From Candidatus Atelocyanobacterium thalassae (GTDB lineage: Bacteria > Cyanobacteriota > Cyanobacteriia > Cyanobacteriales > Microcystaceae), in the NCBI GenBank assembly GCA_051971635.1, contig JBFPLN010000003.1:384001-448000 (forward strand): DNA of 64,000 bases. Reading direction: 5' to 3'. Below, piece after piece: positions 1 through 64,000 of the stretch. How positions within the stretch are numbered: the stretch's first letter is position 1; every line of letters starts with the position of its first letter. The position numbers and the translations under genes were made by a program. The notes under the pieces were generated by a model. That model ran no database searches. It saw only the letters and a program-made list of their open reading frames with translations, and had not been told where the DNA came from.

Positions 1-699
1 ATCTTCAACTATTGGAGAACTTGGAACATCTTCATATTCTAAATTTAAGTTAGAACTGTCAGGGCTATTAGTGATTAAATCAAAAATATTTAATTGACCA
101 CTTTCTTTATCCTTTGCTCTTTTTTGTGCCCAAGATATTACTAAATCAAGATCATTAATTAACTGTTTACGATTACTGGCTATGCTATCAAAAGCACCAG
201 AATAAATTAAAGTTTCTAATGCCCTTTTATTAACAGTCCTTGAATCGGTATGAGAACAAAAATCTGCAAGAGATTTAAAATTGGTAGTTAGTTCTGTTCT
301 GGCTTTTAAAATACTTTCTATTGCACCCTCTCCTAGATTTCTAACGGCTGATAATCCGAAAAGAATTTGATTTCTTAAAGGAGTAAAGTCTTTTAGAGAA
401 AGGCTAATATCTGGAGGTAAAACTTCAATACCCATTTTTTGACAATTTTCTCTGTATTTTTCTACTTTATCTTGATTATCACTGTTGGCACTTAGTAAGG
501 CAGTCATGTATTCAACAGGGTAATTAGCTTTTAAATATGCTGTCTGATAGGTTATGTAAGCATAAGCAGTGGAATGAGATTTATTAAAACAGTTAGAAGC
601 TATTAAACCATTATTTAATATAAAATTATGATCTTTTTCTATACCAATATCAAATACTTCATGAATTCCTAAAGATTTACGACGTATAATTTTAGCCAT
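1..699 (-). CDS. dnaE-c: DNA polymerase III alpha subunit, C-terminal split part (DnaE-C) with N-terminal 36-aa C-intein; runs off the window start
   Basis: Manual translation from ATG at 699: [69 protein letters not shown]...; frame is open to position 1. Confidence 0.97.
592..699 (-). other. Split DnaE intein, C-terminal fragment (IntC, 36 aa)
   Basis: DIG..DHNF.L.NG.IASN followed by extein CFNKSH, the canonical cyanobacterial DnaE IntC splice junction. Confidence 0.95.
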
Positions 700-885
700 A
701 ATTTTCTAATGTAAAACTTTAATTTTTTTAACTTAATATTAAACTTTATATTATTAATATCCAAAGATTGATTATTAAAATTTAAATAAAAATAGAAACA
801 AATTATTCATAGCTATTGTATTTATATAATATGTTTCATAACATTTTTTAAGACAAGCTAATTGATTGTTTTGTATTATAGGATT

Positions 886-2013
886 TTAATATAAATCGTA
901 TTTTAATAAGGTACAGTTTAAAGAACCATTATAAATTGGAGTACGATTAGATGCTCTTAAGCCAATTTGTTGAGTTAATTTTTTATCTTCACTTAAAATA
1001 TAAGCTACCCATCCTTTAAAGCGATGTTTGAGTACATCTCCTAATAGTTTGTATAATTTCCCTAATTCTTGAGAGTCTCCTATACGCCTACCATAAGGAG
1101 GATTACATATAATAATTCCTTTATCTGCTGGTGCTTCAATATCTTTTAAAGCTATTTGAATAAAATCAATATATTTTTCAATATTACATCTTTTTGCATT
1201 AATCCTTGCCTGCTCTATTACTGATAAATTATGATCACTGCCAAAAATAGGTGCTTTAAGTTTTTTTCTCTGTTTTTTGACTGCCTCATTAATTATATTT
1301 TTATAAAGTTTTTCATCAAAATCTGGCCAAAATTGAAATCCAAAAGATTTTCTATTTAATCCCACAGCCATATTTAAACTTTTCAAGGTTGCTTCAATAG
1401 GTATAGTTCCTGATCCACACATAGGATCTAATAAACAAATATCAGGTGTCCATTCTGCTATATCCAATAGTGCTGCAGCCAAACTTTCTTTAATAGGTGC
1501 GAGTCCCATAGCTGCACGATATCCTCTTCTATGTAAACTATTTCCAGAGCTATCTAAACTTAGGATGCATGAATTGTCGTTAATATGCGCATTTATTAAA
1601 ATCTCAGGATTTTTAGTATCAATAGTAGATCTTTTATTAAAACGATCTCTTTGCTGGTCAATAATAGAATTTTTAATTTGTAGAGCAGTAAAGTGAGTAT
1701 GATTTAACTTTAAGTTTTTCCCTGTACAATTTACTGCAAATGTCTGTTCTGTCTTTAAATATTGAGACCAATCTATTTTGCCAACATTATCATATAGTTC
1801 TAGCCCATCATTACATCTAATTGTAAAAATAGGCATTAGAAAACGAAGAATAGTTCTTGACCATATGTTTACTCTATATAACAAGGATTTATCACCTTGA
1901 AAATATACTCCTGCAAATGTAATTTCAATACTCTTAGCGTTTAAATTTTTTAATTCCTGAGCAGCCACTTTTTCCAATCCTCTAGCGACAGTGGCGAAGT
2001 ATTGATTAGGCAT
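886..2013 (-). CDS. THUMP-domain class I SAM-dependent RNA methyltransferase (RlmL-like)
   Basis: LHRRGYR, APIKESLAAA, DPMCGSGT and NPPYG motifs. Confidence 0.9.
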   Translation of the reverse strand: MPNQYFATVARGLEKVAAQELKNLNAKSIEITFAGVYFQGDKSLLYRVNIWSRTILRFLMPIFTIRCNDGLELYDNVGKIDWSQYLKTEQTFAVNCTGKNLKLNHTHFTALQIKNSIIDQQRDRFNKRSTIDTKNPEILINAHINDNSCILSLDSSGNSLHRRGYRAAMGLAPIKESLAAALLDIAEWTPDICLLDPMCGSGTIPIEATLKSLNMAVGLNRKSFGFQFWPDFDEKLYKNIINEAVKKQRKKLKAPIFGSDHNLSVIEQARINAKRCNIEKYIDFIQIALKDIEAPADKGIIICNPPYGRRIGDSQELGKLYKLLGDVLKHRFKGWVAYILSEDKKLTQQIGLRASNRTPIYNGSLNCTLLKYDLY

Positions 2014-2409
2014 TAATTTAGTGATTTTGTAGAATAGTTCTTATAGACTGTCATAACTCACCTAATATTTTTATTGTTAAAAATTAGTCTATCGCAAATA
2101 TTAGAGTGCGATTATATTACCTATAGTAGTTGGATGATAATACTGTAAAACTAATCTATTCTTATGAATTACGTCAATAAATAATAAACTTGTTGATAAA
2201 ACCAATTTCTAGGAGAAACATTACTGTTAAAAATTGCTTTATAGATAAGATATTTGAAATTTTCATAACTATGATTGATACAAATCTATTATAACAAATT
2301 CTTGAAATCAACACTTGGGAATAAACCCTAAAGCCAATAATCATTACAAGAATAAAAAGCTTTTATGATCTTTTATTATTTAATAATGTATTGAATTGAC
2401 TATTAAACT

Positions 2410-3830
2410 ATGTCTAAAAACTATTGAATAAATAATGACGGGCAACAATCATTAAATTCTATAAGTTATTTATTTCCAGATTAGTCAAATTCAAGCTGTG
2501 GAGACAAACATTTGAAAAGCAAATTTTTTCAAGGTCTATTAGGAAGGCGAAAAAAAGCTGCTTTTGTATTAATTATTGTTTGGGGTATCATTATCAGCTT
2601 ATATTTTGTACCTTGGGGAATCTGGATTGTTTATATAATAACCACTCTTTTGAGTTTTCGATCACTTCTTATTATCATAACTCAACCAACTAGAATATCC
2701 ACGTCTTTACCTTACGAGGATTTAAAGCAAATTCCTTCAGTCTCTTTACTAGTAGCAATAAAGAACGAAGAAACCGTTATTCGTCAATTAGTAACAGAAT
2801 TATGTGGTTTAGATTATGTGCTTGGAAAATACGATCTCTGGATTGTAAATGATCATAGTACTGATAAAACAGTTAGTATACTAAACGACTTGGCTCAAGA
2901 ATATCCTCAACTTAATATCCTTCTCTTGTAGCAAGAGGTGGTAAATCTGGGGCTCTAAAGAGTGTTCTTCAAAAAGCTAGAGAAGATGTAATTGTAGCTT
3001 TTAATGCAAATGCTAGGGTTTCTAAAGACTTATTAAAACATGTAATTCCATTATTTGCTCAAGAAGAAATAGGTGCAGTACAAGTACGCAAGAAAGTTGT
3101 CAATGAGACCTTAAATTTATGGACTCGGGAATAAGCAGCAGAGATGGCGTTAGATAGTTTTTTTCAAGAGCAACGTATTTCAGTTAATGGGATTGGAGGA
3201 TTACGAGATAATGGCCAGCTTGTTCGTCGTATCGCTTTAGCTAAACGTGGAGGATAGAGCGAACAAACTATTACCGATGATTTGGATTTGACTATTCGTT
3301 TGCATTTAGATGGTTAGAAAATTAAGTTTTTAAATAATCATGCTGTTGAAGAAGAAGGTGTTGTAAGCGCAAAAGCTTTGTGGCATAAGCGTAATCACTG
3401 GGCAGAGGGAGGTTACTAACGTTATTTAGATTATTGGAAGTTTATCCTATATCAACCTATGGGATGGAGTAAAAAGTTTGACTTAATTTTATTTACATTA
3501 GTGCAGTATCTTTTACCGAGTGCTATTACTCCTGATTTTATAATGATGATTGTTCATCACCGTTTATCCTTATTAAGTCTTTTGATAGGGCTAATGCTAT
3601 CTTTATCTTGCTGGGGAATGTTTGTAGGCTTACGTCGAATTTATGGTAAAACAGTTTGGACAACTTTTAGTGTATTACGCTTAATCATAAAAACTTTATG
3701 GGGGGTATTATATATGATGCATTGGTTAATTGTTATGCCTTGTGTTAGAGGGAGAATGTCAATTAGAGCTAAACGTTTAAAGTAGATTAAAACTATACAT
3801 CAAGGGACTATCGTAACAATTGATGAATAA
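2410..3830 (+). pseudogene. mgdA: Inactivated monoglucosyldiacylglycerol synthase (GT2, Sll1377/MgdA type)
   Basis: Reconstructed reading: FFQGLLGRRKKAA...KNEETVI...GGKSGAL...GAVQVRK...EMALD...EQTITDDLDLTIRLHL...EEEGV...WAEGGY*RYLDYW...RMSIRAKRLK*IKTIH. Stops at 2425, 2482, 3132, 3255, 3315, 3417 and 3783; frameshift near 2925-2931. ORF-track pieces 2512..2931 and 3459..3785 are fragments of it. Confidence 0.9.
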
Positions 3831-4225
3831 CTGAAGTAATTGCTATAGATATAATCTATATAGATAGTTTATTAGGCTACTAGAATTAAATTCATATAGA
3901 CTATATCAACCAAGTACACATGTAAGAGAAAGTAAAATCAATATTTATGAAGTAAGGTGTTAAATATGACACGAAAATAAGAGTTGTATTATTGGTCATT
4001 ATTCATAAAAATTTCTTAGATGTAATACTTAAAATATTTAATTCCTAATTGATAAAATATAAGAAAAGTAGATCATTATTTATTATTTTTCCTGGATTGT
4101 ATAGAATATTAAGTGTTACTAAAAAAATGGAGATGATTTTTATTCTAAAACAGTTCTCTACTGTAAAAGTAACTTGAAAGTTTAAATTTAGTATTCTTTT
4201 AACTTTATTGAATATATAACTATAT

Positions 4226-5368
4226 ATGAAATACGCCTTAGTTCATGAATGGCTAACTCCAAAAGCTACAGGAGGTTCTGAATTAGTAGTCAAAGAAATT
4301 CTTAAGCATATAAAAGCTGATGTTTATTCTCTTATTGACTTTGAATCTACTAATCCTAAAAGTTATCTTTATAACCGCTCTATTGGAACCACTTTCTTAC
4401 AATATTTCCCTTTAGCCTATAACGGCGTTCAAAAGTATTTACCTTTTTTGCCTTTAGCTATAGAGCAATTGGATTTAAGAGAATACGATGTAATACTATC
4501 TTCTTCTCACTCTGTAGCTAAAGGAATACTTGCCAGTCCACATCAGCTTCATGTATGTTACTGTCATACACCAATGCGCTATGCCTGGGATTTAACTTTT
4601 GACTATCTCAAAAATTCTATAATAGGTAGAGGAATTCCTGGAATATTTACTCGTTATTTATTACATCATTTAAGACAGTGGGATGTTATCTCTGCTAATC
4701 GTGTTGATTTTTTTATAGCTAATTCTCACCATACTGCTGATCGTATATGGCGTTGCTATCGTCGTAAGGCCAAGGTTATATATCCTCCAGTAGATATAGA
4801 TAGATTTACTTATACTGCTAAAAAAGATAATTTTTATGTTACTGTTTCTAGGCTAGTTAGTTATAAAAAAATTAACTTAATTGTACAGGCCTTCAATAAG
4901 CTAGGATATCCTTTAATCGTTATCGGTGACGGACCAGAAATTTCTAAAATTCGTTCGATTGCTCAGCCAAATATAAAAATTCTAGGAGCGCAAAAAGATT
5001 CAGTAGTAGAAAACTATGTTGCAAAAGCAAAAGCTTTTATATATGCTGCTTGTGAAGATTTTGGAATAGCTTTAGTAGAAGCTCAAGCTTGTGGTACTCC
5101 AGTTATTGCTTATGGGAATGGTGGTGCATTAGAGACTGTAATTGATGTTCAAAAAAATGTACAAGATGGAACTGGAATTTTATTTAAAGATCAAACTGTT
5201 CAGTCTCTTGTTGAAGCAGTTGAAACTTTTCATGATTTTCAACATCAAGTAAATCCTGAAAGTTGTCGCCGTCAAGCGGAGAAATTTTCTCCTAAAATCT
5301 TTGAAACATCTTACTTAGCTTTTTTAGAAAAATGCTATGAAGACTTTACTGCAAATTCCTCGTCATAA
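4226..5368 (+). CDS. Glycosyltransferase family 4
   Basis: ALVHEWL..GGSE, CYCHTPMRYAWD, EDFGIALVEAQACGTPVIA. Confidence 0.9.
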   Translation: MKYALVHEWLTPKATGGSELVVKEILKHIKADVYSLIDFESTNPKSYLYNRSIGTTFLQYFPLAYNGVQKYLPFLPLAIEQLDLREYDVILSSSHSVAKGILASPHQLHVCYCHTPMRYAWDLTFDYLKNSIIGRGIPGIFTRYLLHHLRQWDVISANRVDFFIANSHHTADRIWRCYRRKAKVIYPPVDIDRFTYTAKKDNFYVTVSRLVSYKKINLIVQAFNKLGYPLIVIGDGPEISKIRSIAQPNIKILGAQKDSVVENYVAKAKAFIYAACEDFGIALVEAQACGTPVIAYGNGGALETVIDVQKNVQDGTGILFKDQTVQSLVEAVETFHDFQHQVNPESCRRQAEKFSPKIFETSYLAFLEKCYEDFTANSSS

Positions 5369-5444
5369 ATTTATATTTATCAATGTATGTAATTTGCTTA
5401 GTAAAATTCTGACAAATTAATATGGTGTAATTTAGAGGAGTGAG

Positions 5445-6179
5445 ATGACTATTAATAACCAATTTACTTCTATTAAAACGTTACAAATTCTAATAAGAAA
5501 AAAATCAATTACCTCAATTGTTCAAAAACTTCATCATAGATCTCGAACACAATATATATTGAGTAATCAATTTATTAAAAGATCTTTTGATATATTATTT
5601 TCTTTTTCTGTATTGATTATTTTTTTACCTCTTTACTTGCTGTTAAGTTTTTTAATAGCAGTTAGTTCTCCTGGGCCTGTTTTTTATTTTCAAGAAAGGG
5701 CTGGAAAAAATTTTAAAAAGTTTAAATGTATTAAATTTAGAACGATGGTTCAAAATGCAGATGAAGTATTAGAATCAATAATGGCAAGTTCTCCACAGAT
5801 TAAAGCTGAATTTGAAAATAATTTTAAGCTAAGAGAGGATCCTCGGGTTACCTGGATCGGGAAGTTCCTCCGTTTAACTAGTTTAGATGAATTTCCTCAA
5901 TTTTGGAACGTCTTAAAAGGAGATATGAGTGTTGTTGGTCCCAGACCATTGGTCACTGATGAGCTTTGTAAATACGGAGATAAGATAGGGAAAGTCTTAA
6001 CTATTCGGCCAGGAATAACTGGTTTGTGGCAAGTTTCAGGTCGTAATGATATTCCCTACCCTCAAAGAGTGCAAATTGATATTTATTATGTAAATTATCA
6101 TACCTGGATTATGGATGTATGGATAATTTTTAAAACTATTGGAGTAATTATTTTCCCAAAAAATAATGGTGCTTACTAA
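5445..6179 (+). CDS. Bacterial sugar transferase (polyprenyl-phosphate phosphoglycosyl transferase, WcaJ/WbaP C-terminal domain type)
   Basis: KRSFDI, KFRTM, DPRVT..GKFLRLTSLDEFPQFWNVLKGDMSVVGPRP, RPGITGLWQVSGR; AGGAG RBS upstream. Confidence 0.92.
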   Translation: MTINNQFTSIKTLQILIRKKSITSIVQKLHHRSRTQYILSNQFIKRSFDILFSFSVLIIFLPLYLLLSFLIAVSSPGPVFYFQERAGKNFKKFKCIKFRTMVQNADEVLESIMASSPQIKAEFENNFKLREDPRVTWIGKFLRLTSLDEFPQFWNVLKGDMSVVGPRPLVTDELCKYGDKIGKVLTIRPGITGLWQVSGRNDIPYPQRVQIDIYYVNYHTWIMDVWIIFKTIGVIIFPKNNGAY

Positions 6180-6360
6180 GCCAAATATCCATATACCATA
6201 TAGACCTAATATAATGTAATTATTATAGATAATAAGAATTTATTTAGTTTAATCCAAACGAAAAATACTATATTTTTTTGATTTCATAGTTCATTTTATT
6301 TACTGCGGATAAAAAAATTAACTATGAAATCAATGTGCTTCTGAATTTCATTACGCGATA

Positions 6361-6579
6361 TTACAAGCTAAGCCAGTGTACCTCTTCAAGATGTACACCC
6401 TTAATTATTAGTATAGATGTACTTGTAAAAATTGCTAACAAATTAGCACAGATTAAATATCCAGCAACTAATAATACAGAACTTATTGGTAGAAATGTTT
6501 GCAGAATAATTGACATTAAGGCACCATAATCACAGGAAATCCCACAATAAGTAAACACACTATTAAAGAAAAACTCCAT
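6361..6579 (-). CDS. Small hydrophobic hypothetical protein (72 aa)
   Basis: ATG preceded by AGGAG (attaggagctttttaatATG); long hydrophobic stretch; family not recognised. Confidence 0.45.
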   Translation of the reverse strand: MEFFFNSVFTYCGISCDYGALMSIILQTFLPISSVLLVAGYLICANLLAIFTSTSILIIKGVHLEEVHWLSL

Positions 6580-7318
6580 ATTAAAAAGCTCCTAATCATT
6601 AGGAAAGTGTTAAAAAATTTTAAATTTATTTTTTGTACAAGGTTCATATATTATTTCTCCATAGAAAACATAAGCTTAAAAAATACTTATCTAAATCAAT
6701 ATAGGTATCATAATAAATTGATAGTATTTTTCGACACAAAGATTAACATATAAAACTAGCTTTTGTTTCTTGCATATAGTTTCGCCTAAAAGGCAATATA
6801 TTAAACTTTTATTATTGAATTAACTAATCTAATAATAAAAGTTTAATATATTGCCTTTTTTATACTACTTAGTAGTTTCTATTAATATTATTTAAAATAT
6901 ATTTTTAAGCTTATTAAATGTTTTGATTTAAATACTTTGAATATTTAACTAGTTTTTAATCTGATAGTATAAAATGCCAGCAATATTATGTTAAAAAATA
7001 TAGATATTGATATCCTAGACAATAGCGACTCTAATGTTGCATATTGGGATGTCTGATTCGAAACCATAATATAATTTACAAATACCAGAAAAACAAATCT
7101 AATTTTTTATTAATATCTTTTTTATTAGATTATTTTATCGCTTTAAGTCTAGATATAATGACCTTGTTGCTTTAAAGTAAAAAAGGTTATCATTTTTAAT
7201 AATGTAATTCTAAAAATAAAAGTTCAAGAAAAATTAAACCTACACAATATAGTTTTAATCTTTTTTCGAAACTGATATTAAACATATAAAAATAGTCTTT
7301 TCTAGATAAAACTGTCTT

Positions 7319-8401
7319 ATGAATGATGATTATTTATTGTCAAGTTATGACTATCACTTACCTTCAAAACTAATTGCTCAGAATCCTCTAGTCCCAAGAG
7401 ATTCTTCACGTTTATTAGTAGTCAATTCTTCAAATACTCATGTTCATAGTTTTTTTAATGAATTACCTAAATGGTTGCTACCTGGAGATCTGCTCGTATT
7501 TAATAATACACGTGTTGTTCCGGCAAGACTTTATGGACAAAAGACTACTGGAGCTAAAGTTGAAGTATTACTATTAGAAGAAAAAAAGCCTTTCACCTGG
7601 CTTGTATTAGTTAAACCAGGTAAAAGATGTAAGATTGGCAGTGAAATTTTATTTAAAAGAGGATTAAAGGAATTTGAACAAAATGATCTACTTAAAGCAA
7701 CAGTAATAGATCAGGATGAACAAACGGGAGGAAGAATATTAAAGTTTGACGTAAGTTCTAAGAGTGCATTCTGGGAAAATTTAGAAAAAATTGGACATCT
7801 TCCTCTACCGCCATACATTACTAAATGTAGTGCAAACCCATCTCAGTATCAAACGATTTATGCGCAAAAGCCAGGTGCAATTGCTGCTCCAACAGCAGGT
7901 TTACATTTCACTCAAGAGTTGCTAAAAAATTTGCAAGAAAGAGGAATTGATCAAGCTTATGTCACTTTACATGTAGGATTGGGAACATTCCGTCCAGTGA
8001 ACACAGATGATATAAAAAAACATACGATGCATCAAGAATGGGTGGAAGTATCAAATCAAACGATCCAAAAAATTCATGAAACTAAAAGGAAAGGAGGACG
8101 AGTTATAGCAGTTGGAACAACTGTAGTAAGAGCTTTGGAAGGAATGGCAGATGTGGTTTCAATGGATAAAAAATGTGATGTAGAGTCTTTTTCGGGTAAA
8201 ACTGATATCTTTATATATCCAGGATATAGTTGGCGATTGATTGATGGAATGATCACGAACTTTCATCTTCCTAAATCTAGTTTATTAATGCTTGTTAGTG
8301 CTCTGATAGGTAGAAAAAGACTATTAGAATTGTATAAAATAGCTATTGAGCAAAAGTACCGTTTTTATTCTTTTGGAGATGGAATGCTGGTTCTATTCTA
8401 A
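7319..8401 (+). CDS. queA: S-adenosylmethionine:tRNA ribosyltransferase-isomerase
   Basis: YDYHLP..LIAQ.P, PLPPYI, AAPTAGLHFT, TLHVGLGTFRPV, TNFHLPKSSL, YRFYSFGD. Confidence 0.97.
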   Translation: MNDDYLLSSYDYHLPSKLIAQNPLVPRDSSRLLVVNSSNTHVHSFFNELPKWLLPGDLLVFNNTRVVPARLYGQKTTGAKVEVLLLEEKKPFTWLVLVKPGKRCKIGSEILFKRGLKEFEQNDLLKATVIDQDEQTGGRILKFDVSSKSAFWENLEKIGHLPLPPYITKCSANPSQYQTIYAQKPGAIAAPTAGLHFTQELLKNLQERGIDQAYVTLHVGLGTFRPVNTDDIKKHTMHQEWVEVSNQTIQKIHETKRKGGRVIAVGTTVVRALEGMADVVSMDKKCDVESFSGKTDIFIYPGYSWRLIDGMITNFHLPKSSLLMLVSALIGRKRLLELYKIAIEQKYRFYSFGDGMLVLF

Positions 8402-8437
8402 TATCTTGAAAAACTTTGAGAATTAAAAATAAAGATT

Positions 8438-11293
8438 ATGGCTGATTTAGATAACATCCGTATTCGTGGCGCTAGGCAACATAACTTAAAAAATATTAGT
8501 CTTGAACTTCCTCGTAATAAATTAATTGTTTTTACAGGGGTATCAGGTTCAGGAAAATCTTCTTTAGCATTTGATACTATTTTTGCCGAAGGACAAAGAC
8601 GTTATGTAGAGTCATTAAGCGCCTATGCTAGACAATTTTTAGGACAATTAGATAAGCCTGATATTGATACAATCGAAGGTCTGAGCCCTGCTATCTCTAT
8701 TGATCAAAAATCTACTTCTCATAATCCTCGTTCAACAGTAGGTACTGTAACAGAAATTTATGACTATTTGAGATTATTATTTGGTCGAGCCGGTGTGCCA
8801 TATTGTCCTATATGTGGTCAAGCTATTTCTCCTCAAACTATTGATCAGATATGCGATCGCATAATGGAATTGCCAGAAAATACAAAATTTCAGATTTTAG
8901 CTCCAGTAGTAAGAAGAAAAAAAGGAACTCATAAGCAATTATTATCTAGCTTAGCTTCTCAAGGGTTTGTAAGAGTAAGAGTTAATGGAAAAATTAAAGA
9001 AATTACGGATAATATTCAACTAAATAAAAACCAATATCATAGTATTGAAATTGTTATTGATCGTCTTATTAAAAAAAGAGGTATTGAAGAGAGATTAGCG
9101 GATTCTTTAAAAACTTGTTTAATTAATTCTGAAGGATTGTCAATAATCAGTATTGATACGGAAAAATCTACTCAAATTGGGAAGTCAGAGATTGAGACAC
9201 CTTTAGAATTAAGGTTTTCTGAAAATTTTTCTTGCCCTGAGCATGGAACAGTGATGGAAGAACTTTCTCCTCGCTTATTCTCCTTTAATTCTCCCTATGG
9301 TGCTTGTCCTGATTGCCATGGTTTAGGAACTCTGCGCAAATTTTCTCCAGATTTAATTATTCCTAATCCTTCTTCCCCAATTTATGCAGCCATTGCTCCT
9401 TGGTCAGAAAAAAATAATTCTTATTATTTATCCTTACTACATAGTATTGGTAAAAGTTGTGGTTTTGATATCCAAACGCCTTGGAATGAATTGACTGAAG
9501 AACAAAAAGAGTTTCTGTTATATGGTAGTGATAAACCTATATGGTTTGAGGAAGATTCCCGATTTAATAATCGTAAAGGATATTATTATAATTTCCAAGG
9601 AATTTTAGCAATTTTAGAACGCAACTACCGTGAAACTAGTTCCGAGAACATGAAACAAAAATTGGAGAGATATATTATTGAACAAACCTGTAGATCTTGT
9701 TCAGGAAAACGTTTAAAGTCAGAAGTGCTATCTGTCAAGTTAGGACAGTACAACATTGATGAATTAACAAGTGTTTCTATTGATAAATGCTTGAAGAGAA
9801 TAGAACAATTAGATTTAACTCCAAAGCAAAAGTTAATTGGTGAGATAGCATTAAAAGAAATTAAAAATCGATTACAGTTTCTTTTAGATGTTGGTTTAAA
9901 CTATTTAACATTGAACAGAGGAACAGCAACTTTGTCAGGAGGTGAAGCACAAAGAATCCGCTTAGCAACACAAATTGGTTCAGGATTAACAGGAGTATTG
10001 TATGTATTAGATGAACCAAGTATTGGGTTACATCAAAGAGATAATGAACGCCTTTTAAAAACTTTAAAAGCACTTAGAGATTTGGGTAATACTCTGATAG
10101 TTGTTGAACATGATGAAGAAACAATTCGTACAGCTGACTATATAGTTGATATAGGTCCCTTAGCAGGAACATACGGAGGACAGATAGTTTCTCAAGGAAA
10201 CTTAGAAACATTACTGAAATCAGAACATTCTCTTACAGCAGATTACTTGTCCGGTAAAAGAGTAATTAGAAAACAAGAAAAAAGACGATTGGGAAGTGGT
10301 GCTGCTTTACAGTTGAAAGATTGTTATGCTAACAACTTGAAAAATATTAATGTATCAATTCCATTAGGTAAGTTAGTTAGTATTACAGGAGTTTCTGGCT
10401 CAGGAAAATCTACTTTGATCAAAAATATCTTATATCCTGCATTACAAAATTATTTAACGAAAAAGACCCCTTTCCCGAAATACCTTTCTGAAATCAAAGG
10501 ACTTGAACTAATTGATAAAGTAATTATTATAGATCAATCTCCTATTGGCAGAACTCCTCGTTCAAATCCTGTCACCTATACTGGCATTTTTGATAATATA
10601 CGAGAACTTTTTTCACAAACTATAGAAGCAAAGGCAAGAGGCTATAAACCTGGACAATTTTCCTTTAATGTAAAAGGAGGAAGATGTGAAAATTGTAGAG
10701 GACAAGGAGTAAATATAATAGAAATGAATTTTTTGCCAGATGTATATGTTCAGTGTGAAGTTTGTAAAGGAACAAGATATAATCGGGAGACTCTACAAGT
10801 CAAATATAAAGGATATACAATTTCTGATGTTTTAAATATGACTATTGAAGAAGGATTACAAGTTTTTGAAAATATTCCTAGAGCTATAAATAGGTTACAA
10901 ACTTTAGTAGATGTAGGATTGGGATATTTAAAGCTAGGACAGTCAGCACCAACATTATCGGGAGGAGAAGCACAACGAGTTAAATTAGCTTCAGAATTAT
11001 CTCGTAGAGCAACAGGGAAAACTTTGTATCTTATTGACGAACCTACTACTGGTTTATCTTTTTATGATGTTCATCATTTATTAGATATTTTGCAAAGATT
11101 AGTTGACAAGGGAAATTCAATTGTCGTTATTGAGCACAATTTGGATGTAATTAAATGCTCAGATTGGATAATTGATCTGGGTCCAGAGGGTGGAGATAGA
11201 GGAGGTACTATCGTTGCAACTGGGACTCCAGAAACAGTTGCTCAAAACCCTAAATCTCATACAGGAAAATATTTAAAAAATATCTTAGAATAA
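8438..11293 (+). CDS. uvrA: Excinuclease ABC subunit A
   Basis: GARQHNLKN, two GVSGSGKS Walker A motifs, two LSGGEAQR, zinc-finger CxxC motifs. Confidence 0.98.
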   Translation: MADLDNIRIRGARQHNLKNISLELPRNKLIVFTGVSGSGKSSLAFDTIFAEGQRRYVESLSAYARQFLGQLDKPDIDTIEGLSPAISIDQKSTSHNPRSTVGTVTEIYDYLRLLFGRAGVPYCPICGQAISPQTIDQICDRIMELPENTKFQILAPVVRRKKGTHKQLLSSLASQGFVRVRVNGKIKEITDNIQLNKNQYHSIEIVIDRLIKKRGIEERLADSLKTCLINSEGLSIISIDTEKSTQIGKSEIETPLELRFSENFSCPEHGTVMEELSPRLFSFNSPYGACPDCHGLGTLRKFSPDLIIPNPSSPIYAAIAPWSEKNNSYYLSLLHSIGKSCGFDIQTPWNELTEEQKEFLLYGSDKPIWFEEDSRFNNRKGYYYNFQGILAILERNYRETSSENMKQKLERYIIEQTCRSCSGKRLKSEVLSVKLGQYNIDELTSVSIDKCLKRIEQLDLTPKQKLIGEIALKEIKNRLQFLLDVGLNYLTLNRGTATLSGGEAQRIRLATQIGSGLTGVLYVLDEPSIGLHQRDNERLLKTLKALRDLGNTLIVVEHDEETIRTADYIVDIGPLAGTYGGQIVSQGNLETLLKSEHSLTADYLSGKRVIRKQEKRRLGSGAALQLKDCYANNLKNINVSIPLGKLVSITGVSGSGKSTLIKNILYPALQNYLTKKTPFPKYLSEIKGLELIDKVIIIDQSPIGRTPRSNPVTYTGIFDNIRELFSQTIEAKARGYKPGQFSFNVKGGRCENCRGQGVNIIEMNFLPDVYVQCEVCKGTRYNRETLQVKYKGYTISDVLNMTIEEGLQVFENIPRAINRLQTLVDVGLGYLKLGQSAPTLSGGEAQRVKLASELSRRATGKTLYLIDEPTTGLSFYDVHHLLDILQRLVDKGNSIVVIEHNLDVIKCSDWIIDLGPEGGDRGGTIVATGTPETVAQNPKSHTGKYLKNILE

Positions 11294-11458
11294 AGTCAAG
11301 TTTTGTAGGAAAGTCCTATGTCTAAAAAATTATGTGTTATTAAAATTTTTTTTTATCTAATTATTTAATTTTCAAGTGAATTAATTAATTTGCGAAAAGG
11401 AATTGTAACTTAAAAAATTTATAATTTTAAACCTTAAAAATTATTTGTATATTACGGT

Positions 11459-12160
11459 ATGTCTATTCAAAAAGAATCTAGGCTCATTATAGCTATTGAT
11501 GGGCCAGCAGGAGCTGGTAAATCAACTGTAACTCGGAAAGTAGCTAAAGCACTCAATTTAAATTATTTAGATACAGGAGCAATGTATCGAGCAATTACCT
11601 GGTTAATACTAAAATCGAAAATTGCATTAGAGAACCAAAAAGCAATAGCAAAATTAATTGAAACAACAACTTTATACTTGATAGATAATTCTAAAGAAGA
11701 AATATCTCAAGTTTTTATAAATGGAGAAGATGTAACTAAAAATTTAAGGACATTAGAAGTAACTCAAGCAGTTTCTTCAGTTTCAGCTCAAGCTGCAGTG
11801 AGAAGTAAATTAGTAAAATATCAACGAGAAGTAGGTTGTTCTGGAAGGGTAATTGCTGAAGGACGAGATATTGGTACTAATGTTTTTCCGGATGCAGATA
11901 TTAAAATATTTCTTACCGCATCTGTGAAAGAAAGAGCGAAACGTAGGCTAATAGATTATAAATCTCATAAATTAGAGAATATTAGTATATATCAACTAGA
12001 AAAAGATATTGAAGAAAGAGATTATCAAGATAGCCATCGAAAGATTGCACCTTTGTGTAAAGCTATTGACGCTATTGAGCTAAATACAGATGGGCTCACG
12101 ATTGAAGACGTAACGTCTCAAATAATTTATATATGTAAAAATAGAGGATATTTTAATTAG
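11459..12160 (+). CDS. cmk: Cytidylate kinase (stand-alone, no PanC domain)
   Basis: IAIDGPAGAGKST, YLDTGAMYRA, AEGRDIGT.VFPDA. Confidence 0.95.
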   Translation: MSIQKESRLIIAIDGPAGAGKSTVTRKVAKALNLNYLDTGAMYRAITWLILKSKIALENQKAIAKLIETTTLYLIDNSKEEISQVFINGEDVTKNLRTLEVTQAVSSVSAQAAVRSKLVKYQREVGCSGRVIAEGRDIGTNVFPDADIKIFLTASVKERAKRRLIDYKSHKLENISIYQLEKDIEERDYQDSHRKIAPLCKAIDAIELNTDGLTIEDVTSQIIYICKNRGYFN

Positions 12161-12303
12161 AAAGATATATTTTAAACCAATAAAAATACATTTAATTCAT
12201 GCATAAAGACAAAGCAAAAGTATTCATTAATTATATTTGCGGTTTTAAATAAATTTGTACCAAAATTATTTAATAATTTAGTCATTGCATACATATTACA
12301 ATA

Positions 12304-12349
12304 ATTAGAAATCTAGGATAATTAATATTCATATCCTACGATTTCTAAT
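12304..12349. terminator. Inverted repeat between convergent cmk and fbaA; probable terminator
   Basis: attagaaatc-taggata ... tatcctacgatttctaat, 17-bp stem with one bulge. Confidence 0.6.
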
Positions 12350-12381
12350 CATAAAACAAAGTCGTAATGATTATCTTGTAA

Positions 12382-13449
12382 TCAAACTTTTTTGCTTGTT
12401 GTTAATTCATTTCTAGAATATTTTGCAGCATAATCTTCAAGAGTCATTTGTTTAATTCTACTAGCATTACCTGCGGCCCAAAACTGTTGATAACGATCAG
12501 CGCAAACTGTCTTCATGTAGCTAATTGATGGTTTCATAAAATGACGCGGATCAAAATTGCTGGGGTCCTTTGCAAAGCATTCACGAATAGCTGCTGTAAT
12601 CGCTAAACGATTATCAGTATCGATATTAACTTTACGAACTCCACTTTTGATACCTTTTTGGATTTCCTCAACAGGTACACCATATGTTTCAGGTATTTTT
12701 CCACCATATTGATTAATTATATTCAACCATTCTTGAGGTACAGAAGAAGAACCATGCATAACTAAATGAGTATTAGGAAGGCGTTTGTGTATTTCCTCAA
12801 TACGATTAATTGCCAAGATTTCTCCGGTAGGCTTACGGCTAAATTTATAAGCACCATGACTAGTACCAATAGCTACGGCTAAAGCATCAACTTGAGTATT
12901 CTCAACAAATTCAACTGCTTCATCAGGATTTGTAAGAAGCTGTTCTTTACTTAAGGTTCCTTCAAATCCATGACCATCTTCTTTTTCCCCTTGACCAGTT
13001 TCCAGGGAACCTAGACATCCAAGCTCGCCTTCTACACTAGAACCTACCGCATGAGCTACTTTGACTACCTCAGAAGTAACACGAACGTTATAGTCAAAAC
13101 TAGCGGGGGTTTTACCATCTGCTTCTAGAGAACCATCCATCATTACACTAGTAAATCCATTACGAATTGCACTATAACAAGTAGCAGGACTGTTTCCATG
13201 ATCCTGATGCATAGCAATAGGAATATGAGGATAGCTTTCAACTGCCGCAAGAATTAAATGACGGAGAAAATTTTCTCCTGCATACTTCCGGGCACCACGA
13301 GAAGCTTGTAAAATTGCAGGGCTGTTCGTTTCATTTGCTGCCTGCATAATTGCTAAGATCTGTTCCATATTATTGACATTGAATGCAGGAATACCATAAT
13401 TGTTTTCTGCTGCATGATCTAAAAGTAGCCGCATAGGTACAAGCGCCAT
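12382..13449 (-). CDS. fbaA: Class II fructose-bisphosphate aldolase
   Basis: [56 protein letters not shown]. Confidence 0.97.
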
Positions 13450-13801
13450 AGATGCCCTCCTATTTTTTTCTAATTTTTGTGAGTGGTTCGTTAAGAAAAT
13501 TAATTCCCTTATTCGTTAATCTTAAGATAGATTTCACTCTTTTGACGAATCCTTTACTTTATTTCTCTTTCTATATATTGTTTGTTAATGTCAGATTTAA
13601 CTTTTAGAGTAAATAAATAACTTTTTTGTTTTATATAGTTTTTAAAGTAGCGGTTATTTTTCTATAAGAAATATTCTTACTAATCTAAAAAAATTTTAAT
13701 TTTTTAAACATTTTAGGACAGCATATATTACATCAAATAATTAAATGAACTGTAATGAAAAACAAGATATTAAATTTTACTTATAAATTTTGTATCGTAA
13801 G

Positions 13802-14905
13802 TTATTGATTGTAGTAAGCCTTTACAAGGCTTTCAACGATTGGTAATAATTCTTCTTCCGTTAAATTATAAGAGATACTAGAGGCTATAGCACATGCTCC
13901 AGCACCCATTCCTTCTTTAATGTATCCTTTCTCATAAACTTGTAATTGCTCATAATGAGAGTTAGAAAAATTTAATTGAGTTGCTAGCAAAGGGACCTCT
14001 CCTATTAATTTAGCTAATCCTAATGTATCTCCACTTGTATCTTCTAGTATCCAACGTGTTGTTCCTATAATAATATTTTCTAGATTTGCATTGTAATTGA
14101 ACATTTTTATGATAGTTTTTATTAACTGATATACTGCAAGCATTTGTGTTCCACCTGCTAATATTAAGCCAGTTTTTAAACTAGCTGAAATTGCCATTCC
14201 AGCTACAGTAATTTGCATAGGGTCACCTATCGAGGCAATTAATTCAAAAGGATTAACTGGAACATTGATAAGATCATAATTAGCTTTTTTAAATCCTTCG
14301 TTAATTAGGAATTCTTTATAGTTATGATTACAATAAGGATGACTACTGTTAACTTTTTGTGACGCATTAATACCTAGTCCCTTAAGAACAGCTAAAGCCG
14401 TTGTTGTCCCACCTACAACGCATTCACCCAAAACCAAGTATTTTTTCTTGGAATTTTTAGTCAATTTTTCACCCCAAACTAATCCATGATGAAATAAGTT
14501 AAAAACTAAATTTAAAGGTAATGCCTCTCCGGTACTTAAACAATTTGCCGGTTGTCTACTCAAGTTAACACAAGGAAAAGAAGGACTTGATGGCAAGCCG
14601 GTATTAAATAGATAGAAAGGAATTTGACAATGTTCAATGACTGCACGCGTTATAAATACGGGAGAAACTCCTTGAATCAAAAAGGGTAAGGGATGTTTAT
14701 AAGAAGAACTTACTCCTTTAACTAAAAATTCTGCATCTGCTAGTGCTGTATATTTTCTAGATTCTGAAGTAGCTCCTGCCAATGAAATATTTGGGATCAA
14801 AGCAGTCTTGGTAAATCCTAAAGTGCAAATAAAAAGAGGAGAGAATCTACTATAAGTACTAATCCACTTATCTACTAAGAATTTCTCGCTATATGTATAG
14901 AACAT
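13802..14905 (-). CDS. cobT: Nicotinate-mononucleotide:lower-ligand phosphoribosyltransferase (cyanobacterial/archaeal CobT type)
   Basis: TALADAEFL, GECVVGGTTTALAVL, GDPMQ, LAGGTQMLAV, KEGMGAG. Confidence 0.85.
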   Translation of the reverse strand: MFYTYSEKFLVDKWISTYSRFSPLFICTLGFTKTALIPNISLAGATSESRKYTALADAEFLVKGVSSSYKHPLPFLIQGVSPVFITRAVIEHCQIPFYLFNTGLPSSPSFPCVNLSRQPANCLSTGEALPLNLVFNLFHHGLVWGEKLTKNSKKKYLVLGECVVGGTTTALAVLKGLGINASQKVNSSHPYCNHNYKEFLINEGFKKANYDLINVPVNPFELIASIGDPMQITVAGMAISASLKTGLILAGGTQMLAVYQLIKTIIKMFNYNANLENIIIGTTRWILEDTSGDTLGLAKLIGEVPLLATQLNFSNSHYEQLQVYEKGYIKEGMGAGACAIASSISYNLTEEELLPIVESLVKAYYNQ

Positions 14906-15261
14906 TCTTTTATTGGAATTGAGAATTTAATAATTTTATTATTAAATAGTTTCTAATATGTAGTAACATACCACTATAAATGAAATGAATACTGTTTTTT
15001 ACAAGATACTAAACAAAATATTTAAGTAAATGTTTTTGTACTAAATATCAGTATCTAAGACTAAAAGATATAAATGATTGAATCTTATAAAAATCGATTA
15101 TGTAGTGATCTGAAAAATTGCTATTAATAACTCATAGAAGTTGAAAAAAATATACTAAATAAATTACTTCTCCTATAGATATAAGTTGGGATACTTAATT
15201 AATCAAAGAAAACAGAAGAAGCCATTAAGTTATAAATTCTTAAATATTATCTAAAATTAAC

Positions 15262-16371
15262 ATGGCCTATCCACTTAATACTACTACTAATCATTTTTCA
15301 ATTGCTCCTGCTCATATTTTTAAAGGAGAAAATATCATATCTCGAGTTAAAGAAAATATTATTCATTTAGGTAACCGTCCTTTAATTGTTGGAGGGAATA
15401 CGACTCTCCCTATTATTTCTACTCATTTAAAAGCTATTTTAAGAGAATGCAAAGAAATAAATATTATCTCTAAAAGTTATTCACCTGAATGTTCTGAAAA
15501 TTCTCTAAGGTCTCTTTCTTATTTAGTTAAAGAGCATGAAGCAAATATAGTCATTGGAGTTGGAGGAGGAAAGGCTCTTGATATGGCAAAAATATTAGCT
15601 CAATATAATAAACTACCAGTGGTTACTATCCCAACATCTGGTGCAACTTGTGCTGCATGGACGGCTTTATCTAATATATATACAAATCAAGGTGTATTTG
15701 AGTATGATGTATCACTATCGCGCTGTCCTGATATTTTAATATTAGACTACGCCATCATTAGAACAGCTCCTCAACGTACTCTAGTAGCCGGCATAGGAGA
15801 TGCTATCGCTAAATGGTATGAGGCCTCAATTGTTTTAAATAATGTTGATAGTAGTCAAACCTTAACAATGGCAGCAATTCAGCATGCAAAATCTATAAAA
15901 AATATTTTATTACAAAAGTCTTATATAGCTGTTAACAATATATATGGAAAGGAATGGTTTGAAGTAATTGATGCCTGTATTTTACTCGCTGGTATTGTTA
16001 GTGGCCTAGGCGGTGCTAGTTGCAGAACAGTAGCTGCACACGCAGTGCATAATGGTTTAACTAATATAAAAGCAACACATAAGATATTACATGGAGAAAA
16101 AGTAGCTTATGGTATTTTGGTCCAATTAAGATTGGAAGAAATTATGCAGAATAGCTACTTAGCGAAGATTTCAAGGCAGCAACTTTTAAAGTTTTATCAA
16201 AAAATTGGTTTGCCAAAAAGTTTAGAAGATCTAGGCCTAGATAGACTCACATTAGAAGAACTCAATTTTTTAACTGAAACAATTTGTCGTCCTGATTCTG
16301 ATATTCATCGATTACCTTTTTGTGTGTTTCCAAAACAATTATTGCTGGCAATGAAATCAACTACACAATAA
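15262..16371 (+). CDS. Iron/zinc-containing alcohol dehydrogenase family, glycerol dehydrogenase-like
   Basis: GVGGGKALD, IPTSGATCAAWT, AGIGDAIAKWYE, AAHAVHNGLT, LHGEKVAYG. Confidence 0.85.
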   Translation: MAYPLNTTTNHFSIAPAHIFKGENIISRVKENIIHLGNRPLIVGGNTTLPIISTHLKAILRECKEINIISKSYSPECSENSLRSLSYLVKEHEANIVIGVGGGKALDMAKILAQYNKLPVVTIPTSGATCAAWTALSNIYTNQGVFEYDVSLSRCPDILILDYAIIRTAPQRTLVAGIGDAIAKWYEASIVLNNVDSSQTLTMAAIQHAKSIKNILLQKSYIAVNNIYGKEWFEVIDACILLAGIVSGLGGASCRTVAAHAVHNGLTNIKATHKILHGEKVAYGILVQLRLEEIMQNSYLAKISRQQLLKFYQKIGLPKSLEDLGLDRLTLEELNFLTETICRPDSDIHRLPFCVFPKQLLLAMKSTTQ

Positions 16372-16620
16372 AGTAAGCTAATTAAAGTAATTTCTTAGTT
16401 AAAAATGTATAGTTTTTATTCTCAAGCTTTTTGCATAATACATATGTAAATGTTGAATATAATTCTTATTCTTTAAGAAGAAATGAGAATAAATTATAGT
16501 TAAAATCTTTTAAGGTTTTAAGGAACAAAATGTAGCTTCTAATCAATCTCTAATCTAGGAAATCAAAATTTTGAATACTAATTAAATAATAATTTTTTTA
16601 TACACATTAGGAGATAAAAA

Positions 16621-17061
16621 ATGAACAGTTTTGTTGTAATGGCGAAAGTTATTAGTAATCCTGAGTTGAGATATACTTCAGACACCCAAAAAGAAGTAAC
16701 TCAAATGCTTGTAGAGTTTGAAGGTGGACGTTTGGAAAATCTATCCCGTACTTTAAAAGTTGTAGGTTGGGGTAATTTAGCTGCTAATATGAAAACAAAT
16801 TGTCATGAAGGCGATATGTTAATAATTGAAGGTAGATTATCTACTAATACTTTCGAGCGAAAAGAAGGGTTTAAAGAAAAAAGGGTTGAATTAATAGCAT
16901 CTAATTTTTATCCTATTCATCAGATTTCTAATACTCAGAGTTCAAGTTACTCTGATACAAATTTTGATACATATCAAAGTAATGATGATAGTAGCTATAC
17001 TCTGAATCAATTAAATAATAGCTCCACAGTTTCTGATAATGATGATCCAATTCCTTTCTAA
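16621..17061 (+). CDS. ssb: Single-stranded DNA-binding protein (cyanobacterial second-SSB/Ycf41-like)
   Basis: PELRYT, IEGRL, acidic DDPIPF C-terminus; AGGAG RBS. Confidence 0.85.
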   Translation: MNSFVVMAKVISNPELRYTSDTQKEVTQMLVEFEGGRLENLSRTLKVVGWGNLAANMKTNCHEGDMLIIEGRLSTNTFERKEGFKEKRVELIASNFYPIHQISNTQSSSYSDTNFDTYQSNDDSSYTLNQLNNSSTVSDNDDPIPF

Positions 17062-17300
17062 TTAAGACAAGTTTGGACAATACCTAAGTTTTACGTATAA
17101 CTTGTATTGTTGTTAATTATCTCTAGAGATACTAGATGGTATTAAACTCTACATTTAATATTAATTACTTATAGTATTGCTGTAGTTATTTCCCTCATTT
17201 CTTTTAGTAAGTATATGAATACTACATACATTGCAACATATATAGAAGAATAGCTATCACTATTCTTTAATCGTTTTTATTGAGGTATTTGGAGAAAGTT

Positions 17301-17807
17301 ATGGATTTAAAGCTCGTTCCTGCTCAGCCTAAACCTGATTTAGTTAATATCTTAGTAGAAATTCCTGCAGGAAGTAAAAATAAATATGAATTTGATAGAA
17401 ATATGCAATCCTTTACTTTAGACAAGGTATTGCATACTTCTGTACACTATCCATATGACTATGGTTTTATACCGAATACAACGGCAAAAGATGGAGATCC
17501 TTTAGATGGAATGGTAATTATGGATCAACCAACATTTCCTGGATGTGTTATTGCTTCTCGCCCTATTGGAATGCTTGAAATAGTTGAGGGAAAAAAATAT
17601 GATCAAAAAATTTTATGTGTTCCTGATAAAGACATACGTTATGCCTATATAAAATCTCTTAATGACATTAATGTTCATCGCTTAGATGAAATTGCTGAAT
17701 TTTTTCGAACTCATAAAAATCTTGAAAACAAGACTACAAAGATCTTAGGATGGAAAAATGTAGAAGCTGTTTTATCTCTGATTGAAAAGTGTATCAAAAA
17801 TGATTAA
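17301..17807 (+). CDS. ppa: Family I soluble inorganic pyrophosphatase
   Basis: [24 protein letters not shown]; start moved to ATG 17301 ([10 protein letters not shown]), which follows a GGAG. Confidence 0.92.
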
Positions 17808-17928
17808 GATTGAGACTATTTCGTATAGTGAATGTTGCTTTTATTTTTTAGTTAAAATAGCTTAATTGCTCTTTTAAAAAGAAAACATTACTATCTAAGG
17901 TATCAGTTTCTATTTTTACTTAGTTCTT

Positions 17929-18288
17929 ATGTTAGTTAAATATACTACTCGGCATGTCCGTATTTTTACAGCTGAAGTCAAAGAAAATGAGTTAGTTGAA
18001 AATGATAAAATACTTACTCTAGATATCGATCCTGACAATGAATTTATCTGGAATGAAGATATCCTAGAGAAAGTTTATCGTAAATTTGATGAGTTAATAG
18101 AATTCTCTAGTGGAGAAGATTTAACTGATTATAATCTTAATTATATTGGTTCGTCATTAGAAGATTTTATTCGTGATCTTTTACAGAAAGGTGATATTAG
18201 TTATAACTTAGGAGGACGCTCTCCTAATTATAGTATGGGATTACCTAGAGTTAGAAACATAGAAACCGAAGGAAAATATAATCTATAA
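17929..18288 (+). CDS. ndhM: NAD(P)H-quinone oxidoreductase (NDH-1) subunit M
   Basis: TTRHVRIFTAEV, LTLDIDPDNEFIW, NYSMGLPRV. Confidence 0.9.
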   Translation: MLVKYTTRHVRIFTAEVKENELVENDKILTLDIDPDNEFIWNEDILEKVYRKFDELIEFSSGEDLTDYNLNYIGSSLEDFIRDLLQKGDISYNLGGRSPNYSMGLPRVRNIETEGKYNL

Positions 18289-18529
18289 GTAATGATGAAT
18301 TTTTGCTCCCTGAAATATTTTCTTAAGTGTTTTAGGGAATTTTCTTTAACTAAAATGATTATTATTTTGAGCATATATTGCTTGTATATTTCAAAATAAT
18401 AATCATTTTTTTTGAGAAATTTAACTTATATGAATAGTCTACCCCTATATATATAAACAATGTTGAAACAATAGTTTCTTAACTGCTACTATCTGTAGCA
18501 AGATTTTTATAATTCTCTCGGAATCTATT

Positions 18530-19384
18530 ATGTCATCTTCTTTCCATGTAAGTACAACGAAAAGATTAATGTACTTGGGTACAACAATAACGCTTTTTTG
18601 GTTATTTGTTGCATTATTTGCACCGTTTTTGCAAATAATGGGTATATTACAAGATCCTACTGATTTATTAAGTAACATACCTAGAGAGCCTCCTAGTTTT
18701 AATCATTTATTGGGTACTGACATTAGAGGCTATGATGTATTTTCAAGAACATTAGTAGGTTCACAAGCTGCATTAAAAGTTGTATTGCTCTCAACTATTT
18801 TTTCTTTAATTATAGGGGTACCCCTCGGATTAATTAGTGGATACTTAGGTGGAAACTTAGATAAGTTCCTTATGTTCCTCATGGATACTATCTACACCAT
18901 CCCTGGGCTATTATTATCTATTACTCTATCTTTCATTTTAGGGAAAGGCATAATAAACATTGCAATTGCAGTGAGTGTTTCTTATATTCCTCAATATTAT
19001 AAAATTATACGCAATCACACAAATAGTATTAAAAACCAGCTGTTTGTTGAAGCTGCACAAGCTATGGGAGCTCCTCCAAAAACTATTTTATATCGCTATC
19101 TCTTTTTAAATGTTATCCAGAATATTCCAGTAGTCTTCACTTTAAATGCTGCAGATGCCATTTTAGTATTGGGGGGATTAGGATTCTTAGGATTAGGCTT
19201 ACCTGAAGAAGTATCAGAATGGGGACACGATTTAAAGGAAGCATTACCAAGTCTATCTACAGGAATATGGTGGACAACTTTATTTCCAGGCCTTGCAATG
19301 ACATCAATGGTAGTAGGCTTATCACTTATTGGCGAAGGAATTAGTGAAATATTTATTCCTTTTTTACATAATAAAGACAAATGA
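18530..19384 (+). CDS. Peptide/nickel ABC transporter permease (DppC/OppC-like)
   Basis: HLLGTDIRGYDVFSR, FVEAAQAMGA (EAA loop), LGFLGLG; 4-bp overlap with thiL. Confidence 0.9.
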   Translation: MSSSFHVSTTKRLMYLGTTITLFWLFVALFAPFLQIMGILQDPTDLLSNIPREPPSFNHLLGTDIRGYDVFSRTLVGSQAALKVVLLSTIFSLIIGVPLGLISGYLGGNLDKFLMFLMDTIYTIPGLLLSITLSFILGKGIINIAIAVSVSYIPQYYKIIRNHTNSIKNQLFVEAAQAMGAPPKTILYRYLFLNVIQNIPVVFTLNAADAILVLGGLGFLGLGLPEEVSEWGHDLKEALPSLSTGIWWTTLFPGLAMTSMVVGLSLIGEGISEIFIPFLHNKDK

Positions 19385-20364
19385 GAGTTAAAGACATTGG
19401 AGAACAGACACTTCTAAAAAAAATAAAAACATTCTGCCCCAAAAACGTTATTGGTGATGATGGAGCAGTTTTATCTATAGATCCTTTGTACAAACTAGTG
19501 GTTACGACTGATGTTCTTGTTGATGGAGTGCATTTTAGTGATTCAACTACTCCTCCTAGTGCGGTTGGATGGCGTTCTATAGCTGCAAATCTATCAGATT
19601 TAGCTGCTATGGGAGCTATTCCAGTTGCTATTACTATAGGGTTAGCTATTCCTAAAGAGCTACCAATTGAATGGATAGAATCTTTATATAGCGCAATAAA
19701 TATAATCTTAAGTAAATATAACATACCTATAATTGGAGGAGATGTTTGCTATTCTTCTATCAAGACAATTAGCATAACTGCTATAGGAAAAGTATATCCT
19801 AACCATATTATTAAGCGTTCTATAGCTAAGCCAAACCAAGTAATTCTAGTCACAGGTCATCATGGAATGTCAAAAGCAGGATTAGAGTTACTATCAAATC
19901 CTCATCTGGGAAGAAAATTAGATAAAGAAATACAGCTTAAATTCATTAATGCTCATCAATATCCTGAGCCGCGTTTAGATGTTTTACCCTATCTTCAGGA
20001 TATTATGAAAACTCATAATATAGCAGGAATGGATAGTAGTGATGGTTTGGCAGATGCAATTATACAAATATGCGAAATGAGTAATGTTGGTGCGGAAATC
20101 GAGCAATCTAAAATTCCTATGATAGCTGAATTATCTAAATGGACATCTCAAAAAGAAGCATTACAATGGGTCTTATACGGAGGAGAAGATTTCGAATTAG
20201 TATTATGTCTACCTGAAGAAATAGCTTTCAAATTACTTTGTAAATTAGGAAAAGATACTCACATTATTGGTAGGATAATTAAAAAAAGATCTGTTACTTT
20301 ACTTACAGAAAATTCAAAGCATTTGTCTTTAAAAACTTCTGAAGGATTTCAACACTTTTCTTAG
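19381..20364 (+). CDS. thiL: Thiamine-monophosphate kinase
   Basis: IGDDGAV, DVLVDGVHF, NLSDLAAMGA, MDSSDGL, GGEDFEL. Confidence 0.95.
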   Translation: MRVKDIGEQTLLKKIKTFCPKNVIGDDGAVLSIDPLYKLVVTTDVLVDGVHFSDSTTPPSAVGWRSIAANLSDLAAMGAIPVAITIGLAIPKELPIEWIESLYSAINIILSKYNIPIIGGDVCYSSIKTISITAIGKVYPNHIIKRSIAKPNQVILVTGHHGMSKAGLELLSNPHLGRKLDKEIQLKFINAHQYPEPRLDVLPYLQDIMKTHNIAGMDSSDGLADAIIQICEMSNVGAEIEQSKIPMIAELSKWTSQKEALQWVLYGGEDFELVLCLPEEIAFKLLCKLGKDTHIIGRIIKKRSVTLLTENSKHLSLKTSEGFQHFS

Positions 20365-20453
20365 TTATAGAATCTATATATTGCAATGCAATAACTAAAG
20401 AAAAAGAATAGCAAAAAACTATATTTTCTGTAAATTACCTATTAATCAAGCAT

Positions 20454-20756
20454 ATGAAAAATATTCTATTGCATACAATTATAATGATTAATTTGATGCT
20501 AAGAATTATGGAGGCACAAATAGGACTAGCATTACCTTCTTCAAAAGATATTCCTGAAGAAATGTTACGTCATGAAGTTATTACAGAAGGACGTTCCGAG
20601 CTAACTGGAGAAATTCTAAATTCTTCAGAATATGCTAAAACACAAGAAAAATTATCTAGAAGTCCCTATCATCCTGAAGTAAATACAAAGTTAAAACATC
20701 TAGTTTTTTTATTAAAAATTAGAAAAATGTTAAAAACTATTGTACCTATTTTATAA
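20454..20756 (+). CDS. Conserved cyanobacterial hypothetical protein
   Basis: LP..KDIPEE.LR.E.ITEGRS...LVFLLKIRK pattern recalled from small cyanobacterial proteins; signal-like N-terminus. Confidence 0.7.
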   Translation: MKNILLHTIIMINLMLRIMEAQIGLALPSSKDIPEEMLRHEVITEGRSELTGEILNSSEYAKTQEKLSRSPYHPEVNTKLKHLVFLLKIRKMLKTIVPIL

Positions 20757-20802
20757 AAAATCCATTCTAGATTTATAATTTTTTAAATAATTAATTTAAA
20801 AG

Positions 20803-21720
20803 TTATAAGTTTGCACTAGCATTTCTTTGCCAAGCTGCTGCTTTTATTCTTTTTAATGACGAAGATGAAAATTTTTGTTGCCACTGCATTTCTGTAAAAT
20901 TTAAAATTTCTTTCAAATTAAGTGATATATTTCCAGGGTAAGGATAAAAATCTTGAATATTAGTTTCTTGAGAAAAGCGTTTGTTCCAAGGACAGATATC
21001 TTGGCAAAGATCGCATCCGGCAACCCATCTATTTAAATTATCTGCTATATTTTTAGGAAGATTTTTTGACCTGTTTTCAATAGTATGGTAAGCAATACAG
21101 CGTCTAGAATCTACTACAAATGGACTAACGATAGCTTTCGTAGGACATATGTCTAAACATCTTCTACATGTACCACAGTGTTTAGCATGAGGAGTGTCGC
21201 TAATCAAATTTAAATTAGTTAGAATAACTCCTAAAAATACCCAACTACCAAATTCTTTAGTGATAACGTTTCCATTCTTGGCAATCCAACCAATTCCTGA
21301 GCGTTCTGCCCAAACCTTTTCTTGTACAGGCCCTGTATCAACATAACAGGTAGCTTTTATATTTTTATTGGTCAACCATTTACAAAACAGTTTCAGCTTT
21401 TGTTGTAGAACTTTATGATAATCTTTGCCCCAGGCATAACGAGAAACTTTACCATAATTTATATTATTTGAATGTTTATGAGGAGTGTAATAATTTAATG
21501 CAACGGTAATAACTGATTTAATATCTGGCATACATTGAGTAATGTCAAATCGTTTAGGATTACTCATCCATGCCATATCTGCTTGATATCCTAAAGATAA
21601 CCAATTTTGTAAATTGTAAACAGCATTATCTTTATAAATTGTATGAGGGTTAGCAATACCTACTTTATGAAATCCTATATCAAAAGCTTTATTCTTAATT
21701 TTTCTAGTAATTGATAACAT
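20803..21720 (-). CDS. queG: Epoxyqueuosine reductase
   Basis: SRYAWGKDYH, VDTGPV.E, GSWVFLG, CGTCRRCLDICPT and GCDLCQDICPWN 4Fe-4S motifs. Confidence 0.95.
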   Translation of the reverse strand: MLSITRKIKNKAFDIGFHKVGIANPHTIYKDNAVYNLQNWLSLGYQADMAWMSNPKRFDITQCMPDIKSVITVALNYYTPHKHSNNINYGKVSRYAWGKDYHKVLQQKLKLFCKWLTNKNIKATCYVDTGPVQEKVWAERSGIGWIAKNGNVITKEFGSWVFLGVILTNLNLISDTPHAKHCGTCRRCLDICPTKAIVSPFVVDSRRCIAYHTIENRSKNLPKNIADNLNRWVAGCDLCQDICPWNKRFSQETNIQDFYPYPGNISLNLKEILNFTEMQWQQKFSSSSLKRIKAAAWQRNASANL

Positions 21721-21786
21721 ATTAAAAATTCACTCAAGAATTGCAAGTAAATATTATTTGTATTGTTCTTAAAATTAATTATGATG

Positions 21787-22944
21787 TTAAGAGCATTTGG
21801 TCATTTTTCCATGTTTGGTTAATTTATACTTACTATTACGCCATATAACAGTTCTTTGCGTAAAAGCTAATCCCCAAAAAATCAAGCCAAACATATCCCT
21901 CAAAGGTAATAAATATAAATTTTTAATACTTTCATTATCTCTTATTTCTCGAGCTACTATAAAAGCAGTAAATATCCTAATAAATATTGTTATAATCAAT
22001 ACCCATAAGCTAATTATACTTCCTTCGAGCATACAGAATATAATAGCAAATGGAATTGCTCGAATAAAAATAGTTGAAATAAATGCTCCAGGTCTCGCTA
22101 AATAAGTATTCTGATCCCAATATACTTGATGATCCCACCAATTTTTCCAACTTTTCAAGTCTACAACAACATCTATGACGTAAGGCAAAAGTATCATACT
22201 TTTGCCAGAAGTCCATACTCTCCTTCCAATCTCATAGTCTTCGACCAGATAATTAGCTAAACTTTTTAATCCTCCAAATGAATCCAAAGTCGATTTATGA
22301 ATTGCAATAGATGGACCTAAACATGAATTTGAAGCCCCTGTCACATATGCAAAAATAACACTTGGTATAAAATCTGAATTAATCGTTAACATTTCTAGTC
22401 TCTCACATAAGCTATTAGCTTTTATGAGTTTAAAAGGGGTACAAACACAGCCAACTTCTTTTTTAGTGAGAGGTGTAACAATATTAGAAATGTAATCACT
22501 TTGCAAATAAGTATCACTATCACTTATTATGAAGAGTTCATGTTTTGCTTCATCAATTGCTCCTAACAAATTATTAACTTTCCCATTAGCTCCTTCTTCA
22601 ACCGTACTAATAACAACAGAGACAAAGTCTCTACCTAATTCAGATTGAATTTTTTTTAAGATAGGATATGCAGGGTCATCCGATGCTTGAACAGAATAAA
22701 TTATTTGGTAATTAGGATATTTTTGTTTAGTAATACTTCTTAGATTGCTTTCCAGATTTTTCTCTAAACCTCTAACAGGCTTTAAAACTGATACTGGTGG
22801 AGTAAAATCTTTATTTATGAAAGTATTTGTACGAGAAGATTTTAAAAAATATTTAGTTGTGAAAACAGTAATAATTGAAAAAACTGATCCACATATGATG
22901 GGTATTAAACAGAGTAATGATAGTGTGCTGTAAATATCTATCAT
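21787..22944 (-). CDS. hpnI: HpnI-like / ceramide-glucosyltransferase-family GT2 (probable hopanoid glycosyltransferase)
   Basis: SVLKPVRGLE, NGKVNNL, ISDSD, YLVEDYEIG, HQVYW, C-terminal VIWR...KL; start placed at MIDIY (22944). Confidence 0.7.
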   Translation of the reverse strand: MIDIYSTLSLLCLIPIICGSVFSIITVFTTKYFLKSSRTNTFINKDFTPPVSVLKPVRGLEKNLESNLRSITKQKYPNYQIIYSVQASDDPAYPILKKIQSELGRDFVSVVISTVEEGANGKVNNLLGAIDEAKHELFIISDSDTYLQSDYISNIVTPLTKKEVGCVCTPFKLIKANSLCERLEMLTINSDFIPSVIFAYVTGASNSCLGPSIAIHKSTLDSFGGLKSLANYLVEDYEIGRRVWTSGKSMILLPYVIDVVVDLKSWKNWWDHQVYWDQNTYLARPGAFISTIFIRAIPFAIIFCMLEGSIISLWVLIITIFIRIFTAFIVAREIRDNESIKNLYLLPLRDMFGLIFWGLAFTQRTVIWRNSKYKLTKHGKMTKCS

Positions 22945-23171
22945 GAATTTATGTGTTTTATTGTGCGATAAGATTAACGTATGTATCGATAAACTAAAAA
23001 TAGTTTTATATACCAAACAAAGTCCGTTAATAAATTTCTTTGTGTTGAAGCTTGCTTTGAAATTAGTAAATAAGTTACTTCAGTAACGTACTTAATCTTT
23101 TTTAAATAGGGAAATTATTTTGGGCGATTACAGTAATTAATTTACTTATGTCGTGCCTTTAGATTATTTTC

Positions 23172-23231
23172 AAACTAGAATAGCTTCTTAATCAGAAAAA
23201 TATTTTTCTGATTAAGAAGCTATTCTAGTTT
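23172..23231. repeat. Perfect 60-bp palindrome overlapping the infC stop codon; possible terminator
   Basis: aaactagaatagcttcttaatcagaaaaat|atttttctgattaagaagctattctagttt. Confidence 0.9.
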
Positions 23232-23764
23232 AATTCTTTCTTAGGACTCATTAACATCATCATATTTCGTCCTTCGCGTTTTGGAGCTTGCTGGATTTCA
23301 GCTAATTCTTTTAGATCAGTAGCCATACGACTAAGTAATTCTTGTGCTAAATTAGCATGTTGAATTTCACGTCCCCGAAAAGTAATAGTTGCTTTTACTT
23401 TATCTCCTGATTTTAAAAATCGCTTGGCCTGATTAACACGGACTTGATAGTCATGTTCATCAATCTTATAGCGCATTTTTACTTCTTTAACATCAGCAGT
23501 ATGTTGCTTTTTTTTCGCTTCTCTAGCTTTTTTTTCCTGTTCAAATTTATATTTACCATAATCCATGATTCTACAAACAGGAGGTTTGGCGGTTTCACTT
23601 ACTAGTACCAGGTCTAGTTCTTGTTCTTGAGCAGTATTTAAGGCTTCTTCTGGGCAAATGATACCGAGTTGTGAACCATCACTGTCAATTACTCGTATTT
23701 CAGGGAAGCGAATTCTTTCGTTAATCTTTGGGAGATCGCGTTGTGTGCGTCTTTTATCTATCAC
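23225..23764 (-). CDS. infC: Translation initiation factor IF-3
   Basis: [44 protein letters not shown] start at 23764 or in-frame ACG at 23770. Confidence 0.97.
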
Positions 23765-24540
23765 AGGCGTTTTTTAATGTTTCTCTATATGATATAAATG
23801 AACTATAATCAATTTAAGTCTAGGCTTTGTGAATAAACCTTTTTACCATTGTAATAATTTTCTGCCAAGTTATGTCTACTTTGGCTGTGTATCCAGTGTA
23901 AATTTTAGATTACTTATTTCTATAGTAATTTTACTTTAAAGCTAAGCATTGAGTAGTGACTTTTGCAAAAACCTAAAGTATAAATACTTGACATAAGACA
24001 GCTATACATTGGTCAACAATTTTAGGAAAAATAAAGTCATAATACTTCAAATAGTGATTTGAATTTAATGAACAAAAGTTAAACCTCCAATAGTATCATT
24101 ATGTAATTTTGTCTTGAAATTAATCTCTTAAATACAATACCTCATTTCTGGCTAGAATAATTAATTTTATGTTTGATATTTTCTAAATTCGATGAAGTGA
24201 AGGAAATTAATACTATTTATAAAAATAAACTCTAATTTAAAATTACTCAGCTGATAATTATTTTTAACATGGTTTCTTTGTAGTCACTGCCTCTGTATTT
24301 AACTTATCCCAAGTGAATTTTTATAAACAAAATAATTGTTGTAATTCCTAAAATATTCTGGCTGAACAATAAAGTAAAAATATTATTATGTGCTATTTGT
24401 AGAATCTAATCATTAGATATACATATATTTTATTTGTTTAGAGAAGATTATTTAATTTTAGAAATTTATTGAAAAATAAAATTTCAGTGACAATAAACCG
24501 TTACTCTAGATTGAAGAGAAATCATAGGAGTAATATTTAG

Positions 24541-25833
24541 GTGACTTTCAAAATTGGCTTACTGGGTTTAGGTGTAGTAGGAACAGGAACTGCGAAAATT
24601 ATGCTTGATCCTTCAGGGCGGAACCCTCTTTTAAATGAGATTTCTATAGCAAAAGTAGGATTACGATCATTGGATAAGCTTCGTCAGATAGATTTACCTA
24701 CAAACATAATTGAAACTAACTTAGAAAGCATAGTTAATGATCCTAGTATTGATATTATAGTTGAATTACTAGGTGGGCTAGAGCCAGCTAAATCACTTAT
24801 CCTAAAAGCTATTGAGAATAAAAAACATATTGTCACTGCGAATAAAGCCGTTATGGCACTTTATGGAGACGAAATTTATAAAAAAGCTCACATAGCAGGT
24901 GTAAATGTTTTATCAGAAGCTGCCGTAGGGGGAGGTATTCCGATTATAAAAACCCTTAAACAGTCTTTAGGTGCCAATCGAATTGAAAGTATTATTGGCA
25001 TAATTAATGGTACTACAAACTATATTTTGACAAAGATGGCTTCTACAGATGCTGATTTCGAAAAAGTTCTGATAGAAGCACAAACATTAGGATATGCGGA
25101 AGCTGATCCTAGTGCTGATATTGATGGATTAGATGCCGCTGACAAAATCGCTATCTTAGCTTCTTTAGGGTTTGGAACACAAATAAATAGAAATGATATT
25201 TATTGTGAAGGTATTCGTGAAATTAATTCTATAGATATAAAGTATGCTAAACAATTAGGATTCGTAATTAAATTATTAGCAATTGCAAAAAAAGATGAAA
25301 CTTCTAAAAAATTACAATTAAGAGTACATCCTACTTTAATTTCTAAGGAACATCCTTTGGCTTATGTAAACGGGGTATATAATGCAGTCTTAATAGAGGG
25401 AAATCCTCTGGGAGAAGTCATGTTTTTTGGAGAAGGTGCTGGTGCTGGTCCCACAGCTAGTGCAGTAGTATCCGATATCATAAACATTGTAGATGCTCTT
25501 AAAAAGAATATAATTATCGATTCTATTACTTATTCACGACATTACATTAACAATAATCCATATGAAATAAATTCTATAGAATCAACCAAAAATCGTTTTT
25601 ATGTTCGTTTTCTTACCAAGGATATACCTGGTGTTATAGGACATTTGGGAACAATATTTGGTGAATATAGTGTTGGCTTGAAATCAGTTGTACAAATTGG
25701 ATTTCAGGAAAATTTAGCTGAAATTGTTGTCATTACTCATCATGTTGATGAAGGTTCTTTTCGGATTGCTCTTGATAAAATTTGTACTTTGGAAGCTATT
25801 GATTGTATTCCTAGTATATTAAGAGTTTTGTGA
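24541..25833 (+). CDS. hom: Homoserine dehydrogenase with C-terminal ACT domain
   Basis: GLLGLGVVG, VTANKA, EAAVGGGIP, NGTTNYIL, GYAEADP, GAGAGPTASAV; AGGAG RBS. Confidence 0.95.
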   Translation: MTFKIGLLGLGVVGTGTAKIMLDPSGRNPLLNEISIAKVGLRSLDKLRQIDLPTNIIETNLESIVNDPSIDIIVELLGGLEPAKSLILKAIENKKHIVTANKAVMALYGDEIYKKAHIAGVNVLSEAAVGGGIPIIKTLKQSLGANRIESIIGIINGTTNYILTKMASTDADFEKVLIEAQTLGYAEADPSADIDGLDAADKIAILASLGFGTQINRNDIYCEGIREINSIDIKYAKQLGFVIKLLAIAKKDETSKKLQLRVHPTLISKEHPLAYVNGVYNAVLIEGNPLGEVMFFGEGAGAGPTASAVVSDIINIVDALKKNIIIDSITYSRHYINNNPYEINSIESTKNRFYVRFLTKDIPGVIGHLGTIFGEYSVGLKSVVQIGFQENLAEIVVITHHVDEGSFRIALDKICTLEAIDCIPSILRVL

Positions 25834-26472
25834 AAGAATTGATAGCTTTTTTTTATCAAGAATTTACAATTTTTTATCTTCCCCAAATATAAAATTATAT
25901 GTAGCCAAGAAAGCAAGACTAGACTTTTTCGCTTTAAACTATTGCAATGTAATTATTTAAGGTTAACTTTCATAGCAGAATTGTATCAACTAAATTATGC
26001 TTTATGTATAACATTTATCGAATAACTTACCTGAAGTGCTATTCATTTACAAACATTATAAAAAACTTTTTTATCACAACAAAATTTTTCTAAAAAATAA
26101 ATTTATCCAATAAACAAAGTTTTTTCTTTGTTATGCATTAATAATAATTATATATTCTTAAATAAAATTAGAATGAAATAACTATATATTAATAAAATTA
26201 CTATAAAGACATACATAGACTAATTTCATTTAATTAATAAGATATGCCTAAAGTTATTTCAATGATGAAATAACTAATTTTGTATGCATTTCGTAAACAA
26301 TAGAAAACCGTAAAGAGTATATATTTAGTCTATAAATCTAAAATATTAATAATTTTATTAAAAATTAAGAGATTCTTAAATTATAGATTTATAATAGACA
26401 ACTTAATAACATTTTTTATTAGTTATTTCGTATTATCATTACTTAAAGAAGCTCAATTTTTTTAGCTAGTTC

Positions 26473-29109
26473 ATGCAGTCTTATTTAAAATCTCAACATT
26501 TTTATAGATGGATAAAATCACAAAAATTTAATATTAATAATAACAATAATTATGCTCTGATAGAGGCATGTATTATAGGTATACTTTCAGCTATTGCTGC
26601 TTTACTTCTAAAGCAAGGTGTAGGTTATTTAGGTAGTTGGCGTATTATTTTAGCCAATAATTTTGGAGCTGTATGGATACTACCTATCGGAGGTTTAGTC
26701 TTAGGTTATTTATCTGGCTGGTTAATTGAGAAGGCTTCTCCCACTGCAGCTGGTGGAGGAATTACTCAAGTGAAAGCAGCCTTGTATAGGCATCCTATCC
26801 CATTATCCCTAAAAGTAGCAGTTGTTAAACTGATTGGTACGATTTTAGTTTTAGGAGCAGGTTCAACTCTTGGACGTCGTGCTCCTACTGTTCATATTGG
26901 AGCTGCTTTAGCAGCTCAACTTAATAGTTGGTTTCCCACTTCTCCTGCCCGTAGACAACAAATGATTGCAGCAGGAGCAGCAGCAGGATTGGCTGCAGGC
27001 TTTACTACACCTATAGCAGGAGTTCTTTTTGTTGTAGAAGAGTTAATGCAAGATGTTTCTGGATTAACTCTAGAAACATCTATTGTTGCTTCGTTTACAG
27101 GTGCTGTAGTTTCTTTACTTCTCCAATCATCAACACTTAATTTTCCTTCACCTTTATTAAAACTTCCTAATATTAATTTTTCAGTATCTGAGATTCCATT
27201 TTACTTACTTCTAGGAATTTTAGCAGGAATTGCAGGAGCTTTATTTAATAGTGGACTACTATTTAGTTTAAAGCTACAACATAATTTCCATTTGTCTTTA
27301 TCTTGGCGTATTGGCCTGGCTGGAATGATTTCGGGTATTATAGTAGCAATCTTACCTCCTTTCTTTCAAGATAATGCTGGTCTAAGAATTGTATTGGTAA
27401 CAGGAGGATTAAGTGGAGAAAAAATTTTATTAGTATTTATAGCTCACTTTTTTCTAACGATGCTTGCTTATAGTGCCAATACTCCTGGTGGTCTATTTAG
27501 TCCAGCTCTAGTTTTAGGATCAGCATTGGGTTATTTAGTAGGAGATTTTGAAGCATTTTTAACAGGTACTGGATCAGAATCTACATATGCTTTAGTAGGT
27601 ATGGGAGCATTTTTTACCGCTGTAGTTAGAGTTCCGATTACTGCTATTGTTTTCGTATTTGAGCTCAATACAGATTTTAATATCGTACTTCCACTTATGG
27701 TTACTTGTGCTACGTCATACATAATTGCTGAAAATGTTTCCAGAGGATCCTTATATGACCACATGTTGAAAGCTTTAGGAATTAATATTACCGAAAAATT
27801 AACTTCAAAAAAATCTGGTCACGAACTAATAGCGTCTGAAATAATGCAATCTGATGTTGAAGTATTATCCAGCCACTTGACATTAGATGATGTACTTAAA
27901 AGAATGATGTTATCACATCATAGAGGTTTCCCTGTAACAAATAACGGAAGACTGGTAGGAATTATTACTCAAATAGATTTAAAAAAGCTATCTCATGTTT
28001 CATTAAGCACTCCTTTATCAGATTTTATGAATCCAGATCCTCTGACTATAAAGTCAGATACATCTCTAAGTGATATTCTATATGTTCTTGATCATTACCA
28101 ATTTTCTAGAGTTCCAGTTGTTGAAGAAGATAAACTAGTAGGAATAATAACTAGGACAGATATTATTAATGTTGAAGCCAATAAAGCCGAAAAGAATACT
28201 CTTAGTTATGACAAGAGTTATGATTCTTCATTTTTTACAATCTATCAAACTAGATCTTCTGCAATAAGAAATAGTAAGATACTACTACCTCTTTTCAACT
28301 TAGACATAAATTTTTCCTTACTTAAGTTTGTTATATCATTAGCTCAAAAACAAAAAAAAGAAATTGAATGTTTACAAATAATAGAAATACCAAAATATAA
28401 TAATTCTAATTTAGCCGATATATCAACTGGGTCTAATCGTGAGTTACTTCAAAAAATTGAGATATTAGGTCGTCAATATGGAGTCCCGGTTCATACTCAA
28501 ATTGTTATAGCTAGTGATGTTAAGCAAGCTATTCTAGATATTATTCAAAAAAATCATATTAGCTCAGTAGTTTTAGAATTGTATAAAAAAAATATAAATT
28601 ATCAAGCGTTTAATTATGAAATAATTGATATATTAATCAAGCAAACTTCATGTGATTTGACTTTAATTAAGTTAGGACAAAATAGAAAAAATTCTTTTTC
28701 TGAGTTGAGTAAATGCAATGGTTGGCTTATTCCCATTTCCTATGAATCTAATGTGAAACAAATTTTAAAATTATTATCTGATTTGATGAAATTATATTGT
28801 AATCAAATTCCTTTCCAAATCACTCTATGTTATGCATTCTCGCTAAATAATAGAAAAATAGCTCATAAATTATTAGAGAAAAAAGCAAAATTATTAGGGA
28901 AAAAGTTAGGTTGTGAAATAGTTACTCTTTTCACACGTTCTCAATCAACACTCAAAACAGTATTTGAGTTAAGTCTAATAAAAACATATGAGGTAATAGT
29001 ATTAGGAATAAATCAAAAAGAGTTATCTAAATATTCAGTTCAACAGAAGATTCTGAAACTTATTAACCAACAAATTAACAGTACTATTATTGTAGTTAAA
29101 GAATCATAA
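26473..29109 (+). CDS. ClC-family chloride channel/transporter with CBS pair and degenerate USP-like C-terminus
   Basis: GRRAPTVHIGA, AGAAAGLAAGF, FVVEEL, PGGLFSP, GMGAFF..VVRVP, CBS motifs (GFPV, LVGIIT). Confidence 0.9.
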   Translation: MQSYLKSQHFYRWIKSQKFNINNNNNYALIEACIIGILSAIAALLLKQGVGYLGSWRIILANNFGAVWILPIGGLVLGYLSGWLIEKASPTAAGGGITQVKAALYRHPIPLSLKVAVVKLIGTILVLGAGSTLGRRAPTVHIGAALAAQLNSWFPTSPARRQQMIAAGAAAGLAAGFTTPIAGVLFVVEELMQDVSGLTLETSIVASFTGAVVSLLLQSSTLNFPSPLLKLPNINFSVSEIPFYLLLGILAGIAGALFNSGLLFSLKLQHNFHLSLSWRIGLAGMISGIIVAILPPFFQDNAGLRIVLVTGGLSGEKILLVFIAHFFLTMLAYSANTPGGLFSPALVLGSALGYLVGDFEAFLTGTGSESTYALVGMGAFFTAVVRVPITAIVFVFELNTDFNIVLPLMVTCATSYIIAENVSRGSLYDHMLKALGINITEKLTSKKSGHELIASEIMQSDVEVLSSHLTLDDVLKRMMLSHHRGFPVTNNGRLVGIITQIDLKKLSHVSLSTPLSDFMNPDPLTIKSDTSLSDILYVLDHYQFSRVPVVEEDKLVGIITRTDIINVEANKAEKNTLSYDKSYDSSFFTIYQTRSSAIRNSKILLPLFNLDINFSLLKFVISLAQKQKKEIECLQIIEIPKYNNSNLADISTGSNRELLQKIEILGRQYGVPVHTQIVIASDVKQAILDIIQKNHISSVVLELYKKNINYQAFNYEIIDILIKQTSCDLTLIKLGQNRKNSFSELSKCNGWLIPISYESNVKQILKLLSDLMKLYCNQIPFQITLCYAFSLNNRKIAHKLLEKKAKLLGKKLGCEIVTLFTRSQSTLKTVFELSLIKTYEVIVLGINQKELSKYSVQQKILKLINQQINSTIIVVKES

Positions 29110-29125
29110 AACTTGAAAGATTATA

Positions 29126-29614
29126 TTAAATGTTGTTTGTTAATCCCGATAATCCTGCATATGCTATCGCAATTGCGTCTACACTATCATCAATTGGTAT
29201 TGTTTGTAGATGAAATAACTGACTAATACTTTGTGTTACATCATCTTTTGTAGCTTTTCCACTTCCTACATAACGTTTCCAACTGGCTTGATGGAGAAAA
29301 ACTGGTTCAATTTGTGTCTCTCTATAGCAAACCAAATTAATTACTCCTACCGCTTGTATTACTCCACCAGCAGCTTTAATAGTACGATTAAAAAAAGGCA
29401 TTTCTATCGAAATACCATGAAAATTAAATTCACTTAGCAACTTTAGTAAATCATGTTCAATTTCTAAAAGTCTTTGAGATGTTGATAAATTTTTACTCGT
29501 TTGAATGACTCCGTAATCAACAATGATTGGGATTAGTTTCGCATGAGATTTTAAAATTGCCCATCCAGTTATAGCAAGTCCTGGATCAATTCCTAACCAA
29601 ATTTTGTCAGACAT
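29126..29614 (-). CDS. ruvC: Holliday junction resolvase
   Basis: LGIDPGLAITGWA, IEMPFF, GSGKATK, DDSVDAIAIA. Confidence 0.9.
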   Translation of the reverse strand: MSDKIWLGIDPGLAITGWAILKSHAKLIPIIVDYGVIQTSKNLSTSQRLLEIEHDLLKLLSEFNFHGISIEMPFFNRTIKAAGGVIQAVGVINLVCYRETQIEPVFLHQASWKRYVGSGKATKDDVTQSISQLFHLQTIPIDDSVDAIAIAYAGLSGLTNNI

Positions 29615-29965
29615 TATAATTAGAATAAATATTAAAGCTTATATAGACAATTTATTATTCTTAGTTAATACCTAAGCTTAGAGTATGTTGAGTAAATTCT
29701 GGTAATTTATTTGCATTCAAGCACAGCATTAATAAGTTGAGTCCATTTTTAAAAGCAACTTATTAGTTTAATAATATATATTATTTGATTTTACTAAAAT
29801 ATTACATTTTGCTGAATATAGTTTAGCAATGAGGTTTACTTATCTAATTTAAAACTTTTGTTTACAAATAAAAAATTGTCATCCTATTATTAGTAATTAA
29901 TGATAGAGATGATACGACAGCATATGTAATAAATTTGTAGATACTATTAATTTAAATTGAAAATT

Positions 29966-29981
29966 GTTCGGATATCCCCAC
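29966..29981 (+). promoter_or_regulatory. K-box (cyanobacterial chaperone-gene positive element)
   Basis: GTTCGG-ATAT-CCCCAC matches GTTCGG-NNAN-CCNNAC exactly, upstream of groEL. Confidence 0.85.
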
Positions 29982-30051
29982 CTTCAGGACCCAGACTACC
30001 ACACTATTTTTATTATGTAAAAAAAACTTTTCTAATCTTCCGCTTTAAGCG

Positions 30052-30078
30052 TTAGCACTCACACCATAAGAGTGCTAA
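30052..30078 (+). promoter_or_regulatory. CIRCE element (HrcA operator)
   Basis: TTAGCACTC-acaccataa-GAGTGCTAA, perfect consensus. Confidence 0.97.
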
Positions 30079-30159
30079 ATTAACACTAATGGAAAAGAGC
30101 TAAAATTATAAATTACTATTATAAAAGTTATTTATAGCAGTAATCTAATTAGTTTTTAA

Positions 30160-31905
<1,746 letters not shown>

Positions 31906-31954
31906 AGTTATATCATCTCTAAACTGTTTTTTATCTAGAATTATTTAAATTTTC

Positions 31955-31987
31955 AAGGGCCTTATTTTAGTATAAAATAAGGCCCTT
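31955..31987. terminator. Hairpin between convergent groEL2 and the Tab2-like gene
   Basis: aagggccttatttta-gta-taaaataaggccctt, perfect 15-bp stem. Confidence 0.8.
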
Positions 31988-32103
31988 AAAAGTTTAAATA
32001 TAATTAACAAAGTTCTTACTAGGATATGTTATTCTCCTAATATTGATTCTTCAAAGGTATTATAAAAGCTGACTAATTTTCAAGATATCAGATTTCATTT
32101 CTT

Positions 32104-32985
32104 TCAAACTCTATTTATTAGATCATCTTTTAAAAGCCAAAATCCACTAAAAAACTCTACATTAGGATTTGGCTGGATAGCAAGAAAGTGAATTCCCTGT
32201 GCTTTTCTTTTCTTTTCTTCAAAGATTTGAGCTTTTTGAATGAGTTGATTATCACTCTGATTAGTTAAGATTGATCTATCATTTAATCCTATTTCTAGAT
32301 AAAGAATCCAGTTATTTTCTTCATCAAACCTTAACGAAACTAACTCAAAGCCAGATAACCAAGCTGCTACTGGAAGAGCTCTTGGAGAAAAGAAGACTAA
32401 GCCAGGAATTGTAGCTTGTAAAGATAAGTTATATGGCGAAATTTTATAATTTTCTCCAAAACTAATATTCCATTCATGTATATGCTTAAAATCGGAAACT
32501 TTTAAATCAACAAATGAATATTTATTAAATTGATTATCTTTTAAAGCATCAGGTAAAGATACTATATTAGAATCTGCATTAGTTATATTTATTGTAGAGA
32601 CTTTATTTTTATTTTGATTCTTTATGAATTGAAATTTCTTTTCTCGTTTATTTATCCAGTCATTAAGAATAAACGTTCTACGACTTGGAGCAGCCTCAAT
32701 ATCTGCATCTTTACACGCTTTTATGATCATATTTTGCATTTGATGACGAAAGAAACGAATTAAATCTGGGCTTTCTCCAGCTTTTTTTATCGCCTTTTCA
32801 ATAGCCTGACGTAACCAAATAGAATTAACCGTGTTTGAAGGGCACAGTTGAGAAAACTTAAAACAACTATTAAATGACTTGTCAGAATGTATAGGAGTTT
32901 TACAGATCAAAACTTCCCATATTTTTTTGTTATCTTTCAAAAAATTTGGACGTGAATAAAAATCTAATTCCCATATCTTCTTCAT
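32104..32985 (-). CDS. Tab2/Atab2-family RNA-binding protein
   Basis: WELDFYSRP, KKIWEVLIC, VNSIWL, IRFFR.QM, PSRRT, RALPVAAWLSG.E, FSGFWLL. Confidence 0.9.
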   Translation of the reverse strand: MKKIWELDFYSRPNFLKDNKKIWEVLICKTPIHSDKSFNSCFKFSQLCPSNTVNSIWLRQAIEKAIKKAGESPDLIRFFRHQMQNMIIKACKDADIEAAPSRRTFILNDWINKREKKFQFIKNQNKNKVSTINITNADSNIVSLPDALKDNQFNKYSFVDLKVSDFKHIHEWNISFGENYKISPYNLSLQATIPGLVFFSPRALPVAAWLSGFELVSLRFDEENNWILYLEIGLNDRSILTNQSDNQLIQKAQIFEEKKRKAQGIHFLAIQPNPNVEFFSGFWLLKDDLINRV

Positions 32986-33002
32986 AATTACCTTTTAAGT
33001 TT

Positions 33003-33971
33003 TTAATTAATAACTTCGCGTACTCTATAAATTGGACGTTTTTGTGACTCATGATAAGTACGCATTACTAATTCTGCCAACAGACCAAAGCTTAATAGTT
33101 GCACTCCGGCTAAAATTAATAATACAGATAAGATTAATAGAGGACGTATTCCAATATTTTGTCCTAAAACTTTGATAATTGTTAGATAGACACTGCTAGA
33201 TAGACCAAGGGTCATTAGAGTTAGACCTAGAGAACCAAAAATATGCATTGGACGAGTTAAAAATTTCTTTATAAAAAGAATAGTAAGTAAGTCCATGATA
33301 ACGGGGAATGTTCTTCCCAGTCCATATTTACTCACACCAAAACGGCGAGGATTATGATTCACAGCCAGTTCTGCTATCCTAGCTCCTTCTATATAAGCTA
33401 AAGCAGGTATGAAACGATGTAATTCTCCATATAAATTCATATCTGCTACCAGTTCTGAACGATACGCTTTTAACGAGCAACCGTAGTCATGAAGGCTTAC
33501 GCCTGTTAATTTAGCAATAATTATATTGGCAATTTTTGAGGGGAGAAGACGAGTAAAAGTATTGTCTTGACGATTGTTACGCCAACCACTAACTAAATCA
33601 TAACCTTCATTTAGCTTAGCAATAAGACGAGGAATGTCTGCTGGATCATTTTGCAGGTCTCCATCTAAGCTAACAATAATATTACCTTCAGCATTCTTAA
33701 AGCCTGCTGCCATAGCAGGTGTCTGACCATAGTTACGACGTAAAATAATAGCGATTAAATCTTGCCTTTCTTTAGCCATTTGTCTTAAGATATCTGTGGA
33801 GCCGTCTTCAGAACCATCGTCAACACAAATAATTTCATATGAATATTTATTAATTAGAGAATTAGAGATATTATTTATCAAAGTCTCTAATGTATCTTTT
33901 TCATTAAAAATTGGGATAACTACAGATACAGTTATAGAATTTTGGTATGAGTTCAATATTATAGGTTCCAT
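33003..33971 (-). CDS. GT2 glycosyltransferase (DPM1/ArnC-like)
   Basis: VDDGSEDGS, RRNYGQTPAM, DGDLQNDPADIP, HDYGCSLKAYR, YGELHRFIP; two C-terminal TM segments. Confidence 0.9.
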   Translation of the reverse strand: MEPIILNSYQNSITVSVVIPIFNEKDTLETLINNISNSLINKYSYEIICVDDGSEDGSTDILRQMAKERQDLIAIILRRNYGQTPAMAAGFKNAEGNIIVSLDGDLQNDPADIPRLIAKLNEGYDLVSGWRNNRQDNTFTRLLPSKIANIIIAKLTGVSLHDYGCSLKAYRSELVADMNLYGELHRFIPALAYIEGARIAELAVNHNPRRFGVSKYGLGRTFPVIMDLLTILFIKKFLTRPMHIFGSLGLTLMTLGLSSSVYLTIIKVLGQNIGIRPLLILSVLLILAGVQLLSFGLLAELVMRTYHESQKRPIYRVREVIN

Positions 33972-33995
33972 TTTTATACATTAGTATCTTTTATC

Positions 33996-34967
33996 TTACT
34001 CGTAACTAATTTTTGAGTGAGATAAATATGCCATTCGCTTAACTTCTAATCGACCACGAGCTACAGAATCGAGGATTAAACCACAGGTAAAACTAAGAAA
34101 AGCAAGTAACATAATAGCAACACTTAGAATAGCTGTTGGCAGTCTAGGGACTAAACCCGTACTTAGATAAGTTGTAATTAGGGGAAATCCAATCATAATT
34201 GATAATGCCCCTAAAATAGAAGAAATAAGGCTGAAAAATAGAAAAGGTTTTACTTCTTTAAAAAGTAATACAGCTGTCCCGAGGACTCTCCATCCATCAG
34301 TGAGCGTTTTTAATTTGCTCTCTGAACCAGGAGGCCTAGATCCATAAACAGTATATTCTTCAGCAAAAGGAATTTTCAACTCTAGCGTATGAATTGTAAG
34401 TTCGGTTTCAATTTCAAAACCAGATGAAAAAGCTGGAAATGATTTAACAAATCTGCGAGAAAATATGCGATATCCTGAAAGCATATCTTTAAGTTTTGCA
34501 CCAAATAGAAATTCAACAACTCCAGTAAGAAAAATATTTCCACTACGATGTCCTAGTCTATAGGCCTGTTTGTTGGTGATTTTAGAACGACGAGCTCCAA
34601 CAACCATGTCAAGTTTTTCAGAAATTAATTTTGATACAAGAAATGATATTGCTTCTACCTCATATGTATTATCTCCATCCACCAAAATATATAAATCTGC
34701 ATCAATATCAGCAAACATTCTTCGAACAACATTACCTTTACCTGGCTGAGGTTCATATCGAACTATAGCACCAGCTTTCCTAGCTTCAATAACAGTATCG
34801 TCGGTAGAAAGATTATCGTAAACATAAATCTTAGCGTCTGGTAGTTCTTTACGAAATTGGTTTACTACACTACCAATTGTTAAGCTCTCATCTTTACAAG
34901 GAATCAACACTGCTAAACGATTACAGGAATGAGTAGTGTTTGTAAATAAAGGTTGATGCTTTGACAT
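33996..34967 (-). CDS. GT2 glycosyltransferase (DPM1-like)
   Basis: VYDNLSTD, GKGNVVRRMF, VDGDNTY, DMLSGYRIFS, GFEIETE. Confidence 0.9.
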   Translation of the reverse strand: MSKHQPLFTNTTHSCNRLAVLIPCKDESLTIGSVVNQFRKELPDAKIYVYDNLSTDDTVIEARKAGAIVRYEPQPGKGNVVRRMFADIDADLYILVDGDNTYEVEAISFLVSKLISEKLDMVVGARRSKITNKQAYRLGHRSGNIFLTGVVEFLFGAKLKDMLSGYRIFSRRFVKSFPAFSSGFEIETELTIHTLELKIPFAEEYTVYGSRPPGSESKLKTLTDGWRVLGTAVLLFKEVKPFLFFSLISSILGALSIMIGFPLITTYLSTGLVPRLPTAILSVAIMLLAFLSFTCGLILDSVARGRLEVKRMAYLSHSKISYE

Positions 34968-35214
34968 GTGTTATATGTATATTTAAATATTATTTAAGTG
35001 ACTTTTGTCATTATTCAAAGTTCCATTACACTATAGTGGCTAAATCTTGAAATAGCTTTTTCAACCATAATTAAAATTTTAAAAATATGGGTTTCTTTTT
35101 TACATATTCAATTATATTGATATATTTAAATTCTGAAAAACATTCTTCATTAAACTATATTTAGAAAACTTCTATATAGCTTCTTTTTAACAAATTGCTT
35201 GATTTATATCTTTC

Positions 35215-35859
35215 TTAATTGATTTTTAATTTTTTACTAATTTGTTTAAAAATATCACGGCGAAGATAAGGATATTGACCGACCCATAAATCATGTCGAG
35301 GTAGATAAACATCTGTTACCCTAGTAATACGACTTAAGTTTGATACTTTGGAGATAACTAACATTTCCGCAGATTCACCAGGTTTAACAACTTGTAAAAG
35401 ACGATCAGCAGGCATCGTTACTATTGCTGTAAAACCTCTTTTATCTCCTACCTCAATATTAATCAATCGCTTCTTGTTTTCAATGACAAGCAATTCTCCA
35501 AATTTATTAACAGTTTGTTCCTCTCTGATAAGTTTCTCAGTAATAAAAACATCTAATACTTTTCCACTCCAGAAACCACAATATGGATAAATACGATAAT
35601 TTCTATTCTTAATACTAGCCCATAAGATAGGTGCCCATAGCCAATAAGATCCAGAAATAATATAAAAAAGGAATTTTATATTTAACCATCTTGAGCCAGA
35701 TAAAGTTCCTAATATCCAGGTTACTATCAGTATAGTTAAAGAAATAAATAATCGTTGTAATAAATCACGCCATTTACCCCAATAAAACGAATACTGGGTT
35801 CCAGTAGCAACAAGAGGAATTAGCTGCTCAAAAGCTTCACGAGTTAAAGGAACTAACAT
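35215..35859 (-). CDS. Conserved cyanobacterial membrane hypothetical protein
   Basis: MLVPLTR..FEQLIP..ATG.QY..YWG, two TM segments, LWVGQYPYLRRD. Confidence 0.8.
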   Translation of the reverse strand: MLVPLTREAFEQLIPLVATGTQYSFYWGKWRDLLQRLFISLTILIVTWILGTLSGSRWLNIKFLFYIISGSYWLWAPILWASIKNRNYRIYPYCGFWSGKVLDVFITEKLIREEQTVNKFGELLVIENKKRLINIEVGDKRGFTAIVTMPADRLLQVVKPGESAEMLVISKVSNLSRITRVTDVYLPRHDLWVGQYPYLRRDIFKQISKKLKIN

Positions 35860-36083
35860 AAATCAGTATTGATGATTATTTTGAATTTATTTTCAACATT
35901 GATATTTAAGATCACTATATTAAATATTTCAGAAATTTTATATATACAAAAATTAGTTTACATAAGTTTATTAACAATTAAACTATCTATGTACAGATCA
36001 AAAGCTATTTGTGTATAAATATCAATCTAACTTTAACAAATATTTAAATAATAATAATTCTATATAAAAATAAAACTAAGTAA

Positions 36084-36905
36084 TTATTTATTACCTAAAG
36101 GATATAAATGATTACTTAGCTCTATCCATTGATTTATACTAAGATTTTCTGCTCTTACTTTAAGATTAAGATTTGTTTTTTCTAAAAATTCAATTAAATA
36201 TTTGGTATTTATTGTGTTTTTCAAATTATTGTGTAGCATTTTACGACGATTAGAAAACCCTAAGTTAATTAGACTTTCTAAATGTGATGGATTTAAAGCA
36301 GAATTTAAAACGCGAGGTTGAAGAGTAATAACAGCCGAATCTACTTTTGGAACAGGATAAAATGCTTTACAAGAAACATCACATATATAACTACAATTAG
36401 CTAAATATTGTATCTTTGCTGATAATGATCCATATGCTTTATTACCAGGTAAAGCAGTAATTCTTTTTGCAACTTCTTTTTGAACTAATAAAACAATTAT
36501 TTCATAAAGAGAATGGTTAGGATTAGAAATACTACCTAGCAATTTTTCTAAGATAGGACTAGTAATATTGTAAGGTATATTAGCAACTACTTTATTTATA
36601 GGCCAGAAATGATTATATTTGCTAACTTCTTTAGATAAATCTGTTTTAAGAATATCTTTTTGTAACAGTAATAAACTTTCACGATGATAGAATTTTTTTT
36701 CTAATTGTTTATATAAATCCCAATCTACTTCAATTGCAGTAACGGAAAAAGCTTCAGATAATAGGCGACGTGTTAAAATACCCGTTCCTGGACCAATCTC
36801 TAAGACTTTATCAGTACTACTAAGACGAGCAGATTTCATGATTTTACTTAAGACTGCATTATCTTTTAGCCAATGTTGTCCAAATCGTTTACGAGGATAA
36901 ATCAT
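36084..36905 (-). CDS. rsmA: 16S rRNA m6,2A dimethyltransferase
   Basis: PRKRFGQHWL, LEIGPGTG, VVANIPYNIT, PKVDSAV; start moved to ATG 36905. Confidence 0.95.
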   Translation of the reverse strand: MIYPRKRFGQHWLKDNAVLSKIMKSARLSSTDKVLEIGPGTGILTRRLLSEAFSVTAIEVDWDLYKQLEKKFYHRESLLLLQKDILKTDLSKEVSKYNHFWPINKVVANIPYNITSPILEKLLGSISNPNHSLYEIIVLLVQKEVAKRITALPGNKAYGSLSAKIQYLANCSYICDVSCKAFYPVPKVDSAVITLQPRVLNSALNPSHLESLINLGFSNRRKMLHNNLKNTINTKYLIEFLEKTNLNLKVRAENLSINQWIELSNHLYPLGNK

Positions 36906-37756
36906 TACAAGCTTATGTAAATTTACTAAATGATAAAATATGGAACTAAATCTTATAAGATATACTGTGCATATCAATTAACACGTTAGCTAAAATTTTT
37001 CTTTATTAGATTATTAATAACTGAATAGTAGGTATTCGAGATATTAATCTTAAACAAGTTCTATTATTAAAGTCATTTTCCGGTATGGAGTAATAGTACT
37101 CCTTCTTAATAATGAGATGCTCATTTGTGAAGTATATTAAAAGTTTTACTTAATACAAAACAATTCATGGTACTGATGATTAAATTAATTAATATTACAG
37201 AGAAATCAAAGCTTTTATTGGAGTTGACTTTAGCAAAAATTTTATCCAATACTTTCATGTCTTCTTTATGACAATAATTATAAATAAATAATTTATAGTT
37301 ATTTTTTTATACTTGGTTTATAATCATTCTACATATCTTTAAAATTGGGAAAAATATTAGTTATTTATATGAACAACTAATATTTTATACTAATAATTTT
37401 ATCAATATATTTGAATTATTTATTATATTAACTATATAACATTTTGTTTAATACTGTATTAGTCTGCTTTCTTATTTAAAACTAGTGGAACAACTTTTTA
37501 AAGTCTTGCGTCCTGTCCAGTGCTGTTCATACTATGAATTGTAGTATGAACTTAATTTTCATTACCTCTGTAATGGTTGAATAATATGATACTTTAGAGA
37601 TAATTTTTATAGGGTTTGTACATAAAAATTTTCAATTAGAAATTAGTACTTTTTATAAATTAATTTAGAATTTGTCGCTGTTTAAAAGAGATTTTTTAAA
37701 AAGTTTTGAAATAGAGATTTGTTTGTTTAAAAGCACCAAATAGTGAGGAATAAATT

Positions 37757-38905
37757 ATGCAAAATAAGAATATGTTAATGATTCCAGGTCCGACTCCTGT
37801 ACCTGAAAGTGTTCTTTTGGCGATGGCTCAGCATCCTATTGGACATCGTGGTCAAGACTTTAATCAAATTATTAGTGAAATTTCTCAAAATTTAAGATGG
37901 CTTCATCAGACCGAGGAAGAGGTACTCATGCTAACCGTAAGTGGTACAGGAGCTATGGAGGCGGCAATTATTAACTTTCTCAGTTCTGATGACTCTGTTT
38001 TAATTGGTAATAATGGAAAATTTGGACAACGTTGGGTAGATATTGCACGTGCTTTTGGATTAAAAGTTGATGAAATAACCGCTGAGTGGGGTAAGCCCTT
38101 AAATCCCGAAATATTCAAAGATAAACTTGTTAGCGATAAAAATAAAAAAATTAAAGCTGTTATTGTTACTCACTCTGAAACTTCTACAGGAGTCCTTAAT
38201 GACTTAGAAACTATTAATAAATACGTTAAAAATCATGAAAAAGCTCTAATTATAGTTGATGCCGTTACAAGCTTAGGAACCATCAATCTTCCTATTGACG
38301 AATGGGGGTTAGACGTTGTAGCTTCTGGATCACAAAAAGGATACATGATTCCTCCAGGATTAGGCTTCGTATCCATAAGTCAAAAAGCATGGAAGGCTTA
38401 TCAAAATTCTAATTTACCTAAGTTTTATTTAGATCTTGGAGCATATAAAAAGACAATTAATCAAAATTCTTTTCCTTTCACTCCTCCAGTAAATTTAATT
38501 TATGGATTACAAATTGCTTTAAGAATTATGAAAACAGAAGGATTAACTCAAATGTTCACCCGACATGAAAAATTAGCTCGAGCAACTCGAGCTGGAATTA
38601 AGGCGTTAGGGCTAGAACTGTTAGCTGCTGATGAATCAGCAAGTTATGCAATAACAACTGTTTCTTCCTCTAAAGTTGACATAACAAATATCTGTTACAT
38701 AATGAAAGAAAAATTTAATATAATCCTAGCAGCAGGACAAGATCATATGAAAGGTAAAATTTTTCGTATAGGTCATTTAGGTTTTATTTGTGAGAGAGAT
38801 ATATTAACTACACTTTCATGCTTAGAAACGACTTTACAGCTTTTAGGTGATACTAGCGTAATTCCAGGAAAGGCTGTATCCGAAGCTTTAAAGTTTTTAC
38901 CATAA
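37757..38905 (+). CDS. Class V PLP aminotransferase (alanine-glyoxylate/serine-pyruvate family, Sll1559/DhsS-like)
   Basis: LMIPGPTPVP, SGTGAMEA, HSETSTGV, VDAVTSLG, SGSQKGYMIPPG, FRIGHLG. Confidence 0.9.
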   Translation: MQNKNMLMIPGPTPVPESVLLAMAQHPIGHRGQDFNQIISEISQNLRWLHQTEEEVLMLTVSGTGAMEAAIINFLSSDDSVLIGNNGKFGQRWVDIARAFGLKVDEITAEWGKPLNPEIFKDKLVSDKNKKIKAVIVTHSETSTGVLNDLETINKYVKNHEKALIIVDAVTSLGTINLPIDEWGLDVVASGSQKGYMIPPGLGFVSISQKAWKAYQNSNLPKFYLDLGAYKKTINQNSFPFTPPVNLIYGLQIALRIMKTEGLTQMFTRHEKLARATRAGIKALGLELLAADESASYAITTVSSSKVDITNICYIMKEKFNIILAAGQDHMKGKIFRIGHLGFICERDILTTLSCLETTLQLLGDTSVIPGKAVSEALKFLP

Positions 38906-39368
38906 CTTATATTATTATTTTCTTTTAAAGAAGAGTTGTTAAGTCAATTAATAAAGAAAAAACTTATTAGTTAATAGACCTATAATTGAAATTATTAATA
39001 ACTACAAAACCAAACTTATTTTTTATTAAAAGTGAGTTTGGTTATCATTATTATTAGATTTTTATAATAAAAAGTAATATAGTATGAAATTAAATTTATA
39101 TACAGTTAAAATTGATTAATTTCAATCTTGACTAAATTTTAGAAAACTATTTACAAAATAGTTTTCTCTTATTATTTTCTTAGAAAAAGTGACTGAAATA
39201 AATATTTTATAAATGATGCAAATATAATTTAACTTGATAGAAAACAATTTCAATGTTTTATTAGCTTTGCGAATTTACAATATTAAAATTTTGCTATGAG
39301 ATATTAACAAGTTGGTAAAAACAACTACTTATTTAATAAACTACTAACCTTATATAACCTTGAAGATT

Positions 39369-40418
39369 ATGAACTTTGGAAAAATTGTCGATAAGCTAAA
39401 CTTTTTGAGTAATGAAAATAGTTTAACGAGTAATGAAAATTACGATCTTGAAATTACAGGAGTATCATCCATTACTGAAGCAAAAACAGGACACTTAAGT
39501 TATGTAGAAGGTCCGAAATTTGCTTCCATGATTAGTAAAACTTCTGCAAGTGCTCTAATTCTTCCACCTGATAAACAATTACAAGAAGAAGCTACAAAAA
39601 GAGGGATAGCATGGCTCGCAACATCTGAAACACGTTTAGCTTTCGCTCATGCTATTAAATTATTCTACCAGCCGTTTCGTCCAGCTCCAAGTATAGACTC
39701 TACTGCAGTAATTCATTCTTCAGCTAAGATTGGAAAAGATGTTTTTATAGGTCCTCATACTATTATTCAACAAGATGTTGTTGTTGGGGATGAAGCTTGT
39801 ATTCAAGGAAATGTAGTAATTTACCCTGAGGTCTCTATTGGAAACAATACGTTACTCCATGCTAATTGTACTATTCATGAACGGACTAAAATTGGAAGTA
39901 ACTGTGTTATTCATAGCGGTGCTGTTATTGGAGCTGAAGGCTTTGGATTTGTTCCTATAGCTGAAGGTTGGTTTAAAATGGAACAATCTGGTTATGTTAA
40001 TTTAGGAAATAATGTAGAAATTGGCTGTAATAGTGCAATAGATCGTCCTGCTGTTGGGACAACTCATGTTGGAGATAATACTAAAATAGACAATTTAGTT
40101 CATATAGCTCACAACTGCAACATTGGAGAAAGTTGTGCTTTTGCAGCACAAGTAGGATTAGCAGGAGGCGTGAAAATAGGAAAAAGAGTAATTCTTGCAG
40201 GACAGGTAGGAGTAGCAAACCAAGTTAGTATTGGTGATGGAGCAATTGCAACTGCACAAACTGGTATTCCTAGTAATATTAACTCAGGAGAAGTTGTATC
40301 TAGTAGCCCAGCAATAGATAATAAGTTATATTTAAAAATATGTGCTATCTATAAACGTCTTCCTGAAATGTATAAAACTTTAAAAAGTATTCAGAAAAAG
40401 ATAGATAATTTAGAATAG
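39369..40418 (+). CDS. lpxD: UDP-3-O-acylglucosamine N-acyltransferase
   Basis: Hexapeptide repeats, IGAEGFGF, IDR, TKIDNLVHIAHNC, GQVGVA; start at ATG 39369 or TTG 39360. Confidence 0.95.
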   Translation: MNFGKIVDKLNFLSNENSLTSNENYDLEITGVSSITEAKTGHLSYVEGPKFASMISKTSASALILPPDKQLQEEATKRGIAWLATSETRLAFAHAIKLFYQPFRPAPSIDSTAVIHSSAKIGKDVFIGPHTIIQQDVVVGDEACIQGNVVIYPEVSIGNNTLLHANCTIHERTKIGSNCVIHSGAVIGAEGFGFVPIAEGWFKMEQSGYVNLGNNVEIGCNSAIDRPAVGTTHVGDNTKIDNLVHIAHNCNIGESCAFAAQVGLAGGVKIGKRVILAGQVGVANQVSIGDGAIATAQTGIPSNINSGEVVSSSPAIDNKLYLKICAIYKRLPEMYKTLKSIQKKIDNLE

Positions 40419-40810
40419 TATTTTTTGATATTATTCTCCAGCATAGATTAGTTACTATGTATAGTAAGTAGTAAGTAATGAGAAAGATACATTTTTGTAT
40501 CTTTACCCTTAACTGATTTATCCAGAATTTTGTAAATATTATTATTAAATAATATTGTAAAGTTTAGTATCAATTAAAAAAGGTTAATTAAATTATTTTT
40601 TTTAATTGTTATAAATATTTTTGATATATAAATCAAACTTATTTTTGATGCTTTATTCTCAATTACTATGAAAAATTATTTTCTTTATTTAAAAATTAAG
40701 GACTAGACATAGTTTTTAAAAAATGTTTTTCAAGTATTAAGTTTAATGTTTCAGAATTATTGATACAATAAAGTTCCTAAGTATTTAATTATCAAATTAA
40801 CTTTCTTATA

Positions 40811-42295
40811 ATGATTAGATCTTCTTCTGAAAAGAAATATGAAGCTGTTATTGGTTTAGAAACTCATTGTCAGCTGAATACTACTAGCAAAATTTTTTGT
40901 AGTTGTTCCACTGACTTTAGTAGTTCTCCAAATACAAATATTTGTCCAATTTGTTTAGGATATCCTGGAGTATTACCTGTACTCAACCAAAAAGTTTTAT
41001 CTTCAGCTGTTAAACTAGGTCTTGCCCTAAAAGCTAAGATTGCTAGTTATAGTAAGTTTGATAGAAAGCAATACTTTTATCCTGATTTACCTAAAAATTA
41101 CCAAATTTCTCAGTACGATCTTCCTATTGTTGAAGGAGGCACTTTAGAAATTGAATTGGTAAATAAAACTAATCAAGAAGTTATCCATAAAAATATTGGG
41201 ATCACAAGATTACATATGGAAGAAGATGCAGGAAAATTAATTCATTCTGGAAGTAATCAGTTAACCGGTTCTAGCTATTCTTTGATTGATTTCAATCGCG
41301 CGGGAATACCTCTATTAGAAATTGTTTCTGAACCAGATCTAAGAACTGGTCAAGAGGCAGCAGAATACGCCCAGGAATTACGTCGCTTAGTACGTTATCT
41401 GGGAATTAGCGATGGTAATATGCAAGAAGGCTCTTTACGTTGTGATGTGAATATTTCTATTCGCCCTTTAGGACAAACAGAATTTGGTACGAAAGTAGAA
41501 ATTAAAAATATGAACTCTTTTAGTGCAATTCAGAAAGCTATAGAGTATGAAATTAATAGACAGACCGATATGTTGGACAATAATAAAACTATCTCTCAAG
41601 AAACACGTTTATGGAATGAAGCTTCGCAGGAAACGATAAGCATGAGGAAAAAAGAAGGTTCTAGCGATTATCGTTATTTTCCTGAGCCTGATCTTCCTCC
41701 AATTGAGATTTTAAGCAATCAACTGGAGATCTGGAATAAAGAGCTTCCTGAACTTCCTGCATCTAAGCGTCAGCGTTATAAAGGTATATTTGGATTATCT
41801 TCTTATGATGCACGTATTTTAAGTGATGACCGGGATATCGCTGAATATTTTGAAGAGACTGTATCTAATGGTACAGATGCTAAGTTAGTAGCTAATTGGA
41901 TAACTCAGGAGATTGCAGCGTATCTTAATAACGAAAAATTAACTATAATTGAAATTGCTCTAAGACCGAAACACCTTGAAGAATTAGTTCTATTAATTGA
42001 GAAAAAAACTATTAGCGGAAAAATTGCTAAAGAAATTCTTCCCACTCTCTTAAAAGAAGGAGGATCACCTCAAGATATTATTGATAAGCAAGGGTTAACG
42101 CAAATTTCTGACCAAGAAATAATAACAAAGATTATTGATGAAGTTATAAAAGCTAATCCTACAGAAGTAGGTAAATATAAGGCAGGAAAAAAGAAATTAA
42201 AAGGCTTTTTTGTAGGGCAGGTTATGAAAAAAAGTGAAGGAAGAGCAGATCCTAAGTTAACTAATCAATTAGTGGAAAAACAATTAAATGGATAA
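40811..42295 (+). CDS. gatB: Asp/Glu-tRNA amidotransferase subunit B
   Basis: VIGLETHCQL, FDRKQYFYPDLPKNYQISQ, HMEEDAGK, GSLRCDVN, YRYFPEPDL. Confidence 0.97.
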   Translation: MIRSSSEKKYEAVIGLETHCQLNTTSKIFCSCSTDFSSSPNTNICPICLGYPGVLPVLNQKVLSSAVKLGLALKAKIASYSKFDRKQYFYPDLPKNYQISQYDLPIVEGGTLEIELVNKTNQEVIHKNIGITRLHMEEDAGKLIHSGSNQLTGSSYSLIDFNRAGIPLLEIVSEPDLRTGQEAAEYAQELRRLVRYLGISDGNMQEGSLRCDVNISIRPLGQTEFGTKVEIKNMNSFSAIQKAIEYEINRQTDMLDNNKTISQETRLWNEASQETISMRKKEGSSDYRYFPEPDLPPIEILSNQLEIWNKELPELPASKRQRYKGIFGLSSYDARILSDDRDIAEYFEETVSNGTDAKLVANWITQEIAAYLNNEKLTIIEIALRPKHLEELVLLIEKKTISGKIAKEILPTLLKEGGSPQDIIDKQGLTQISDQEIITKIIDEVIKANPTEVGKYKAGKKKLKGFFVGQVMKKSEGRADPKLTNQLVEKQLNG

Positions 42296-42409
42296 GAAAA
42301 TCAAGAAGTACTTATATATTTTGTAAAAGTAACATATATAAAACTATCTAAAGTTATCCTAGTAATTTCTTTTACTGTTACTTAAACTATATGAATACTA
42401 TCACTTACT

Positions 42410-43204
42410 TTATCCAAATTTTCCACTTATATAATGTTTAGTTGATTCCATTGTGGGATCGCTAAATACTATATTAGTCTTATTATATTCAACCAATCGA
42501 CCAGTTCTCTTACCTTTATCTGTTATTTCTAGGTTGTAGAATGCAGTTAGGTCGGATATTCTTGAAGCTTGATGCATATTATGGGTAACTATGACAATAG
42601 TATGCTCTTCCTTTAAGCCATTAATTAACTCTTCTATTTTTAAGGTAGAAATAGGATCTAAAGCTGCACATGGTTCATCCATTAAAATAACATCAGGTTT
42701 TATAGCTATAACGCGTGCTATACATAGTCTTTGTTGCTGACCCCCTGATAAAATTAGTCCACTTCTATGAAGTTTGTCTTTAGTTTCATCCCAGACAGCT
42801 GCTTTCCTGAGAGAATTTTCTACAAGTTCATCCATATCACCTTTAAATCCATTAATCCTTGCGCCAAAAGCGATGTTTTCATAAATGGATTTTGGAAAAG
42901 GGTTAGGTCTTTGAAATACCATGCCAATCCTAGAACGTAAGTCAACAGGATCAAGACTTTGAGAATAAATATCTTTACCGTAATATGTAATCTTGCCAGA
43001 AACTTTAGCATTGGGGATTAAGTCGTTCATGCGATTAAAACATCGTAAGACAGTACTTTTTCCACATCCAGAAGGTCCAATAAAAGCTACAATATTACCC
43101 TTAGGAATAACCAGATCAACCCCTCGAACCACTAAATTAGAGCCATAGAAGACATTAAGATTTTCTGTTTTTAAAATAGGTTCTATCTTAGTATTATTTT
43201 TCAT
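42410..43204 (-). CDS. pstB: Phosphate ABC transporter ATP-binding protein (distal copy)
   Basis: [41 protein letters not shown]. Confidence 0.95.
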
Positions 43205-43252
43205 ATTTATATCTTAAACTTTATCTAGCCAATGACAATAATTTGATTAAAA

Positions 43253-44065
43253 TTAACCAAAATGTCCGCTTACATAATTTTTAGTGTCTAACTTAGTCGG
43301 ATTTTCAAAAATTATTTTTGTATTATTATATTCTGCTAAAAATCCTACTTTTCTTCCCTTTTTATCGGTTTCTGCATTAAAGAATGCTGTGTAGTCAGCT
43401 ATTCTTTTTGCTTGTTGCATATTATGAGTTACCAGAATAACGGTATAGTTCTGCCTTAAGTCATTTATTAGTTCTTCTATTTTTAAAACTGATATTGGAT
43501 CTAAAGCTGAACAAGGTTCATCCATAAGAATAACTTCTGGCTTAGCAGCTATTGTACGGGCTATACATAATCTCTGTTGTTGTCCTCCAGATAGAGAGAA
43601 GCCACTTTCTCCTAATTTGTCTTTTACTTCATCCCAAAGAACTACTTTTTTTAAAGAGCTTTCTACCAATTCATCCAAATCTCCCTCGAATCCGTTAATT
43701 CTAGCTCCATAAGCTACGTTATTGTAGATAGTTTTTGGGAAAGGATTCGGTTTTTGAAACACAATACCAATACGTTTTCTTACTTCAATAGGATCAATAT
43801 TAGAAGCATACAAATCTTGCTTATAATATGTGATCTTGCCTTTGAGATAAAAGGAATCAACTAAATCATTAAGTCTATTCAAAGATCTTAATATTGTACT
43901 CTTTCCACATCCAGAAGGTCCGATTAAGGCGGTAACTCTATTCTTAGGAATTGTAAAAGTAACATCACGGATAGCTTTATGTTTACCGTAATAGACATTA
44001 ACAGAATTTAAAGTAAAAATTGTTTCTAGGTTTTCTAAAGATTGACAATTTTGCATATATTCCAT
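43253..44065 (-). CDS. pstB: Phosphate ABC transporter ATP-binding protein (proximal copy)
   Basis: [38 protein letters not shown]. Confidence 0.95.
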
Positions 44066-44086
44066 ATTACATTGTATTTATCTAAG

Positions 44087-44968
44087 TTAATGAATTTTTT
44101 GGCGAGCAGCTAGACGAGATGCAACACTTGTTATTAATACCAAGAAAACTAAAATCAAAGAAGCAGACCAAGCAAGTTGTTTTTGGGGTGCAAAAGGCAC
44201 AACCGAAAAGTTATAAATCAATACTGAAAGAGTAGCGATTGGTTCTAAAAGTCCCTCGGGAGGGTTACTAGCCCAAAAATTTGAATACAGTGCTGTAAAA
44301 AGTAAAGGAGCTGTTTCTCCTGCTGCACGAGCGACTGCTAAGGTTATTCCTGTTACTATAGTGGGAGCTGCTGCTGGTAAGACTACCCCTAATACTGCCT
44401 GATAATTGTATGCTCCAATCCCTAAAGCTGCCCAGCGTAGATCTTGTGGAACAATTTGCAAAGCCTCATCAGTCGTTTTTGTAATAGTAGGTAACATTAG
44501 TACAGAAAGAGCAGTTCCCCCAGCGATAGAAGAAAATCCTATAATTTTTGTTGCTATCAATAGTCCATATATAAATACTCCAATAAGTATAGAAGGAACT
44601 CCGCTTAGAACACTAGCGGCAAACCTAACCCAGTAAGCAATTTTATTATCACCACTAAATTCTGCAAGATAAATGGCTGCAAGAATTCCTATGGGGATCG
44701 CAATTAAAGAACCAATACCGACAGTTAACAAAGTACCAACAATTGCATGAGCAACCCCACCTTCTGAATATCCAGGAGGTGGCGAAAGTTGAGTGAAAAG
44801 TGGGTAGTCAATCCTACGAACACCACTGTATCCTACAAAGAATAATACTGCAAATAATGGGATAAGAGTGCATAACATACATAAAGAAGCAACACCAGTC
44901 CAAAAGCTGTCAGATAATGAACGAGTATTTATAAGCTTTCTTGTAAGACTTAATTCTTTATCTTCCAT
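44087..44968 (-). CDS. pstA: Phosphate ABC transporter permease PstA
   Basis: AAIYLAEF, LSGVPSI, ARAAGETAPLLFT. Confidence 0.95.
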   Translation of the reverse strand: MEDKELSLTRKLINTRSLSDSFWTGVASLCMLCTLIPLFAVLFFVGYSGVRRIDYPLFTQLSPPPGYSEGGVAHAIVGTLLTVGIGSLIAIPIGILAAIYLAEFSGDNKIAYWVRFAASVLSGVPSILIGVFIYGLLIATKIIGFSSIAGGTALSVLMLPTITKTTDEALQIVPQDLRWAALGIGAYNYQAVLGVVLPAAAPTIVTGITLAVARAAGETAPLLFTALYSNFWASNPPEGLLEPIATLSVLIYNFSVVPFAPQKQLAWSASLILVFLVLITSVASRLAARQKIH

Positions 44969-45251
44969 AGTTAAATAATGTTTAGTAATGGTTCATAAAC
45001 TCTTAAACAGAACAGGAAGTTTATGCAAGTGAGGAAAAAGAGACTTTTTTAGAATAATTATTCTAATAAATAATCCCATTCTGAAAGTTAGTTCAAATTG
45101 GACAGTAAGCTAGAGTAAAGAGATCTTTCTAGAGAAGAGATCTCATAAATTATTATCTCATAAACTATTAGCTAACAAGTGATCATAAATTTAGTTTAAA
45201 AAATTATTTAAGATTGTTTTATTACTTAGTCTCTGCTCTTTTAAGAGTTAA

Positions 45252-46211
45252 TTATTTAACACGAGCTTTATCAACAACAAAGCCAGCAACTATGTTTACA
45301 ATAAATGTTAAAAATAATAATACCAAACCTGCATACATTAATGCTGAGACTTGCATTCCTGAAGCTTCAGCAAATTGACTAGCAATAAGAGAAGAGATAG
45401 TATTAGCAGGTTCTAAAACAGATACACTAATTTTATTAACATTACCAATAATCATAGTAACAGCCATAGTTTCTCCCATCGCCCTACCTAAAGCTAGCAT
45501 AATACCTCCGGCAATGCTAGGGAAAGCAGCAGGAAGAAGAACACGGAAAAGTGTCTCCCAACGAGTTGCGCCTAAACCTAAAGAAGCTTGCTTCAAATCA
45601 ACAGGAAGAGAATCTAGAGATTCTCTAGAAATGGCGGTAATAATAGGCACAATCATAATGGCTAAAATAATACCTGATGCAAGAAGACCTGTACCACCTA
45701 TTGGAGGTCTACTGAAGATTGGTATCCAATAAAAAGTATTATACAGCCATTCAGCAAGGGGATGCACTACAGGCGTTAAGACGAAGATACCCCAAAGGCC
45801 GTAAACAACACTAGGAATAGCTGCAAGTAATTCTACGAGAAAGACTAATGGGATTCTGATCTGAGTAGGAATAAAATCCTTCCCCAAAAAAATAGCTGTT
45901 CCAACACCTAAAGGAGCGGCAAAAAGTAACCCAATAAAAGAGCTGGCGATAGTACCATAAACAACAGGTAACGCACCATAATTTTCACGCCCAATAACCG
46001 GATTCCAAGACGTACTGAGGATAAAACCAACCCCATATTCTAAAATAGCTGGCCATGCACGCCAAATGATAACACCAAAGATGGCAACTAATATTGAGCT
46101 AATTCCCATAGCAAGTCCTAGAGTTAGTAGCTCAAACCACCTATCAATGGTTTTCTCGAATGTAAAACGAGATCCTAATCCTGTTTGTCGTCTAGAAAAT
46201 AATCGGGTCAC
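45252..46211 (-). CDS. pstC: Phosphate ABC transporter permease PstC
   Basis: ELLAAIPSVVYGLWG, LGATRWET, LGRAMGETMAV. Confidence 0.95.
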   Translation of the reverse strand: MTRLFSRRQTGLGSRFTFEKTIDRWFELLTLGLAMGISSILVAIFGVIIWRAWPAILEYGVGFILSTSWNPVIGRENYGALPVVYGTIASSFIGLLFAAPLGVGTAIFLGKDFIPTQIRIPLVFLVELLAAIPSVVYGLWGIFVLTPVVHPLAEWLYNTFYWIPIFSRPPIGGTGLLASGIILAIMIVPIITAISRESLDSLPVDLKQASLGLGATRWETLFRVLLPAAFPSIAGGIMLALGRAMGETMAVTMIIGNVNKISVSVLEPANTISSLIASQFAEASGMQVSALMYAGLVLLFLTFIVNIVAGFVVDKARVK

Positions 46212-46331
46212 AATAAACCTAGTAATTTTTGTGCTTTAAAAAACAACAATGAAAAAAGAAGAGAACTGAAATCCAGAATTTTATGGTAGAAAATATTCAT
46301 CAATCAGGCAATTAAAGCTAGGACTCTCAGA

Positions 46332-47489
46332 TTATTGCTTAGTCTGATCAAACTCAGTAAGATTAATATCATAGTCAGGACTAATTGTATCAGCTACTAA
46401 TGCCACTTTCTCTCTAACGCTAAGTGGTAAAGTGATATAGCCTAGAGCTTTACTTTGATTCTGCCCTTCAGTTAAAGCGTACTCTATCATGGTCTCCATT
46501 GCAATTGCTTTTTTAGGTTCATCGTAGCTTTTATAGGCTAGGATCCAGGTATAAGTAACGATAGGATAAGAATCTTTTCCTTGAGGGTCTGTAATAAAGG
46601 CACGTAGATTATCTGGCAGTTCGACTGCTTCAAGAGTCTTAGAGGCAGTTTCACTATTAGCTTCAATGTAATTACCTGAAGCATTTTCCAGAAGAGCAGT
46701 AGGCAGTTGACTATTTTTAGCATAGCCATACTCAATATAACCAATTGCTCCTTTATTCTGTTGAATAAGAGCAGTTACTCCGGCATTCCTTTTTCCTCCA
46801 ATAAATTTTCCTTTAGTAATTGGCCATTCAACACTTCTACCTTGACCGATATCAGTCTCCCATTGTTGGCTAATAGTGCTGAGATGCTTTGTAAATACTC
46901 CTGTAGTACCACTGCCATCAGAGCGGTGGACAACAGTTATAGGTAAATTAGGTAGTTGTTGATTTGGATTTAATTCGGAAATCTTCGGATCATCCCAGTA
47001 AGTGATTCTCCCACTAAAAATATCGACATAAGCTTCTCTTGAGAGTTTTAGTTCAGTAATACCAGGCACATTATAAGCAATTACGATACTGCCAGCAGTT
47101 ATAGGAAGCATGTGAACTCCTTTATCTACTCTACTAATCTCTGCATCTTCCATCGCTACATCACTAGCTCCAAAATCTACTATTCCCATAGTAAATTGTC
47201 TTACACCAGTTCCGCTACCCATAGACTGGTAATCAATTTGTAAGTTAGGTATGGACTGGTGAATTTGTGCAAACCAATTTTGATATAAAGGAGCTGGAAA
47301 TGATCCACCTGTTCCAATTAGGGAAACATTTTCTTCTATTGGAAATTTTGCTGCTATATCTATTTGAGGGTTGGAGTCACTTGTTTGAATATTAGAAGGA
47401 TTGCCGCCACAGGCTTCTAGAGTTGCAACCAAAGTTATAATCGATAGTGAGGTTACTGTCTGTTTAATTGATTTCACAGTTTTAAACAT
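46332..47489 (-). CDS. pstS: Phosphate-binding lipoprotein PstS
   Basis: Lipobox-like LEAC, GSFPAPLY, DYQSMGSGTG, VDFGASD, HRSDGSGTT, YPIVTYTW. Confidence 0.95.
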   Translation of the reverse strand: MFKTVKSIKQTVTSLSIITLVATLEACGGNPSNIQTSDSNPQIDIAAKFPIEENVSLIGTGGSFPAPLYQNWFAQIHQSIPNLQIDYQSMGSGTGVRQFTMGIVDFGASDVAMEDAEISRVDKGVHMLPITAGSIVIAYNVPGITELKLSREAYVDIFSGRITYWDDPKISELNPNQQLPNLPITVVHRSDGSGTTGVFTKHLSTISQQWETDIGQGRSVEWPITKGKFIGGKRNAGVTALIQQNKGAIGYIEYGYAKNSQLPTALLENASGNYIEANSETASKTLEAVELPDNLRAFITDPQGKDSYPIVTYTWILAYKSYDEPKKAIAMETMIEYALTEGQNQSKALGYITLPLSVREKVALVADTISPDYDINLTEFDQTKQ

Positions 47490-47897
47490 AAGAAGTTAAT
47501 TAATTAAATAATCTAAACAAATATTAGAGCAGAATTGAACATCTACGACAGATATTTTGTTAAAAATTGAAAATAAAATAATATCGGGTAAAACATTAAT
47601 AATCAATGTATAAAGTAAGATCAAGAACTATCTTACTCGATTAAATAATGAATTTCAAAAAACTTATTTTAATTAAAACAAGTTTTTTAGCAATAAAGAA
47701 AGCCTCAGTCTTAAGTATTTTTATAATTTTGTTAGTTTTACATAATTATCTCAAGAAAATTAAAAAATATTGAAATCATTTCTTCTCAATAAAACAGCAT
47801 TGTTTATGTTCTAATTTTACAACTGTTGTTTAGAGTAATTAGCTTAGGTAAATAGTACTAATATCGTACTTTTCTACAGAACTATCTTTTGAGACCT

Positions 47898-47967
47898 TCA
47901 ATTATTCTATTTTCTACTAATATTTTTTGTGAGATAAAAAAGTATTAGTAGAAAATAGAATGATTGA
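47898..47967. repeat. Long inverted repeat (about 31-bp arms, 2 mismatches) in the divergent pstS/pgeF spacer
   Basis: tcaattattctattttctactaatatttttt ... aaaaagtattagtagaaaatagaatgattga. Confidence 0.85.
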
Positions 47968-48191
47968 CTTATATTTTGAGTTTTCCATAAGATATTTATA
48001 CAATGAAAATTGTACAATATTATTCAACTATACGATTACCTACATATGATAAACAAATAATAGTATAATAGGCGATGTTTTTGATAATCTTTTCAAGTAA
48101 AATTTTAGGAAAATGATAAGTTATGGCAATATAGCAATATAAATAAATATCTTTGATAATATTTATTCCCATATCTTAATCCTAGCTTCAA

Positions 48192-48989
48192 ATGATGAAT
48201 GACAAATCAAACACAGACTGGCAATGGAAGGTCTTGAAAAGCTTGCCTTATCTAACTTGTAGGCTTTTGGACAAATGGCCTCATGGCTTTTTTACCCGAT
48301 CTTTTTATCCTCTATTACCTGAAGAGATAGGAAGAAACCTTTATTTGGACATAACAAACTATCGACTGAAACAGGTACATAGCAACCTTATCTTATCATC
48401 TGATGAAATAAATAAATTTTCTTTAAATGGTGGCTTACTTTTAGGAGATGGAATTATTTCTAACAAGAAAAAACAAGCTCTTTGGGTAGCTAGTGCAGAC
48501 TGTGTACCTATTCTTATAGGAGATCGTAAAACAGGTTTTATTGCTGCAGTTCATGCCGGTTGGAAAGGAACTGCACAACGAATTGCACCAGAAGCAGTCG
48601 TTCGGTTACAAAATTTGGGAAGCTCTATAGAAGATTTATATGTTGCAATGGGACCGGCTATTAGTGGACATGTATATCAAGTTTCTAGAGCGGTTGCTAC
48701 AAAAATATTAACTAGTTTATTCAATCATAAAAAAAATTATGACTTAGAGAACATGTTAGATTCTTTAAGTAATACTTCTAGTATTCCTATTTTTTTTAAC
48801 CATATAAAAAATAAACTATGTATAAGTATTACTCAAGTTAATCAGCTTCAACTAGAGCAAATAGGTGTTGAGAAAGACAAAATATCCATTGCTCCTTATT
48901 GTACATATCAATCTTCTTCTAGTTTTTTTTCTTATAGACGTACTAATGCTAAACAAATTCAATGGGCAGGTATTATTTCAGGTGAATAA
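48192..48989 (+). CDS. pgeF: Peptidoglycan editing factor / purine nucleoside phosphorylase (YfiH/PgeF)
   Basis: HGFFTR, KQVHS, SADCVPIL, AVHAGWKG, GPAI, CT...FFSYRR. Confidence 0.92.
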   Translation: MMNDKSNTDWQWKVLKSLPYLTCRLLDKWPHGFFTRSFYPLLPEEIGRNLYLDITNYRLKQVHSNLILSSDEINKFSLNGGLLLGDGIISNKKKQALWVASADCVPILIGDRKTGFIAAVHAGWKGTAQRIAPEAVVRLQNLGSSIEDLYVAMGPAISGHVYQVSRAVATKILTSLFNHKKNYDLENMLDSLSNTSSIPIFFNHIKNKLCISITQVNQLQLEQIGVEKDKISIAPYCTYQSSSSFFSYRRTNAKQIQWAGIISGE

Positions 48990-49557
48990 CTTTTTTAAAT
49001 GATTTCATTTATCAATTATTACAATACTATTCTTTCTTTCAGATTTTATAAGAAATTGTCTTAAATATAGAGTGAATGACAATAACAAATTATTTTTAAA
49101 ATTTTTATTTTTTATAAAAATAATTTTTGCTTGACATAGTTTTATTTTTTAAGATTAACAATTAATCAGGATTATTGTTTTGATTATTTTAAGAGGATAT
49201 TAGTTTTAGGTATAATCCGCACTACATAAAATTTAAAATAATAATTTGTACACTAATTTTTTTATCTTTTAGTATTTATTTTCAACAGATTATTTTAAAA
49301 GTTGATAAGTTATGACTAGTTATATTTGTGATGATTAGAAAATTCTATATTTCTAATATCTAAGCTATATTACTTTTTATGAGTCTTATCAAGTATTTAT
49401 CTCGAGTAACTTTTACCCAATTAGTCAATGACAAATAAAATAAAAAAGAACTACTTAGAGTGTCTTCGTATGTCTGAAAAGACTTGTTCGCAAAAATCTT
49501 GAATGACTGTACACCTTTTAATTATACTTAGTTATTGAGGTATTTAAAGAAGAATTT

Positions 49558-51249
49558 ATGACCGAATCAACCCCTGCCTCGAATGTCTCTAATACTTTAA
49601 TTGGACGTCTTCCTTCAAAAGGGTGGATAGTAGTAGTCATAATGATTGCTGCTCTAATCTCAACTCCTATATTATTTGTATTCAGTAGTGTTTTTACTGA
49701 TGCAGGAGCTATTTGGCAGCATTTAGCTGATACGGTTTTAACCGACTACATACTAAATTCTTTATGTTTAATGCTAGGCGTAGGAATTGGAGTGTTAATT
49801 ATTGGGGTTACAACTGCATGGCTTGTCAGTCTTTGTTATTTTTCGGGGTGTGATTGGTTTGAATGGCTTTTATTGATGCCTTTGTCTGCGCCAGCCTATC
49901 TATTGGCTTATACTTATACCGACATGTTGGATTATTATGGTCCCGTACAAATAGCTCTTAGAAATTGGTTTGGATGGCAAGATTTTAATGATTACTGGTT
50001 CCCAAATATTCGTTCACTATGGGGAGCAGTTGTTATGTTAATTTTGGTGCTCTACCCTTATGTTTATCTATTAGCAAGAACTGCTTTTTTAGAACAGTCT
50101 ATTTGTACACTAGAAGCTAGTCGTTCTCTAGGTTGTAGCCCATGGCAAAGTTTTTTAAAGGTTACTCTTCCTTTAGCTCGTCCAGCTATTATAGCAGGAT
50201 TAGCTTTGTCCTTAATGGAAACATTGAATGATTTTGGGACTGTTCAATATTTTGGAATCAACACTTTTACGACAGGTATCTTTAGTATTTGGTTTGATTT
50301 TGGAGAGAGGCAAGCAGCTGGCCAATTAGCTGCCTGTCTGATGTTGTTCATTTTTTGTTTAATTATTTTAGAATTATGGTCTCGTCGAAAGATCCGCTAC
50401 TATCAAAATAGTAGTGCTCGTATAAGATTACCTCGCTACCAGTTAAAATCGTGGCGAGGCTTGGTTGCTTGGCTAGTTTGTTTCTTGCCTTTTTTAGGTG
50501 GATTTCTCATACCTGCTATTTATTTAACTAAATTAGTTATTGCTAATTTTACCACTGCTTTTGCCAATAATTTTTGGGGTTTAGCTAGTCATAGCTTAAC
50601 TGTTGCCTTCATAAGCTCAATCCTTTCTGCTACTTTAGCGCTAGTCATGGCTTATGGACAACGTTCAGAAAATAACCTTCTTACAAATATATCTATTAAA
50701 GTTGCTGCTCTCGGATATGCTATTCCAGGATCAGTTATTGCAGTAGGGATATTAATTCCTTTAGGACGTTTGGATAATATGATCACCAACTTTATTGGAC
50801 AAATTTTTGAGATCAAAATCGGTTTGTTAATTAGCGGTACAATAATAGCCTTGATTTATTCTTATCTAGTGAGATTTCTGGCCGTTGCCTTTGGGTCAGT
50901 TGATTCGAGTCTGGGAAAAATAAAACCTAGTCTAGACGATGCTGCGAGAAGCTTAGGATCTACACCTAGAAAAATTTTAATTAAGATTCATACACCTTTG
51001 ATGACTGGTGGGATACTTACAGCAATTATGCTAGTTTTTGTAGATGTGATGAAAGAGCTTCCTGCTACCCTGGTCATTCGTCCTTTTAACTTTGATACCT
51101 TAGCAATTAGAGTTTATCAATATGCTTCAGACGAACGGCTGTCAGAAGCTGCTGCACCGGCATTGGCTATTGTTTTAGTTGGCTTAATTCCTGTTATTTT
51201 CCTTAGTTGGCAAATTACCAGATCACGACGTCATCAAGATTCTTTTTAG
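49558..51249 (+). CDS. futB: Fe(III) ABC transporter permease (FutB/FbpB)
   Basis: YPYVYLLAR.AF, EASRSLG, LPLARPAI, METLNDFG, VDVMKELPATL..RPFNFDTLA. Confidence 0.9.
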   Translation: MTESTPASNVSNTLIGRLPSKGWIVVVIMIAALISTPILFVFSSVFTDAGAIWQHLADTVLTDYILNSLCLMLGVGIGVLIIGVTTAWLVSLCYFSGCDWFEWLLLMPLSAPAYLLAYTYTDMLDYYGPVQIALRNWFGWQDFNDYWFPNIRSLWGAVVMLILVLYPYVYLLARTAFLEQSICTLEASRSLGCSPWQSFLKVTLPLARPAIIAGLALSLMETLNDFGTVQYFGINTFTTGIFSIWFDFGERQAAGQLAACLMLFIFCLIILELWSRRKIRYYQNSSARIRLPRYQLKSWRGLVAWLVCFLPFLGGFLIPAIYLTKLVIANFTTAFANNFWGLASHSLTVAFISSILSATLALVMAYGQRSENNLLTNISIKVAALGYAIPGSVIAVGILIPLGRLDNMITNFIGQIFEIKIGLLISGTIIALIYSYLVRFLAVAFGSVDSSLGKIKPSLDDAARSLGSTPRKILIKIHTPLMTGGILTAIMLVFVDVMKELPATLVIRPFNFDTLAIRVYQYASDERLSEAAAPALAIVLVGLIPVIFLSWQITRSRRHQDSF

Positions 51250-51716
51250 AATTTTTAATGATAGAAATTTTAATTATTATCTCATAATTAAAATTGTAGA
51301 AAGATGTTTTATTTCCAGCAAAGGAGTTGAAATTTGTTGAATAAATCGACTCTTATTAAGTAGATTAAATCAAGATTAGGCGATTTAATATATTTTACAG
51401 CTTATGAAATAACATAGTATTTTTTTAATTGCTAGACGAGATAGCCTAAAACGATCAATATTACTTTCTTAAGATGCTGTATTCTCTCTAATCTAATTCG
51501 GTCAAAGTAATCTACAATTAACTACGATCACTATAAAAAACACAGAGTAAATCATCTAGACTTTTCTAGAACCTATAAAATAAAAACTACTCAAAATTTA
51601 TATTATGAGAGGTTGGTTTTAGTGTGGACTAGTTATAAAGGCAACATTTATGTTCCCTCTGAGTATTACCTAATGGTAAAAATTACCTACTATCAAATCT
51701 AAAGCTAGAAATAAAT

Positions 51717-53804
51717 ATGACGAAAGACTTGACTTATTATCGTAACATTGGCATCTTTGCTCATGTAGACGCTGGAAAAACTACCACTACTGAAAGAATC
51801 CTAAAACTGACAGGTAAGATCCATAAAATTGGTGAAGTACACGAAGGTGCAGCAACTACTGATTTTATGGAACAAGAGCAAGAAAGAGGTATTACCATCC
51901 AATCTGCAGCTACTAGTTGCTTCTGGAGAGATCATCAATTAAATATTATCGATACGCCAGGTCACGTTGATTTTACTATCGAGGTTTACCGTTCTTTAAA
52001 AGTTTTAGATGGTGGTATTGGCGTTTTTTGTGGTTCAGGAGGTGTAGAGCCTCAGTCTGAAACAAACTGGCGTTATGCTAATGATTCTAAAGTTGCACGT
52101 ATTGTTTATATTAATAAGCTAGACAGAACTGGTGCTGATTTTTTCAGAGTTGTTAAACAAGTTGATGAAATATTAGCTGCCAAGCCTCTCGTAATGGTAT
52201 TACCTATTGGAATAGAAAATGATTTTCGTGGTGTAGTAGATCTACTTACTGAAAAATCATGGACTTGGGATGATTCTGGAGATCCTATGAAATATACAAT
52301 AGGGGATGTTCCTGAAGATATGAAAGAACAAGTAGCAGAATATCGAGAAACGTTAATCGAAACTGCTATAGAACAAGACGATAGCTTGATGGAAAAGTAT
52401 CTCGAAGGAGAAGAATTAACTATTGACGAAATTAAGTCTTGTGTTCGGAAAGGTACTCGTGATCTTGCTTTCTTTCCTGCTTATTGTGGTTCTTCCTTCA
52501 AAAATAAAGGAGTCCAATTAGTACTAGACGCTGTTATTGACTATCTCCCTAATCCTATGGAGGTAAAACCTCAACCAGAGGTAGATTTAGAAGGAAAAGA
52601 AACAGGAAACTATGCTGTTGTAGATCCTGAAAAACCTTTAAGAGCGTTGGCGTTTAAAATAATGGATGATCGCTTTGGATCACTAACTTTTACTCGTATT
52701 TATTCAGGAAAAGTTGCCAAAGGTGATACCGTACTAAATACTGCAACAGGAAAAACAGAAAGAATTAGTCGCTTAGTAGAAATGCATGCTGATTCTCGAG
52801 AAGAAGTAGAGTCTGCACAGGCAGGAGATATTATAGCTATTGTAGGTATGAAAAATGTTCAAACAGGTCATACTTTATGCGATCCCAAACTACCTGCGAC
52901 ATTAGAGCCTATGGTTTTCCCAGATCCTGTTATATCTGTTGCGGTTTCACCAAAGAAAAAGGGTGAAAATGAGAAAATGGCTTTAGCTATAAGTAAAATG
53001 GTTCAAGAAGATCCATCGTTTCATATGGAAACAGATAAGGAGAGTGGCGAAACCATAATTAAGGGTATGGGAGAGCTACATTTAGATATCAAGGTTGATA
53101 TTCTTAAACGTACTCACGGCATCGAAGTAGAAGTGGGTAAACCACAAGTAGCTTATCGTGAATCTATCACTAAAGTTATTAAGGATACTTATATTCATAA
53201 AAAACAATCTGGTGGTTCTGGTCAATTTGCTAAAATTGACTACAGTATTGAACCAGGAGAACCTGGTAGTGGTTTCCAATTTACTTCAAAAGTTACAGGA
53301 GGTAACGTCCCAAGAGAATTTTGGCCTGCAGTGCAAAAAGGTTTTGAATCTAGTGTGAAAAAAGGTGTTCTTGCTGGCTATCCTTGCGTAGATTTAACGG
53401 TAACTCTTTCAGATGGAGGATTTCATCCGGTTGATTCCTCGGCAATAGCTTTTGAGATTGCAGCTAGAGCTGCCTACCGTCAGACAGTTCCCAAGGCTGG
53501 ACCTCAATTATTAGAACCCATTATGAATGTAGATGTTTTTACTCCTGAAGATTATATGGGAGACGTCATAGGTGATATTAATCGCCGTCGTGGTATGATT
53601 AAATCTCAAAATTCTACACCCATGGGAGCACGAATTAAAGCAGACGTGCCTTTAAGTGAAATGTTTGGCTATATAGGTGATTTACGTACAATGACATCTG
53701 GACGTGGTCAGTTTTCCATGGAATTTGCCCACTATGCTCCAGCTCCAAGTAATGTAGCGGAAGAAGTAATTAAAGAAGTAAAAGAGCGTCAAGCGTCTTC
53801 TTAA
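51717..53804 (+). CDS. fusA: Elongation factor G, stand-alone paralogue outside the str operon
   Basis: [52 protein letters not shown]. Confidence 0.95.
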
Positions 53805-53861
53805 TTAAAAAAATTTTCTAATATGAATATATTTCCCAATTGAAAAATATTATTTATTAGT

Positions 53862-53929
53862 ACTTCAACATATATGATTTTCTTCTATTTGAATTAATTC
53901 AAATAGAAGAAAATCATACATGTTGAAGT
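53862..53929. terminator. 68-bp near-perfect spacerless palindrome between convergent fusA and the spoIID-like gene
   Basis: acttcaacatatatgattttcttctatttgaatt|aattcaaatagaagaaaatcatacatgttgaagt, one mismatch. Confidence 0.8.
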
Positions 53930-53999
53930 TGCTTTTATCTTAGTTAAATTTTATATAATTTATTTTTTTATGTAAAAATTATACAACTTACCACATTAG

Positions 54000-55130
54000 T
54001 CATTTTATAAGAGTTAAATCAGAATCTTTATAGTAATGGCTTAAAATCCGATAATAAGGAATATTTTGTTTCGCTAAATAATAACTCCCCCACTGACTCA
54101 TCCCAATTCCATGTCCAAAACCTCTTCCTTTAATTATAAAAAGTCCTCTATCAGCTGATACTTTAAATACAGTACTTTTTAATTTTAATATTTTACGTAA
54201 TTCTAGTCCTGAGATTTTTCGAGAACCTTGGTTGCCTAAAATGTTCACGGTTATTATACGGTCACTTTGACTAATTTTTTCAGGGATTAGTGAATGAATT
54301 GAACCCAGACCATTTATCAATCGGTTCATTTCTGTTTGACTAAAAGTCTTATTCCACAAAAATACAGGAGATAGATGATCATAATCTGGAACTCCTTGCA
54401 AATAAGATAAAGGAGAGTTCCATACATTTTCAACGTTTTCTGTATATCCCCCAGAAGATGAATGAAATACAGATAAAATAAGCTTTTTACTTTGAGTCAA
54501 AACCTCTCTAGAAGTCATTTTAACTGCATTATGAGTAGCTAGAGACTCTGTCTCTATACCCCTATAAATTTGGGTTTTAGTAGTTGTATCTAAGTCATAA
54601 TATGTATTACTTGAGGTAGATGTTCTAAAAAGTGCGTAAGTACGTGCGACTACTGCTTGAGCTTTCAGAGCTTCCTTAGGCCATGTAGGATAGGATTCAC
54701 CTCCGACAACACTATAGAGATATTCATCTAAATCTACTAAATTGATAACTACTATTCCTTTTTTCTGATGAATAAGTAATATTTTTCCTCGATACCATCG
54801 ATTATTTATCCAGACTACGCCTTTTCCTTGAGGCTCTATCAAAAAATAACTTAGCTTCCAATGTTTAAGACTAATCTGGTTTTGATTGGATAGCCTTACT
54901 TTAAAGCTATTTAAAGGAGCTAGTGTACCTACTTGTTTTCCTTGACTATTGATAACACTAGCCGGAGAAGAACTACCTACATATAAAGTTTTTACATTTT
55001 TTTCAATAGCAATACGAAGTTCTGTAGAAGCATATGTAGATGGACAAGAAAATAATACTATATAAAATATTAAACTTCTAAAAAGCGCGATGATAAATGG
55101 ATTTTTTAAACTTATTATCATAAATTTCAC
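54000..55130 (-). CDS. SpoIID/LytB-domain protein (peptidoglycan lytic transglycosylase-like)
   Basis: YLYSVVGGE, EALKAQAVVARTYA, FHSSSGG.TE, GRGFGHGIGMSQWG, ILSHYY. Confidence 0.9.
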   Translation of the reverse strand: MKFMIISLKNPFIIALFRSLIFYIVLFSCPSTYASTELRIAIEKNVKTLYVGSSSPASVINSQGKQVGTLAPLNSFKVRLSNQNQISLKHWKLSYFLIEPQGKGVVWINNRWYRGKILLIHQKKGIVVINLVDLDEYLYSVVGGESYPTWPKEALKAQAVVARTYALFRTSTSSNTYYDLDTTTKTQIYRGIETESLATHNAVKMTSREVLTQSKKLILSVFHSSSGGYTENVENVWNSPLSYLQGVPDYDHLSPVFLWNKTFSQTEMNRLINGLGSIHSLIPEKISQSDRIITVNILGNQGSRKISGLELRKILKLKSTVFKVSADRGLFIIKGRGFGHGIGMSQWGSYYLAKQNIPYYRILSHYYKDSDLTLIK

Positions 55131-55238
55131 TTTTTAAATCCTCATAGATATATAAAAGCTATATTATATTTAATGTGTTATGAAATTTTAGGCCTATAGC
55201 TTTAGATAAACTTGATAAATTTTAAATATAAATAATAA

Positions 55239-55288
55239 AATTAGGCTTCAAAGCTGTTTACAAAATTAAAAAGCTTCAAAGCCTAATT
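55239..55288 (-). terminator. Imperfect hairpin downstream of nrdA
   Basis: aattaggcttcaaagctgttta ... taaaaagcttcaaagcctaatt, 22-bp arms with 3 mismatches. Confidence 0.5.
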
Positions 55289-55341
55289 ATAATCCTATTG
55301 GCTAAAAATAAGAATAACTGACATTTTACTCATAGTAATAA

Positions 55342-57654
55342 CTAATTTGCGCAAGAAGTACAAGCACTGTCAGAATCCTTAAAGTCATCTTTTTGAACAG
55401 TTCTAACATAATAAATAGCCTTACATCCATCTTTCCAAGCTGTTAAGAACATTTTGAAAATATCTATAGCTGATAGAGAACGGTCAGGCTCATCAGGTAA
55501 ATAAATTCCTTGATTTAAATTAAATAACAACTCCATAGATATGCCAGTATCTATCCATTGTTGTATTATTGAAACTGCTTTAATAACTTTCTGCTGATCT
55601 AAAACTTTATTTTCATGGTAGAACCAAAAAGACTCTTTTATAAAGGGGGGAGCAATAGGTACTGTTCCTTTTGCCCATTTATCATAAAAGAAACGACTAT
55701 AAACAGGAAGAATACTTGCTGTACAGCCCTGCACTAGAGAAGAAGAAGTATTAGGAGCTATTGCCGTAATATGAGAGTTACGAATACCATAAGTTTTAAT
55801 ATTCTCTGATAACTTTACCCAACGCTCTTTTTGGGAGGCATTTTCTATAAACCAATCAACAGATTTTGAGCCTATTAATTTGCCTTTACTCCAATCACTT
55901 CCTGTAAATGCGTTGTATGCACCTCGTTCTTTAGACAGTTCCATAGAAGTATGAGTACACCAGTAACCAACTTCCTCGAACAATTGACTAATTTCGTCTA
56001 AACTATCATAAGTTAAAAATCTCTTTGCTAACCAATCAGCTAATCCCATGCATCCAACTCCGATGGTCCGATACCTATCATTATGAACTTTTGCGTAGCT
56101 GAACGGAGGATTAGTAATATCTATAGTGTTATCCAAAATTCGGACTGCTAAACTTGAAAGATAACCAAGTTCAGTTTCATCTACATTTGCTAGATTTAAA
56201 CTTACTAAATTACAACAGTGACTTTCTTTCCTAGGAGCAACATTAGAGAAAGACTCTGTACATAAGTTGACTCCTGGAATATATCCAACGTGTTTATTAG
56301 GATTAGCTCGGTTTATAGTATCTTTAAAAGCTAAATAAGGCATTCCTGTCTCTACCTGAGAACGCATTATAGTTTTAAATAATTCACGGGCATTAATTTT
56401 TTTATAAAGAGTAATTTTATTTCCTAATTCAGACTCTATTAATTTGTAAGCCTCTTCAAATTCTTCACCCCACAATTCTGCCAATTCAATGCCAAGTTTT
56501 ATTCGTACCTCATAAGGATCAACCAATGTCCATTCTTGCTTATTCTCAACTCGTCGCATAAATTCATCTGTTAAGACTAGCTGAGGAAAAACATCATAGG
56601 CCTTACGTCTCTGATCGCCATTTTCTGTCTGCATTTCCAAAAATTCTGGAATATCTAGATGCCAAACATCTACCCCAATAGTAATGGCTCCAGCTCTTCT
56701 TCCTCCTTGATTAACAGCTATTGCTGTGTCATTTAACAATTTAATCCAAGGAATAATACCCCCAGAAGCATTAGATTTACCCATTACCCAACTTCCTGTA
56801 GCTCTAATACGGCTAACATTAGCTCCGACTCCGCCACCATTTTTAGAGATTCTAGCTGCATTAGTTACGCCTTCACAAATACTTTCTAGATCATCATCAA
56901 TGGCTATGATAAAGCAACTAGTTAATGAACCTTCTGGAACTCTTAAGTTTGCTAGGATTGGAGTAGCTAAAGATATTTTACGCATGGCAATAGCTTCATA
57001 AAAGCGTTTAGCCCAAGGTAATCGATTTTGAGGAGCTTCAACTATTGCTAATAGTAAGGAACAGGTTAATAAAGCTTCTTGAGGTAGTTCATCTGGTAAT
57101 AGATAGCGACTACTTAAAAGTACCGCTCCGGCATAATCATAGTCTATGTCCCAGTCTGAATTAATCCAGGAACCTGCTTCTTGCAATTCTTCTAAAGAAT
57201 AAACAAGCAAACGTTTATCATATTGATGATTTTCTACTTTAGTTTGAACAGTAACTTCGTATTTATCATATTGATAACCACGGCTAACTAAAATATTTTT
57301 CCAAAGGCTCCAAATGTGAAGTCTGCCAGCAACATAACGCCAATCTGGCTCTTGGGGACTACACATCTCTAAGGAGCAGTTGATCAGATTATTTTGAATA
57401 TCCTTTGTAGTAATGCCATCACGTAAGCGGGTAGTTAATCCCGCTTCTAAGGCAATACTATTTACATCTTTGCCAGAACATGCCCAACTAACGACGGCAC
57501 GTATTTTTCCAATATCAAGAGCAGTCCAAGATCCATCTCGTCGTTCTACCTTAATTTTACTTGCTCCTAAGTTTGAATAGTGATTAAGGTGAGATGTGTT
57601 CGTGTCTCCTGGATTATTTTGCTGAGAGAAATTTGAGACAGTAGATTGCATCAT
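55342..57654 (-). CDS. nrdA: Class I ribonucleotide reductase alpha subunit with ATP cone
   Basis: VERRDG ATP cone, ATPILAN, TSCF, NQGGRRAGA, NLCTE, CNL.SLNL, APNTSSS, YYVRT, C-terminal CTSC. Confidence 0.95.
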   Translation of the reverse strand: MMQSTVSNFSQQNNPGDTNTSHLNHYSNLGASKIKVERRDGSWTALDIGKIRAVVSWACSGKDVNSIALEAGLTTRLRDGITTKDIQNNLINCSLEMCSPQEPDWRYVAGRLHIWSLWKNILVSRGYQYDKYEVTVQTKVENHQYDKRLLVYSLEELQEAGSWINSDWDIDYDYAGAVLLSSRYLLPDELPQEALLTCSLLLAIVEAPQNRLPWAKRFYEAIAMRKISLATPILANLRVPEGSLTSCFIIAIDDDLESICEGVTNAARISKNGGGVGANVSRIRATGSWVMGKSNASGGIIPWIKLLNDTAIAVNQGGRRAGAITIGVDVWHLDIPEFLEMQTENGDQRRKAYDVFPQLVLTDEFMRRVENKQEWTLVDPYEVRIKLGIELAELWGEEFEEAYKLIESELGNKITLYKKINARELFKTIMRSQVETGMPYLAFKDTINRANPNKHVGYIPGVNLCTESFSNVAPRKESHCCNLVSLNLANVDETELGYLSSLAVRILDNTIDITNPPFSYAKVHNDRYRTIGVGCMGLADWLAKRFLTYDSLDEISQLFEEVGYWCTHTSMELSKERGAYNAFTGSDWSKGKLIGSKSVDWFIENASQKERWVKLSENIKTYGIRNSHITAIAPNTSSSLVQGCTASILPVYSRFFYDKWAKGTVPIAPPFIKESFWFYHENKVLDQQKVIKAVSIIQQWIDTGISMELLFNLNQGIYLPDEPDRSLSAIDIFKMFLTAWKDGCKAIYYVRTVQKDDFKDSDSACTSCAN

Positions 57655-58631
57655 TTACACTAAATAAATTATGACTAAGAAAAAACTAATAAATTGTATG
57701 CTTGAATTTTGTTACTTTTGTATCAACTTGAGAAGGATACATTTTCGTTATACCATACATGTGTTGTGATACATGGTATGTTTTTACTAAGAACTCTACA
57801 GAGAAAGTAGAAAAACAACATTTTTGTCAAATAGATTTCTAGAAAAAAATATAAATTCATAAATGAAAATCCTACGCTTAATCCATAGAATACTAAGGTG
57901 ATTATTAAGAAGATTTAATATCCTGTATAGTGTTTAAATATTATTTATTCAATGCGAAAAAAACACAACATGTAATTAATTATATAAATAACTACATAGT
58001 CTTAAGTAAAGATAATAAAAGCCTACCTTAAAAACTCTCTATATTTCTAGGCATAGTTTTTTATAAATTTGCACTTTATTAATACTTAAATTTTAAAACA
58101 AAGGAAAATTTTAAGTTGATTAAAGAAATGTAAAGTTAATTTACATTATCAAGTCTACATCATTTTACATCACTGGTTGTTTAAATATATTTTTATGGAA
58201 TTATTCCACAGGTAAACTATCATACCATCCTATTGTCTATTATTTAAGTATATTCAGAATATTTTTTATTATCTAGTTATCAATAATTCAATTATAGTTT
58301 TTAACTTAAAATATTACTATTATTGTAAATAAGATATATTAGCATTTCTTAACTAATAACCATTTAAGTATTAAAAAAAATATTTAATAAGTTATGATAC
58401 GATTTAACTTTTTCTTTTAAGTATAAATTTTTTATGTTTTATAAACTTCTCATTTTTTAGATTATCCAATAATGAATAATCTGAAAATTCATATAGCTAT
58501 TTTAAACTGATTAGAATCTTACTATTAATTATGATGGTTCTGACTGACAGAATATTGAAGATTCTATGGCTATTAGACTATTTAATCAAGATTAGTTGAA
58601 TTATTTGAGTAAACACAAAGTCATTAACTTT

Positions 58632-59393
58632 CTATTTATCAAGACTATCAATATTTCTTAGGTTTTTATTTTCTTCGTTATATTTTGACTCTGATTTTTC
58701 GAGAGGTTGGTAATCAACATAATTAACATGACTATAATTACTTGTCTCAGGACTAAATTTTTTATTCCTATTTTGCTTATTAAATCTTGATTTATTGTTT
58801 CGAGAGGCGCGAGATGAATCTGAGTTATTTTCCCACATATCATTTACATTTTCCCAAGCATCATAATTATCAGTGTAATTGCGGCTAGGACGATTTCTAA
58901 CTCTGGAAGGTGAACGATTACTTCTGGGCTGGCGAATTCTCTCTTCATTACTTAATCTACGATTATTACGCGAGTCATTAGTACCTTTTAAACGAGGGTT
59001 ATTGCGATAGTTTGGAGATTCATCCTCATAAGAGGTTAAATTATCAAGTTCAGCTTCAGTATATACGCGAGTTTTACTAACCCTGCGCCCATTATCAACA
59101 AATGAAGAACTACGTTTAGCCTGCTCTGCAGTGGCTCCTCTTAAGCGAATACTTTCTGCAGCAAAAAATATAGCTGATCCTGTTAATAAAAATTGTCCAA
59201 ATTGCAAAATAGGATCTAATCTCCATCCTTGAAATAGTAAGATTAATCCACACAATAAACCAACTGCAGCAAAAAATATATCATGATCTCGTGATAGTTC
59301 TGGTCGCACAGAACGTAAAAAATATAAACCTGCTCCGGCTATCGCTAAAAATATTCCCAGCACACTCGCTGAATTCAGTCCAAAATTAACCAT
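58632..59393 (-). CDS. ycf66: Ycf66 family protein
   Basis: LYFLRSVRPELSRDHDIFF, LFQGWRLDPILQFGQ, charged low-complexity tail. Confidence 0.92.
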   Translation of the reverse strand: MVNFGLNSASVLGIFLAIAGAGLYFLRSVRPELSRDHDIFFAAVGLLCGLILLFQGWRLDPILQFGQFLLTGSAIFFAAESIRLRGATAEQAKRSSSFVDNGRRVSKTRVYTEAELDNLTSYEDESPNYRNNPRLKGTNDSRNNRRLSNEERIRQPRSNRSPSRVRNRPSRNYTDNYDAWENVNDMWENNSDSSRASRNNKSRFNKQNRNKKFSPETSNYSHVNYVDYQPLEKSESKYNEENKNLRNIDSLDK

Positions 59394-59695
59394 TACTAAT
59401 CTCCATTCCCTGTTTTAATAATAACGAATTTTTGCGAATCATCTCCATCTCTTATAAATAATTGACACAGTAGTTATTACTTATGATTTTAAAAGTGATT
59501 AATAAAAAACTGCTTACTTATTAAATATAATAAAAATAATAAGTAAAAGAAAACCTTACTGTTTATATTTATTTTGATTGCTATAAATTACTCAAAGTTG
59601 ATATGAATAAATGCTATTAACTTTGATATAGAATCTATTTATAAATAGTATTATTTTTTACGAGGCTTTTAAGCTAATTACTTATAGTAAAAAAT

Positions 59696-61150
59696 TCAAT
59701 TTTTTTTAGCTTTATCACTTATTGTCAAAGCTTTTTTATAAGCATCATCTAAGACTTCAGAAAGCGTTGGATGGGTGTGAATATTAAATGCTAAGTTTTG
59801 TACAGTTTGATAGTGGCCAATGGAGTTAGCAGCCTCTTGAATTAAGTCAGAGGCATGAGGACCAATAATATGTGCTCCTAATAATTCTCCAGTATCTTTT
59901 CGAAAAACAATTTTAACGAATCCGTCGGCCTCTCCTTCTGCAAGCGCTTTAGAATTTCCTTTGAAATAAGCTTTGACTGAGGAAATTTCAAAATTTTCTA
60001 ATTTACCCAGCTCTTTTGCTGCAGATTCGGTGAGTCCTACATAACTAATTTCAGGATCAGTAAAAGTTGCTGCCGGTATACTTCGGTAATCTATTTCTAT
60101 GCTACGACCACAAATATTTTCAACAGCGATGACTCCTTGTCCAGATGCTACATGAGCTAGCATCATCTTGCCAGTTGCATCTCCTATTGACCATACATGA
60201 GGAACAACCTGGTCATTATTCATCACCTGCATTTTATTATTAATAGGAATAAACCCCTTTTGTAATTCAATACCAAGGTTGTTTAGACCAAGGTCATTAG
60301 TCGCAGGAATACGACCTGTAGCGACTAGACAAGCATCAACCTCTAGAATATCTACTAATTGCTTAGTTTTAACATCTGTTAGCTCAATAATAACAGGCTT
60401 ACCTGGGATTATCCTACTTGCGAAAACACCAGAATAGGTTTCAATATCACGAGAGTCAATCAATTTTCGCTGAGCAAATTTAGAAATTTCAGCATCAAAT
60501 CCAGGAATTAAATTATCTAGAGCTTCCACCATAGTAACTTCACAACCTAATGCATTATAGATATCAGAAAATTCTAGTCCAATATAACCACTACCAATAA
60601 TAGCGATCCATTGAGGCAATTCTTTTAGTTTTACTGCCTCATCACTTGTGAAGACAGTATAACTATCAATTTCTATTCCAGGAGGAACAAAGGGACTGGA
60701 ACCAGGAGAGAGAATAATGTTTTCTGCAGTAATTTTTTTCTGTTCTCCATTATTTTTTAGTACCTTAATTGTTTGGTTATCAATAATTTCTCCTTGGCCA
60801 TATATGATTTCCACCTTTAAATGTTTAAGGCTATTTATAAGGTCTTGACGAATTTTATTTACTAAGCTTGTTGCATGATTGGCAATTTTTCCTTTATCGA
60901 ATTTTACATCTTGAATTTGAATTCCTAATTCTTCAAGATGATTAAAATTGTGTAATTCTCTTACTTTTTTTGCTGCTGCCAATAAAGCTTTTGAAGGAAT
61001 ACAACCACGGTTGACACAAGTACCGCCCATATCTCTTTTTTCTATTAAAGCAATTTTCAAACCACATTTAACTCCATGAATAGCAGCTGCATGTCCTCCT
61101 ACTCCCCCACCAATAATAATCAAGTCGTAATCAAAATCTTTTTTGTTCAT
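59696..61150 (-). CDS. lpdA: Dihydrolipoamide dehydrogenase
   Basis: GGTCVNRGCIPSKAL, IGSGYIGLE, MLAHVAS, HTHPTLSE. Confidence 0.95.
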   Translation of the reverse strand: MNKKDFDYDLIIIGGGVGGHAAAIHGVKCGLKIALIEKRDMGGTCVNRGCIPSKALLAAAKKVRELHNFNHLEELGIQIQDVKFDKGKIANHATSLVNKIRQDLINSLKHLKVEIIYGQGEIIDNQTIKVLKNNGEQKKITAENIILSPGSSPFVPPGIEIDSYTVFTSDEAVKLKELPQWIAIIGSGYIGLEFSDIYNALGCEVTMVEALDNLIPGFDAEISKFAQRKLIDSRDIETYSGVFASRIIPGKPVIIELTDVKTKQLVDILEVDACLVATGRIPATNDLGLNNLGIELQKGFIPINNKMQVMNNDQVVPHVWSIGDATGKMMLAHVASGQGVIAVENICGRSIEIDYRSIPAATFTDPEISYVGLTESAAKELGKLENFEISSVKAYFKGNSKALAEGEADGFVKIVFRKDTGELLGAHIIGPHASDLIQEAANSIGHYQTVQNLAFNIHTHPTLSEVLDDAYKKALTISDKAKKN

Positions 61151-61498
61151 ATTTTTTCTCTCTTATATTTAATATATTTAAATGATTTTATTTTACTGCA
61201 AAGTATATACTCTGATGATAGATCTTTTTCAGGAAAAGATGTCTACAAGAGTTTCATTTTTTACAATCATCTATTTAGTTAATACAGATATTAGTATGAG
61301 TTCCATATTAAAGTTTTATTTAAAGAAAACCATGTTTAGAAAATTAAAAAGTATAGAAAATTTGTACTATTATCTTTGAGATTACATCATAAAGTGATAC
61401 GTATGATTATTTAGTATATCTGGTCAAAGTATAGGAATCTAAGAACAACCTAGTTATCCTTTTAAAAAAATATCAAAGAAATATAACTATATACAATT

Positions 61499-61526
61499 AA
61501 TCTTAAGCTTATACAAGCTTAAGATT
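61499..61526 (-). terminator. Hairpin downstream of tRNA-Arg
   Basis: aatcttaagctt-atac-aagcttaagatt, 12-bp stem. Confidence 0.55.
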
Positions 61527-61589
61527 TTGGTGGATAAGATGTTCATATTAGTTCCTACAGATTAATTATAAGCTTTATGTATGATTTAA

Positions 61590-61662
61590 TGAATACGGAG
61601 GGATTTGAACCCCCGACACCCAGGACCGGAACCTGGTGCTCTATCCACTGAGCTACGTATCC
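61590..61662 (-). tRNA. trnR-CCG: tRNA-Arg (anticodon CCG), CCA not encoded
   Basis: GGATACGTAGCTCAGTGGATAGAGCACCAGGTTCCGGTCCTGGGTGTCGGGGGTTCAAATCCCTCCGTATTCA; anticodon arm CCAGG-TTCCGGT-CCTGG; GTTCAAATC T-loop. Confidence 0.96.
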
Positions 61663-61868
61663 AGCAATATTATATTACCATAGTTTATTGATCCGACGCT
61701 AATCAGTATAAATTTATTAAAAAATATATTGTAAAATCCTAAATTTATATGTAATTTTGTATTTTTAATATTGATTTCGATATGATTCAAATAGTAATAA
61801 ATCTGATCGGATATTCAAAAAGCTGAGATGATAAAAATTTACTATGAATTAAGGATCAAAACTCTCTT

Positions 61869-62864
61869 GTGAGCCATACTTCACCAACATTAATGCCACA
61901 TTTTACAGTGTCGTCATCATCAGACAATAACCGTCTAAGACTTTTTTGTGGATCGTCTAACATTGCTCTAGCCCAAGAAATTGCCAGTTATCTAGGGATG
62001 GACATTGGACCGATGATTCGCAAGCGATTCGCCGATGGTGAATTATATGTCCAAATTCAAGAATCAATTCGAGGATGTGATGTTTATCTAATACAGCCTT
62101 GCTGTAATCCTGTAAATGATCATTTTATGGAATTACTAATTATGATCGATGCTTGTCGAAGAGCATCAGCACGTCAAATTACTGCTGTAATCCCTTATTA
62201 TGGTTATGCTAGAGCCGATAGAAAAACAGCGGGACGTGAATCTATTACAGCAAAACTGGTAGCTAATTTAATAACAGAAGCCGGTGCTCACCGAGTTTTA
62301 TCTATGGATTTACATTCTGCTCAAATACAAGGTTACTTCGATATACCTTTTGATCATATATATAGCACTCCAGTACTGCTAGACTATTTTTCTACAAAAG
62401 ATTTATCTGATCTTGTAATTGTTTCTCCGGATGTGGGAGGAGTAGCCAGAGCTAGAGCATTTGCTAAAAAACTTGATGATGCTCCATTAGCAATCATTGA
62501 TAAACGTCGTCAATCTCATAATGTAGCTGAGGTTATGAATATTATTGGGGACGTTAAGAATAAAACGGCTGTTTTAGTTGATGATATGATTGACACAGCT
62601 GGAACAATTACGAAGGGAGCAAATTTACTTCGTGAAGAAGGAGCAAGAAGGGTTTATGCTTGTGCTACTCATGCTGTATTCTCTGGTCCTGCGATTTCAC
62701 GACTTTCAAGCGGTGTTCTAGAAGAGGTAATCGTTACGAATACGATTCCAATTCCTGAAACAAACTGTTTTAAGCAACTTACTGTACTGTCTGTAGCTAA
62801 TCTGTTAGGAGAAGCTATTTGGCGTGTTCATGAAGATACATCTGTAAGCAGTATGTTTCGTTAG
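61869..62864 (+). CDS. prs: Ribose-phosphate pyrophosphokinase
   Basis: FADGE, PYYGYARADRK, DLHSAQIQGYF, VSPDVGG, VDDMIDTAGT. Confidence 0.97.
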   Translation: MSHTSPTLMPHFTVSSSSDNNRLRLFCGSSNIALAQEIASYLGMDIGPMIRKRFADGELYVQIQESIRGCDVYLIQPCCNPVNDHFMELLIMIDACRRASARQITAVIPYYGYARADRKTAGRESITAKLVANLITEAGAHRVLSMDLHSAQIQGYFDIPFDHIYSTPVLLDYFSTKDLSDLVIVSPDVGGVARARAFAKKLDDAPLAIIDKRRQSHNVAEVMNIIGDVKNKTAVLVDDMIDTAGTITKGANLLREEGARRVYACATHAVFSGPAISRLSSGVLEEVIVTNTIPIPETNCFKQLTVLSVANLLGEAIWRVHEDTSVSSMFR

Positions 62865-63119
62865 ATTAGTTTTTCGAATGTTCTTTAGTAATTCTAACTT
62901 TAATTGAACAAGGTTAGAATTATTAAAAACATAAAGCATTGTCTAACTCTATAAATATAGTCATAAACTGATTGTTTTTTGAGAGATAAAAGAAATAGCT
63001 AGATTCTTGGTTTTTTAAGGATCAAATACACATAAAGTTAATCATTTTAAATACAGAATAAACATGAGCTTAGCATTCAATAATTCTTATCGGTAAAGTT
63101 ATCTGAGAATTAAAACTGC

Positions 63120-63155
63120 TTTCTATAGGGAAAATATATAATTTCCCTATAGAAA
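63120..63155 (-). terminator. Hairpin just after the 83-aa gene, convergent with prs
   Basis: tttctatagggaaa-N8-tttccctatagaaa, 14-bp stem. Confidence 0.7.
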
Positions 63156-63159
63156 ATAG

Positions 63160-63411
63160 TCATTGCATTTTCATATCTTTAAGCAGAAATGGCATCATTA
63201 TTCCTGTAAAAACGCTAGAAATAATAAGAGCTATAGTAAAGTTTAATCCTACTTCTTGAGAACCAATTAATGTTAATAAACCTTCCAATCCAACTAATAT
63301 GAAAGACCCCAATAAGATCCCAAAAATTAATTGCTTATAAACATAAAGAGGATCACGTAATAACTTGCCTCTAAAAAATAATTTTGCTGAGTACCAAACT
63401 AAATTAAACAT
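63160..63411 (-). CDS. Small 2-TM protein, resembling ORFs linked to uptake-hydrogenase maturation genes in diazotrophic cyanobacteria
   Basis: WYSAKLFF.GKLLRDP ... MPFLLKD; AGGAG RBS; family link is from recall. Confidence 0.7.
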   Translation of the reverse strand: MFNLVWYSAKLFFRGKLLRDPLYVYKQLIFGILLGSFILVGLEGLLTLIGSQEVGLNFTIALIISSVFTGIMMPFLLKDMKMQ

Positions 63412-63422
63412 ACTTTGTGCTC

Positions 63423-63692
63423 CTAAATAAATTTAAGAATAATTAAACCAATAATAGCTACGGGAATTCCCCCAGCTGGACCTAATAGACCCCCAAGAAT
63501 ACTTGCTAGTTCATACCCTAAGTCTTTCCCAGCCAAAACAATACCGCCAATAGCACCTGAGATGGTTGAAAATAACGCAGCGACAAACAACCAAAAGAAA
63601 CCACTAATTAGAGTTATGTCTCCATTTATTAAGTCAAACAAAAAAGTTTTGACTATAGGGTTTACATTTAGGTGCTCAATAAACACATTCAT
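63423..63692 (-). CDS. Small Gly-rich membrane protein of the same cluster
   Basis: GAIGGIVLAGKDLGY.LA.ILGGL.GPAG; AGGAGG upstream of ATG 63692. Confidence 0.7.
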   Translation of the reverse strand: MNVFIEHLNVNPIVKTFLFDLINGDITLISGFFWLFVAALFSTISGAIGGIVLAGKDLGYELASILGGLLGPAGGIPVAIIGLIILKFI

Positions 63693-63747
63693 CTTGAAAG
63701 TCCTCCTAGACATATTTTAGATTTATTATCTCTAATAATTTATAAAA

Positions 63748-63999
63748 TTATTGAGTATAGGTTAACAATTCTTCTTGTACATCTTGCAGCATATTATTCA
63801 TAATATTTGCCTGTTCTAATTGCTTGTAATTAATAAAAATTGCATATGCTTCTTGACAATATTTTTGACAACTTTTTAAATTGTTTAAACCTCCCATCTT
63901 AGGGTGTTCAATATTGTCTGGCAAGTTAAACAAAACATTAGCTTTATTGGCAATAGTATTAGCATACTCTAAAGGTGTATCACTAGCTGTTCTAACTTT
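63748..63999 (-). CDS. C-terminal part of a TPR-like helical protein; runs off the window end
   Basis: Frame is open from the window edge: KVRTASDTPLEYANTIANKANVLFNLPDN...; the ORF-track TTG start at 63933 is internal. Confidence 0.7.
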   Translation of the reverse strand, partial: KVRTASDTPLEYANTIANKANVLFNLPDNIEHPKMGGLNNLKSCQKYCQEAYAIFINYKQLEQANIMNNMLQDVQEELLTYTQ

Positions 64000-64000
64000 T

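Follow-up and report, generated by a model that had tools for sequence, protein, structure and literature searches.

The locus considered here raises the question of how a symbiont that has kept a photosystem would build its galactolipids when the gene for the first step of their synthesis has decayed. Galactolipids make up the bulk of the thylakoid membrane lipid, and mgdA is regarded as essential in model cyanobacteria. In the cyanobacterial route MGlcDG is made first, by the GT2 membrane enzyme MgdA, and is then converted to MGDG and further to DGDG. The genome under study (G000; 1.47 Mb, 99.74% complete, a six-contig draft) is that of Candidatus Atelocyanobacterium thalassae, a nitrogen-fixing symbiont and a PSII-less, PSI-containing relative of Crocosphaera. 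A window of this genome (the whole 64,000-nucleotide stretch that was analysed) was compared with two sister genomes of the same genus, G001 and G002, both closed in one contig each, and with more distant relatives, one of which (G018) carries the nearest intact mgdA ortholog (474 aa) and served as the reference for residue numbering. The features of the locus are as follows.

886..2013, minus strand: upstream neighbour, 375 aa; borders the mgdA site in all three genus genomes and is 87-89% identical in G001/G002
2410..3830, plus strand: full-length mgdA pseudogene, whose alignment covers codons 1-474 of the intact ortholog in G018
2425-2427, plus strand: stop TGA at ancestral W6 (codon alignment); private to the G000 lineage, TGG in G002
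2482-2484, plus strand: stop TAG at ancestral W23; identical stop in the G002 remnant
2512..2931, plus strand: surviving ORF of 139 aa with a TTG start; PF00535 at E 9.5e-8
2915..2931, plus strand: frameshift site; 7 nt deleted relative to G018 at about 2922, where G002 has a gap of 1 nt
3003..3011, plus strand: DxD motif changed to N-A-N (D199N, D201N in G018 numbering), FDADA to FNANA
3132-3134, plus strand: stop TAA at ancestral Q242; identical stop in G002
3255-3257, plus strand: stop TAG at ancestral W283; the same codon is TGA in G002
3315-3317, plus strand: stop TAG at ancestral W303; TGG in G002
3387..3401, plus strand: QxxRW motif (QRNRW) changed to KRNHW (Q327K, R330H)
3417-3419, plus strand: stop TAA at ancestral Q337 (codon alignment to G018)
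3459..3785, plus strand: surviving ORF of 108 aa over the C-terminal membrane segments
3783-3785, plus strand: stop TAG at ancestral W459, 16 codons early
4226..5368, plus strand: downstream GT4 glycosyltransferase, 380 aa (synteny)

Reading frames and codon alignment to the 474-aa G018 protein show that a single gene-length relic occupies the segment between the ancestral ATG (2410) and position 3830. With its stops inside, the relic matches the MgdA profile in two parts (190.7 and 452 bits), and with the stops read as X it scores above the cut-offs of PF00535, PF13641, PF13632 and PF13506, which together mark a GT2 (GT-A) domain. Used as a query, it finds exactly one strong, uninterrupted match in 27 of 28 non-genus relatives (47-66% identity, open frames of 455-546 aa), and the same 27 match a 20-sequence MgdA profile over the full length. 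The one relative in which mgdA was not detected, G025, is represented by a draft of 170 contigs, and the gene is present in its congener G031; the absence in G025 is probably an assembly gap. Database kin of the nearest ortholog are named "Beta-monoglucosyldiacylglycerol synthase" in UniRef and "1,2-diacylglycerol 3-beta-glucosyltransferase" in JGI. Gene order agrees with these names: the 380-aa GT4 gene comes after intact mgdA in G018, after the relic in G002 and after a deletion site in G001, and in four of the six relatives checked (G006, G013, G015 and G018) intact mgdA has mgdE as its divergently oriented neighbour. The assignment to mgdA, rather than to some other GT2 family, was made in an earlier sequence-only reading of the locus, and it is upheld here: by names, synteny and single-copy orthology alike, the relic is an MgdA ortholog.

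The family is that of Sll1377, the MgdA of Synechocystis sp. PCC 6803. Over its C-terminal 286 residues the relic shares 66% identity with the closest intact ortholog, and it has the layout of Sll1377, in which the GT-A domain is flanked by two hydrophobic segments on the N-terminal side and three on the C-terminal side. When 5.8 billion proteins of 157-503 aa were searched for the gene of another sublineage or a copy encoded by the host, no intact homolog exceeded 66% identity, and scans of genomes and metagenomes for a closer mgdA returned Crocosphaera-type genes of at most 65% identity and one contig of the same relic.

Unlike the working Sll1377, the relic is a pseudogene with seven stops and a frameshift, and both its DxD and QxxRW motifs are destroyed. 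Each of these lesions had been reported by the sequence-only reading. Alignment to G018 accounts for all seven in-frame stops; the frameshift, formerly placed near 2925-2931, corresponds to the 7-nt deletion at about 2922, after which the old frame closes at the TAG of 2929-2931; and both motif readings, FNANA (N at 3003-3005 and 3009-3011) and KRNHW (K at 3387-3389, H at 3396-3398), prove correct on alignment to homologs. The four residues concerned, D199, D201, Q327 and R330, count as invariant, each being shared by 119 or more of 120 intact homologs, and all four are altered in the relic. By the same definition 124 positions are invariant; the relic covers 123 of them and is altered at 22. 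Only two ORFs survive, of 139 and 108 aa, the former containing both N-terminal hydrophobic segments and the beginning of the GT-A domain. According to an experimental study (PMC3916417), truncations of Sll1377 are inactive, and an uninterrupted frame with five membrane helices is required in its entirety for activity. The relic has no open frame of the ~470-480 aa that MgdA needs. Judged by its frame and motifs, it is a descendant of the MgdA family and a non-working member of it, so that this cell has no MgdA with which to produce MGlcDG.

A metagenome contig of independent origin, L134, aligns to window positions 2211-3965 with 99.77% identity, four mismatches and no gaps; it crosses the frameshift site ungapped, and none of the mismatches falls at a lesion. 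Meanwhile, contigs from four runs of three other studies agree with the window at ≥99% identity over 2536-3865, a segment that takes in the frameshift and five stops, position 2422-2535 lying outside the coverage of those four runs. Contigs from runs X4, X5 and X10 span the frameshift site without gaps. Since L134 and the contigs of the three other studies bear the same lesions, the stops and the frameshift are not assembly errors.

A second MgdA was sought in G000 by protein, tblastn and profile searches, and none was found, the next matches being generic GT2 domains of at most 53.6 bits. G001 has no MgdA either (best profile match 52.5 bits), and in G002 only remnants of mgdA are present (71-76 bits), with stops, at the syntenic site. 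Thus the searches of G000 and its two sisters give no sign of an intact copy that could have overturned the earlier claim of inactivation. That the finding is unreal or misnamed, whether through sequencing errors, membership of another GT2 family, readthrough of the stops or an intact copy at a different site, is therefore hardly credible. In its favour one may count the draft state of the G000 assembly, in six contigs, and the fact that NCBIfam holds no MgdA-specific model, generic GT2 families being the only ones to match the relic. Against it stand the recurrence of the lesions in independent contigs, the occurrence of all three types of stop codon together with a frameshift and altered catalytic residues, the completeness of the genome combined with the empty profile searches, the closed sister genomes that also lack mgdA, and the names and synteny that tie the family to MgdA. 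In a 2016 review it was stated that "all cyanobacteria have MgdA" (PMC4742570); the genus of G000, G001 and G002 is an exception. No published report of the loss of mgdA in this symbiont was found in the literature search.

The next gene of the route, mgdE (sll1376; PMC4742570), is intact in all three genus genomes and in G000 lies outside the window, at C3:153547-154830. A cluster member for the mgdE ortholog of one relative bears the name "Sll1376 protein". The G000 product matches NF005653 with 697.7 bits (cut-off 336) and consists, in an intact frame, of an N-terminal membrane domain of the fatty-acid-hydroxylase type and a C-terminal Rossmann/SDR domain. All three copies retain both HxxHH boxes and the YxxxK motif, while the Rossmann pattern as searched was matched by those of G000 and G001 only. 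Within the genus the dN/dS of mgdE is 0.14-0.16, a sign of purifying selection. The most plausible reason for this constraint, we infer, is that MGlcDG continues to be produced inside the symbiont.

As MGlcDG would in that case have to come from a glucosyltransferase other than a symbiont-encoded MgdA, the remaining glycosyltransferases of the symbiont deserve consideration. Another of them might make MGlcDG, which MgdE would then epimerise to MGDG, and no host enzyme would be needed; the constraint on mgdE is compatible with any internal source of MGlcDG. Besides the relic, G000 keeps seven GT4-type loci and 11 GT2-type matches. Among them are L018, a conserved 359-aa GT4 found in G000, both sisters and 11 of the 12 other relatives searched, and a GT21/HpnI-like protein that falls below its family cut-off (280.7 versus 310 bits). 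GT21 enzymes of some proteobacteria are known to make glycosyl-diacylglycerols. However, L018 and an sqdX-like GT4 also occur in relatives that possess MgdA, although a newcomer specific to the genus could still be present among the other glycosyltransferases. The presence of the hopanoid gene shc gives the HpnB- and HpnI-like enzymes an evident task of their own. Finally, no beta-glucosyl-DAG synthase family other than MgdA was found in G000: PF06925, the MGD1-type (GT28) family, gives no match there at E ≤ 1, a search that in a control was positive in seven of 14 known genomes. A replacement of this kind is accordingly rated as rather unlikely.

The third gene of the route appears to be missing as well. 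A GT4 gene of 380-390 aa, the candidate dgdA, occurs in all 28 non-genus relatives but is absent from the three genus genomes. In nine relatives it stands directly upstream of, and on the same strand as, a TrkH/ktrB gene. The GT4 DGDG synthase DgdA is Slr1508, also known as KtrE, and slr1509 is presumably ktrB; on the strength of this gene neighbourhood and of these locus tags we take the GT4 gene before ktrB to be dgdA. Exact look-ups, two large homology searches and a protein atlas returned generic names only, for this DgdA-type GT4 as well as for the sqdX-like one. No remnant of the candidate dgdA was detected in G000 by tblastn at E < 10, nor any trace of it by synteny with the Crocosphaera neighbours, the neighbourhood being rearranged. 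As encoded, the galactolipid route is thus broken at its entry by the loss of MgdA, and probably at the DGDG step too. The sequence-only reading had concluded that the cell cannot make galactolipids by the cyanobacterial route, and had named lipids from the host, an imported host enzyme or membranes poor in galactolipids as possible remedies. Its conclusion is supported as far as the MgdA entry is concerned; the intact and constrained mgdE and the absent candidate dgdA are additions to it that alter the picture.

In the case of the other membrane lipids the genes are in place. The sulfolipid marker sqdB matches plant SQD1 at E 9e-199, the sqdX-like GT4 is present in all genomes searched, and G000 carries a pgsA-type gene (phosphatidylglycerol) along with shc. 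PsaA and PsaB are intact, while no PSII reaction-centre families were found. The specific role of DGDG in Synechocystis is at the oxygen-evolving complex of PSII (PMC5897459), and the loss of dgdA hence fits the loss of PSII. One may ask whether the symbiont does without galactolipids altogether, its PSI-only thylakoids being composed of sulfolipid, phosphatidylglycerol, hopanoids and perhaps host lipids, with the MgdE-type protein carrying out a different reaction. Such membranes would agree with the loss of two of the three galactolipid genes (mgdA and the candidate dgdA), with the retention of the sulfolipid, phosphatidylglycerol and hopanoid genes, and with the absence of PSII, where DGDG is most important in Synechocystis (PMC5897459). 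Nevertheless, the related endosymbionts of diatoms retain mgdA and a dgdA-type gene, which indicates that genome reduction alone is not the cause of the loss. Cyanobacterial PSI crystal structures contain lipids, MGDG among them. Moreover, we know of no other substrate for MgdE and of no case in which anionic lipids alone build thylakoids. Membranes free of galactolipids are therefore considered improbable. Whatever its lipid composition proves to be, a lineage with PSI, MgdE and the sulfolipid and phosphatidylglycerol genes, lacking MgdA and apparently DgdA, constitutes a natural experiment on the lipid needs of a PSI-only membrane.

A dead mgdA, no further MgdA copy, a candidate dgdA that is gone and an MgdE that is kept are, taken together, best reconciled by dependence on the host alga, which we hold to be the likeliest remedy, though with modest confidence. 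The simplest source of MGlcDG would be a host-encoded enzyme imported into the symbiont; alternatively, host galactolipids might be delivered ready-made. If MGDG were supplied by a host enzyme of the MGD1 type, however, MgdE would be left without a substrate and its retention would require a second function. More specifically, and only tentatively, one may envisage a mosaic pathway in which an imported, host-nuclear glucosyltransferase, either a transferred mgdA or an unrelated enzyme, makes MGlcDG and the MgdE of the symbiont epimerises it to MGDG. What counts against this is that MgdA is an integral membrane protein of five helices, and the import of an MgdA-like protein would be harder than that of soluble enzymes. 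If true, the mosaic would represent the import of a membrane-lipid enzyme into an organelle about 100 million years old, and a living intermediate of the handover of membrane-lipid synthesis to the nucleus that accompanied the origin of plastids. The host alga is in culture, which makes the question of symbiont galactolipids directly testable.

Dependence on the host invites comparison with other compartments derived from cyanobacteria. As at the origin of primary plastids, such a compartment is here without its own cyanobacterial entry enzyme for galactolipids (PMC4742570). In primary plastids, however, both MgdA and MgdE were lost and the nuclear MGD1 is used, whereas here MgdE is kept and no MGD1-type gene is found in G000. 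The parallel to the plastid switch from mgdA to MGD1, drawn by the earlier reading, can consequently be accepted for the loss of the entry enzyme and not beyond it; the fact that mgdE is intact and constrained would not be accounted for by a simple change to an MGD1-type pathway. The locus bears all the same on how an endosymbiont passes the building of its membranes to the host, a process that took place at the origin of plastids and is no longer observable there. The chromatophore of Paulinella and the diazoplasts of Epithemia and Rhopalodia are likewise reduced cyanobacterial genomes within eukaryotes, and the diatom symbionts are closely related to G000. Unlike G000, the Epithemia symbiont retains a 477-aa MgdA (a named match), and the Rhopalodia symbiont retains a DgdA-type GT4 (also a named match); the loss of both genes is confined to the genus of G000. 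In the nitroplast (UCYN-A), pathway gaps that imported host proteins are reported to fill follow the same pattern, with one step absent, in every sublineage, from a pathway that is otherwise kept (PMC11637426). The missing MgdA differs from the gaps reported there in being a polytopic membrane protein. In the literature searched, no lipid or galactolipid gap is mentioned among the nitroplast pathway gaps.

The three genus genomes exhibit different states of decay, with a full-length relic in G000, scraps in G002 and a deletion in G001, and the intergenic space at the mgdA site measures 2212, 1888 and 560 bp, respectively. Between G000 and G002 the relic differs by 0.260/0.149/0.283 at the three codon positions, compared with 0.068/0.018/0.171 in the flanking GT4 gene. 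These values suggest that mgdA has decayed under relaxed selection since about the split of the G000 and G002 lineages or earlier, although when the gene was lost is less certain. The NG86 dN/dS of the relic between the two genomes is 0.31, not 1. Invariant positions changed in both relics number six of the 83 jointly aligned, with about four expected by chance. The three stop positions shared by G000 and G002 give p = 0.007 among 124 one-step codons, a value expected to be weaker against a background of W and Q codons only, as all the shared stops lie on W or Q codons, which are easily mutated to stops. The series of full relic, scraps and deletion provides a dated example of pseudogene erosion within one lineage. 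As a minor observation, contigs from an oligo-dT RNA library, in which carry-over of DNA is possible, cover positions 2839-3053 and 3384-3626 of the window.

The 2.2-kb spacer at 2013-4226, in which only two sizeable ORFs occur, holds the remains of a single gene. Translation of the three plus frames showed both ORFs to be parts of that gene, and the second frame, read from 2925 with stops as X, gives a GT2 sequence of 286 residues. Pfam assigned PF00535, PF13641, PF13632 and PF13506 to the two pieces; NCBIfam returned generic GT2 matches only, all sub-threshold. Codon alignment with the ortholog of G018 (474 aa), the relative outside the genus with the nearest intact copy, extended the relic from the ancestral ATG to 3830 and located its lesions as follows.

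886-2013, minus strand: 375-aa gene, neighbour on one side of the relic
2410-3830, plus strand: mgdA relic
2425, 2482, 3132, 3255, 3315, 3417 and 3783, plus strand: seven in-frame stops, all at ancestral W or Q codons
2512-2931, plus strand: surviving ORF of 139 aa (ORF scan)
~2922, plus strand: 7-nt deletion
3459-3785, plus strand: surviving ORF of 108 aa (ORF scan)
4226-5368, plus strand: GT4 glycosyltransferase gene, neighbour on the other side

The sequence-only reading, which had described a full-length inactivated gene of about 1.4 kb with seven in-frame stops, a frameshift near 2925-2931 and two lost motifs, was thereby borne out: DxD is replaced by NAN, and QRNRW by KRNHW. In addition, the relic is altered at 22 of the 123 covered invariant positions (124 in total; identical in no fewer than 119 of the 120 intact homologs compared). 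The relic itself is an ordinary pseudogene within a shrinking genome.

Its assignment to MgdA (Sll1377, the MGlcDG synthase) rather than to another GT2 family also held. Of the 28 relatives outside the genus, 27 gave exactly one strong match with the relic as query (47-66% identity, uninterrupted frames of 455-546 aa), and a 20-homolog MgdA profile matched the same 27 end to end. Family members are named 'Beta-monoglucosyldiacylglycerol synthase' in UniRef, '1,2-diacylglycerol 3-beta-glucosyltransferase' in JGI and, in a further entry, 'UDPglucose:diacylglycerol glucosyltransferase', and G018 shares with the window the GT4 gene 3' of mgdA. Where mgdA is intact, it stands back to back with mgdE in four of six relatives checked. 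The nearest solved structures are bacterial cellulose synthases; sections of PMC3916417 describe Sll1377 as having two helices at the N-terminus and three at the C-terminus, and report its truncated forms to be inactive. In the remaining relative (G025; 170 contigs, 99% complete) neither the relic protein nor the 20-sequence profile found mgdA, and an MGD1-type domain was likewise not found; its congener G031 has an intact copy (473-aa frame), and the absence is probably an assembly gap.

Assembly errors do not account for the lesions, as these recur in independent data. A metagenome contig of 1851 bp from a public collection aligns with 2211-3965 at 99.77% identity (4 mismatches, 0 gaps), no mismatch falling on a lesion. 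Contigs from four sequencing runs of three studies, none flagged as a possible source of the window DNA, match 2536-3865 at 99% or more, a segment spanning the frameshift site and five stops, and leave 2422-2535 uncovered. One seawater run contains a variant in which A>G at 3130 brings back the ancestral Gly codon; it also has G>T at 3226 and, after 3396, one additional T that produces a second frameshift. The relic is polymorphic in nature and, given this further 1-nt insertion, still decaying in the population. Oligo-dT RNA-seq contigs match the relic exactly at 2839-3053 and 3384-3626, where DNA carry-over is possible.

Nor was an intact copy found elsewhere. In the studied genome (G000; 1,469,411 bp, six contigs, 99.74% complete, ~31% G+C; closest named relatives, Crocosphaera species), protein, tblastn and MgdA-profile searches matched the relic alone, the next-best matches being generic GT2 domains of at most 53.6 bits. 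The two sister genomes, G001 and G002, consist of one contig each (the two sizes being 1,443,806 and 1,491,611 bp). G002 retains stop-ridden mgdA remnants (71-76 bits) in a 1888-bp spacer flanked by the same two genes, and no trace of mgdA was found in the 560-bp spacer at the syntenic site of G001. The closest protein to the relic among 5.8 billion of 157-503 aa is 66% identical; hence neither an intact sublineage copy nor a transferred one within that size range was found.

By synonymous distances, G000 is nearest to G002 in five of five genes, with G001 outside. The relics of G000 and G002 share stops at codon 23 (TAG in both) and codon 242 (TAA in both), one indel site and P135V; codon 283 is also a stop in both, with different stop codons. 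All common stops fall on W or Q, codons that readily become stops, and both relics are altered at only 6 of the 83 invariant positions that could be aligned jointly, with about 4 expected by chance (our own count). Differences by codon position are 0.260/0.149/0.283 between the relics and 0.068/0.018/0.171 in a functional neighbour taken as an example, and NG86 dN/dS is 0.31 for the relic and 0.10-0.17 for five functional genes of this genome pair. From these comparisons we conclude that selection on the relic was relaxed over most, if not all, of the period following the G000/G002 split. The most parsimonious history has mgdA lost once, in the ancestor common to the genus, the alternative being parallel loss.

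The following gene, by contrast with the dead mgdA, has been retained.

G000:C3:153547-154830, minus strand, outside the window: mgdE, the sll1376-type epimerase converting MGlcDG to MGDG

The frame is intact in all three genus genomes, and the product consists of a fatty-acid-hydroxylase domain together with a Rossmann domain (697.7 bits on NF005653), exactly the architecture given for sll1376 in the review of Sato and Awai (PMC4742570). Each of the three copies has the two HxxHH boxes and YxxxK; the Rossmann pattern, in the form searched, was matched in G000 and G001 only. One cluster member of the Crocosphaera ortholog is named 'Sll1376 protein'. Adjoining mgdA in the relatives mentioned, mgdE lies 232 kb from the relic in G000, and its dN/dS within the genus (0.14-0.16) indicates purifying selection. 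To our knowledge, the only substrate of MgdE is MGlcDG, the product of MgdA. The puzzle is that mgdE is under purifying selection in three lineages though the gene making its substrate is dead. In another reading, the membranes would be devoid of galactolipids and MgdE would serve another reaction; we regard this as unlikely, MgdE having no other known substrate.

MgdA-dependent synthesis of MGlcDG is impossible in this genus, the search of G000 gave no MGD1-type domain, and the probable DGDG synthase is missing too. A very conserved GT4 family of 380-390 aa occurs in every one of the 28 relatives outside the genus and in none of its three genomes, and no remnant was found in G000. In nine relatives its gene immediately precedes a TrkH/ktrB gene in the same orientation. 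Since Slr1508 (DgdA) is also the Ktr subunit KtrE, and ktrB presumably slr1509, the family is read as DgdA; database names give no confirmation. In G000, PsaA and PsaB are intact and no PSII reaction-centre gene was found. Such traits, with the small genome and its Crocosphaera affinity, point to the UCYN-A / Candidatus Atelocyanobacterium lineage. Loss of DgdA would fit the loss of PSII, because DGDG in Synechocystis is needed mainly for stabilising the oxygen-evolving complex (PMC5897459).

In the simplest reading, MGlcDG would still be made inside the symbiont by an enzyme that its genome does not encode as MgdA, most likely a host-encoded imported protein. Such import would agree with the way in which further gaps in this symbiont's pathways are reportedly filled, according to sections of PMC11637426; alternatively, ready-made host galactolipids may be transferred. 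Taking both routes together, we lean towards host dependence. A resident glycosyltransferase could instead have taken over the synthesis. Three glycosyltransferase genes are of interest here.

21787-23016, minus strand: GT21/HpnI-like glycosyltransferase, 409 aa, 280.7 bits, under the HpnI cut-off of 310
G000:C3:357916-359103: HpnB-like GT2; shc is present in the genome too
G000:C3:352394-353473: GT4 glycosyltransferase, 359 aa

The first is a formal candidate lipid glycosyltransferase that probably glycosylates hopanoids. The third is kept in G000, in both sisters and in 11 of the 12 further relatives covered, the one without a match being G006, with dN/dS of 0.09-0.17; its match in G001 contains one TAA and has a frame 7 residues shorter. 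Such a takeover seems rather improbable, and host dependence remains our preferred reading. The gene set also includes sqdB (plant SQD1 match, E 9e-199), an sqdX-like GT4 (single copy in every genome searched), a CDP-alcohol phosphatidyltransferase of pgsA type and a squalene-hopene cyclase.

A 2016 review placed MgdA in all cyanobacteria (PMC4742570). The chromatophore of Paulinella carries mgdA, dgdA and sqdX (PMC4742570), and diatom endosymbionts related to G000 have kept MgdA and a DgdA-type GT4 (named database matches). Full-text literature searches returned no paper for UCYN-A with mgdA and one unrelated review for UCYN-A with galactolipid or MGDG; for nitroplast/Atelocyanobacterium with glycolipid names, neither organism term occurred among the best 20 of 1,325 matching papers. 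Portions of the main texts of two comparative genomics studies (PMC12234771, PMC12903740) and a protein-import review (PMC12176269) do not mention the MgdA gap, and sections of the pangenome paper name 'a glycosyltransferase BscA' as one of the genes that only a single sublineage has, with lipids nowhere mentioned there (PMC11637426). That a cyanobacterial lineage should lack the entry enzyme of galactolipid synthesis and yet keep the epimerase appears unreported, and it offers a directly testable case.

Further gene-poor stretches occur in the window. Those at 57655-58631, 36978-37756 and 23765-24540 (776-977 bp each) lack an ORF of at least 100 aa, as does the 1.1 kb at 6180-7318, which separates a sugar-transferase gene (5445-6179) from the gene at 7319-8401; this last stretch matches no Rfam family and could be another decayed gene.
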